Part shown: positions 1-64,000 of the stretch, one piece after another
Numbering within the stretch: position 1 is the stretch's first letter
Layout of the letters: the number at the start of each line of letters is the position of its first letter
NCBI GenBank assembly: GCA_951406725.2
Contig: OX597821.1
Location: 74,028,001-74,092,000, forward strand
Length of the DNA stretch: 64,000 nt
Direction of reading: 5' to 3'
Source: Octopus vulgaris
Lineage: Eukaryota
Notes under the pieces: model-generated
Seen by the model: the letters and a program-made list of their open reading frames with translations, nothing else
Database searches by the model: none
Told to the model about the DNA's origin: nothing
Program-made: the position numbers and the translations under genes

Positions 1-16
1 ATATATTATGCATATT

Positions 17-180
17 TCTTTATTGCACACAGGGGGTTACACACAGAGAGGACAAACAAGGACAGACAAACGGATTAAGTCGATTATATCGACCCCAGTA
101 CGTAACTGCTACTTATTTAATCGACCCCGAAAGGATGAAAGGTAAATTTGACATCGGCGGAATTTGAACTCAGAACGTTA
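17..180 (-). mobile_element. SINE family A 3' portion with long-tail variant
   Basis: Reverse complement contains the B box and central domain, then TTGTCCTCTCTGTGTGTAACCCCCTGTGTGCAATAAAGAAAT. Confidence 0.75.
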
Positions 181-369
181 CGTATAACACAACTGGTCCG
201 GATAACGCCCTTTAATACTCAATCCAGAACTATGTTTCGATTCTCGGTTATTTTTGTAGATATATATTTTGTATATATGGGCTGACAAAGCCTCGCAATA
301 AAACTAATTTACGTGATAGCACGTCGGTACAGTTGTTATACACCGCTGTTTTATTCCAGTGGGATACAG

Positions 370-513
<144 letters not shown>

Positions 514-538
514 TGTGTGCGTCGTAATGGTTGTGTGC

Positions 539-600
<62 letters not shown>

Positions 601-871
601 ATATATATATACGTGTATATATATATATATGAGTACGTGTATATATATATATATGTGAGTATATATATAAATATATATGTGTGTGTGAGTATATATATAT
701 ACGGATTGTATGTATATGCGTGTGTGTGTGAAGGATTTCGTAAGATTTCTTGTTATGCAAATACATCGAAATATATTCTCAACTAAAACAGAATAAGCTT
801 TTCTTTTCTTACTGTCGTTTGATTCAGGTCAAACGTAATTTATGCAGAGAATATGAGAACTTGATAGAAAT

Positions 872-951
<80 letters not shown>

Positions 952-1223
952 CCTGGGTATGTAGGTTCGGTGGCATAGGTCAACCGTTTTTCTTTTTAGT
1001 TTTGTTAACATATTGCCGTGTAAAATGGAAGATAGAGCAACTCGTTAATAGACACCCAATAATAGGAAAGTTATATTTTTTCAGATACAACGCTGAGTAT
1101 AATTTGATTAATAAAACTTATTGTTTAGAAGGTTTTGCCAATTATTGTTGCGCATTGTAATACATAGATTTTGATTCTGGCGTCTATTCTGTTGCTGTAA
1201 ATTTTGGTCATCTTGCGCACACG

Positions 1224-1299
<76 letters not shown>

Positions 1300-1312
1300 C
1301 GCACACATAAAT

Positions 1313-1505
1313 ATTCTTTTATTCTTCTTATTTGTTTCAGTCATTTGACTGCGGCTAGGCTGGAGCACTGCCTTAGATGGTGTTACTCGAAGAAATCAAC
1401 CTCAGGACTTATTCTTTGTAAGCCTAGAGCTTGCCGAACCACCAAATTACGGGGACATAAACACACCTGCATCGGTTGTCAAGCGATAGCGGGGTGGGTG
1501 GGGTG

Positions 1506-1575
<70 letters not shown>

Positions 1576-1768
1576 CTATATCTATATCTATATATCTATA
1601 TCTATATATATATACGACGGGCTTCTTCCAGTTTCCGTCTACCAAATCCCCTCACAAGGCTTTGGTCAGCCCGAAGCTATAGTAGAAGACACTTGCCCAT
1701 GGTGCCACGCAGTGGGGCTGAACTCGGAACCACGTGGTTGAGAAGCAAGCTTATTACCACCCAGCTAC
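1313..1768 (-). mobile_element. SINE family B copy
   Basis: Similar to 6882-7297. Confidence 0.8.
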
Positions 1769-3669
1769 ATGTATGTGTGTATGAAATTCTGTACATACAC
1801 CCACACGCACACACGTACACACTTATACATACGTATACATACATATACATACATAGTTATATATATGTATATGCATGTACACACACACACACACATATAT
1901 ATATGTACGGTGAATTCACAAAAAAACAAAACAAAACACTAAGATAGGTGGTGTAGACAGATGTATTAGTTTAACGCTCGGGAAGTGTAAAAGTCTTTAA
2001 CGTTTCGAGCCTACGCTCTTCCACAGAAAGTAACACAGAAAGAAACAAGGAGAGAAAATAAAGAATGTGTTGTGGCTAGCGATCTAGACCCATCTACACA
2101 CGTACGTTGCGCGCACACATACATATAAGTAGGTATGTATAACATATAAGTAGCTTCTAGGGACAATATATGATAAATTCACGCGATGGCTATCTTATGT
2201 GAGATTGAAAGTATGGGTCATTCATTTTGGGGGCAAGAGTAATCTCGATCAGACGACCTACGTGAATGCATAACTGGTGTTTAACTGTTTGTCGGTCCCG
2301 GATGGGATAGAAGGGCGAATTTTCAATTTAAAGGCAAGTAAATTAATATCCGACGGAGTTCTCTACCGCTCGGCTCTGTTTGCTATTCACTGATCAAAAA
2401 ACCACCACTACCATCACCACCACCACTTCAACCGCCACCGCCGCCATCAATACACAGCCAATAAAAACGAGAATGGCAGTGCAATGATACGCCATAGATT
2501 TATGTTTTGTGTTGTTGGTCGACATGCTTGGCAGAACACACAAATCATCTTCAAAACACAACCTCATCTCTTTGATACAAAATGGGGCATTTTAGTCAAT
2601 ATTTCTATACAGGATGGGTTGGCGAGTTGGCGAGTTGGCAGAATCATTAGCGCTTCGCAGACGTTCTTCCGACTTGACGTTCTGAGTTCAAATTCCGCCG
2701 CGGTCGACTTTGCCTTTCACCGTTTCGGGGTCGATGAAACAAGTACCCGTCAAGTACCAGTTGAGTACTGATGCCAACTTAATCAACTTACCTCCTTCCC
2801 CAAAGTTGCTGGCCTTGTACCAATATTTGAAATCAAGATTTACAGACAGGCTGAATCGAGTCTAACCTAGGTTTATGTAACAGCAATGGTGATGGTAGTA
2901 GATTCCTTATTGGCGAAATGACATTTTAATAGTTACCTTTTTGAGAATAAAGATTGTATTTGATATGCAAAATAGGTATTGTATTAAGAATGACTCCTCG
3001 TCTTTGAGATCAGTAACTCATACAAATGCCACTGCACCACCGATTACAGAGGGAAATCGAACCATTATGGACTGCATATCTATAGTAGAACTGAATGAGG
3101 AGCTTCTTCTATACGGCATTGAAGTTTCTAGAAGTAGCAGTGAAATGTACTTCAAATCACATCCTACCATCTTAAAAATATTAGGACCGATAGATAGGAT
3201 AATGAAATTTTAAACAAGATGGAATGGTCACGGCAGAAACGCGTTTGATTATACTCCATTTGATCAAGGTGGGACTGAGTTAAACTACGGAGAATAGATT
3301 ATAATGATCACGTGTAGTCTCACGTGGTGAGATACGAACTGCCGACCCTTCCGATGCTAGTGTTACCATCTTATTGGCTCCGTCTGTAATCTGCGACTTA
3401 AGTTTGTCCATATAACATTCATTGAATCGATTCTAAGTCGGAACGAAAGCAAGCGGGTTACATATGAAAATGGCTACCGGCCTTTCCCTTGGACGTTTTT
3501 ACGTTTGTCCAAAATGTTATCTGCTAATCAAAAACAAAAGCAATGACGGTAGCAGTAGGATCGGCAGCGGCGGCAGCAGCAGCAGCAGAAGCAGCAGCAG
3601 CAGCTAACAATAATAATAATAACGAAAACATCAAAATAAGAACAGCATTAAAAAAGGAAACCAAAAGCA

Positions 3670-3684
3670 CACACACACATATCT

Positions 3685-3768
<84 letters not shown>

Positions 3769-3857
3769 GTATATATATATATATATATATATCAATCTAT
3801 CTATCTTTCTATCTATATACATATATATATATACTTATCTATCTATCTATCTATCTA

Positions 3858-3904
<47 letters not shown>

Positions 3905-4037
3905 CAATCTATCTATCTTTCTATTTATATATATACATATATATATATCTATCTATCTATCTATCTATGTATATATATATATATATATGTGTGTGTATAT
4001 ATATATATATATATATCAATCTATCTATCTTTCTATC

Positions 4038-4098
<61 letters not shown>
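3670..4098. repeat. Compound (TATC)n/(TA)n microsatellite (representative of dozens in the window)
   Basis: Direct reading. Confidence 0.95.
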
Positions 4099-4101
<3 letters not shown>

Positions 4102-5083
4102 CACGACTAAGAATGAAGATATGTGCAATATTTCTAAGGAGAGAAATGGAAGAGAAAATACAACTTAAGAATGAACTTGAAACAAACTTTTTTTTCTGGT
4201 GGATCGAAGTTTCAACAGAAGAGAGAAGGAGATGAATTAATTGAAGCAAACGTAAGCTATAAATTCTCGAAACCAGAAAACTATCTTAAACAACAACAAC
4301 AACGACTGCAATTATTTCAGTTTATTGTATATTGGAAGATTAAAACACTGCAATAATGTTTGACATCGGTTTTAGCGTTTTATTGAAATTTTATAACCGC
4401 ATCTTTCTTCTTCTTTATGACCAATGCTTTCGTTCCCTATCTTCCTTCTTTGCTTTCTTTATTTCTTTATTCTTTTCCTATTTTCTGCTTTCATTTCTTT
4501 CTTCTTCCCTTCTTCTTCCATCTCTACTTCATTTTGTCTTTTCGAATCTCTCTATTTTAATTTCCCCGTTTTTATTGTAATTTCTCTGCACTGCCCTCAA
4601 CACGTTTCTAGCCCCGAAAAAGTTGTTATCTGAATAAAGATTCTCCATGTTGTTCCGTAAAGAATGTTTGTAAGTTAAAATATTTCTAATGCTGCTTATT
4701 TTTTGTCAGATTTAGTTTTATTTCTTTCTTTGTATTCTTTTTTTTTTTTACAAAAAAAAAAAAAACAAAAAAAAAACAAGCGCAAAACTCACCGCTTAAA
4801 CCATTAAGTGGCAAACCATAAAACCGAAATCCATAAAGTCTGAGATGAAATCCACGTCTTATCAGTTCCGAGCGAAAGAAGAAGAAGAAGCCCAAGAAAG
4901 GGAACGGAGAATATCTAAGAAGTAAATAAATAACGAAGAATGATTTTTATTTTATTCCCGAGATGAGGTTAAGTATATTTATATTGGTTCAATGTTAAAA
5001 GTGCGGCATTTGTTAAGCTAAACGTCTCTCAAATTCTATGCTCTGTTAACAATATTATGCTCAGATTTTCAAATATAAAGCGG

Positions 5084-5140
<57 letters not shown>

Positions 5141-5145
<5 letters not shown>

Positions 5146-5396
5146 TTGCTTATGTGTTAAACTGACGTATGTCCAAATTTGGCCAAATGCCTTTTTATCA
5201 ATATTTATTTTTCTTTGCAATAGCCGGTTCTTTTGGTCAAACAATTGTATTTCCCGCTACTTCATATGCTAAAATATAAAAAAAATTGTCAAAATGTAGT
5301 ACAACGGTTTTGCTATGGAATGGTGAAACTATTTTTTCGGTTTCTGAAAAAAACCAACGTTTTGGACTTACAACACTTTTGCATCATAGCAACGAT
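5141..5396. mobile_element. Tc1/mariner-type MITE; second copy at 41739-41957
   Basis: TIR-like TATCGTTGCT / AGCAACGATA in TA context; interior similar between the two copies. Confidence 0.65.
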
Positions 5397-5682
5397 ATAT
5401 TTCTATGTCTTGTTATATTTGTACTATATTAATGTATAATATCATTGCCATTATGTAGTGGTTTAATAAAGTATTGATTGGGTATTATCTGATAGTTGAT
5501 GATTGATTTAGATATATTTCTCCATTTTCTCATTTTGTATATATATATATATATATATATATATTTAAGATTCAGTTGAATTAGGTACTTAAGTTGAGGC
5601 ACCAAGTCAGTCCGGTGTGGTCTGCGCAGCTCTAAGTTAGGTGAATAAAATACAAATAAGTAACAAGGATGTCTAGGTATCA

Positions 5683-5770
5683 GTGCATTACGGCCGTTTC
5701 AAGCGGCTCCATTTAATAGATCAATAAAAACATTACATCAATTTCAAATAGACCGCTCTCCTCGGACACA
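5683..5770 (-). ncRNA. Hammerhead-like motif with CCGAGGA core variant in a PLE-like repeat (about 5565-6580)
   Basis: GTGT-CCGAGGA-GAGCGG...CCGCTT-GAAA-CGGCCG-TA-ATGC on the minus strand. Confidence 0.5.
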
Positions 5771-6582
5771 GACAACCTTATAGATTTCCAACATACAGGA
5801 TACACCATTATATTTTTCTCAACAAATTTCCCATAATAGTAGAGACTAAAATAATTACATTCCTTCCCTTTGCTATTTTTGTGGCAGAATGAGTTTAAGG
5901 AAAAAAGTACTTAAAGCCTATTATAATTTAGAGTGGCAGAGGGAAATATTGTGGGGGAAGAAAGAGGAATGGTGATATAGCTACATTCATTTTTATACTT
6001 ACCACATTCAAAACGCTCAATGCTGCATGTAGTCTACAATCTCTTAGAATTAAATCCATTGAGAGTTGGCAGTTAAGTTCTTGTTTGTGGTGATAAATTA
6101 ATTGATGTCAGGTACCCCCCCACCTCTATTTTACTGGGACCGGCTCAGAAGCTGCTAGTAAGATACTGATATATAGAGAAGAGGTGATAAACAGAAAGAG
6201 GAAGGACAGGGGTGACTTAACATATTATGACTATAAAATAAAAGGGGCCTAAATTGGAAAACAAAGGAGATCACCATGAGATCTAAGTGTGGGAATTAAA
6301 AGTACGGGAAAAGATGTGCATCCAAACTTAGAAAAATTTATATATTAAAATATAAAAATTTAGAAAAGGATTTAAGAACTAAATAAGGGAAAAGGACAGA
6401 AAAGTCAACCAAAGCCTGAGGTGGGGGTCCTTTTATATATAAGAGAAACCTCATAATGCTTCTTTCTAGCATAATGCTTCTACCTAGTATATTCCACCAG
6501 GGAAGAATCGGCGTAAGTTAAAATAATAAACCGGAATAGGTGAAGGGTGATAGGTGAACAGAAGTATAGTTAGGGATTAGTG

Positions 6583-6650
<68 letters not shown>

Positions 6651-6833
6651 CGTGTGTGTGTATGTGTGTATGTATTCATGTGTTTATTTGCAGAACTGTC
6701 TCTTTGTGCGTCTGTCTCTCTCCCTCCATATATATATGTTTTGGTAAAATCTACCATATTTTCGCTGAATGTTTTAGGAACCTATTAATAAAAAATATTT
6801 TAACTATCATCAGTGCATTTTCAACTTCTATTT

Positions 6834-6872
<39 letters not shown>

Positions 6873-6881
6873 TCTCTCTCT

Positions 6882-7078
6882 CTTTTACTCTTTTACTTGT
6901 TTCAGTCATTTGACTGCGGCCATGCTGGAGCACCGCCTTTAGTCGAGCAAATCGACCCCGGGACTTATTCTTTGTAAGCCCAGTACTTACTCTATCGGTC
7001 TCTTTTGCCGAACCGCTAAGTTACGGGGACGTAAACACACCAGCATCGGTTGTCAAGCGATGCTAGGGGGACACACAA

Positions 7079-7123
<45 letters not shown>

Positions 7124-7297
7124 CACATATATACGACAGGCTTCTTTCAGTTTCCGTCTACCAAATCCACTCACAAGCCACTGGTCGGCCCGGGGCTATA
7201 GCAGAAGACACTTGCCCAAGATGCCACGCAGTGGGACTGAACCCGGAACCATGTGGTTGGTTAGCAAGCTACTTACCACACAGCCACTCCTGCGCCT
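6882..7297 (-). mobile_element. Full-length tRNA-derived CORE-type SINE (family B) with internal TA/TG microsatellite
   Basis: Head GGCGCAGGAGTGGCTGTGTGGTAAG...GGTTCAGTCCC (A/B boxes), CTTGGGCAAGT CORE-like box, tail GTAAAAGA repeats. Confidence 0.85.
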
Positions 7298-7489
7298 ATA
7301 TATATATATATATATATAATATACAAATATCACAAATATCACGTAAATCTTTACTTGGAAGAACTTTCATGTGAACTGACATTGAAAGCAAAGCTGGTGC
7401 AGAAACAATTGTAACTGATCATTAGCAATGTGTTAAAGTCTTTCTTTGTCTTCGTATTTGAGTTATACGTATACACATATGTGTGTGTG

Positions 7490-7574
<85 letters not shown>

Positions 7575-7625
7575 CATATACATATACATGCATACATACA
7601 TACACACACACATATATAGATATAT

Positions 7626-8013
7626 ATTCTTTTATTCTTTTACTTGTTTCAGTCATTATACTGCGGCCATGCTGGAGTACCGACTTTAGTCCAACAAATC
7701 GGTCCCAGGACTTATCTTTTGTAAGCCTAGTACGTATTTTATCTGTCTCTTTTGCCGAACCGCTAAGTTACGGGGACGTAAACACAACAACATTGGTTGT
7801 CAATCGATGGTGGGGGATAAACACAGACACAAACATATATATATGTATATATGATAGGCTTCTTTCAGTTTCCGTCTAACAAATCCACTCACAAGGCCTT
7901 GGTCGACCCGAGGCTATAGCAAAAGAGACTTGTCCAAGGTGCCACGCAGTGGGACTGAACCCGGGACCATGTGGTTGGGAAGCAAACTTCTTACCCCACA
8001 GCCAGCTCTTGCA
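7626..8013 (-). mobile_element. SINE family B copy
   Basis: Similar to 6882-7297. Confidence 0.8.
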
Positions 8014-8026
8014 CCGCCCACACACA

Positions 8027-8242
8027 CGTGGGGGTGGTGAAAAGTTCCTGGCTTTGGCTTAAATAAAATAAAAGAGAATTAGTTAATTATGATTTTATTC
8101 AACTTATTCTTCTCTCATATTCACACTCTTATTGGAGCGGTCCTCCAGTTTTTCCAAGCCCTGTAAAAGAACTCGGAAGTTTGGGTTCCAAACCAGGCCT
8201 TTCGCAACACCCATAAAGCCAGGAAATTTGCAGCACCCCTCA
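8027..8242 (-). mobile_element. Mariner-derived MITE retaining the transposase C-terminus
   Basis: Imperfect ~28-bp TIRs (GGGGTGGTGAAAAGTTCCTGGCTTT / AAAGCCAGGAAATTTGCAGCACCCC). Minus-strand QGLEKLEDRSNKSVNMREE resembles the mariner GI.KL..RW.KCV...GDY end. Confidence 0.7.
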
Positions 8243-8606
8243 GGCGCACGCGCGCGTGTGTGGTGTATGTGTGAGCATGTATCCATGCGTATGTAAAAAG
8301 GCAGAGACGGATTGCGCCAGCCAGCAAAGTAATGTCCAATCATTATGTTATCCTTGTCGCGTTCTTAAACTGCTGAATCTCAATAAATTATGGAAGTATA
8401 GAAACTCTTAAACTACAGACAAAGCAGCATCCACGCAAACCATACCTACATACTCAGGTGGGCATGAGGTTGTACGTGCTCCAATGCATACAAATATATG
8501 CGATTGTTTGCGTGTTTGGGTGTAGGTATCTATGTATCTATCTATGTATCTATCTATCTATGTATCTATGTATCTATGTATGTATGTATGTATGTATGTA
8601 TGTATG

Positions 8607-8679
<73 letters not shown>

Positions 8680-9170
8680 GTCTATGTATCTGTCCCTCTG
8701 TCTCTCTGTCTATTTAACTAATTAGCTACCTATAAACGTCAGTTTACTATTTGCACCTGTTTCATTAAAGAAATTAGGAAAGCCACCAATTTAGCTCTGG
8801 GAAAGCGCTAATGGTTTTTCACACAAATATTACAAAAGGCTTATTGTACGACAGGTTCTTTTGAGAAACAACGAAAGACACACAAAAATAAATGACAAGC
8901 CCTCACCAGTCAAAAAGACAATTAGATCTGCTAGAAACAGCAGCCAAGTAACTGTCAGATGAGAACCTGAATTCGTAAAATAAATGAAAGACGTGTTGCT
9001 TAATGCAGACTTAGGAATACTGAGTTGCAACGATAAGATGAAACTGGTTACAAGTGTTTAGATATTAAATGTTTCAGTAGAGAAAGAATAATAATAACAG
9101 CAACAATAACGATAATATATATATATATATATATACATACATATACATATATATACATATATATATGTAT

Positions 9171-9206
<36 letters not shown>

Positions 9207-10879
9207 CATACATGTATATTTATATATACATATATATATATAAACATTTAGTCAATTACAATTTATGCCGTCACTACACCATCGTAGGATCGATTCTTCC
9301 AATGGTTGGTTAAGAAGTTTGTGTTACATGACTTACATTATTGAGTTCAGGTTAGAAATTGTAGATAACCACTTGGAGATTTGAACTCACAAACATAACT
9401 TAAACAAATGGTATTTTAAATTAATCTAGCAACAGCCATCTTTCTTTCTCTGATTACACACATTCGCACACGTTCACACATACACATATACACATACACA
9501 CACACGATTATACACTCACAATTTACACTCACTGATACCATATTTGTGTCTGGCTATCAACATATCTCTATATTCCCCCCCCCCCCTTTCTTTTAATCTC
9601 ACTATCTAGCAATCCACACACACACACACACACACACACGCACGCACACACACAAATGTTGATATCTGATTTTTAAAAATCTGAGAGGGAAGAGAAAGCT
9701 CTCCTCTGCTAAAGAAACACTGTCGACCTTTCGTTCTGATTTCGTTCATTAATTAGAAAAATTATCGGTAATACAATATCTAACGGCTGAATGGCATATC
9801 TGTCTGTTAGACGAGAAATGAATGTTTGGTATCGATTTCAGTTATTAAGTTGAAGTAGAAAGCGTTTGGAAAGACGAGCGGTGCCATGGTGCTAAACTCC
9901 CCGATGTCACAGGAGCGGAGGATATCAAGTGCTAGATACCAACACCTGAATATTGCACAATTGCTAAACAACGGAATTCCAACAGAAATGTAAGCGAGTC
10001 TTGGCGAGGAATCTCCAGTGACAAAATCATAATATAATCATATACAGATAGACATGAGATGGTCTTCACTAGATATATGACGTGTCGTTCAAATACAATT
10101 ATCCTGTATGCTGTTCTCTTAGCAATGGTAACATGAGATAGTTTTTGTATTTTGATACGGCGAAACAGCGATCACAGAATGCCGACGGGAGAATCCGGTG
10201 TCGAACCATTAATGTTTTCTCGCTGAACGTTGTGTATCAATTGAAGATGAGGCGAACATCACTCGCCGGAGCTGCAGCTTTGTCAACTAAACAGATATTG
10301 CGACTGTTTCTTAGTTTTATGGAGCGAACAAAATGAACAGAAGAATTAAATATCAGGATATAAATAGAAAAGTATTTCAGAGATAAGCCACCTTAATTCG
10401 TCGTATTTCAGTGACTTTATCACTTTGCTTATACTTATTTGTTTACATCATGTTGTGTAATTTGTTTTGAATATTATAAACAAATCCCAGTTTAATGCTG
10501 GAAAATTTGAAGCGCGGTGGATTGGCAGGAGTGGAGCGCTGGACTAAATACATTGCTTTCTGTCACCAGATCAAATCCTGCTGAATTCATCATTACCTTT
10601 TCATCCATCTGTTGTCCAGGGCAGAGTGCATTGGTGGAATTATAAGAAATTCGCCGCAGTATTTGTACTGGTTCTTCACATTATGAATTTCCGGATTACA
10701 ACAAGGTGACCAAGATGTAATGTTTCTTGTATTTCTATTTGAAAACGGGGGCGGCTGGTGTTGGAGGCTGCAGCTGCAAATTTTGATGTGAAATTTAGAA
10801 ATTAAATTTTTATACAGTGTAAGTTAACACAAACATCCAGATTTATCTTTAGTATAAGAAAAACTTATTTAGTATATTA

Positions 10880-11237
10880 TATACATTGTTTACATTATTT
10901 ACATTTGACGGATATTTGTCCTCGTCTTGTTTGTTGTTAACACAACGTTTTGGCTGATATACCCTCCAGCCTTCTTCAGGTGTCTTGGGGAAATTTCGAA
11001 CCTGGGTTCTCATTCCTAAGGTATTTTTCGATGTTATTATTACTATTATTATTATTACTATTATTATTATTATTATTATCATTATTATTATTGTTGTTGT
11101 TCAGTCACTGCTTGGAATCGAGCTCGGCATCTTGGGGTTAGTAGCCCGCGCTCTTAACCACTACGCCATATGCCAGTTGAATGTAAATAATGTAAATAAT
11201 GCGGCGCATAATTCCTCATCTCTTAAATATAGAACTG
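10880..11237 (-). mobile_element. Non-autonomous Penelope-like element with tRNA-like segment, internal (TAA)n and degenerate hammerhead
   Basis: tRNA-like 11173-11105 (TGGCGTAGTGG A box, GCTCGATTCC B-box-like). Hammerhead-like motif at about 10985-10940. Inverted TACATTATTTACATT near both ends. Confidence 0.6.
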
Positions 11238-11836
11238 TGTTATTTAGTACATTTGGTCGACTCGAGCAAACAGATATCAATTTGTGGTGTATAACATGCT
11301 CTCGCTAACTTTTTTAGGCGCATGCGTAGTCACGGTCAAAAGCACTTTCTCGTGCTGCGTTCCCCGTTCTTGTCTCAGCGGAACATCGAGGATGTGACAC
11401 CTTAGAAGACGAAGGGCTACGTCAATACTGGGCTGGCACATCTTGAAAAGAAATGCTTTCTTAAGGTACACTCAGCAGCCTACAGGTGTAGGAATAGAAC
11501 ACGTGACTTTGGGATCACGATCCCAATGACTGAACCATTATATACGGACAGCCGTGGCTGTTGGTCAAGGAGTGCATTCACAACCACTTCAGAAGTTGCT
11601 CTTTATTGACTTTCCAGGAAGTGTCCACAGCTTGCATGAGTGTTAGACGCTACGCATTCACCCATCTACCAATCCATCCGACCATTCATACATTCACACA
11701 CACAAATACACACACACACACTTACACACACATATATACACACCTACATCCTTCCACCCTCCACTCATCTATCCATTCATGCATTCATATATACCTAAAC
11801 AGTGTCTATCAATATATCTGTCTGACTCTCTGTCTG

Positions 11837-12030
<194 letters not shown>

Positions 12031-12490
12031 CATCTATCTATCAAGCTGTTTAATGAATAACAGTTTGACCTAACTCTATCTAACTTAAAATATTATTAAA
12101 AATGTATATAATGCCAATTAAATGCGTTAAGTACTAATTTTTTTCTTTGTTCACTTCGACATTTTTCTCTCCCAAAGAGTTCTTTAATCCAATGTTTGTA
12201 TGCTATTGTTTGTAGCTTTGTGTCTATGCATCGAAATATTCTGCAAAAGAGTTTGTTCACGTTCTCTCGAAAGTTTACATAAAAATTCTTCACAACATAG
12301 CGAAGACATGACGCGATGTAGTTAAAGAAATTTGAGAAATTTGAAAAGAAAACACGAAACCGGTTATTTCTCCAAAAACTATGTTACTATACACAAAAAT
12401 TTATAACATTTTTCTTACATAACGACTTAAATATATTCTTTAACCTTATAACACAAGCCTTCTGTAGTTTTTTCACTCTTTTTTTTTTTT

Positions 12491-12546
<56 letters not shown>

Positions 12547-12614
12547 ACATGTATGTATATTAATGGTATTTTAAATTAATCCAGTACCAACGTATATATG
12601 TATATATATGTATG

Positions 12615-12663
<49 letters not shown>

Positions 12664-12666
12664 GTG

Positions 12667-12740
<74 letters not shown>

Positions 12741-14305
12741 AGACCACTATTTTTTATTCTTACAATTTCCCTTCCTCTCATCACAATTTCCTACTTCTGT
12801 TCACTAAAATTCAATAGGGTTGGTCACCTATTATTGCCTGTCTCTACAAATAGAAAACCCACAGAAATGGTCGAACAAAGTTATGGAAATCGTTATTGAT
12901 TTTATTCTTTCCGTTAGAATCTTGCACCGGACCTGACATCAAATTTCTGGGCGCCTTATTATCTCATCAAATTTGAATTTCTAGTCTTATAAACTCACTG
13001 CTTCCTTTCGTTAGTTCTGTAGATGGTTTTTATCTATCATGGTTACGGCCATGCTACAGCACAGTCTTCGTGCAAAGTTTGTTTCTGAGTTTATTTAACC
13101 AATGCTGGATACCTTCCACTAAATCATGTCCTGTTTTCTCTTGATATACAGTAATAAAATAAGTCATGGAATAACAACTATTTTTTTTTTAATGCGATAA
13201 TTCTTTAATGTATTCTAGTGAAGTGTGAAGAATTCCTAATAGTCTAAGATGAAATCAAAAACAAGTTGAGAAAAATTGAATGTCAACCGATATAAACTTT
13301 TCCAGGAAAACAGCGTCACGGCTACTTTGAGTTTAGCTTTGAAATGATCCTTCGCTGAGCACTTTCCCTGATTCTATTACACTATCAAATTAAGTTTGCT
13401 TGACATCTTTTGTACAGCTAATACAATATTTGTCTTTTATCAGTGGGATTAATTTGGTTAGGTGAGAAATAAAAAAAGAAGAGTGTAGACACATCTGTTT
13501 TGTGGTAAAAATATTACGTGATTTCGTGATAGTTCCAAGGCTAACTTTTCCAAAATATACCAAAAAGAGACAAGAAAAGAAAGCTCTAACGACCTGTTAA
13601 TAGATAAACATGGTATTTCCATGTATTTTTTTCTTCTTTATATTCACATTCAGATTAGTTCTGTTACCGTCATTTCTTTTCAATATGCCTTTCGAATTTC
13701 TTCCTTCGAAATGAAGGAACGAAGAGAATTGCCGTTTTAGATTTCTGCTCGTGTAACAAAAGTAAAGAAACGTGAAAGGACTGTTAAATATGGCCATGGC
13801 GTGGAATAGAAACCAACAAATAGACAAGCGACAGTTGCCCTGCAGCAAAACCATTTACAGAATAAAAGACTGTAAACAAACATCAGAACGGTTTTACTTT
13901 TGTGCAGAGAAATGGATATTCGGATCGAGATATATGCGAAACAGTGTTTAAATTGAACGAAACTTGGAAATTGATAATCTAAGAAGAGTTTACGAGTTTT
14001 TAAATGCGAAATAAAAACGAAAAAAACAACAACAACGATAACAATTAAAACAAGAACAAAAAACCCAGTCATTCTGGCACTTTTTCCTGTGACTATTGTT
14101 ACTGTCAACAAACACCTTCATCGCCATTATGAAGAACACGGAAACAGTAAGGAATGGTGACATCGAAGACAACAACGACGACAGTGATGAAGATAATGGT
14201 AAATTCTATGGTATGTTGCTGTTGCTGTTGTTGACGATGATCATGGTAATAATATGACGATGAGCCTTCTCTTTCGTTTCTTTTATTTAAAACTATATAA
14301 ATACT

Positions 14306-14713
14306 TACTCTTTTATTCTTTTACTCTTTTACTTGTTTCAGTCATTTGACTGCGGCCATGCTGGAGCACCGCCTTTTTAGTCGAGCAAATCGACTCCAGG
14401 ACTTATTCTTTGTAAGCCTACTACTTATTCTATCGGGTCTTTTGCCGAATCGCTAAGTTACGGTGACGTAAACATTACAGCATCGGTTGTCAAGCGATGT
14501 TGGGGGACAAACACGGACACACAAACACACACACACACATGCATATACACATATACGACGGGCTTCTTTCAGTTTCCTTTTACCAAGTCTACTCACAAGG
14601 CTTTGGTCAGCCTGATGCTATAGTAGAAGACACTTGCCCAAGGTGCCACGCAGTGGGACTGAACCCGGAACCATGTGGTTGGTAAACAAGCTACTCACCA
14701 CACAGCCACTCCT
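14306..14713 (-). mobile_element. SINE family B copy
   Basis: Similar to 6882-7297. Confidence 0.85.
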
Positions 14714-17484
14714 ATTGATTGGGATACACACTCACATCCATTAATACGCACATGTGTTATATTTCATACGCACGTACACACGCACACACACACATCGCAC
14801 ACACACAGATTAATATCAATACAAGATAGTAGGAAATCACTGGTGACTTAAGAGTACCTCTGCGGATTGGGGTAATGAACCGCCCCAACTGTTTTATTTC
14901 TGGAAAATGTGTTTGGCTAGTTTTAATTATTAAAATATTGAACCCAGGCTGAGAGCCGTATGAAGGCCGTGATATAAAACGCCGACTTATTGAATAATTT
15001 TCAGCTACTCTCTCCATTTAGTCATCCACGATTTTATAGAACTCTTTCTCTCTTCTTCTCAATGTATATTTGCGTGCATATGAGTGTACATCATTATCTT
15101 ACTACGCCTGGGAGCTAATGAACGATGGAATCAAAAGTTTCAATACATTTAGGTCCGTTGTTGAAATCGTCGCATTCTCATTAGTAGAAAAGTTTTATGC
15201 AGCCTTCTGACTTCTGAAATGCGGAGTCGAAAGTATATATTTTGGAAAAATACTTTTAATTATAACTAGTTTCCTACGAATAGTGAAATGTGATGTACCA
15301 ATATATCACACATGTAATTATTGTGATATTAATACCAACAAGAAGCCAGCGAGCTTGTATAATCTTTAGCATGGCAGGCACAATGCTTATCGGCATTTTG
15401 TCCGTCTTTATGTTCCGAGTTCAAATTCCACCGAGGTCGACTTTGCCAGTTATCCTTGCGAGGTTGATAAAATAAGTACTAGTGGAGTACTGGGGTCGAT
15501 GCAATCGCTTTTCCACCCGAAATTGCTGGCCTTGTACCAAAATTTGAAATCACTATTGATATCAAGCAGACTATCCGATTGACCAACTGCAAGCTGGTTG
15601 GTTATACCATCAACGCGGTGAAATTACATACTCTATGTATTCTTCATCAACAAGAATTAGAAATAGCAATAAAAACGTTTATGCATGTCTTTCTCGAATA
15701 TTTATTTACCATTATTCTTCCAAGAAGGAAGGAACTGGAACTGGATTTTCACAACAAAATTTAGAAGATTCTTTCATGTTTCAACCATTCCAGAGGGATG
15801 CCGTTGAGAAACCATTTGCTTGTTCGGTTTGTTATTATCTGAATCAATGTGGGGACGAGGGAACTGACCCCTTCAAATAGAGTTTGAACGTAGACTGGGA
15901 TATTCTCCTGCCCCTTTCATACACCCAAATGCATATGTGTGTATGTGTGTATGTATGCCTTCGCCCGCACGTTTGAGAGTGTGCGTGTTTGAATGTATGT
16001 GTATATCGACACCCGAATGCTTATATGTATATATATTGCACAAGCACACACCCTAACGTACATCATACATATACATGTGTAGGTATAAATCTGTGTGTTT
16101 GTGTGAATGCGTTTACTTATGTGAATGTATGTGTGTGTGTATGTTTGAGGGTGTGTGTGTTTGTGTATATATTTATATATATCTGATTCTCTATGACTAT
16201 GCGTATAAATATATGCCTGGTTGTTAGTATCCCCGAAACAAAAGAACATTGAATGGAGGTCTGGTTAAATATTGATTCCTGACATTGGCAAATTGCCATG
16301 CATTCTGCAGAGGGTACAGTCGATTAAATCGACCCCGGTTCTCGATTAGTAGTTTATTTTATCGATCCTGGGCAGATGAAAGACAAAGTTGACCTCAGCA
16401 GGATTTCAATTCAAAAGCATAAAGAGTCAATAACTAAACAGCACCCGTCATTTCGTCCGACTTTTTCTTGAATCTGTCCATCCACCGGTCTGGTTCGGTT
16501 AAATGTTAGAGACGGAATTAGCCATGGATAAATAAGGTCACAAGTCAATTAGAAGCTGAAACAACGAAAGAGAGTCGGTTGCCAAAAATCGTTTTTATCG
16601 CAAGTCTAAAAGACTCGATGTCTTATCATGGAATTGTTCGACTTTTAATAAGAACAACATATATTATCACTAAAAACTGGGAAGTGGGGATATAAATAAG
16701 GTTCCGTTTTTTTTAAAAAAAAACAAACTCTTTCTATATAAATATTGATAGCCAGATATTATTAAATCTAAAGACTTCTTAGATGTTATTGCTGGGAGTA
16801 AATATATTCCAACTTGTTCCCATTTTGTTGATTGATTTAAGAGATTTTTTTTGTGAATGACAGACTGTTTCATTGGTTGAAATTGCAAAGATATAATTGG
16901 TTGGAAGAAGTGACTTTCTTTTTTTTTTGTGGGGAAACATTTATTTTGATGCGATAGAGTGTTATTCCACAAATATCGTGCGAGTTTCCTTTAGTTCCTT
17001 CTCCAATCCGTCTTTCAATTATCATATTTCCTGTTGCTGTTTTATGAGAAATTTTCATTTTGTCTCTGACTCAAGAACGGATATCTATCTAAGTTTATAT
17101 CAATACATTCTGAAAATATTGTTTAGTACATTGTGAGGTGGACTACTAAATGTTTGTAAGGTTCACTACTAAGAAACGGCGAAGAGCTGACAGTGGTCTT
17201 GAACAAATTATAAGTCACGATGTCAGTTTTTTTTTTCTATCGTGTTTCAAGCTCCAAAAGGAAACGAACTCGATTACCATGAATGAGTGACACAGTTGTT
17301 GCTAAGGCTCTCCTCTCAGCATTTAAGAAGACTAGGAAGTTTGCCATGTTTATTGTACATCTAGGTCATTCGGAATTCTCTTGCACACAGTCGAGATAAG
17401 AGACATATCGCAAAACCATGCAATGCATGGAGAGAAATTAATCAAGGAGGGACTGATTGATTTATGTACTGAAGGACATGTGCA

Positions 17485-17541
<57 letters not shown>

Positions 17542-17727
17542 CCTTTCTACAATAGACACAAGGCCTGAAATTTGTGGGGAAGTGGGATAGTCGATTACAT
17601 CGACTCCAGTGTTTCACTGGTACTTAATTTATCGACCCTGAAAGGATGAAAGGAAAAGTCGACATTGGCGATATTTGAACTCAGAACGTAAAGACGGACG
17701 AATAATAATAATAATAATAACAACAAC

Positions 17728-17759
<32 letters not shown>

Positions 17760-17796
17760 TAATAATAATGATAATGATAATGATAATAATAATAGT

Positions 17797-18550
17797 TATT
17801 GCAGCTCAAGATCAGAAACTACGTCCTTAAAGTTGGATCTGACCCTTCATGCAGAATTTGCGGAAAATTCAGAGAGGCCATTGATGAAGTTGTTTCTGTC
17901 TGCCCAGTCCTCGCTGAAAAGGAATACCTCATAAGACATGAGAGACTGGGGCAGGCAATCCACTGGAATGCTTGTAAATACTGCGAAATTAAATCCCATG
18001 GTAAGTGGTACAGGCAACACCTAGAGGATGTAGTAAATAGTGAGATTGTCACCATCCGTTGGAACTTCCCAATACAAACAGACAGAAAAATTGACTCCAA
18101 TCGACCAGACATTATGATCAAGGAAACCACAGAGAAACTTGTCTGTCAATAGATATGTCTATCCCACAAGATGAAAATGTTTCAAGAAAAGAGTACGAAA
18201 AGTTTTCTCGCAATAAAGATCTGCAAATTGAAATCACAAAAATGTGGAAGTTTAGCTCTACGATAATACCTGTAGTAACTGGTTCGTTGGGAATGATAAA
18301 GAAGGGAGCTGAGAAGTATATTAAGCAACTGCCTGACAACTCCAATCTCCGTGAACTACAAGTATATGGGTATTACAGTGTATTGGTACAGCCCATATAC
18401 TACGGAAAGCACTCTCTATCTAAAATGGAATAAATGTGGTGATAATTTTAGCACACATAGCAAAACAAAAGTGCTCTTGCTACTCTTGGCCTCCGGAGGA
18501 TGCCCGGTAATAAGGCAGCTGAAATAAAGCTATAATGAAAGGAAACCATA
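17797..18550 (+). mobile_element. 5'-truncated, frameshifted Dong/R4-like copy (CCHC + RLE + 3' UTR)
   Basis: CRICGKFREAIDEVVSVC, RHE, RPDI and IPVVTGSLG motifs; bounded by TAA repeats. Confidence 0.88.
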
Positions 18551-18557
18551 AATAATG

Positions 18558-18627
<70 letters not shown>

Positions 18628-18651
18628 TGATGATGATGATGATGATGATAA

Positions 18652-19345
18652 TAAATCATATTATCTCTGGCTGCCCAGTCCTGGCTAAGAAGGAATATAT
18701 TCAGACACGACAGAGTTGGGACCTACATACACTGGAAGGTATGCCAACATTATGGAATAACAACAGAAAAAAGATGGTATGGGACCTACATACACTGGAA
18801 GGTATGCCAACATTATGGAATAACAACAGAAAAAAGATGGTATAGGCACACATCAGAAAAGGTCACAGAAAACGAGAAAGCAACCATACTTTGGGATATG
18901 CCGATACACACAGATAGAGAAATTAAGGCCAACAGACCAGATATAGTTGTCAGAGATCATGAAGGAAAAAAATGCTTTCTAATTGATGTATCAATACCAG
19001 CAGATGACAACGTGTCTCTAAAAGAAATGGAGAAACTTTCAAAATACAAGGACCTGGAAATAGAGGTAACCAGAATGTGGAATCTAAAAGCAGAAACAAT
19101 TCCTATCATAGTAGGTGCATTAGGCATTATAAAAAAATATTCAGATAAATACATAACAAAAACACCAGGACTTACAAACACATGTAACATACAGAAAATT
19201 GCACTACTAGGCACTGCACACATCCTACGCAGAACACTTTCCATACAATAACCATCAGAGAATCACAACAAATCACAGCACATACCCAAGGCACACAGAG
19301 CTGCGCTTGGTAGTGAAGTGAAAGCACGCTATAAAAATAAAACTA

Positions 19346-19349
<4 letters not shown>
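18652..19349 (+). mobile_element. 5'-truncated Dong/R4-like copy (divergent subfamily) with a 63-bp internal tandem duplication
   Basis: HIISGCPVLA, ANRPDIVV...LIDVS...EKLSKYKDL and IPIIVGALG. 18717-18779 is repeated at 18780-18842. Bounded by TAA repeats. Confidence 0.9.
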
Positions 19350-19433
<84 letters not shown>

Positions 19434-19436
<3 letters not shown>

Positions 19437-19841
19437 GTTAATCTGGAAGCGCGTCCCCCAGGGAAGAGCCAGCCTGGGATCGAAAAGTCATCAACTGGCA
19501 CAAACTCTTCTCCGAATACGGACATGGATGGTCACTTGAACGGGAAATCCCCCAACTCGAGCCCTCCAAGTTCACCACCACAACCACCACAGAAAGAAAA
19601 ATGTAAGCGGAACAAATGGACCCGAGAAGAGTATAAAGAAGTAATATACGCTTATTACTATGCATTAGGTAGGCCATCTCAAGAGAGACACACCGCAAAC
19701 TCTTACAGTATATGGAGAACACGGAATCAAGACAGTAGGCCCTATTTGGACGAGAACAAATTAGCAAATGTGAGGAGGGATATCCTTAGAAATAACAGAC
19801 TCACAGACATTGAAATAAGCACGCAACGGAAAATGACATAA
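19434..19841 (+). pseudogene. N-terminal (Myb-like DNA-binding) part of the Dong/R4 ORF, separated from the RT ORF by one frameshift
   Basis: KWTREEYKEVIYAYYYA...LDENKLANVRRDILRNNRLTDIEI resembles R4/Dong N-termini. Overlaps the open RT frame at 19814-19841. Confidence 0.75.
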
Positions 19842-20041
19842 ATATAAGACACAAAGGAAATGAAGAATCAGATGAACAGTATAGCCCGCCACGAGGCTTA
19901 ATTGAAAGACTGCCATCTAACCAAAGTACGCAAAGGCCTGAGGATACAAGAAATTCTATTGTACCTGTTAAAGATAGCCATGAAAACGAAAAAACAACAG
20001 TAACTGAAGATCTCGCATTTGCTGAAGAACACAGAGAGTCT

Positions 20042-23000
20042 ATGGCAGAAATGAGGCAGAAAATCCTGAATACGCTTGACGTTGTAAGTCATACAAGTAT
20101 GAATGATAGAGAACCACTTCATAAACTCTCAAATACAAACCAAAATAAAAAACAAATCCAAATTGGCAACTATGTAACAAATGAAATAATACGAGAATTA
20201 AAACCTGATTTTACTGAGTTAAATGAAATTATTTACGCTTCTGCTAGGGCAATTGAAACCAGCTGTATGCCCCCGAAAAAACAAAGAAAACAAAACCTGG
20301 GAAGAAATCAAACCTGGAGAAGTAAAATTGAAAAAGAGATTGAATTTATGAGAGGGGAAATATCAATATTAAATGAACTAATATGTGGAAATGATGTAAG
20401 ATCCAGAACAAGAAGAAAGATGAAGAGAAAATTTGGATCCTCACCAAGAGAAGAACTGATATCAATAAAAGAAACGCTGAAACAAAAAGTCCAAGCAAAA
20501 GCCCAAAGAATACGAAGATTTGAGAAGAGAAACAAGTTTTACAAGCAACATAATCTGTTCACATCCAATGCCAAAAAATTCTACAGAGAAATAGAGAAGG
20601 AGAAAGTAACCGTTAAAGACCCCCCTCCCATGGAAGAAGTTCAAAACTTTTGGAAAAGGATTTGGAGTGACAAGAAGACGTACAACATAAATGCAGACTG
20701 GATTATACAAACTGAAGGATCCTACCAAAATTTACAACAACAAGCATGGGAAGACATCACAATAGCAGACCTAAGAAAGGCGCTCACGAAGGCCCATAAT
20801 TGGAAATCCCCCGGTAAAGATAGGGTGCCGAATTTCTGGCTCGCATCGCTCCCATGCGCACACGGTAAGCTAGTTCAGCTGCTCAATGGAATTATGAGAG
20901 ACCCAAAGAAAACACCTGAATGGTTAGCAAGTGGCATTACTTACCTACTCCCAAAGAATAACGGAACCAACCTTCCAAAAAACTATCGGCCTATAACCTG
21001 TCTATCCACCACGTATAAAATCCTAACATCTATCCTGGCGGAGAAAACATATGCATTCATGGAGAAGAACGATATTTTCCCCATTGAACAAAAAGGGTGC
21101 CGCCGAGGCTCTTACGGATGCAAAGATCAACTGCTAATCAATCGTATAATCCTTGAGAACTGTCACAACAAGCGCAGAAATCTCAGCACCGCATGGATTG
21201 ACTATAAAAAGGCCTTCGACAGTATACCGCATCCATGGATCTTGAGATCGTTGGACATCTTCAAAATTTCCCCTGTGATTTCAAACTTCCTGAAGCACAA
21301 TATGTCGTTGTGGAATACAAATCTCCAATTATACCACTCTAATGGAGTACTTGCCTCAGAAAATATAAACATCAACTGTGGAATTTTTCAAGGTGACTCA
21401 CTTTCACCTTTAATATTCTGCATAGTCCTAATACCCCTTACAAGTGAATTAAACAGAACAGGGTATGGGTATAAAATTGCCAATAAAAAAATAAGCCATC
21501 TATTTTATATGGATGACTTAAAACTTTATGGTAAAGACAATAATGAACTTGAAGGCCTATTGCGCACCGTGAAAGCATTCAGCGATGACATCGGGATGGA
21601 GTTTGGACTTGAGAAGTGTGCCAAGGCCACTTTCCAGAAAGGGAAAGTGAAGACCACAAATTCAGTCGTGTTAGATGTTGACACAGTCATAAGAGAGCTT
21701 GAGCAAGAACAAACATACAAATATTTAGGGATAAATGAAGGCTCTGGTATTCAGCATGCAAGCATGAAAGAGAAAATCAGGAAGGAATGTTATAGGATAG
21801 TTCGTGCAGTCCTGAAATCTGAACTAAATGCACGTAACAAGGTGTTAGCTATACATTTCTTAGCAGTTCCAGTTGTTACTTATAGCTACAATGTGTTGAA
21901 CTGGAATATGAGTGAAGTAAAGAATATAGATAGGAAAATACGCAAGCTGCTGAGTTGTAATAGGATGCACCACCCAAAGGCAGACGTAGATCGCCTTTAC
22001 CTTCCCAGAGCCCAAGGAGGTCGAGGCCTGATCCAATTTGAACTAGCTTACAAAACAACCACAATTGGACTGGCCAAATATCTCGAAATATCGAATGACT
22101 GGATGCTAAAGCTCGTGGAAAATCACGAGAGACGAAAGAAGCTTCATTCTATCATCAAGGAAAGCAAAATATTTGCTATTGATCTCGTGCAGGATACCCA
22201 AACTGAACAACCCGAGGGAAGTACGGCAACTATTGTTGCAAAGAAGGTGAAAATGATGGCAATGAAAAAAGCGCACGAGCAATTGGCTGCTAGGTGGGAG
22301 GAGAAACCTCTGCACGGCAAATATGTGACCCGCAGCAAACAAGCTGATGTTGACCAGAAGCAAACCCATCAGTGGCTACGGAGCTCAGGGCTAAAAGCAG
22401 AGAGCGAAGGTTTCATCCTGGCTGCTCAAGACCAAAGCCTATTAACCCGGAACTACCAGGCCAACGTGATGAAAAATGGAGCAGACCCAAAATGCCGATT
22501 CTGCAACGACATGATTGAAACAGTGGACCACCTAATCTCTGGATGTAAAGTCTTAGCACCAGTGGAGTATAAATTAAGACATGACAGAGTTGGCCAATAT
22601 CTCCACTGGCTAATAAGTCGGCATTACAATATCAAAACTGCTGACAAGTGGTATAATCACCACCCTGAGGCTGTAACTGAAGGAGAAAATGTAACCATTC
22701 TGTGGGACTTTCCAGTACATACAGACCGAACCATCAAGGCCAATAAACCAGATATTGTTGTGAAAGACCAAAACAATAAAGTTTGCTTATTGATCGACAT
22801 GAGCATCCCCTGTGATCATAATATCTCAGCGAAAGAGTTTGACAAGCTCAGAAAATATAAAGACCTACTCATTGAAATTGAGAAAATGTGGCATCTCAAG
22901 GCGGTTACAATACCAGTGATCGTAGGAGCACTAGGAATGATCAAGAAGGGAACCGAAAATTATATGAGAATGATCCCTGGCTTACCATCCCTGCAAGAAG

Positions 23001-23059
23001 TGCAAAAGATAGTCTTAACTGGTACATCACACGTATTGAGAAGAGCATTGTCGACGTGA
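20042..23059 (+). CDS. Reverse transcriptase / CCHC zinc knuckle / restriction-like endonuclease polyprotein (1005 aa; C-terminal part of a longer frameshifted ORF)
   Basis: Motifs WKSPGKD, NYRPITCL, WIDYKKAFDS, GIFQGDSLSPL, FYMDDLKLY, YKYLG, CRFC-x8-H-x4-C, RHD and KPDIVV...LIDMS...KFDKLRKY. The frame is open upstream to about 19814. Confidence 0.95.
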   Translation: MAEMRQKILNTLDVVSHTSMNDREPLHKLSNTNQNKKQIQIGNYVTNEIIRELKPDFTELNEIIYASARAIETSCMPPKKQRKQNLGRNQTWRSKIEKEIEFMRGEISILNELICGNDVRSRTRRKMKRKFGSSPREELISIKETLKQKVQAKAQRIRRFEKRNKFYKQHNLFTSNAKKFYREIEKEKVTVKDPPPMEEVQNFWKRIWSDKKTYNINADWIIQTEGSYQNLQQQAWEDITIADLRKALTKAHNWKSPGKDRVPNFWLASLPCAHGKLVQLLNGIMRDPKKTPEWLASGITYLLPKNNGTNLPKNYRPITCLSTTYKILTSILAEKTYAFMEKNDIFPIEQKGCRRGSYGCKDQLLINRIILENCHNKRRNLSTAWIDYKKAFDSIPHPWILRSLDIFKISPVISNFLKHNMSLWNTNLQLYHSNGVLASENININCGIFQGDSLSPLIFCIVLIPLTSELNRTGYGYKIANKKISHLFYMDDLKLYGKDNNELEGLLRTVKAFSDDIGMEFGLEKCAKATFQKGKVKTTNSVVLDVDTVIRELEQEQTYKYLGINEGSGIQHASMKEKIRKECYRIVRAVLKSELNARNKVLAIHFLAVPVVTYSYNVLNWNMSEVKNIDRKIRKLLSCNRMHHPKADVDRLYLPRAQGGRGLIQFELAYKTTTIGLAKYLEISNDWMLKLVENHERRKKLHSIIKESKIFAIDLVQDTQTEQPEGSTATIVAKKVKMMAMKKAHEQLAARWEEKPLHGKYVTRSKQADVDQKQTHQWLRSSGLKAESEGFILAAQDQSLLTRNYQANVMKNGADPKCRFCNDMIETVDHLISGCKVLAPVEYKLRHDRVGQYLHWLISRHYNIKTADKWYNHHPEAVTEGENVTILWDFPVHTDRTIKANKPDIVVKDQNNKVCLLIDMSIPCDHNISAKEFDKLRKYKDLLIEIEKMWHLKAVTIPVIVGALGMIKKGTENYMRMIPGLPSLQEVQKIVLTGTSHVLRRALST

Positions 23060-23228
23060 GAACTGTTGCTGCTCATGTATTTTAATTTAACTTTAAAAAA
23101 AAAAAAATGAACGAACTACTGAGTTTGGTTTAATGGCCTACCAATATACACTATGAGTTTCTTTGCCCTAGGAGTCGGGAAGACACTCGGCAAGAAATGG
23201 AAGCAAATTTGAAAGAAGAAAAAAAAAA

Positions 23229-23289
<61 letters not shown>

Positions 23290-23292
<3 letters not shown>

Positions 23293-24510
23293 CTGTTTTG
23301 CTGCGGACAGCTAGGATTTTGAGATTGGTACTTGGATGTTGAATGTCTCCCACGATAATTAACAACCAAGTATCAAAGCTTGTAATGTGCGGAAAGAGAC
23401 TTTGTGAGACCGCTGCTGTCTGCTCTCTCAGAATCTACCAGAACAAACAAGACTACGCGCTCTGAGAAGTAATACAATACCATTGATAATAATGTCTTTC
23501 TGCTGAAACAGTCCAAGCGCAGACATGACGATGTAGCCCATAACTTTCATAGGCTACTATGCCGGAAGTGGATAGATGGAAGCACTCCATCGGTTACGAC
23601 GACGAGGGTTCCGGTTGATCCGAATCAACGGAACAGCCTGCTCGTGAAATTAACGTGTAAGTGGCTGAGCACTCCACAGACACGTGTACCCTTAACGTAG
23701 TTCTCGGGGATATTCAGTGTGACACAGAGAGTGACAAGGCCGGCCCTTTGAAATACAGGTACAACAGAAACAGGAAGTAAGAGTGAGAGAAAGTTGTGGT
23801 GAAGAGTACAGCAGGGATCACCACCATCCCCTGCCGGAGCCTCGTGGAGCTTTAGGTGTTTTCGCTCAATAAACACTCACAACGCCCGGTCTGGGAATCG
23901 AAACTGCGATCCTATGACCGCGAGTCCGCTGCCCTAACCACTGAGCCATTGTGCCTCCACTATGCCGGAAGTATGGATAAGAGGTAACGGGTGCTTGGTA
24001 CCAACATACACCAGAAGCCGTAATGGACGAAAACGGGAAGGCAATGGTCTTCTGGGACTTGACTTCCAGAAAGACGAGGTCTTAGAGCACCGAAAGCCAG
24101 ATATAGTAACCTTTCGGAAGGACAAGCAATTAGTGTTTAATAATTTATGTGACAGTGCCATGAGATCAACATATCATCATGAAAGAAAGAGAAAGGTTGA
24201 TAATATGGTGACCTGAGGATTGAGATCTCTAAGATTTGGCAGCTACGATAGTCGAACATAAAGGTTATCCCTATTGTCATCGGATCATTGGGTTCAATAC
24301 CACCCGACCTGGAGAAACATCTGAACACTTTAGAAATACTACACAATCTTGGTGTATAGCAAAAACGCCTTAGTTGGAACTGCCTGCATACTACGTAAAG
24401 TATCATCCATCTGAGGTCCTTCTTGTGACTTGATAGACAGTATGAACACGCGGTACACACAATATCTTCAATCTATAACATCACAATATTGGATACTGTA
24501 CGACATCTTC
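23290..24510 (+). mobile_element. Degenerate 5'-truncated Dong/R4-like copy interrupted by a SINE
   Basis: Remnant RHD, HRKPDIV and KVIPIVIGSLG across frames; (TAA)n on both sides; SINE inserted at 23570-23958. Confidence 0.75.
23570..23958 (-). mobile_element. tRNA(Arg)-like SINE (family C) with a 14-bp target-site duplication
   Basis: Head GGAGGCACAATGGCTCAGTGGTTAGGGCAGCGGACTCGCGG...GTTTCGATTCC. TSD ACTATGCCGGAAGT at 23556-23569 and 23959-23972. Confidence 0.9.
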
Positions 24511-24517
24511 AATAATG

Positions 24518-24596
<79 letters not shown>

Positions 24597-25573
24597 GGAT
24601 AATAAATTGAGATGTGTGCTTTTGTGAGAAAAAAAAAAGAAAACAGGTGGGGCAATTTTTAGTGATTCAGAAAGGGGAGAAGATCTCGAGAGAGTAAGAA
24701 ATGATTAAATAAAAATTGTCATGTGTAAGAGAAAAACTTATCCATTTTTTGTCAGGATATTGACAGGAATGGACATGTTTTAGTCTTATTGGATCTCGTC
24801 AGCAATCTAAGCGTAGTGGGAAAATTTATAATTGTGACACTTAATTAGATCTAGGTGGAGTGTAGAGTTGAGATAAGGCACGAACTTGAAATTACTGGGT
24901 TAGTTAGACTGATAACCTCTCACCTCCACTCTGAACGCTCCTGTCATTTCCAGTATTTTTGACATTGTGATGTTTCTTAGATTGAGAAAAGGTCAGAGAC
25001 CCAATGAGATTAAATTGTGAGAGAGTCATATCTCGTTGAAGCCTATTGACGACTGTAAACCACAAAATGACGCCAAGAAACACCACGCTTTCAATCCCCA
25101 ATGTTATTTCACTTCTCTTTCAACACTGTTGCCCTCAAGGGCAAAATTGTTGAAAGAAGGCCACAAGTGTTGAGATCATACATTGTGGGATGGATCGATT
25201 GGAATCACAGAAATTCGGTCTTTCATGCCTGCGTAACGCCTGATAATCATACAGTGGGTTTCAATGTTTATCGCAGTTATATTCGCCTACTCATGCTGGT
25301 TATATCCAGTTAAAACTGGAAATAAGGCAACATATTGTTCTTATATAATATCTTGGTCCAGACCTTACTTTAATGTTCAGATACTGTGAGAAGTGTTAAT
25401 TAAATCTGTGTAAAAGTTTAGTTAATTTACGGTTAATATATCTTTTAAACAGAGACCATTAAACAAAATAATATTTTAGTTATGGAAGGCGGCGAGCTGG
25501 CAGAAGCGTTAGCACGCCGGACGAAATGCTTAGCGGTATTTCGTCTGTCTTTATGTTCTGTGAAATAAATTGG

Positions 25574-25893
25574 TACTCCGTCGGTTACGGCGAAGATTTT
25601 CCAGTTGATCCGGTTAACTGAACGGCCTGCTAGTGAAATTAATGTGTAAGCGACTAAGCACCCAGCAGACATGCCTACCCTTAACGTAGTTCCCAGGGAG
25701 ATTCAGTGTGACACAGGGTGTGACAAAGATGGCCCTTTAAAATTACAGGTAATGCTCATGTTTTCTGGCTGAGTGGACAGGAATGACGTGAAATAAAGTC
25801 TCTCGCTCATGGTCAGAATGTACTTCCGGGAAACGAACTCACAACCTTACGGTCATGAACCGGATATTCTATCCGTGAAGCCACACGCCTTCA
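25574..25893 (-). mobile_element. Older SINE sharing the family C tail
   Basis: The 3' ~170 bp matches the family C tail; the central region differs. Confidence 0.7.
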
Positions 25894-26406
25894 TTTCAAA
25901 TGAAATAGATGCAGACTAGTGTTTTTCGGAAAACCATCGGAAAAGATGGATTCCTGGTTTCGCTTGGAAAGTGTGGGCGATGATGTTTGAGACTAGATTA
26001 CGCAGTGACACGTAGCGAGAGTGACGGGAGGAGGAAAGAAGAACACATATGTACACTCCCCCACACACATGTGTACCCACACACACATATACACCATGCA
26101 TACACATACATATACATACGTACTTACGTACACCGCAAGAGGATCACGGTATCTGGGATATAAAAATCTGCGAGACCTCCTTAAGCAGAAGATGAATAAC
26201 AAAACAAGGTACTTCCCTTCATAACCTTGCTAGAAAGCAGATGGCCGGTCAAAATTAATTGTAATTTATAGAGAAAGAAGAAAACCTACATGAATACACA
26301 CATACACACATGTACTCGCACACACACACATACATACATACAAACATACATACATACATACATACATACATACATACATACATACATACATACATACATA
26401 CATACG

Positions 26407-26446
<40 letters not shown>

Positions 26447-26595
26447 CTCAGATCAAATCACTTGCTATGCAAGTACATCTCGGTAATATATATGTATAAA
26501 TAAGTATAATATTGTTAATTTAAATTAAATATCGATCTTATCAAGTTGCCAGCATGGGAATAAAAACCTTCAAAGGTAATAATTATTATTAAAAT

Positions 26596-26734
26596 TATAA
26601 TTTAGGGTATCTACGAGACACCGCCATGCTGGAAACAGCAGCCAAAATCTGACTCTAAAACCACATTAATGTGGTTTTAGAGTCAGATTTTGGCTGCTAT
26701 TTCCAGCATGGCGGTATCTTGCAGATACCTAAAT

Positions 26735-26738
<4 letters not shown>
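26596..26738. repeat. ~143-bp spacerless palindrome
   Basis: Centre CCACATT|AATGTGG at 26667/26668; few mismatches, mostly distal. Confidence 0.9.
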
Positions 26739-26803
<65 letters not shown>

Positions 26804-26805
<2 letters not shown>

Positions 26806-27012
26806 TTAATCCAAACATGAAAACACAAAGAGAAAACAGAACAACGCGGGGACGTGGAACAAGTATAGTGTTATTAGACGCTCAGGAAAGGAAAGAAAGA
26901 AGGAGGATTTAACGTTTCGAGCGGAGCTCTTCGTCAGAAACATAGAAAAAGGAAAGGTCCAAGGAAGGGAAGACGGGGAAAGAAAATCGCCAACGATACA
27001 CACGCGGTCACA
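26804..27012 (-). mobile_element. ~200-bp hammerhead-bearing interspersed repeat (copy 1)
   Basis: Starts AGTTAATCCAAACA and ends GGTCACAT on +. Copies at 28457-28660 and 35497-35680, a distant relative at about 1905-2085. All sit in TA/TG microsatellites. Confidence 0.8.
26907..26941 (-). ncRNA. Ultra-minimal hammerhead-like motif (35 nt)
   Basis: GTTT-CTGACGA-A-GAGC-TCC-GCTC-GAAA-CG-TT-AAAT; stem III would need to form in a dimer via the AACGTT palindrome. Confidence 0.55.
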
Positions 27013-27035
27013 TATATATGTGTGTGTGTGTGTGT

Positions 27036-27870
27036 TAAATAAACTGAGACAACAAAGCCAAAGCTGTGTGGAATTTATAGGACATTTATAAAGAGAAAGT
27101 TAGTCTTACAGCTGTTTCTGGGATATTAGGGAAATCCCTTCATCAGAGACGATGTGAGAGAGTTGAATGGAGGGAAATATAAGGAGTTACTTTGGAAAAA
27201 GATAGAAGGATAAATATATGAAGTTTAAAGGGAGATAAGAGAATAAAAATAAAAATATATATAGGACGTTACAGCTGCAGTTCCATTATCCGAGGAAAGT
27301 GCTGCCTTGAATGGGTAGATGTGTTTCTTGTTCATGGCATGTAGATTCCGATAGGAGTTCATGTTTTGTTATTACGAGTGGATAACGTGGAGACATAAAT
27401 TCTATGTGCCGCCCATTCAAAGGGGTTCCTGTGGTGTGAAAGAAATTTTGAGAACGTATGGGATAGGTAGATAGAGAGTAGAGAATAGACATGTATGTTA
27501 GAAGGAGGATAGTATTGGTCTAAAAGGAAAACAAAGAAAGAAAAGAGTGCTAGATAGTGGTCACGATATGAAGGGGGGGATAAGAGAGGACTATCAGTAG
27601 AATAGGAGGAGGGATAGAAAGAAGAGATAAGAATGTAAAGAAGGAATATGTGTGAGAAGTGGGAGGTGGTGGTGATATGTTTGAAAGGCAGTAAGGTGGA
27701 GAAAATGGTACGGCGGGGTGGGTGTAATAAAGTGATACGTAAACCTTAGAAAGGAAGGGGCAGATAATAAGATTTACTGGTCAAGTTTCAGGTATTTATT
27801 GAACTAACTAAAGTGATAGTAGGGTCTGATGAATCAGAGACAGAAAGAAATATATGTATAGAGAAGCACG
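27036..27870 (-). mobile_element. PLE-like repeat with hammerhead; partial second copy at 35716-35908
   Basis: 27113-27288 is visibly similar to 35716-35908; flanked by dinucleotide repeats. Confidence 0.55.
27103..27150 (-). ncRNA. Minimal type I hammerhead ribozyme
   Basis: Minus strand GTCT-CTGATGA-A-GGGAT...ATCCC-A-GAAA-CAGCTG-TA-AGAC; palindromic loop III, GUA site. Confidence 0.7.
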
Positions 27871-27881
27871 CACGAGCGTAT

Positions 27882-27924
<43 letters not shown>

Positions 27925-27993
27925 AATGTGTATATGCACTATTACATAGGCCTTCTGGTGGACAGTGGAAATAAATAAATAGACAAAATACTT

Positions 27994-28385
27994 TCAGTTC
28001 TATATTTAAGAGATGAGGAATTAGGTTCCCTTTTTTTTACATTATTAACATTCGACGGATATTTGTCATCATCTTGTTTGTTCAATTTCTTCTGGACAAT
28101 TGGTATTTTATTCAGAATGTTCTTGCTTATTCTTCCCATGTCAGATTTGGTAGGGCATATGAGGCGTATAGATGGTTTTGTTATGAAGTTCTTCTTATGA
28201 TCTTTAAGGTTCAAGTGTGGCGATGTAGGTCAGTAGGATTCTGTGCGTTCATGCAGTTTGTTCATAAGCTGGTGTTTGTTGGTGCTGATATTGTCATGGG
28301 CAGACGTCGGTGCCAATTTATATCATTTATATCATTTATATAGGTCATTCTTGATGAATTTGGTGTATTCTTCGATAATAATAGG
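27994..28385 (-). mobile_element. Penelope-like element fragment: RT N-terminal region fused to a terminal repeat segment
   Basis: LKDHKKNFITKPSIRLICPTKSDMGRISKNIL resembles the LKDHK..RL..P.KS..G.ISK.IL motif I recall from Naiad-type PLEs. 27994-28082 matches the ends of the 10880-11237 element. Confidence 0.7.
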
Positions 28386-28400
28386 ATGCATCATACATAC

Positions 28401-28456
<56 letters not shown>

Positions 28457-28461
<5 letters not shown>

Positions 28462-28660
28462 ATCCAAACAAGAAAGCACAAAAAAAACACAACAACGTGA
28501 GGATGTGGAACAAATATAGTATTATTGGACGCTCAGGAAAGAAGGAAATAAGGAAGGTTTAACGTTTCGAGCGGAGCTCTTCGTCGGAAACATAGGAGAA
28601 GGAAAGATCCAGAGAAGGGAAGACAGAGGAAAAAAAATCACAGACACTTCTATACACACG
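28457..28660 (-). mobile_element. ~200-bp hammerhead-bearing interspersed repeat (copy 2)
   Basis: Similar to 26804-27012; core reads CCGACGA. Confidence 0.8.
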
Positions 28661-29666
28661 TTCCAACATACCTTGTATCTCACATAAGAAACCACTAAAA
28701 TGCTCATAACTACGTATAGCGCATACATTTTTACACACACAACACACACACAAACACAGACACACACAATCGCAGTTATACACACGCGCACATATGCGCA
28801 TACACCCACATTCGAATATAATGAGGAATTATGTTATAATATTTAAAAACAATTCCCTGCACTCTAAACAAATGTGTGTGCGTGTGTGTTTGTGTGTGTG
28901 TGTGTGTGTGAGTTTGTGTGCACGTATGTTTTTGCCTATCAAGGTATTTCCTATGTATTTATGCGTTCATAATATCTGCTTGTCTGAAAGTGACGAGGCA
29001 CATATGTGTGTATATATGTGTGTGCATGTGTTTTAAGTGGCAGCTCTTCATATGTGAAGAGAATAAAATGTACCCCTAAACTTTACAGGTTCTGTCCCCT
29101 CTTCAGTTAATCCCTAAGCTTCATCTACAGAGATCCCTTATTATCTTTGATGCCAATATTAATGGCCAAACAATAGTAAGCAAGCCGAGATGTAGCAAGC
29201 TGATTATTTAAGCATGACACATGGAACAACAGAAAGCGGACGAAATATGAAGGAACACATTGAGCAATGTGGCCAAAAGACGGTTTTAATGTCCATCACT
29301 TTACATATTCTGTGAGTTGAGCATTTCTGTGAGTTGTACAGAAAGTATATCTCGCTGTGGAGATTTCACACAAAGGGAAATTAGAGACTGAAAAATGTAG
29401 GAAATAATACGTTATAAATAGAATAAAAAATAAATATAACAAAAGGGAAATAAATATAAATACAATAAATAACTAATAAATAAATAAAGGATGAAATAGT
29501 GAATAAAATAAAATAACACAGTTTCATAATGATGATGATGAAAAAGAAAAAAGATTTTTTTAGCGGGGTTGAGGGTGGGGAACAATAATATGAATTAACA
29601 TAGAAAATTGGAGAAGAAATATATAAAAAATTTGAGGACAAAAAGAAAATAGACGATATATGTGTT

Positions 29667-29716
<50 letters not shown>

Positions 29717-29877
29717 ACATATATAGATATATACATATGTATATATATATACTATATACACAACATATAATATACATACATATACTTACATACATATACA
29801 TATATGTATGTATCTATCTATATATGTATATATATATATATACATACATACATGCATACATATACATGCGTATACAT

Positions 29878-29972
<95 letters not shown>

Positions 29973-30734
29973 GACTTACACATATATATGCACGCACATA
30001 AATACACATATATATGATATGAAGGAAATGTAAAGAAAATATTTGAAATATAATAATGAATACAAATCTACAACAAAAAAAAAATAATCTTTATATATAA
30101 AAAGAAAAAAAAATGAGAAGGAAAAACAAAAAGAAGAGAAATGGTTGGCTACAGATAATAAAAGTTGGAATCTGTAAAATGGGGGGAGGGGGTGGGATCA
30201 AACGCGCAGCCGAGTTTCAATGTTTGCCGAGAAGCTCGGTTAGAAAATTTGAAGACAATTGCTGACGGCCATATTCTTGTGAAAGCTTTATATATTTTTT
30301 TGTTATTCCTTTTCACTACGGACCATTATGTCGAATGTGTGTAACAGACCGTGTCAATGAACATATCACCTCCAATGCTAAAGATCTTATCTTCATACAT
30401 ACATAGTGTATGTATGTATGTATGTATGTATGTATTTATGTATGTATGTGTGGCTGTATGTATGAATCTATGTATGTATCTGTGTCTGCAAATACACACG
30501 CACACACACACACACACACACACATACGCAGGCATATGTAAGCGTGTCTGTATGTGTGGACGTGTGTGTATGTATATATTGAATCACACAAATATATATA
30601 TATATACATACAAGCATACAAACATACATGTATCTATACATACACTTAAGTGTATACACACATATACACGCACACACACACACACATATATATACAAGCA
30701 TAGAAGCATACATGTATCTATACATACACCTAAG

Positions 30735-30765
<31 letters not shown>

Positions 30766-30785
30766 GCAAAATTATATATATGTGA

Positions 30786-30825
<40 letters not shown>

Positions 30826-30845
30826 GCATACTTATATATATGTGA

Positions 30846-30889
<44 letters not shown>

Positions 30890-32289
30890 GTACATATACA
30901 CACACATATATACTACATCCCCTGCCCCTTGCATTTGCATTTATGCTCCTCAATTTATGCAAATCGTGATGCGCAGACATAAGTCTCTATCTACAAATAT
31001 TTATGGACACACACACATATTTATCGCCGGCGTACACACACATACGTCGAGATAAGTATCAAATATCTCAAAGTAGGCCTCTTCATGTATGTAACACACA
31101 ACAATTCGACCAATTCTATTTATTCATTTATTTATTTTCACAATTGAATATATTTCTAATTTGTCTGTTAAGAAATCGATTTGGTTCTAAGAAGTACAAA
31201 CATTCAACCTTCTTTTTATATTTCTGTAGACAATTTATTTCAACAAATTACAATGTCATATAATAAAGTTGTTGTTGTTGTTGTTGTTCTGATTGTAAAA
31301 CACTAAAGATTCTCGCTTGTTTTATTGTACTGAATAAGCAATTAGAAAATTACTTATCGTCACAAACTTGTAAGAAAGCAAGGATTGTAACATTGTAATT
31401 ATCTTTCAGAAAACAAAAAGTTTGGATGGGATGATGGGTAAATGTCCACTTAGCTAAGCGGTTAATGTATCAGACTTTCCAACAGAGAGGTTCCGAGTTC
31501 GCATCCTCGAATCTCCAATGCGATATTGGTAAGACATATGTCGAGAGAACAGTGTGCTGAGATGCAGATTGTTCTTTCTCCTCAGCTCAAATTGGAGAGA
31601 ATTGTGATCAAAATCATTTTAGCTGTTGACATTTCGTCCACTATAGTTATCTTGGAATTCATTATACATTCTAAACTTTCCTTTCAAAAACAAGCACGTA
31701 TATTGAAGTAGATTTTGTTGCTATTTCTAGCTGGTATTGCGACCTTGTAATAACAACTCCCTACTTTGCTCAGTTACATGTACTGCTTCACAGTTATAAG
31801 CAGTGGATACTCTGCAGTGCAAACCAGAGCTTTGATTGTTGTCTGTACTTTTACAGTTCACGTCTATGAGTGAGGAAAGAAGATACCTGGGGCAAACAGA
31901 GTCTTTTCCAATGGAGATTAGGGTTAGGGTTACTTAATGGTAGCAATTCAGACATTCTTGAATTATTAACAAACAGAAGGTCTGTAAACGGACTAAGGGG
32001 TGATCAGTGTATGATTGATATGAGTCAGTTATGATAGAGATTATCCACCATGTTGTAAAGTAACAATCATGTTTACAAAAGAAGATCAAATCTATTCTAA
32101 AAGTTTCTTGTTTTGTTTGTTTTTGTTTGGCGGGAATGGATTAAGGCGGGTGGCGTAGTGTTTTGGGTATTCCGGCTAACAGCAGTCAGGTTGGGAGTTA
32201 GCGTCTTCCATTAGTCTCCTATTTAATCTTATCTATCTAGCTTTAGAGTTTTTATCTTACCGTTGTCACCTCTACTTCACTTTTAGCAC

Positions 32290-32760
32290 GCCAAGAATTA
32301 CAATCCTAATAAGAAAAAACTTAGATATGTTTCGACCAAAGATTGGCCCAGGCCAAGTCTAGCTTAATAGCACCACCTGATAGGATTATCTAAATCCTTT
32401 TAAAGTCCAACTTTGTGGTATTATGGTCCATTCAAGTAGTGAGTTCTTGTTGAGTGAGTTGTATCCAGGTGGCTTGCTTATCTGGTATTCCTTGAAGAAA
32501 TCTGTCCAGACTCCGTTTAAAGGTGATGGGATCCTTTTTCCTCATTGATCACTTTTGGGACAATGTTAAACCGGGCAGGCCTGTTGAGGAAAAGAAGTTG
32601 TGTCGCAGTATACCTATATGTCGTGAACCTGAATTGGGCAGGGGACGTATGGCCCGTGGTTCCAGCCTTAGATGAACCTTCACACTAATGTTCAGGTTGT
32701 TTGGGTAATGCTGGCGCGGTATATTCTCCTCATCGCGCAAACGATGTACCGATCGTGGCG
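32290..32760 (-). mobile_element. 3' end of a CR1/L2-group LINE (degenerate ORF2 C-terminus)
   Basis: Minus-strand reading across frameshifts gives LRHNFFSSTG..FNIVPK...FKRSLDRFLQGIPDK..PGYNSLNKNSL, a typical CR1/L2-group C-terminal pattern. Confidence 0.7.
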
Positions 32761-34224
32761 GCGCTGGAAAGAGTAGAGTTTCAAGGCTTTAATATATTTG
32801 AAAAAACAAACAAACAAAATACAAAGAAATCCAGCTTTGCGAATCACAAGATTTCTTATATGAACAAAGTTACGGATTTGTATTAGATGAGTTTATTAAA
32901 TAAGATCGACTTCAATATATAATGAATATTTATTTAATCGATCTCGATTGGATTAACTACGAAAATTATTTTCGGATTGATATAAACGTATTTCTTAAAG
33001 GATTAGATAGTTGATGAAATTGAACCTAAAATATAGCTTGATTTATATTTATGCCTCTTTTTAAAACAATCGGGTGTAATGAGAAAAGTTTGGTTGTATT
33101 TCCAGCCGGTAGAGTGACCACAGAAAAAAGCTTTGTTGCCCAGAGTGAGTACGTGTAATTTTGTTGGTTAAAGTTTATTATTGGGCAGCGAGAAAGCAGT
33201 TTTTATGCTAATTTCATAATTGACTTCGGTTTTTCAGCCATTTGGGAGGGTTTTGATGTGAAACTAATTACAATTTATAATAACTATATTTCAAATATTT
33301 GGTACTTTTCAGATCATTGCCATTTTAATCAACATATTTTGTGAACGCAAAAATCAACCAAACCTTTTCTGTTATGTTTCTGACACTTTAACAATCAAGA
33401 TACACCAACGAACATTTTACACGGATCTTATGAGTGTATTCTCGATATCGGTGACTACGCAAAGAAGTGGATATTACATCGAATCGAAACTTCTTGGTTA
33501 AGTGGAGTATATGATTGTTTAAACAAAAAAGATGTCAACGCTTTGTGCCATGAAATGGACTGCACAATGTGATCCCCGTACAGACTAATATCTCAGCACT
33601 GTGAACGTAATTGTTCTTTTGATATGCATTCGGAACATGTATTTCAGAGGAAAGTTATGTTTTATTCTGTTTCCATTGGCCCGCAATAAAGCACACAGAC
33701 ACATACGGGCACACACGCAGACGGATGAAACTGTCCTGGAAACATTAGTTGAGTTTCCGAGTGTTGCTGACGTGTAGAGTTATATCAAAGAACTGCAGTC
33801 TTGTATAAGACGGATCCATAAATCAGCTCCGTCTACCATGATGACTGCTTTGACGGCCATCTTTAAACGGGCAGTGAGGGGTGTTTTCCTCTGTCTGGTG
33901 GCGGTGACGAAAGTGGTATTGCTGGGAGGGAGGTTGAAACGTTTAAAGACTGGCATTATTTTTCATTCGCTTGCAAAGGAACATGACAATAGAGAAGAAG
34001 GAGCTGGTTTGAAAGGAATCTATAGGAAATTGGATGGAAGAGTCACAAATGGCAAGTGTTTCAGTTGGGAATCGATCGTCGTAGAGGGTACTTGCCATGG
34101 GTTTTCAGGTTGAGATCTGTGAGGATCATCATCGTCCTTCTCTATCTCTTCTTCTTCTTCATTTTCCTCCCATTCCTCCTCCTCGTCCTCCTCCCCGTCC
34201 TTCTCTTCCCCACCTCCTCCCCTT

Positions 34225-34508
34225 CTTGCTCTTCTCAATATGTGTGATGTACCAGTTAAGACAGCCTTTTGCACTTCCTGCATGGATGGTAAGCCAGAGA
34301 TCATTCTTAAATAAGTTTCAGTTCCTTTTTTGTTCATTCCAAGTGCTCCTACAATTACTGGTATTGTAACCGTCTTGAGATGCTAAATCTTTTCGATTTC
34401 GATTAGCAAATCTTCATATTTTCTGTACTTATGAAATTCTTTTGCCGAGATATTATGGTCACAAGGTCTACTCATATCAATCAATAAACAAACTTTATTG
34501 TTTTGGTC

Positions 34509-34510
<2 letters not shown>
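34225..34510 (-). mobile_element. RLE-domain fragment of the same family as the full-length Dong element
   Basis: KKGTETYLRMISGLPSMQEVQKAVLTGTSHILRRA closely matches the C-terminus of the 1005-aa ORF. Its 5' side abuts (TAA)n on the minus strand. Confidence 0.85.
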
Positions 34511-34559
<49 letters not shown>

Positions 34560-35464
34560 GGCGGCAAGTTGGTAGAATCGACAACTCGGACAAAATGCTT
34601 ACTGGCATTTCTTTGAGATCTTTTCGTCATGGTCTGAAATACCGCCGCGGTAGACTTTTCCTTACACCCTTCGGGGTCTATATAACAAAGTATACGTCAC
34701 ACACTGAGGTCGATGTAATCGACTAGCCCCTCCCCTCAAAACTACCTGCCTTCTGTCAAAAATTAGAAAGACTTGCTGTTGTTTCCGCTTTGTTGCAATT
34801 ATCAGTAAAATTGACACGTTTTGTCTATATTTCATTAATCTTGGTTGGTTAAATATAGTTTACAATAAGCTATTGTCACAAGAATATTCAGAAAACAACT
34901 GGATTCACCTGAAGTAAGGAAACCATACCTGTAGGGTCGATATCGACAGGTAACACGTGCTTCATTACGTTTTCCCTTACCGGTGGTATATCGAATATTT
35001 GTTATTTAAATTAGTCACAGCAAGAAGGCAAGGTTTTCAAACTTGAAAGTGATCAAATTTTGAATGGCAATTAGTTCATCCAAGTCGATCAAAAAAAAAA
35101 AAGATAAATAAATAAATAATAAATAAAATAAAAATAATGATGATGATAAAGGAGAAAAACAGTATAACAAAACAAAAAAAAGAAAGAAATGTGAGATAAA
35201 CGAAATGTGCAGCTGTTGAATGTTTGGTGGAAGCCATTGACAATCACCCGTGGAGTGTCATTGTGAAGTTAGCAGTCGGCCGGTAACATTTGGTGGAATT
35301 GTTCTTTTAAAAACGAAATTCCTGGGGCTTCCAGCTTGTTTCATGCTTCGAGTTTCTCTTCTTTTTTATGTCATTGTTGTTAGGTTGTGTTTATATTTGA
35401 AAAGATTTTATGATTTTTTGATCCGAACATTTGGTATGGTTTGTTGGTAGTTTTGAAAGAGATA

Positions 35465-35496
<32 letters not shown>

Positions 35497-35501
<5 letters not shown>

Positions 35502-35680
35502 ATCCAAACAAAAATGCACAAAAAAAACACAACAACGCGAGGACGTGGAACAAATATAGTATTATTGGACGCTCAGGAAAGAAGGAGGGCTTAACGTTTC
35601 GAGCGGAGCTCTTCATCGGAAACATAGGAGAAGGGAAGACAGAGGAAAAAAAATCACCAACGGTACACACGAGGTCACAT
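35497..35680 (-). mobile_element. ~200-bp hammerhead-bearing interspersed repeat (copy 3)
   Basis: Similar to 26804-27012; core reads CCGATGA. Confidence 0.8.
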
Positions 35681-35682
35681 TT

Positions 35683-35715
<33 letters not shown>

Positions 35716-35904
35716 ATGTTTCTGGGATATTATGGATATCCCTTCATCAGAGGCGATGTGAGATGGTTAAATAGAGGTAAATAGTTGAGTTCGAAATAAG
35801 GAATTATTATGGAAAAGGAAGAGATAGGGAGTACAGAGGGAAATGAGAGAATGAAAGCAGAAATAAAAATATAAAATATATAAAGAATTTGTAGTCGCTG
35901 TTCC

Positions 35905-35964
<60 letters not shown>

Positions 35965-36084
35965 GAGGGCATTATTACACATACATGCCACACGCTAAGA
36001 GGGGCATTAGTCGTTTCTACCAAAAAATTTTACTAATCATACCCAATGCAATTTTTCAAAGCAAGACATTTAAAAAATGAATTT

Positions 36085-36146
36085 AGTCTTGTATCACCTG
36101 TGATTTCGTACTTACCGCAGTTGCGACCGTACTCATCAGCAAGACT
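36085..36146 (-). ncRNA. Type I hammerhead ribozyme (inverted copy of 36547-36608)
   Basis: Reverse complement of the 36547-36608 motif. Confidence 0.85.
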
Positions 36147-36546
36147 GATTCTGAACATATCATAAATAAACGACCTCGCACCGTCAAAGCCGAACAGCTA
36201 TCTGTTCTACTCCAACGAAGCACATGGGGAAGTTTACATATAATACATCCGGTAAATGGCAGGCTTCTTGGAATTGCATTTCGGGTAGGAAAAGTTTTTT
36301 CGGAATAAAATTATTTAACAATTAAGGATAACTTCTTAATAAGGAATCTTAACAAGAAATTATCAGGTAGATAGCGTGAAAACCCTCATAAGAGAAAAAT
36401 TTCGAAAATAATTCTTTCTTATTGAACATATTAATTTATATATAGAGGGCATTATTACACATACATGCCACACACTAAGAGGGACATTAGTCGTTTCTAC
36501 CAAAAAATTTTACTAATCATATCATATTTATGATATGTTCAGAATC

Positions 36547-36608
36547 AGTCTTGCTGATGAGTACGGTCGCAACTGCGGTAAGTACGAAATCACAGGTGAT
36601 ACAAGACT
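36547..36608 (+). ncRNA. Type I hammerhead ribozyme (canonical core)
   Basis: AGTCTTG-CTGATGA-GTAC...GTAC-GAAA-TCAC-AG-GTGA-TA-CAAGACT: stem I 7 bp, stem II GTAC/GTAC, stem III ATCAC/GTGAT, AUA cleavage triplet. Confidence 0.85.
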
Positions 36609-36862
36609 AAATTCATTTTTTAAATGTCTTGCTTTGAAAAATTGCATTGGGTATGATTAGTAAAATTTTTTTCATACACAAACTATTATATTTAATAAAT
36701 CTAATTTGCTTATCCTCACAATTGCCTTAATTTGATCCCTCTTAAAGTCATTCTTTACCCCGTGAAATGTATCCCTTGTAAAGACATCCGAGTCTATATT
36801 TGAATTATTTGAACACTACAAAGTTCCTTCTATACTGAGAATCTCTGGATTTCAACTGTGGA

Positions 36863-36887
<25 letters not shown>

Positions 36888-36896
<9 letters not shown>

Positions 36897-37918
36897 TAAA
36901 TAAAACATATGCATATATATATATATACATATATGTATGTACCTACCTCTACATGTATATATACACGCATATATGAGTACAGGACACCAAAAAAACGTCG
37001 AACACAATGAGAAACGAAAACATAGACACAAACCCAAGGAACTGGACATTTTTCTTAAACAACAACAAAAAAAATAGAGTACAGGACAAATAACACAAGG
37101 AAAAAACCCCTTCTTCAGTCGCCATGGTTTCATCTACTCTACGTTTCGAAGGTGAAGGCGAGACGTATCTTCGATAGAAACTTTCCTTCCTGCGAAAAGC
37201 AAATCAAATAAAATTTGAGATCTTTTTGCAGAGGGGTAAAAATGGTTACAAAAACAGGACAGTAACGACAGTACAAAATATAAGCAGTAAAAGACAGGAC
37301 AAGGAAAATAACAAGACAAGAAGGGCTGTTAAGCCGAACGAAAAAAAGTATTACGAACGCTATTTCTGTGAACGGCGAAGGGAGCAAAGAAAATTGCCGT
37401 CCACACCTCAAGAAGATCAGGCGAGAAAGAAGGTGGCAAGGCTCTCGTCACGGGTTAACGGCGGGAGGGAGGAGGAGGAGTAAGAGAAAGGGAGAGAAGA
37501 AAGGGGAATGGTTGTGAGGAAACCAGAAAGAATAAAGAATGAGAGAGAGGGAGAGAGAGAGAGTGAAGAATGAGAGAGAGGGAGAGACAGTTAAGTAGAA
37601 GAAAAAGAAATCAAAGAATGAAGGCAAAGAAAGGGAGGGGACAGAAAGGTTAAGAGTGCGCATCAAAATTAATATCAAGAACAATCTTACTTAGAAAGGG
37701 ATGCGTGCGTTCCGTCATATAATATATTAGTAAATAAAACATATGCATATATATATATATACATATATGTACGTACCTACCTCTACATGTATATATACAC
37801 GCATATATGAATATGAGTACAGGACACCAAAAAAACGTCGAAGACAATGAGAAACGAAAACAGACACAAACCTAAGGAACTGGACATTTTTCTTAAACAA
37901 CAAAAAATAGAGTACAGG

Positions 37919-37925
<7 letters not shown>
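36888..37925. mobile_element. Element with ~200-bp direct terminal repeats (PLE pseudo-LTR-like)
   Basis: 36888-37092 is repeated at 37721-37925. Purine-rich interior, (TA)n flanks, no TG..CA ends. Confidence 0.6.
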
Positions 37926-37970
<45 letters not shown>

Positions 37971-38000
37971 TTAAATGATACGGGTGAAAAATTGAATATT

Positions 38001-38286
38001 AATTTGTACGGAAGTCAGAAACCATTGTGAATATTATTCAAGAGTTCACTTACGTAATTCTAGTATATTGAAAAATCTGAAAATTCAGAAAAATTATATT
38101 AATTCAGCATTTTGTATCTTTTCATTTGTCTTGCTCGCCCACTTCTGGCGTTTGCTGAATTTTCTTGAGAACGATCTTTTCTTAGTGGTCAGACTATATG
38201 GGGTCTACCTCTAGCGTAATGGATGTCCACTTAGTGGTCATCCCTCTTATATGTATATACATACATACATACATACATATACATAC

Positions 38287-38317
<31 letters not shown>

Positions 38318-38577
38318 ATAGAAATATGTTACAAAAAAAAATAGAAACTACACGTGGAAATGTAAGGGTAAAGTAAGAAAAATCAACGAAAATGCACATT
38401 GTAAATAAAAAAAGAAAAGGCTTTTTATGAAAGGTAACGACAGATATATACAATTAGATGATCTGAGGTAGTAATAAATGTAATAAGAGGAAACAACTAA
38501 GATATTTAGAAACACTCGAATTGCGTAAGTGAACTCTTGAATAATATTCACAATGGTTTCTGACTTCCGTACAAATT
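38001..38577. repeat. 60-bp inverted repeat (38001-38060 / 38518-38577)
   Basis: One visible mismatch between the arms. Confidence 0.85.
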
Positions 38578-39202
38578 CTGTCACAGGGTGTGGTTGGATA
38601 CCATCGATGCCTATACTTCATTGAATCCTGTCCTTAATTTATCGACTTTGAAGTGATGAAAGGCAAACTTAAAGTTGGCAGAATTTATTCACAGAGCCTA
38701 AAAGACCGAAAAACTGCCCTGCAAAGAAGTTTTTATCAAAACCTCCAACGATTTTGCCATGTCATCACACTGAATGATATCCATAATTAAATACAATTTA
38801 CTTAATCATTAGAAATTATTTTATTATTTTATAAATTACATATTTTCAATAATCTTCAGAAGTATGTTTTTTTTCTTTCATCAGGCACTAAACACCTTGT
38901 GAGACCTTGGATATGTCGAATGGAATTGAAGAGAAAAATTACCCATAAAAAATGTTGTGTTGAAAAATTGTTAGAAATCTGGATGTGAATTCGCAGTGTC
39001 TCCAGTATGAAACTTATGTGATCTCCCAAAGCAAAGGAAAAATCAAAGCTAAAATTGTCTGTCGCTTTTTCTGTCTGTTTGTCTACTTCTATCTGTCTCT
39101 CCCTATCTTTCCCTATATATTGAACTGAGTCAAACTACTATTAAATATTTGTTACTGCAACAAAATGCTATTTGTTCGTTTTTTTTTTCATTCATTCGTA
39201 TC

Positions 39203-39236
<34 letters not shown>

Positions 39237-40904
39237 ACCTGGTTCCTTACTCTCATTAGTACACTCACATACCAAATTTCTCCATGATGGGTTCACCATC
39301 ATAAGCTGCTTATGCCAATACCATCCGCAACGTTGCACCTACTAGCTGGCACTTTACATTTAAACCTTTCGCCTCTGTAACACGGACCATACCTTCAAAT
39401 CCACCGCCGTATTTCTATGTAAACATAATGTGAATTTCTATGTAAACGTAAGGCGAACTTTTGCCTAAATTCACTATATCCACCTATCCACAATTGGACG
39501 AAATACATCACGGAAAGTCTGTAGCTTATTGCTTTTCTTATACTCTTTTACTCTTTTACTTGTTTCAGTCATTTGACTGCGGCCATGCTGGAGCACCGCC
39601 TTTAGTCGAGCAAATCGACCCCAAGACTTTTTCTTTGGACTACAACACGCCGCCGGGAATCGAACTCGTGACCGAACGATCGTGGCTTTCACATTTGTGT
39701 GTGTGTGTGTGTGTGTGTTTGTATTTTTGTATGTTCTGTTGAGTTGGGGGTAAAGCCTGGGAGCAACGCAATGCCAGCAAATGGCTCAGAAGTGATTGCT
39801 TCCGTCCTACTGCCGTCGATTGTTTAACCAATCACACATTCACTTCTATCTCCTCTTACGGGAAGGGATTCTGTTCGTCTTCGGTTTATTAACATCATCA
39901 TATTTCAGCATTTCAGTCAATCGGATCACTTCGAAAATAACCATGCACATGCATACACATACACCACACCCATACACGCCATACGCACATACACGCAAAC
40001 ACACACACACAAACACGCCACACACACATACACACACACAACAAGGAGACTAATTGCATTTTAAATTCTATGCAAATTTTTCATTTAACAAACTTATCTC
40101 CGTTCCCACAAAATGCGAGAGAATCGCTTCTTTGGAATTGGTTTCCATTCCAAGCTAGAAAGATAACCTGAGAGGCCAGAATCCCCAAGAATTGATATAG
40201 CATTAAGAAAATGACTGATTGTCTAGAGAAAAGATGATGTCTTTGGACTAGTGTTTCTGCCTCGGTAGCCATTGTCACCAGAGCCGTTATCCTATCTTAT
40301 GTTCTCACTTCACAATATACCAGTGCGAAAGAGGAAATTAAACGTGCTTATAACGAAGTGTACATTTATATAAATTCAAGTGAAATGCAAACTTCACTGT
40401 CTCAGATTCGAATTTCACTGTTCGGTTCCGCATGCTCTGCGAATTTAAAATAGAACATACGTTGGATATATAATTTTGGTTAGTTTAGGAAATAAATACC
40501 TGAACAAAAACAGTTGAAAGTAAATGCGAAATTTGCCTGGTTCTTGGGAATCGATAGATTTTAGCGTTGACAAAAAACGGTTTAATATCAGGCGATGAAC
40601 GGCAAACGAGAAAAGGATCGAAGGAAAAGAAGATGAAAGACACAAACGGAAAGAAAAGAAAAGACAAAAGGCGAAGGATTATGAATAAGAATGAGAGGAT
40701 TGCAAGGAAGAAATTGGCCATTGAAGAAGGAGGCAGGGAGAATAATTTTTAGAAAATTAGAGGTTAAGAATATCTATAGATTTGGAAAGAATCTATATCA
40801 GCAGAATTGGAAGAATCTATATCGATGAGATTTCGGATCGAAAGATGAAGGAACACATACCTATGTAAAGCTATGATGTCAATGTATATATGTGTATATG
40901 AGTG

Positions 40905-41002
<98 letters not shown>

Positions 41003-41386
41003 AGTGTATATATATATATATATATATATATATGCATGTATATACATGTATGTGTGTATTTATGTAGGTATGTGTCTATCTATTTATCTATCTATCTATC
41101 TATTGATAAATATGCAAAAACATGTATGTATAAATATATACATAACTGCGTAGTTATGTATATGTAATACACGTGCACGCTGGAAGTGTGTTGTGTTTGA
41201 TATATATCATTTCATATAAACAGGTTTATGTCCTAACTAAATTTAGATGAAATACCTTCACCCGCCGCCATTACTAACTTCTTTTCAATCCATTGAGCGA
41301 AGCAGACGACAGAAAACAGATTAATCCTCTGTAACTAGCATGAGAAAATATGCTTAACCGTGAATACCTCTACCTTCCCCTCTTTT

Positions 41387-41504
<118 letters not shown>

Positions 41505-41576
41505 TAGGGTTCAGCAAAGATTTGCTTTACCACATACCGAAGTTTAGAAATAGGAGCCAGAGAACCTTAGCTATTC

Positions 41577-41647
<71 letters not shown>

Positions 41648-41701
41648 TATATTACTCTTGCCAGAGAAAACAGTATGTATATATATAACAGAGAAAGAGT
41701 A

Positions 41702-41741
<40 letters not shown>

Positions 41742-41956
41742 CGTTGCTATTATGTTAAACTGTCATATACCCAAATTTGACCAAATTTCTTTTATTCAAT
41801 ATTTATTTTTGCTTGTGATAGCCAATTCTTTGCCAAGATATCAAAAGTTGTCAAAGTGTAGTACAATGGTTTGGCTATGGAATGGTGAAACTAATTTTCG
41901 TTTTCTGAAAAAGAAATGTTTTGGACCTACGGCACTTTTGCATAATAGCAACAGTG

Positions 41957-42042
<86 letters not shown>

Positions 42043-42044
42043 GA

Positions 42045-42387
42045 GCATAATCCTATGAACCCGGAAACATGTAAAACAGAGGGTTACTTACTTGCAAACA
42101 AATGTGTTAACATGTGACATTATTGACCGTGGTGACCGTAGTCTTTTCCGTAGGCTTTTCTTTCCACGGATAAACCTTATCTGCTTCCCCCTTTACACTT
42201 TACATCATGACATTTCTGTGATACACGATCCCTATTGATCGTTTTGTGTTTTTTTTGTTTTGCCTTTTACGATCCCTTTTGATCGAAAACCTACCCCACT
42301 TTTTTTTTCTTCTCCTCTAAAAGAAAAGCTCTACTTTGTAATCTGTCCCGTCTGTGTGCAACCCTGTGTGGCTAATAAAGAAACATA

Positions 42388-42390
<3 letters not shown>
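42045..42390 (+). mobile_element. LINE-like 3' UTR fragment in (TATC)n; second copy at 63618-63940
   Basis: Two similar copies, both directly following (TATC)n and ending GGCTAAT(A/G)AAGAAACATAT. Confidence 0.7.
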
Positions 42391-42477
<87 letters not shown>

Positions 42478-43849
42478 CCTTCCTTCCTTCCCGTGACTTT
42501 CAACTCTTATGTTTCTGCCGTAAGGCTTCATTTCCACACACGCCAGCTTAACTTAATTCGTCCTTAATTAAAATACACCTGTTGTTAATGTCCTCGTTTT
42601 CTATGAGATCTTACACAACTCGGCTAACACCAAAAATGCTGAAAGGTAATTTTGCGACAACTAGTATTCAAACTTGACTAGTGGGTGGATATAGTCTAGA
42701 GGGTATTCGGGGCTTAACGAAGTAGAAAATTATTTGTGTTGTTTTCAATTAGTTTTTTTTTCACATGTCGTAACATAAACTATATTTAGCTTTCTTCATC
42801 TCACTAAGTTTTGTAATAATTTTAATGACAAACATTCTATTGTATACACGAGTTTGTAGTCAATAAAAGAAGGAGAGGCAGAATCGATTGAGCGTCGGTG
42901 AAAGACTTGCAGTTAATTAGTTCTGTTATTTTTTTGTTTCTAAGTTAAAATCTTAAAAGGGTCATCTTTACATCTCACCTTTGCTGGGTCGATGAAATAT
43001 ACCTGTCAAGTAGTAGAAGGATCGATACAATCAAGTGTTCCCTCCTACTAAAATACATCGCTTTGTGTCCCACTTAAAGATCAATATTACCATCTATATA
43101 TTTGAATGAGTAATCAAAACACTTCTATATTATATTGAAATTGTAAAATAAACCCAGATTGTTCCATAAAATTTAATTTGTTATATATACATATTTATCA
43201 CAAGCACGCACGCACACAAACACACTCACATATATATATATGTATGCATGTATATATAAAATAAACATTATAAAAAGGGCTGTCGTACAGATTAAATGCG
43301 GAAACTAAAATACGATACACGTGTACATTAATAGACGAGATTTTATTCACTGATGAGACTCGTGTGTCGCATTAGCAATATACATATATTTAACTAGTAA
43401 AATTGCAGAATCGCGGTTGAATTGATTATTTCTCTCGCTCCCTTTCTCTCCCTCTATTTCTCTCCCTGTCTCTCTCTCTCTCACACACATACATTCAGAT
43501 ATTCATTCACACATAAATATAAAGTCCTTTTGGAAGCTGCTTTGTGAACTTTGATTAAAAGGGACAATTTTGTGGACATGTATGAAGCAACGAAACATGG
43601 ATGCGGTGCCTCGAAAGCGATCATTTCTGTTTGTCAGTGAAATTCGTTCGCTAATGTGCAAGGGTAAACGTGATATGCCACGGCCTCGTGATAAGCTGTG
43701 ACGGGAACTTTCATCATGCTCTTAGAAAACCTACTGAAATAAGCTGTGACTGATGTATGGAACAGAGTGCTGTGCATGGACCACCGAAGTCATTCGGAAG
43801 TAGGTACTAAAAACCGATTAGGAGGAGAGAGATAGGATGCAGTAAACGC

Positions 43850-43931
<82 letters not shown>

Positions 43932-44495
43932 TATGTTCATTGGGTCACATCGCAATACATGAACCAGCAATATACAAGGCTGGCAGTCTGAACTATTCGC
44001 CGAAATATTTGCCTCTGACTCGTTGTCGCGTCTTTAGTGCAGTAATGGCACATTGTGGAGTACATATGTTACGAAAACTGACAGGTATTCTAAAGAGTTT
44101 AATACGGACCTAAGAAGAAAAAGAAGTCAAACGTCCCTCAAATCCCTCTCTATCGATTCAAATATAAAGTAAGATACGCTAAAAACGTATCCGCTGATCT
44201 CCAAAGAAGACAACATCGCACCGACAATAAGGCCTTTAATCATAGGTGTCATCAATCAAAGTTAAGCAGAAACTAGACACTATTCATTAACAAACCTACC
44301 GCAACTGTGAAGGGAACGCTTGGAACAAGGCCAGCACTGTCACAGCACACGCCCCTATTTCTGACTGAACGCAAGGCGCACGTGCTAGCGTACACACCGT
44401 TTCACACACATGGCTGCACCCATAACAGGGGACCCAGCAGCTGTGTTCAATGCAGATTTCATATAATACATATATACATACACATACACACAATC

Positions 44496-44587
<92 letters not shown>

Positions 44588-44797
44588 GTGTTTGTGTAAA
44601 ATCGGTATATTAAGGTTTGTTGCGGGTATATGTGCATATTGATGTATAGATGTGTAGAGAGATAGCTAGATAAAAAAGAGAGGATGTTAGCAAGTAAATT
44701 GATAAAGAGAAATATTTGTCAAAAAAAGTAGACGAAATATAAATTGACCGACAAAGAGTTTTATAGATAAAGTTAAATAAATATCAAATATTTTCTA

Positions 44798-44843
<46 letters not shown>

Positions 44844-45196
44844 CCTTTCTATACATAACATACATAACGTACATTCATAAATACATACATTAATATGTAA
44901 AGAGAGGTGGGGAGAAGTAGAAAGATCTGTAGATAGTAAAATAGACATACACGAGTACATAGTTTGAAAGAACATAACTGGGTACAGAATACCCTCGATA
45001 TATATGTGTATGTATATATATATATTGCTTCCCGACCACGTGGTTCCGTGATCAGACACACTGCTCACCGTGGGCAAGTATCTTCTATTATAGCCTCGGG
45101 GAGTCCACAGCCTTGTGAGTAAACCTGGCGGACGGAAACCTGATAGACGTATATATATATATATCGTTTAAACCTCGCCAAGATAAATATTTAAAC

Positions 45197-45260
45197 CACC
45201 TGATGAATGACAGTGACTCGAAAATTTGAAGTAGTTAGCAGCCATGAAACGATCGTAGTG
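45197..45260 (+). ncRNA. Minimal type I hammerhead ribozyme
   Basis: CAC-CTGATGA-ATG...CAT-GAAA-CGATCG-TA-GTG; palindromic loop III. Lies in an AT-rich PLE-like repeat at about 45165-45485. Confidence 0.65.
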
Positions 45261-45471
45261 TGATATTAATTATATTTTTTTAATAATTTTGTTATATATT
45301 TAAATAATATAAATTAAATAATCTTATGTATTGGTTTAAGTTTTTCATTGTTTGATTTGCCTAATAGTGGTTTTGTCTCTAATTTAATATAATATAATAT
45401 TTTACTATAAAATTGGATTCAATCCTAAATCTGATTTTTCCCTGTAAGTTTGGATTTATTCCCTAATATTT

Positions 45472-45547
<76 letters not shown>

Positions 45548-45577
45548 TGTATGTATATATATTTATATATATATATA

Positions 45578-45741
45578 GGCGCAGGAGTGGCTGTGTGGTA
45601 AGTAGCTTGCTAACAAACCACATGGTTCCGGGTTCAGTCCACTGCGTGGCATCTTGGGCAAGTGTCTTCTGCTATAGCCCCGGGCCGGCCAAAGCCTTGT
45701 GAGTGGATTTGGTAGACGGAAACTGAAAGAAGCCTGTCGTA

Positions 45742-45790
<49 letters not shown>

Positions 45791-46010
45791 ATATGTTTGT
45801 GTGTCTGTGTTTGTCCCCCACCGTCGTTTGACAACCGATGTTTGTGTGTTTGCGTCCCCGTAACTTAGCGTTTCGACCTAAGAGACTGATAGAATAAGTA
45901 CTAGGCTTACAAACAATATGCTCTGGGGTCGATTTGTTCAACTTAAAATCCCTTTAAGGCGGTACTCCGGCATGGCCGCAGTCAAATGACTGAAACAGAT
46001 AAAAGAAAGT
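45578..46010 (+). mobile_element. SINE family B copy (partial copies also at 45025-45150, 49170-49296, 39535-39625, 56025-56165, 61330-61430)
   Basis: Reverse-complement match to 6882-7297. Confidence 0.85.
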
Positions 46011-46038
46011 ATTGAGGCAGACGTTTAAGTTCGATTTA

Positions 46039-46117
<79 letters not shown>

Positions 46118-46308
46118 CGCAACTAGATAGAAAGATAGATTATATTAATTAGTTAATTGGTGGGATGTTGCTTAATTCTCGATTGAGCAGCTCTCGGATC
46201 AGCTGCAGCCGTTGCCATCCAAACTGCTTCTAGATCTTAGGTTACACTGTGCCATGTGTCACCATATATCTATGACGATACGGTATGAATGAATGGGAAT
46301 TTGGTTAA

Positions 46309-46525
46309 GGCGGCGAGCTGGCAGAAACGTTAGCACGCCGCGTGAAATGTTTAGTGATATTTCGTCTGTCTTTATGTCCTGAGTTCAAATTCCACCGAGG
46401 TCGATTTTTTTAATGCCTTTCATCCTTTTCGGGTCGATAAATTAATTCCCTGTTGCGAACTGGGGTCGATCTAATGGACTGGCCTCTCCTCAAAAATGTC
46501 GGGCCTTGTGGCTAGAGCAGAAAAT
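46309..46525 (+). mobile_element. tRNA-related SINE family A (GGCGGCGAGCTGGCAGAA... head)
   Basis: A box TGGCAGAAACGTT, B box GAGTTCAAATTCC, central GCCTTTCATCCTTTCGGGGTCGATAAA domain. Other copies at about 17-180(-), 2235-2375(-), 2619-2830, 15370-15555, 16318-16490(-), 17541-17701(-), 25488-25562, 34559-34770, 38595-38760(-) and 42875-43080. Confidence 0.8.
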
Positions 46526-46625
46526 AATGTCTATTACTTTGATGCTATATATATATATATATATATATATATGCATAGGTATGTATATGTCTATATGTAT
46601 GTAGGTATGTATATATGTATGTATG

Positions 46626-47335
46626 TCATTGTTCAGTTTTATTTCAAGATTTCTTACCAAAAGAGAAAGAGCCGGTTTCTAACCTAGATCCCAGGCTCCT
46701 TTATTGCAATTTCAACATCAACAACAGGTATTTTTGTATGTATGTATGTATGTGTGTATGTATGCATGTATATAAGTGTGTATGTATGTATGTATGTATG
46801 TATGTATGTATGTATGTATGTATGTATGTATGTATGTATGTATGTGTGTATGTATGCATGTATATAAGTGTGTATGTATGTATGTATGTATGTATGTATG
46901 TATGTATGTATGTATGTATGTACGTGCAGATTTGTATGTTTTGCTTTATGTATGTTTTCTCATGCATATAGTTGTATATCTAGACATGCTCATATATATT
47001 GAAATGATAAACTTCCGGAAAGTTTTATAGATTTTTACAGTCCCAGTAATGGATTCGATCTGTAGCTTTCTCCTTTCAGGTTTTGAGAAGCCTAATTTCT
47101 CAAGATTGGTATTTAGGCAGTATATTAAATATCCCAAGACCCTAATAATTACAGGTATATACCTGAGCTTGTAAACTGGATAGAATAACTGCAGATTTCT
47201 CAATAGTTCAGCATAGGTATTCTCTTTTTCACCGATCTTCAGCTTTCTGTTAACATCCGCTGAGCAGCTAATTTCCACAACTGTACACAGTTTCTCTTCA
47301 CTATCTCAAATCATTATATCACGTCTGCTGTGTTC
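46626..47335 (-). mobile_element. 3' fragment of a second RLE-type non-LTR retrotransposon embedded in (CATA)n
   Basis: EISCSADVN...EKENTYAELLRNLQ...YIPVIIRVLG fits an RLE C-terminus. Followed by a 3' UTR with internal CATA repeats and a terminal ~110 bp segment ending AATAAAACTGAACAATGA-(CATA)n. Confidence 0.75.
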
Positions 47336-47516
47336 GTATGTATGTATGTATGTATGTATGTATGTATGTATGTATGTATGTATGTATGTATGTATGTATG
47401 TATGTATGTATGTATGTATGTATGCATGCATGTATGCATGCTTGCATGTATGTATGCATGTATGTATGTATGTATGTATGTGTGAGCGTGTGTTTGTATG
47501 CATGCATGTATGTATG

Positions 47517-47548
<32 letters not shown>

Positions 47549-47549
47549 A

Positions 47550-47582
<33 letters not shown>

Positions 47583-48489
47583 TGTATGTATGTGTGTATG
47601 TATCTATCTATCTATCTATCGATATATCTATTTATCTATCTAGAGAGTGAGAGTGAGAGAGCGTATTAATTAGATAGGTAGATAGAAAGAAGAGGTTGGC
47701 AATGAAGAAGAAACACAGCAGTGAAGCCATCAAGATCTAATTAATTCAAGATGGCGGTGCAGTAGAAGGAAGAGAGCGATATATATATATATATATATAT
47801 ATATATCTTAATGTATCAAGAAAAAGATGCAAAAAAAAAAGAAAACTCGTAACGATTGCCACCGAAGCATCTTTTCTACCCCAGGGATCACATATCCTTT
47901 GCAAAACTGATTACACAGATGGAACGCTAAAAGTAAAGCTATCCCTACCCCACCAAACGCTAACGAATATAAAGAAAAGGTAAGAAACTGCGTGAAAGCA
48001 CACATCAATGACGTCCGATCTTGCGTCTATTCTCTTGAAATGGCGCTGAGTTTGCATCTGTGTAAAGAGCTGTGTGTGTGCTTTTGTTTGTATATGCGCA
48101 AGTGTTAGCGAAATGTGTACGTATATGGATGGGTGTGTTTACCGTGTTAGGTTTGAAGGAAAAGATCGAAAAGTATGGTCGTCTTTCTGGAATTGCTTAA
48201 TCTTGAGACTTCTCTGCATGCGCGCCCATTTCTATGTACGGATTCGCGCGCATGGGCGCTTCCTTGTACGCGTACAAGTGTATGTGTGTATGTGTGCATG
48301 TGCTTGCGCGTGTGTGTGCTTGTGTGCTTGTGTGTTTGTGTGTGTGCGTGTGTGTGTGTGTGCGTGTCTATCTCATTTGTGTTATTTTGTCTATTCTTTT
48401 GTTTGAGAAACTTTTCCTTTATATATATATATATATATATATATACATAGACACATCACGCACATACATATATGTACATGTATGCGTAC

Positions 48490-48564
<75 letters not shown>

Positions 48565-48629
48565 TTGTGTCATTGCTGCTTTTTTCTACCCAAATCAATC
48601 TTATTATTGTCATGCTTGTTGTTTTAGTT

Positions 48630-48665
<36 letters not shown>

Positions 48666-48690
48666 CTTCTTCTTCTTCTTCTTCTTCTTC

Positions 48691-48768
<78 letters not shown>

Positions 48769-49293
48769 TTTTTAGAGTAAAATTCTGATGTAGTTTTTCT
48801 TTTGTTTTTCAGTTGTTTTTCTTTTCTCATTATATTTTCTAATGAATAAAAGATGACACTAATAAAAAAAAGAAATATACAAACAACAAGAACAACGAAA
48901 ACCGCACAATATAAATTCCTGGAGATCTTGGATCTAAAGACAAAAAACAGAATAACTAAAATTATTGCATATGTTATGTGAAGATTGAACTCACGACACC
49001 TATCACTTACAAAAAAGGAAGGAAAACTTATGACAAATACGCAGCGTAAATGAAGAAACGCAAAAAAAATGGCAAGATACTCTAAAGATAAAAATGCGGG
49101 AGATTCTTATTTCGATTTGTTTCAAACGGCAGAATCGGTAAACTGTAGGAAAAAGTACCTTGTAATAGCTTCACACTACATGATTCCGTGTTCAGTCCCA
49201 CTGCAAGGCACCTTGGGCAAGTGACTTCTACTATAGCCTTGTGGCGACCAAAGCCTTGTGAATGGATTTTGCAGATGGAAACTGAAAGAAGCT

Positions 49294-49363
<70 letters not shown>

Positions 49364-49364
49364 G

Positions 49365-49407
<43 letters not shown>

Positions 49408-50029
49408 TAGAGATAATTGAGATTCAGTCGAATTAGGTAGCTACAACATGGATTCCTTCCATCTTCTTTCTCTGTTAAAGTATTTAAGAAAAATTATTTT
49501 AATGTGTCCAACTGATTAAAATTCTATTTATTTGTGCAGCTGATGATAGCTCTGCAATTGAATTGGTGTAATGATTGCATTACAGCAACTACGGCATGGT
49601 CGAGTTGTGATCTTCATCAGAAGTTGAGGCCAAGAAGCATTCCGCAACAACCCTAAATGTGACGAACTGATGTCCATAACCAATCTACTTGGGCAAAAGG
49701 TTTTAAGAATAAAGTGGGTTCCCACATCTCACAAAACAGCAACAGAAATTGTTCCCCACAAAATGCAACGATTATATCAAGAACAGAACAAACACGTCCA
49801 TGATGTAACCTTCCCTGAATTACACAACACACATGCCTTGTGGCGAAGGTGACGGCGAGGAACTTAACTGGATTAAAGTGAGAAACGGGGAGGAAAAGAC
49901 ACCTACGGAAAAAAAAGATTTGTGAAATATGAGCAAATGGTGGTGGTGGCGGTGGTGGTGGGGGAGATGCACCAACATCAATATCCAAAGCAGCTACACC
50001 TAGACATATCAGCGGCATCATCCTCATAA

Positions 50030-50305
50030 ACACCACCACTACCACTACCACTACAACCACCATCACAGCCACGACCACCACAACCACTACCACCACCAAC
50101 ACAACTACCACTACCACCACAACTACCACCACCACCTCAACCATCACCACCACACCACCACCTCAACCACCACCATAACCACCGTTACCACAGCCATCAC
50201 AACTACCACCACCACTAACACCACCATCACAGCTATAACCACCACCAACACCACCACCACTAACCCCCCACCAGCACCACCACCACCACCACCACCACAC
50301 CACTA
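50030..50305. repeat. Degenerate (CAC)n triplet tract
   Basis: Direct reading. Confidence 0.9.
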
Positions 50306-50814
50306 CTGTTACATAGACAAGCTCAATCACGATCCATTTCACACAGCAACAATCACAACACAACCCCAACAGAACGGAATAAAAAGAAATTAAATTTACG
50401 GCCATAAACAAAAGCAATAAAAAAAAACTAATGGCTCATATACATCATCAACATACAATAATTACATTACATTAATGAACAGCATTAATTAATAACATTT
50501 CAGCCTACATAAAAAATCATCAAAATAGCACAACAGACATGTTTGAAAAATGAATATCTCAATGGACGGCGAAGGTAAGTTTATGGTGATGGACATGAAC
50601 AGCAACGAATAAAGGACCTTTAGACTGGCAATTGTTTGTGCCCAGAGAGGGACGGGGTAACCGAAAAAAAGAAATACAATTGAAGGGGACTTCAGCGGAA
50701 GCATCAACGAAAGGCTTTGTAAAGCCCTCACAACTTGCTGAAGGGACGGAGCATCTGTCTCTTTTAGTAAGAAGCTGACAGGACCTTTCTCACTTTCTCC
50801 CTTCTGATATGGCC

Positions 50815-52300
50815 TTACTTAAAATAGACAGTGTAAATGCACGTGACCTGGGGTCGCCGTAGAAGCAGGGGCAACGACCTCAGGTCACTGGATATGGATT
50901 TAATGATCATCGGTGATGCCGCCAGAGTTTCCGAGCTATGAGCTACCATGCTAATTTTTAAGTGAATACAGGGTGGACACATCTCTAAATCGATAGACAT
51001 TGGGAGTGAATGAGAGAGAGAGGTAGAGAGATAGAGAGAGAGAGAGAAAGACAGAGACAGAGAGACAGAGAGACAGAGAGACAGAGAGCTATCTCTGAAA
51101 GGTCGTGCAGAGGTGGAGAACTTCACCTCTGTCATAAATTAGAACATAACCATTGTGCCCTGCCCCGGTTCCCGTATCCCCGAATTGATGAAATTGCTCT
51201 TCCGTTCTCTTAAGCAGAGACACCTTTCCCTGGTCTGGCGTTTCCTTTGCTGCCAACATCAGCTATGTGAGGGACCAGGCATGCTGTGATTGACGATGCG
51301 CCCACAGAAATTCTTTGGCAGTGAGCAAGTATGGCCGGCGTTTGTCAGACTGGGTTTTGCACAACTTGTTTATATGACTGAGCTACAGTCATGAGGCTGC
51401 AAAGACCAAGAGAGGCCAATTTGCATCTGGAATATTGCTAAGCAATCACATCTATCAATCGGTTAATGTGATCGGTGCAAATTTGACTTTATTTTCTATA
51501 GAGTAGTAGTGGAAGGCAAGAGCGTTGGGGTTTTTGAGTGCCTCAGGGAGTCGACGAAAATTAACTGGCTTGTTGGTTCTGGGGGAATTCTGGGCCGGAG
51601 CTCATGTTTAAGTTCCATGAATCTATGTCGTGGTTGTGTTACCAGGACTATTGCCAGTTCGGGAAAAACTCTACATACGGGGAAATACCGGTCATCCAGT
51701 CCTGCTCGATGTGCGCACCGCGCTGTTCTGTGTACACTTATACAATGCCTGTGCAATACTGACATGTGAAGGTATATCAAACGTCTGTCACGTTATTGAA
51801 TGGATCCGGTTATCAACTGAGACCATTGCAAAGATCGTCCTGTCGCCTTCATTTGGCAGGGAAAAACAGGCAGCTTTTAACTGTCTGATGGCTGTGACGA
51901 AAGCCATAAGTCACTTCAAGACTGTCTGTCGAAAGCAGATGCTAGGTGCTCAACTAGAAGGGCAGAAGACACGTTCCTCTTTGGTCAAGTTCCAATTTTT
52001 GAAGTTTAATTTAAAAGCAGAAATTGAGGGGGAAGAGTTAAGGTGCAGTCTGTAAATGGTGGATGAGGGTAGCAAGAATGCTTCAAGTAAATGGTTTTGC
52101 TTTGATAATGCGTCTGTTTATTGAGAGAGAAAAATAAGGAGAGGGCACTTCCCGCTGTGGTTAGTTTGGTCCTGGTATTGTGAATCCCAAAAAGTATCTC
52201 GGATTAACCTCTCTTACTTTTGAGAGCGCTCACATTATATCTTATTGTAGAGTTACCAATCTTTTTATGAACGTTTAGTGGTGATTGTACCATGTGTTTC
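50815..52300 (+). mobile_element. Highly degenerate, internally deleted Tx1/L1-like LINE
   Basis: The 5' part resembles an APE endonuclease start (LKIDSVNARDLGS...NDLRSLDMDL). The 3' part resembles the C-terminal zinc finger region (SWLCYQ/LPVREKLYIRGN/ARCAH...IQC). Many frameshifts. Confidence 0.6.
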
Positions 52301-52352
52301 CAGCTTCAAATCCCCATTTCTAGCAGAGTTTCCTGTTTAAAATTATTATTAT

Positions 52353-52707
52353 TATTACCTCCGCCTTAGTGATGGCAGAGTTATTGTTTTCAGTTGTGTT
52401 TGTTTGTTTGACCTTGGACAAGAACCACAGGATAGATTCGGATGAAACTTTCAGGGATGTTTGGCCTCATGACTGGCACGAACTGATTAGATTTTGGGAT
52501 CGATCCGGTACCGATAAGGATTCTGGATTATTTTCCGTTTCCTTTTACTTCACTTTTGAGAGCAGTCGAGTTCACTTTTAGCATTCTCGTTTGTGAGAGC
52601 AAACGTGTTTATTCCAGATAGTCTCATTTTATAAATCATTTCCAGGTAATCGTTGATAGAACGCTGGTATTGCCTTGGGGGAGGTTTGTGCTCTCTGAGT
52701 GCTCTTG
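52353..52707 (+). mobile_element. Helentron/HINE-like non-autonomous element
   Basis: 5' TTATTACCTCCGCC with subterminal inverted GG(G)GGAGGT, a short GTTT repeat, a 3' stem-loop GCTC-TCT-GAGT, and T-rich flanks. Confidence 0.55.
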
Positions 52708-52743
52708 TTGTTGTTATTATTATTATTATTATTAATATTATTA

Positions 52744-53740
52744 TTGAGTAAGAGAGCAGTGCATGCCATCAAAGTGACACTGGGGTAAAATATACGAAGC
52801 CCAGTATACCCATCATGACTACCCGTCTGATAAGGGTACACTAGGCACATGCATCACAACCATATGTGCGCGACATGGTGATCTCATATCAAGATAAACA
52901 GCACATGACCTTGCAGGTGGGGCCCAGTTAGAATTTTCTTCTGGTCGAGTAGCCCATCCCGCTCAAAAGGTCCCTGAATAAGGGTTGTTTAAGGATGTTG
53001 AACAAAACACCCCTGTTTCCAAAGGTGAATTATTCAAACCCTAAAGAATCCCTCTCAACACATGGCTATGATGCTCCCCCACTACTTCTGCTCGTGATCA
53101 GAGATGCACATATCGTCAGCCACTAAGGGACATACTCAACTGGTTATGGTCAAACAACTGACAAGCAAATCTGTGGTATTGTGCAGAATATTTGCTGTAA
53201 CCCATCTTTTATACCAAGACAAAACAATGTACATGATAACAATTGCAATCAGTTAAGATCAGAAGCCATGAGAGCCATTGCCGGGTACTGCATCAGGGCT
53301 ATTATTATTATTATTGAGTGAGAGAGCAATGCATGCCATCAAAGTGACACTGGGGTAAAATATACGAAGCCCAATATACCCATCATGACTACCCGTCTGA
53401 TAAAGGTACACCAGGCACATGCATCACAACCATATGTGCGCGACATGGTGATCTCATATCAAGATAAACAGCACATGACCTTGCAGGTGGGATCCAGTTA
53501 GAATTTTCTTCAGGTTGAGTAGCCCATCCTGCTCAAACGGTCCCTGAATAAGGGTTGCTTTAGGATGTTGAACGAAACACCTATGTTTCCAGAGGTGAAC
53601 CATTCAAACTCCAAAGAATCCTCTCAACACATGGCCATGATGCTCCCCCACTACTTCTGCTCGTGATCAGAGATGCACATATCGTCAGCCACTAAGGGAC
53701 ATGCTCAACTGGTTAAGGTCAAACAACTGACAAGCAAATC
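52744..53740 (-). mobile_element. Two tandem copies (52744-53299; 53313-53740) of a non-coding repeat in (TAA)n
   Basis: About 430 bp is shared between the copies; each is bounded by TTA repeats. Confidence 0.8.
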
Positions 53741-53816
<76 letters not shown>

Positions 53817-53848
53817 CATTATTATCGTCGTCGTTGTTGTTGTTGTTA

Positions 53849-54302
53849 AGGCGGCGAGCTGGTAAAATCGCTAGCACGCCGGGCAAAATGGCTAGCATCT
53901 ATTTCGTCCGTCTTTATTTTCTGAGTTCACATTCCGGGGTCGATAAAATGAATACCAGTTAAGCACTGGGGTCAATGTCATAGACTTACCTCTCTCCCGA
54001 AATTGGTGGTCGATGTCGATTTTGCCTTTCATCTTTTCGGGGTCGATGAATTAAGTACCAATTGCATACTGGAGTCGATGTAATCGACTTAATCTCTTTG
54101 TTTGTCCCCTCTATGTTTAGCCCCATCGGGCCGCTACGTTTCGTCTGCCGCTACGTTCTGAGTTCAAATTCCGCCGAGGTCGTCTTTGCCTTTCATCCTT
54201 TCGGGGTCGATAAATTAAGTACCAGTTGCGTAATTGGGTCGATGTAATCGACTGGTTTCCTCCCGAAAAATTTCGGGCCTTCTGCCTAGAGTAGAAAAGA
54301 AT
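53849..54302 (+). mobile_element. Cluster of three partial/nested family A SINEs
   Basis: Three GGGGTCGAT(A/G)AA...TACCA blocks in series. Confidence 0.75.
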
Positions 54303-54465
54303 TGATAATAATCATTCCGGGTAACACATTGCAACTCGGTGTCTGACATTATAGAACGATCGATAAACAGCAGACACTTATAAAGCTTATTTGACAAAGA
54401 CAGGCACTGAATGGGACACAATGAGGCACAGTGTATTATAAATAATGAACGCTACTATTAAGAAG

Positions 54466-54759
54466 TGGAGACACATGACCTAGTAGTTAGAGCGGCCGAC
54501 TCGCGGTCGAAGGATCGAATCTCAGACCGGGCGATGTGTGTGTTTATGGGCGAAACACCTAAGCTCCACGCTGCTCCGGCATAAGGTAACGGCGAACTTC
54601 TGCTGACTCTTTCGCCACAACTTTCTCTCATTCATTCCTCCTGAATATTGTAGCTCACCTGTGACGGACCGGCGTCCCGTCCAGGTAGGGAACCTATATG
54701 CCAAGGAAACTGGGAAACCGGCGCTTATTTGCCAGGCGTGAGTCGAGAAGGAACAAACA
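54466..54759 (+). mobile_element. SINE with family C head but a different 3' half; 12-bp TSD
   Basis: The 5' ~170 bp matches family C and then diverges (CCTGTGACGGACCGGCGTCCCGTCCAGG). TSD ACTATTAAGAAG at 54454-54465 and 54760-54771. Confidence 0.8.
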
Positions 54760-55121
54760 ACTATTAAGAAGGCGCGTGGTTTATTGGTTACAGTATTTGG
54801 CTCACGGTTGTGGGTTCGGCTTCAGGCGATGCGTTGTAGTCCTTCCGCACTACTCCTTATTTCGCAATGCTCCAGTCCAATCAACAGGCAAAATATGAGT
54901 GGTACCTGTAATTCAAAAGGTGAGCCTTGTCACCTTCTGTGTCACGACGGAGTTCCACTCATAATTATATTCATAAATACTCCGCTATTATATTTATTAA
55001 GTACTCCGATTTTGTTCGTAGGAACACATATACTCACCCATCCATCCATACGTACATATTCCCATTTGTACATACATACATACATATATACATACATACA
55101 TACATACATATATACATATAT

Positions 55122-55213
55122 GTACTTATTCTATCGGTCTCTTTTGTCCAACTGCTAAGTGACGGGGACGTAAACACATCAGCATCGGTTGTCAAGCAAT
55201 GCTAGGGGGACAA

Positions 55214-55244
<31 letters not shown>

Positions 55245-55415
55245 CATATATACGACAGGCTTATTTCAGTTTCCGTCTACCAAATCCACTCTCAAGGCTT
55301 GGGTCAGCCCGAAGCTATAGTAGAAGACACGCAGTGAGAATGAACCCGGAACCATGTGGTTGGTAAGCAACCTACTTACCACATAGCAGCCACTCCTACG
55401 CCTACAATATGTGTG

Positions 55416-55509
<94 letters not shown>

Positions 55510-55510
55510 C

Positions 55511-55559
<49 letters not shown>

Positions 55560-55845
55560 CACACATATTGTAGGCGTAGGAGTGGCTGCTATGTGGTAAG
55601 TAGGTTGCTTACCAACCACATGGTTCCGGGTTCATTCTCACTGCGTGTCTTCTACTATAGCTTCGGGCTGACCCAAGCCTTGAGAGTGGATTTGGTAGAC
55701 GGAAACTGAAATAAGCCTGTCGTATATATGTATATATATATGTGTGTGTGTGTTTGTCCCCCTAGCATTGCTTGACAACCGATGCTGATGTGTTTACGTC
55801 CCCGTCACTTAGCGGTTGGACAAAAGAGACCGATAGAATAAGTAC
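55122..55845. repeat. ~720-bp near-perfect palindrome of two head-to-head family B SINE arms around a (CA)/(TA)/(TG) centre
   Basis: 55122-55420 is the reverse complement of 55550-55845. ORFs 55266..55619(-) and 55356..55709(+) share identical non-repeat translations. Confidence 0.92.
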
Positions 55846-55953
55846 TAGGCTTTCAAAGAATAAGTCCTGGGGGTCGATTTGCTCGACTAAAGGCGGTGCT
55901 CCAGCATGGCCACACAGAAACAAGTGAAAAAGAAAAAAAGAAAAAATGAAAAT

Positions 55954-56027
<74 letters not shown>

Positions 56028-56193
56028 GACGGGCTTCTTTCAGTTTCCATCTACCAAATTCGCTTACTGGGCTTTGGTCGGTCCGACCGAATCTATAGAC
56101 ACTTGCCCAAAGAGCCACACATGTGGTTGAAAAGCAAGCTGCTTACTACACAACCACTCCTACGTACATGCACATACAAATATAGACACATTC

Positions 56194-56260
<67 letters not shown>

Positions 56261-56507
56261 GCATACACACACCCACACGTGTATATATATATGCATGAAT
56301 GCTCACACAAATATGTGTATACAGACGAAAACAATAGATTTCTAAATAAATAAATAAATAAATAAATAAATTACAAAATAATCAATGGTCTAATTGAGAA
56401 GAAGAGTTGAAAAAAGAAGTCTAGTAATTAGTAATTCAGGTTCTGTTGCTGTTGTCCATAGATTGTTTTGTAATGTAACCATTCCCTAATTAGGTTACAA
56501 CCAACAA

Positions 56508-56650
<143 letters not shown>

Positions 56651-56691
56651 TATATAAATATATATATGCATGTATGACTGTGTGTGTGTTC

Positions 56692-56740
<49 letters not shown>

Positions 56741-57253
56741 TGTAACATCTGTTGCCGTCGTGTTCCGCCGTTTCATTTCTTTTGTTTGTCAAGCAATGAC
56801 GTTCGCCGTTAATTTGTCTTCGACATAATTCAAGCGTGAATTTAATGTATTTATTATTTTTTTTTATATATTCTATTTGCATTGTTATTGTTGTTGTGGT
56901 TGTTGTTCTTGTTATCATTGTTGTTTGTTGCTGTTGTTCTTGCTGCTGTTGTTCAACCCTACGTCAACTCCGATCGAGCAGAACCGGGATCAAAAGCATT
57001 CAGTATTTGACTATGCCTTATATTTTATTGCGCAAATATTTTTCGGGACATTTGGCTATGGTTTCTAACTGGTCAGACAACCATATAGAAGATGCCTGAT
57101 TGGTCAAGTGTGGCATAATGTTCTTACACAAGGGCCCAGCTATATCTACCGTATCTCTCCTCCTCCTCTACTTCCTCCTCATCCTCATTTTCTAACTGAA
57201 TACGTCACTGACGTTCTTCACGTATTCTGTGTCAATTTCTTCATAACTTTCAA

Positions 57254-57890
57254 GGCGGCGTGCTGGCAGAATCGTCAGCCCGCCGAGCGAAACGCTTTGC
57301 GGTATTTCGTCTGCCGTTACATTCTGAGTTCAAATTCCGCCGAGGTCGACTTTGCCTTTCATCCTTTCAGGGTCGATAAATTAAGTACCAGTTACGTACT
57401 GGAGTCGATGTAATCGACTTAATCCGTTTGTCTGCCCTTGTTTGTCCTCTCTGTGTTTAGCCCCTTGTGGGTAGTAAAGGAATAGATATTTCGTCTATCT
57501 TTACTTTCTGAGTTCAATTTCCGCCGAGTTAGACTTTGCCTTTCATTTTTTCAGGGTCGATAAATTAAATACCAGTTGAGTACTGGGGTCGATCTAATCG
57601 ACTGGCCTCTTCTCCAACAATTTCGGGCCTTGTTCCTAGAGTAGAAAACTACTTTATAAATTTCCTAAAGCATGAATCTGACAGAATGGTTACTGTGCCG
57701 GGGAAGAACGCTTTGCAGTATTTCTGCCGTCTCTTTAGGTTTTGTGTTGAAATTCCTCCGACGTAGACGTTGCTTTTCGTCCTTTCGGTGGGGAGGGGGT
57801 GGAGAAAATAAATAGCAGTTAAATACTGGGGTTGATATTATCGCCTTACTCTCCTACCAAAGATTTTGTGCCTGTAGCAGCAGAAAGACT
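57254..57890 (+). mobile_element. Tandem family A SINEs (three units, last degenerate)
   Basis: Repeated B box plus central domain; the first unit has the long tail and the second the short tail. Confidence 0.75.
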
Positions 57891-57938
57891 TATTACATAA
57901 CTATGTTTTGAGGAACAAGTCCTTCTCATTTAGTTAAA

Positions 57939-58023
57939 CAGTGGTTCCCAACCTGTGGCCCGCGGAACCCTAGTCGTCCGTAAAAAGGTAGTACTGAGAC
58001 CGTAAGCTAAATTCAAAGTTTCA

Positions 58024-58060
<37 letters not shown>

Positions 58061-58590
58061 GAATGGAAGCACTCCGTCGGTTACGACGACGAGGGTTCCG
58101 GTTGATCCGATCAACGGAACAGCCTGCTCGTGAAATTAACGTGTAAGTGGCTGAGCACTCCACAGACACGTGTACCCTTAACGTAGTTCTCGGGGATATT
58201 CAGTGTGACACAGAGAGTGACAAGGCCGGCCCTTTGAAATACAGGTACAACAGAAACAGGAAGAAAGAGTGAGAGAAAGTTGTGGTGAATGAGTACAGCA
58301 GGGATCACCACCATCCCTGCCGGAGCCTCGTGGAGCTGTAGGTGTTTTCGCTCAATAAACACTCACAACGCCCGGTCTGGGAATCGAAACCGCGATCCTA
58401 CGACCGCGAGTCCGCTGCCCTAACCACTGGGGCATTGCGCCTCCATATATATATATATATATGACCCCTTTTAATATGCATGTCCTTATGTATATATATA
58501 TACATAAGGACATGCATATTAAAATGGGTCAGTGGGAAAACTCATTTAAATAAAAGGGGTCTTTGGTAGTGAAAATGTTGGGAACCACTG
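57939..58590. mobile_element. hAT (Charlie-like) MITE containing a nested SINE and a hairpin
   Basis: TIRs CAGTGGTTCCCAAC / GTTGGGAACCACTG; no clean 8-bp TSD visible. Confidence 0.7.
58064..58445 (-). mobile_element. SINE family C copy inserted in (TA)n inside a MITE
   Basis: Near-identical to 23570-23958. Confidence 0.9.
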
Positions 58591-58864
58591 TTTTAACACA
58601 TTATTGCTACTTATACACATTCACGTATAAATATGGAGAGATATTGATGCGCAGCCTGACAGAAATAGCAGCGAAATCTTACTCCAATCAGATTTAAATA
58701 AAAGAAGTAAACATTGAGTAAAGTAGGCGTAGATATATTTTAGTTTGGACGAAAGTTGCAATGGTCACGGTTGGAAAGCCTTAGTCGTAGTTCCGACTTG
58801 GGTTTATTTTAGAGGGAACACATCATAACAGCGTTAACATGATCTTGCTGATGTCTATGCTGAA

Positions 58865-59325
58865 GGACACACACACACATGCGCGCGCGCAAACACACAA
58901 GCACACACACACACAAACATACATACAAACACACACACGCACGCCCATACACAAACGCACACATACACACAGACTCACACACACACACGCAAACACACAC
59001 AAAGACAAACACACAAGCACACATACAAACACGCACATACACACAGACGCACACACACACACGCAGAAACACACGCATACACAAGCACACGCAGACGCAT
59101 ACATAAACACAAGCACATATATACACACAGAAATACACATACACAAAAAGACACAAACACGCACACACACAAACACACAAATACACACATACACACACAA
59201 ATACACACACACGCATACACAAACACACGCAAGCGCACACACAAACACAAACATATGTATACACACAGAAATACACATACACAGAAACACAAAACCACAC
59301 ACATACACACACGTTCACGCATACA
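58865..59325. repeat. Long degenerate (CA)n-derived tract
   Basis: Direct reading. Confidence 0.9.
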
Positions 59326-59815
59326 TATATAATTCAGGTAAAATGTCAGATGTAGTAAGATAATAGGTACATCCAATCAGTGCTCAGTTTGACGTGCTGC
59401 CTAAATCTCCAACTCTAGCTGTAACAAGCAGTAAGGAAGTCACAGCGGAAAGACAATTGGCTGGAGGCGGTTTTGCAGTTGAGCAGCTACGAGTATATCA
59501 GAATAAAAGAATAAACATGCAAAGAATTGGTAATGGGTGAGATCATGGCATTTATATATGTTTTTTAGATCATTTGGAAAAAAGGAAATGGGGTGGTGTG
59601 TACGTAGCATCTTCCAGTTGTTTGAAGAATAGATGCAAATGAAAAGTCCCTTTACATTTAGTAGTGATTCATTCCATCATCAGAGAGAAGATGAATTAAA
59701 GATATAGTAGAGAGCCTTATACTATTACTAGAGTAATGTTTAGAGGGAAGCCTAAAGGAAAAAGGGCCGAGGAAACAGGGCTCATATATATATACACATA
59801 CGTATATTTGTATGT

Positions 59816-60505
59816 CATTGATCAGTTTTATTTCTTGCCAATAGAGAAGGGGCCGGTTTCTAACCTAGATCCCAGACTCCTTCATTGGAATTTCAACATC
59901 AACAACAGGGTATTTTTGTATGTATGTATGTATGTATGTATGTATGTATATATTTATGCATGTATGTATGCATGCATGCATGCATTTATATATGTATATA
60001 TGCGTGCATGTATGCATGCACGCATGCATATGTATGCATGCATGTATGTATATAGGCATGTATGTATGCATGCATGTATGTATGTGTGTATGCATGAATG
60101 TATGAATGTATGTTTGTATGTATATATGTATGTATGTATGTATGCATGCATGCATGTGTGTATGTATATGTGCAGATGTGTATGTTTTGCTTTATATATG
60201 TGTTCTCATACATATACTCGCATATACTTGTATATCTCAACATGCTCATATATATTTAAATGATAAACTTCTGCAAAGTTTTAAAGATTTTTACAGTCCC
60301 AGTGGTGGATTGGATCTTAGTCTTCGAATTAGCTTTCTCTTTTCTGGTTTTGAGAAGCGTAATTTCTCAAGATTGGTATTTAGGCAGTGTGTTACGTATG
60401 TATGTATTAATGTATATATGTCATTATTCAGTTTATTTCAAGATTTCTTGTCAGTAGAGAAAGAACCGGTTTCTAACCTAGATCCAAGGCTCCTTCATTG
60501 GAATG
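59816..60505 (-). mobile_element. Two further 5'-truncated copies of the (CATA)n-associated RLE element (59816-60390; 60421-60505)
   Basis: Visible similarity to 46626-46735 and 46930-47125; flanks are TATG-type repeats. Confidence 0.75.
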
Positions 60506-61459
60506 AATGTATGTATACACACGCGCGCACACACACAGACACACACACAGACACACACACAGACACACACATACACACACAGACACACACACACACAAAG
60601 TTCGATCAGAGGTTATGTTAGCCTCAGGAATGGATACTGTCATCCAAAGAAATACTGGTTCAATACTTAATATTTGGTGGGGCGGGGGTTGGAATTGATT
60701 TCTTTAAAATAATAGGTATGTATATAGAAACCTGTAGTTTATAGTCATATAAAGGAAGAAGAAGAAAATGGAGATTGCGAAGATAATACGAATTTATTGC
60801 TAACAACAATTCGAACATCATACCTTACAGCTGTTTCAATTACACACAATGAAATAATTAAATATTAAGTTCATATTTCTGAATATAATATTTTCAGGGG
60901 GAGCAAAAGTTTACCAATACATGTTTATATGCTTGTTCATGGATTCATTATAGCAGACTGAATGGTACTATTTATGATTTGTATTTTCATGTGTGGAGGC
61001 GACAGATTTACACGTTAGTTGGAAGTAAGATGGAGTAGGTAAATAGAATTTTAGTGAGAGATGAATAAATTAAATAGAGATATTAGAGGGAATATCAATA
61101 TAAATAAGGTAAAGGAGTAAATATTCAGATGTGAATATTTATACAGATATTATTATTGTTATTATAATCAGCGGCAAATATAAATAATATTATAATAATT
61201 GATAATAATAACAACAAAAATATAAGTATAGTGTTGTTTCCTGTTGTATTTTTCAGTGTTATTGGTGGTTTACCTGGGGTTTGAACTCCTATTCCTTGCA
61301 GGTAGGCGCCTCGTGTGCCATATATATATGGTCAACCCGAGGCTCTAGCAGCCCAAGGTGCCACTCAGTGGGTCTAAACCCGGAACCATGTGGTTGGTAA
61401 GCAAACTACACGCAGCCACTCCTGCGCCTACACACATGCATACATACTTACACACAAAC

Positions 61460-61533
<74 letters not shown>

Positions 61534-61537
<4 letters not shown>

Positions 61538-61877
61538 AATGAAAGAATGGAGTTGAACGACGATTTAACAAAATTCCTTTATTCTCGACATATGTTTCGA
61601 AGACTGCATATTCCTAATTCCGAAGGAATAAAGGGTGCATTATGCCGCCTTATCATCAGGAAAGACAAGGAACTTATGTCAGCATCATGACGAACAAAAA
61701 CTTTTAGATGACTGCCCACACGGAGTCCATAGTGATAATCTATTATCACTATGGATGATAAGGCGGCATAATGCACCCTTTATTCCTTCGGAATTAGGAA
61801 TATGCAGTCTTCGAAACATATGTCGAGAATAAAGGAATTTTGTTAAATCGTCGTTCAACTCCATTCTTTCATTTATT
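61534..61877. repeat. 124-bp inverted repeat with 96-bp spacer
   Basis: 61534-61657 is the reverse complement of 61754-61877. Confidence 0.9.
61583..61663 (-). ncRNA. Type I hammerhead ribozyme with extended stem II
   Basis: Minus strand TTTC-CTGATGA-T-AAGGC.GCATA...TATGC.GTCTT-C-GAAA-CATATG-TC-GAGA; GUC site. Confidence 0.7.
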
Positions 61878-62399
61878 TATAGTAAAAAAAACACACGAAT
61901 TTCCACACGAAAGCACGTGATCTCTGCCCTTGGCATGTAGCTTCAACCGTGTTTTCTGACGTGAATTTGCTACCCGGGTATCGGTTAACCGAATTATCCA
62001 TACTAGGATAATTCATTCAACTACTTAAATATATATATATATATATATATTAGTATAGTCTTTTATCTTTTACCTGTTTTAGTAAGTAGACTGCGGTCAT
62101 ACTGGACGACTGCCTTGAATGTTTAACCGACTCTAGTACATATTTTTGTTAAACCTGGTCTCTTATGTCGACTATTAACACGAATCTTTATAATAAATAT
62201 GTTGCACAGAAGTCACTTCACATAGGAGACATTAATAGCTGACATTCCATCGGTCTTTTTTGCCGAACCGCTGAATTTATGGTATGTATATGTATATTTA
62301 GGTATATTTATAACCTATTTGTGTAAATAATCATAGCTTTTGTATTGGCCGAACAGGCCACGTCGAAGGTAGTCCAGCCATGAACGACCATCAGGTTGA

Positions 62400-62654
62400 C
62401 ATATTTTATATATTTTACTCGTTTGAAGCTACTGGACAGCGGCCATGCTGGGGCATCCCCTTGAATGCTTTTTCTCGAACAAATCAACACCAGCTAATTC
62501 TATATATTTTCGAAAAAGATTTGTTAGCTGTTCTCTCTGTTTCCGTTTGCTGAACTGCTAAGTCATGAGAACGTAAACAAACCAAGAACAGTTGATAAGC
62601 GATGACGGTGACGAGAAACACAGATACACACATGCACAAATACACATACATTAC

Positions 62655-62734
<80 letters not shown>

Positions 62735-62910
62735 AGCGAGATTTATATATATAAATATATAAATAAATAAATATATATATATATATAGAAAACGAGCTTC
62801 CATATAGTTTCCGTCAACTAAATTTTCATTCCTAATGTTTTGGTCGGCCCTGAGCGATGGTTAAAGACAATTGCACAAGGTGCCGCGCAATCGGATTGAA
62901 CCCAAAACGA
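62400..62910 (-). mobile_element. Diverged SINE family B copy
   Basis: CGGCCATGCTGG, CTGCTAAGT, AGTTTCCGTC and CAAGGTGCC landmarks in the expected order. Confidence 0.65.
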
Positions 62911-63499
62911 CATGCTCTTATGAATATTTCTGTAAGACAGTTTTTTTTTTTTTTCATGGCGAGTTATTCTTTATGCTTAGGAGGGGTGAACGGCCGCGTA
63001 TCGAAGCAGAGACTCCTTCATTGTTTATCGTAAGATAGAGCATGGGTGAGCAATGAGATCGTAGTACTGTGGTGCAGGTGTGACATGCACTTAAGCACCC
63101 AACACAGACTGCATTGAATTCGCTATGTTTATAATGGTAGAAAGTAAAAGCTGATCATATACATTGACACACATCGGAACACACACACAGACACACATAC
63201 ACACCCAGACACAGATATATGTTAATCAATTGTAATATATGTATGTCTCCTATCTGAAGTGACTTCTGCGCAACGTATTCATTATTAAATCTCATGTTAA
63301 TAGCTGACATAACATTTAAATGTTGTTAATATTTTTACTCCCATTTGAATTTCATTTCAATATTTGTGTTATATAAACACAAATATAAATTGCATGCGTA
63401 GAGTACAGACAACCGTTTACACAATTTGCTGACAAACAAGACGATAGATATGTGTACATGTCGGCAATTATCCATCAATCCATCTGTCATCCGTCAGAG

Positions 63500-63617
<118 letters not shown>

Positions 63618-64000
63618 ACCATCCAAACAGAGGGTTACCTACATGCAAACAAATGTGGTAACATGGAACATTATTGACCAAGGTTACCGTGGTCTTTTCC
63701 GTAGGCTCTTCTTTCCACGGATAAACCTTATCTGCTTCTCCCTTTACACGTTACATCATGACATTTCTGTGATACACGATCCCTATTGATCTTTTTATTT
63801 CTTTTTCTTTTTTTCTTTTTACGATCCCTTTTGATCGAAAACATACCCCCTTTTTTTACTTTTGTTTTTTTTTCTCCTCAAAATAAAAGCTCTACTTTGT
63901 AATCTGTCCCGTCTGTGTGGCTAATGAAGAAACATATCTAACCATCCATCATAAAGAAATTGAAAACTCAAGCTTCTGCAGAAAAAGTGAAGCTAATTGT

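What the first reader, a model, noticed from the sequence alone, without database searches (positions are those of the whole stretch)
35954..36671. Pair of fully canonical hammerhead ribozymes in inverted orientation inside a Penelope-like repeat
Seen: a type I hammerhead with intact CUGAUGA/GAAA core, 7-bp stem I, stable stems II and III and an AUA site at 36547-36608(+), plus its exact inverted copy at 36085-36146(-). They lie within a 147-bp inverted and an 88-bp direct repeat. Known: PLE pseudo-LTRs carry hammerheads and occur in tandem and inverted arrangements. Inference: transcripts of either strand could self-cleave, or the arms could pair into dsRNA that blocks both. The near-identical arms suggest a young event.
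Basis: partly seen in the sequence, partly recalled or inferred. Interest (0 to 1): 0.75.

Follow-up and report, generated by a model that had tools for sequence, protein, structure and literature searches.

The report
Back-to-back insertion of a hammerhead retrozyme
The two mirror-image ribozyme motifs are real, but they are two arms of one insertion of a common 480-base non-coding jumping repeat, a known kind that is likely pasted in by Penelope-type enzymes, and at this site the two motifs are predicted to block each other rather than work as a pair.

Summary
In detail: type I hammerheads lie at 36547-36608(+) and 36146-36085(-), in a perfect 147-bp inverted repeat beside an 88-bp direct repeat. 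They belong to a non-coding, strongly folding 480-nt unit, not to the pseudo-LTR of a coding element. Its superfamily has 764 ribozyme cores genome-wide. Stems I and II covary (13 of 21 pairs change on both sides), so the fold was selected. Inversion is routine: 60 of 110 arrays are head-to-head, mostly ending in (TA)n at two fixed points, one per arm in 47 of 50. A young Hydra-clade Penelope element shows the same footprint (5 of 5), and one array is fused head-to-head to it. Corrections: stem III is self-complementary and predicted unstable in a monomer; any transcript spanning both arms is predicted to bury both ribozymes in a duplex; perfect arm identity is unremarkable (family average 1.1% difference). 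Verdict: a new member of the animal non-LTR retrozymes with a textbook Penelope-type inverted insertion; opposite-strand hammerhead pairs were reported in 2014. This scan noted similar families earlier in this genome. Cleavage, circles and expression are untested.

The parts
35907..35953 (.). (TA)n microsatellite, insertion target abutting the 3' end of the left arm
   Evidence: TRF 35907-35964, overlapping the unit's TATA end; 142 of 156 family 3' ends at the two fixed points abut (TA)n
35954..36433 (-). One complete 480-nt non-coding retrozyme unit (q1=36433, q480=35954), ending at the family's 'short' 3' end point
   Evidence: folds at -131 kcal/mol, z -6.15, 0 of 100 shuffles as good
36085..36146 (-). 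Type I hammerhead of the left arm; predicted cut after 36092
36434..36521 (-).
   Evidence: 2 differences from the full unit
36522..36524 (.). 3-nt junction between the 5' ends of the two head-to-head arms
   Evidence: of 60 junctions: 30 overlap, 7 blunt, 23 with inserted bases
36525..36671 (+). Inverted arm (q266-412); stops short of both normal 3' end points and has no (TA)n, likely shortened after insertion
36547..36608 (+). Type I hammerhead of the right arm; predicted cut after A36601
36672..36866 (+). Right flank: an older, unrelated repeat (75-84% identical to 39 other scored copies), not part of the element

Best explanation
This is one two-armed, head-to-head insertion of a non-coding 480-nt hammerhead-bearing repeat family (an animal non-LTR retrozyme), likely written into a (TA)n tract by the enzyme of a Penelope-like element acting in trans. 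Shown: the unit, its genome-wide family, the covarying ribozyme fold, (TA)n targeting, two fixed 3' end points about 125 nt apart, runs longer than two units, and outward-facing arms. Inferred: tandem source arrays are transcribed; hammerheads, probably pairing as double hammerheads through the self-complementary stem III, cut the RNA to unit length, and it may circularise. A dimeric Penelope RT-endonuclease then cuts both DNA strands and primes cDNA from each at one of two internal start points, and the two cDNAs join at their 5'-truncated ends. The best candidate enzyme is the young Hydra-clade element. The inverted ribozyme pair is a by-product. This locus has one sense ribozyme per strand, cannot excise a monomer, and a transcript across both arms would form a 147-bp duplex that buries both, so it is probably a dead-end copy.
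For: Family: 40 of 40 scored loci hold the unit at 90-100%; 764 matches to CUGANGA-N12-34-GAAAUCACAGGUGAU, control 0. Selection on the fold: in 37 aligned variants, 92.9% of cells pair against 79.7% shuffled, 13 of 21 pairs change on both sides, covariation 0.448 against at most 0.09 for slid controls. Stem I pairs 551 of 588 cells over 98 types; shuffle maximum 439. Position 17 is A/C/U in 201 of 201 copies, never G. Architecture: 60 of 110 arrays are head-to-head with both 3' ends outward; 156 of 169 3' ends fall at two points; longest same-strand run 1125 nt. One short and one long end in 47 of 50 classifiable arrays, p=2e-11. The young Hydra element has the same footprint in 5 of 5 head-to-head copies. 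L331 is a same-subfamily unit joined with no TA spacer to a 96-97% identical Hydra fragment, between two (TA)n tracts. Blocking: all hammerhead stem probabilities are 0.000 once both arms are in the RNA. Dimer: cofold gives the double hammerhead at -41.0 against 2 x -16.6, and for 63 of 90 types. Literature: PMC11167929 (both strands cut and extended, two internal starts, predicted dimer), PMC8557442 (tandem/inverted, tail at one end, (TA)n), PMC4209133, PMC7229834.
Against: No cleavage, circle or transcript was shown. The unit has no detectable sequence similarity to the ends of the Hydra or Neptune element (142 and 63 of 200 shuffles scored as well), and tail lengths differ (about 125 nt against about 71 nt). 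The L331 chimera is one case, and both its ends are the 'short' type, which breaks the short/long rule and also fits two insertions followed by a deletion. L134 joins an older subfamily to a Neptune fragment instead. In cis, the double-hammerhead stem III was part of the MFE in only 2 of 9 tandem pairs. Energy models ignore tertiary contacts, and a 4-bp stem III is longer than the 1-2 bp of invertebrate ribozymes reported to cut well as monomers (PMC7229834). The right arm here breaks the family end rule. Only 100 of 764 core positions were listed, and only Hydra and Neptune proteins were used as probes, so a coding parent may be unsampled.
Confidence: 0.72

Rival explanations
1. The locus is a 5'-truncated remnant of an autonomous Penelope-like element, and the 480-nt unit is its pseudo-LTR.
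For: The architecture is that of PLE insertions; hammerheads are typical of pLTRs; 664 of 764 core positions were not listed.
Against: Units join head to tail (q480 to q1) with no ORF between, up to 2.3 units. No Hydra or Neptune ORF is contiguous in sense in the fetched family loci. ORF scans of L001-L060 and L133-L152 found only neighbouring, separate elements. A coding parent should leave endonuclease-coding sequence just upstream in many copies.
Confidence: 0.1
2. The inverted pair is a functional device at this locus: both strands self-cleave, or cleavage and duplex formation act as a switch on a host transcript.
For: Both cores are intact and identical. A minus-strand RNA starting between the arms keeps stems I and II in the model (P 0.87 and 0.99).
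Against: Such pairs are a common by-product (22 of 110 arrays) and were noted in 2014. Arm identity is as expected for the age. Antisense is made first on either strand, and the duplex is -250 kcal/mol.
Confidence: 0.05
3. The insertion was copied from linear, uncleaved multimeric RNA or by repeated re-priming; the ribozyme was selected in source elements for another step and no circle is involved.
For: In the one PLE reconstituted in vitro, ribozyme cleavage was not needed and uncut RNA was the main template (PMC11167929). Arrays are short (at most 2.3 units). Only 1 of 9 Xenopus retrozyme dimers cleaved.
Against: Only 11 of 110 arrays have two same-strand intact cores, yet more-than-unit runs are common and the circularised monomer is strongly structured (z -4.3, crude shuffle). 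This does not exclude a few long source arrays. This rival concerns only the template step and is compatible with the rest of the best explanation.
Confidence: 0.35
4. The inversion is an assembly or library artefact, or a later DNA-level fold-back.
For: A perfect 147-bp inverted repeat; no independent contig bridges either junction by 31 letters on both sides.
Against: 60 other-breakpoint inversions with ordered end points in the same family and in the Hydra element. A run of another study has an exact contig over 36654-36752, 18 letters into the arm.
Confidence: 0.04

Closest known systems
Animal non-LTR retrozymes (Cervera and de la Pena 2020, PMC7229834, passages seen; Li, Clavereau and Pollet 2026, bioRxiv 10.64898/2026.07.22.740005, parts 1-3 of 5 read)
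   Same: Non-coding, AT-rich, head-to-tail units each with one type I hammerhead; strongly folding; proposed to depend on PLEs.
   Different: Unit 460-495 nt (mussel 350-390; vertebrate range 51-972). Arrays are short and mostly two-armed, with fixed ends in (TA)n. Stem II has an inner hairpin and stem III a 5-bp palindrome. Circular RNA and cleavage are not shown here. This locus fails Li et al.'s 'active' criterion of two consecutive ribozyme-bearing units.
EN+ Penelope-like element insertions, especially the Hydra clade (Craig et al. 2021, PMC8557442; passages, section 11 and the metadata supplement seen)
   Same: Partial tandem plus inverted 5'-truncated copy, tail often at one end only, (TA)n targeting, hammerhead near the 3' end.
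   Different: No ORF; tail about 125 nt rather than 30-40 nt; no sequence similarity to the ends of the young Hydra or Neptune element of this genome.
PLE hammerheads (Cervera and de la Pena 2014, PMC4209133; parts 1-2 of 4 read)
   Same: Type I, palindromic helix III read as suited to dimers; many consensus families with compensatory changes; dual motifs 100-700 bp apart on opposite strands already described in Schistosoma.
   Different: This motif is not minimal: 7-bp stem I, 4-bp stem III possible in the monomer, and no extra base between positions 9 and 10.1.
Poseidon element of Anolis, in vitro mechanism (Frangieh et al. 2024, PMC11167929; parts 1-2 of 4 read)
   Same: AT-rich targets, both strands cut and extended, two internal RT start points that define a tail.
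   Different: That study saw no strand difference in start site; here the two arms use different points in 47 of 50 arrays. The template here is non-coding.

Membership tests
Type I hammerhead ribozyme | CUGANGA and GAAA core with NUH cleavage triplet | tested here: met
   H17 is A 183, C 15, U 3, G 0 of 201 copies
Type I hammerhead ribozyme | Stems I and II supported by covariation | tested here: met
   6 of 7 stem I pairs and 7 of 10 stem II pairs change on both sides in 37 variants
Type I hammerhead ribozyme | Stem III formed | tested here: inconclusive
   Invariant in the alignment, largely by construction of the search; monomer P>0.5 in 1 of 90 types, dimer form in 63 of 90 cofolds
Type I hammerhead ribozyme | Match to an Rfam hammerhead model | tested here: not met
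   no hammerhead family at gathering score or at E<=10; a limit of the models, not of the fold
Type I hammerhead ribozyme | Self-cleavage | not testable with these tools
   only contigs were available, no raw reads
Animal non-LTR retrozyme | Non-coding head-to-tail unit of a few hundred nt with one type I hammerhead per unit | tested here: met
Animal non-LTR retrozyme | Dispersed multi-copy family without its own RT | tested here: met
   764 cores; no contiguous Hydra or Neptune ORF in fetched loci; 664 positions not listed
Animal non-LTR retrozyme | [quoted passage not shown] 'active' criterion), family level | tested here: met
   11 of 110 arrays; this locus itself does not meet it
Animal non-LTR retrozyme | Expressed as monomeric linear and circular RNA | not testable with these tools
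   no holder on record as RNA; contigs cannot show circles or ends
Autonomous Penelope-like element | ORF with PLE RT and GIY-YIG endonuclease between pseudo-LTRs | tested here: not met
Penelope-type insertion footprint | Partial tandem, inverted 5' copy, optional tail, microsatellite target | tested here: met
   against PMC8557442
Hydra-dependent non-autonomous element | Shared terminal sequence or demonstrated mobilisation by the Hydra enzyme | tested here: inconclusive
   no shared sequence; same footprint; one ambiguous chimera

The most novel reading that the evidence does not exclude
A dimeric Hydra-clade Penelope enzyme copies one circular retrozyme RNA from both cut DNA strands, each subunit using a different one of two fixed start points. 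This would explain the 47-of-50 short/long rule, the more-than-unit arms and the inverted ribozyme pairs. Retrozyme-Hydra chimeras such as L331 would be two-template events, giving direct genomic evidence of which enzyme mobilises an animal retrozyme.
Probability: 0.3. Interest if true: 0.62.

Novelty: new member of a known kind. Interest (0 to 1): 0.33.

Why it matters
The locus itself is ordinary. The family is useful. How animal retrozymes get into genomes, and how Penelope elements make tandem and inverted insertions, are open questions in the papers read (PMC7229834, PMC8557442, PMC11167929). Here a small non-coding template, a young intact candidate enzyme in the same genome, a countable end rule and one chimera make both questions testable with an existing in vitro assay. 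The subfamily series is also a natural covariation set for a hammerhead form that Rfam misses. Searches for 'retrozyme' + 'octopus' and 'hammerhead ribozyme' + 'cephalopod' each listed 2 papers, none about such a family by title or abstract start; the library lacks most subscription journals.

Tried and rejected
Rfam: no hammerhead model matched. Expression: no RNA holder listed. Three runs guessed to be RNA hold pieces of the unit as contigs, some with other flanks, so they say nothing on this locus. No joints or ends pointing to splicing, circles or cleavage. Junction check: no contig bridges the inversion or the right junction by 31 letters on both sides; the right flank had no cover in 3 of 4 runs, which proves nothing. 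Intron idea (a GTAAGT donor-like word in loop II): rejected because most subfamilies lack it and no splice joint was seen. Short ORF from the AUG in the core: 17 codons, rejected. PLE RT fragment beside L010/L150: separated by (TA)n and about 250 nt of other sequence, so a separate insertion. Young Neptune-like family as parent: no hammerhead, no similarity. Young Hydra family as parent: its own unrelated hammerhead. Old Hydra-like family: no hammerhead link. Gene conversion between arms: not needed. Poseidon, Nematis and Naiad proteins were not used as probes. Rows dropped before the architecture counts: arrays under 79% identity to the window unit, under 150 nt, or within 150 nt of a locus edge, so the divergent subfamilies are left out; one array (L017) was mis-segmented; 10 of 60 head-to-head arrays, this locus included, had an end at neither fixed point and were left out of the 47-of-50 count. 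The first 30 loci were selected for holding a full unit, which biases towards long arrays. The 201 copies were de-duplicated by sequence context and may hold a few repeats. Craig et al.'s files with hammerhead structures were not among the one supplement held, and bioRxiv supplements were not seen; they may already list this motif.

Full report
Observation. The sequence at 36547-36608(+) reads as a type I hammerhead: 7-bp stem I, CUGAUGA, a 4-bp stem II carrying an inner hairpin, GAAA, stem III and an AUA site ending at 36601. The same 62 nt lie inverted at 36146-36085. The inverted repeat is 147 nt and perfect, and the direct repeat has a 480-nt period. Rfam reports no hammerhead family, at gathering score or at E<=10, so the proposed Rfam check fails although the motif is real.

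What the repeat is. The 480-nt period is one complete unit (35954-36433, minus strand), preceded by a 5'-truncated partial unit and a 3-nt junction to the inverted arm. The unit has no ORF of 120 codons or more and folds far better than shuffles (z -6.15). The genome held for this window has 2.8 Gb in 227 contigs. I take it to be octopus-like from my recollection of such repeat landscapes and from the scan's earlier notes; this was not tested. The exact core occurs 37 times, the stem II frame 57 times, and a looser core anchored on stem III 764 times, each with 0 for the reversed control. Fetched loci show many subfamilies at 67-99% identity, with units of about 460-495 nt. The exact ribozyme also occurs in contigs of runs carrying three different organism codes.

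Is the fold selected? Yes. In 37 variants chosen to represent the subfamilies, 92.9% of cells pair (shuffled 79.7%, 0 of 500 reached it), 13 of 21 pairs change on both sides, and the covariation score is 0.448 against at most 0.09 for slid controls. The count of changed pairs alone was reached by 39 of 500 shuffles. Over 98 distinct types, stem I pairs in 551 of 588 cells (slid 281, shuffle maximum 439). Position 17 was free in the search and is A, C or U in all 201 copies. Related copies are not independent events, but the subfamilies exchange G-C for A-U, U-A for C-G and U-A for G-U at the same positions. Stem III never varies, largely because I anchored on it.

How the ribozyme probably works. 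In the isolated 62-mer the core pairs with the 5' strand of stem III, and the hammerhead fold is 2.1 kcal/mol above the minimum (stem III probability 0.025). Two copies cofold into the double hammerhead at -41.0 kcal/mol against 2 x -16.6. Of 90 types, 1 has monomer stem III above 0.5 and 63 cofold as double hammerheads. In nine natural tandem pairs the dimer helix was part of the minimum in two and within about 6 kcal/mol in five; in two the test region folded otherwise by over 55 kcal/mol. This fits the dimer reading of PLE hammerheads (PMC4209133), but it is only a model, and monomer activity remains possible.

The inversion. Among 110 distinct arrays close enough to segment, 60 are head-to-head with both 3' ends outward. 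Of 169 3' ends, 88 fall at q465-480 and 68 at q108-132, and 142 of these 156 abut (TA)n; 5' ends are scattered; same-strand runs reach 1125 nt. Of 50 head-to-head arrays with both ends at fixed points, 47 have one of each (p=2e-11). Intact cores on both strands occur in 22 of 110 arrays. Craig et al. describe this architecture, with a tail often at one end only (PMC8557442). Frangieh et al. show both-strand cutting and extension and two internal start points (PMC11167929). Cervera and de la Pena noted opposite-strand hammerheads 100-700 bp apart in 2014. This locus is slightly atypical: its right arm stops at q412 against an older repeat with no (TA)n, which I infer is a later deletion. The locus is 1.3% from the family majority, within the 0.4-5.2% range of 54 arrays. 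Inverted arms differ by 1.1% family-wide, so zero differences in 147 nt is unremarkable.

Consequence at this site. The ribozymes face away from each other, so a transcript crossing the locus on either strand makes the antisense arm first. With both arms present all hammerhead stems fall to probability 0.000 (arm duplex -250 kcal/mol). An RNA starting between the arms keeps stems I and II on the minus strand. With one sense ribozyme per strand, the locus can neither excise a monomer nor form a double hammerhead in cis.

Which enzyme? Two young autonomous families were found. One is a two-ORF Neptune-like element without a hammerhead. The other is a 745-aa element with the RWK and DKT motifs and terminal CxxC and CxH motifs given for Hydra; its linker CxCX5C is imperfect in the copy read. 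Neither shares sequence with the unit. Hydra copies end in (TA)n at two points about 71 nt apart, one per arm in 5 of 5 head-to-head copies. At L331 a unit of this subfamily is fused head-to-head, through a few shared bases and no TA, to a 96-97% identical Hydra fragment, the whole lying between (TA)n tracts. Both its ends are the short type, so two insertions plus a deletion also fit. L134 joins an older subfamily to a Neptune fragment. I put Hydra as partner at about 0.45.

Comparison and verdict. It works like, and by the features testable here belongs to, the animal non-LTR retrozymes (PMC7229834; bioRxiv 10.64898/2026.07.22.740005). Expression, cleavage and circles were not testable. It is not shown to be an autonomous element's pseudo-LTR. 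Earlier notes of this scan describe 360-nt and 476-495-nt families in this genome with the same footprint; none matched this unit by sequence look-up. I had the two end points before reading them, and ran the formal short/long test afterwards. New member of a known kind; interest 0.33.

Noticed in passing
window 26800-27900(-) and 35470-35905(-): A second repeat family with two hammerhead-like cores 130-200 nt apart on one strand (27115-27146 and 26915-26937; 35719-35750 and a CCGAUGA variant near 35590-35612). The second copy is the left flank of this element.
   Followed up: partly
window 45200-45223(+): Another CUGAUGA...GAAA hammerhead-like core near a (TA)n tract.
   Followed up: no
window 19814-23059(+): Intact 1081-aa non-LTR retrotransposon ORF (RVT_1, E 1e-29), with a related C-terminal fragment at 18655-19251.
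   Followed up: partly
L331:1850-4010 (G000:C25:44454087-44456250): Retrozyme unit fused head-to-head to a 5'-truncated young Hydra-clade element between two (TA)n tracts.
   Followed up: yes
L134:1879-2826: Older-subfamily array joined head-to-head, without TA, to a Neptune-like ORF fragment that is interrupted by a mariner-like element (name recalled).
   Followed up: partly
L278:1800-2530: A different family with a unit of about 417 nt and a hammerhead that shares the same stem III word, also in head-to-head form ending in (TA)n.
   Followed up: partly
L183-L189: Very young two-ORF Neptune-like family (811-aa RT-endonuclease frame, many near-identical copies) with no hammerhead core found near its ends.
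   Followed up: partly
window 38001-38078 and 38500-38577: A 78-nt inverted repeat at 91%, 421 nt apart, without a hammerhead core.
   Followed up: no
window 36554-36560 with 36590-36595: The catalytic CUGAUGA can pair with the 5' strand of stem III, giving an inactive minimum-energy fold; possibly a built-in off state.
   Followed up: partly
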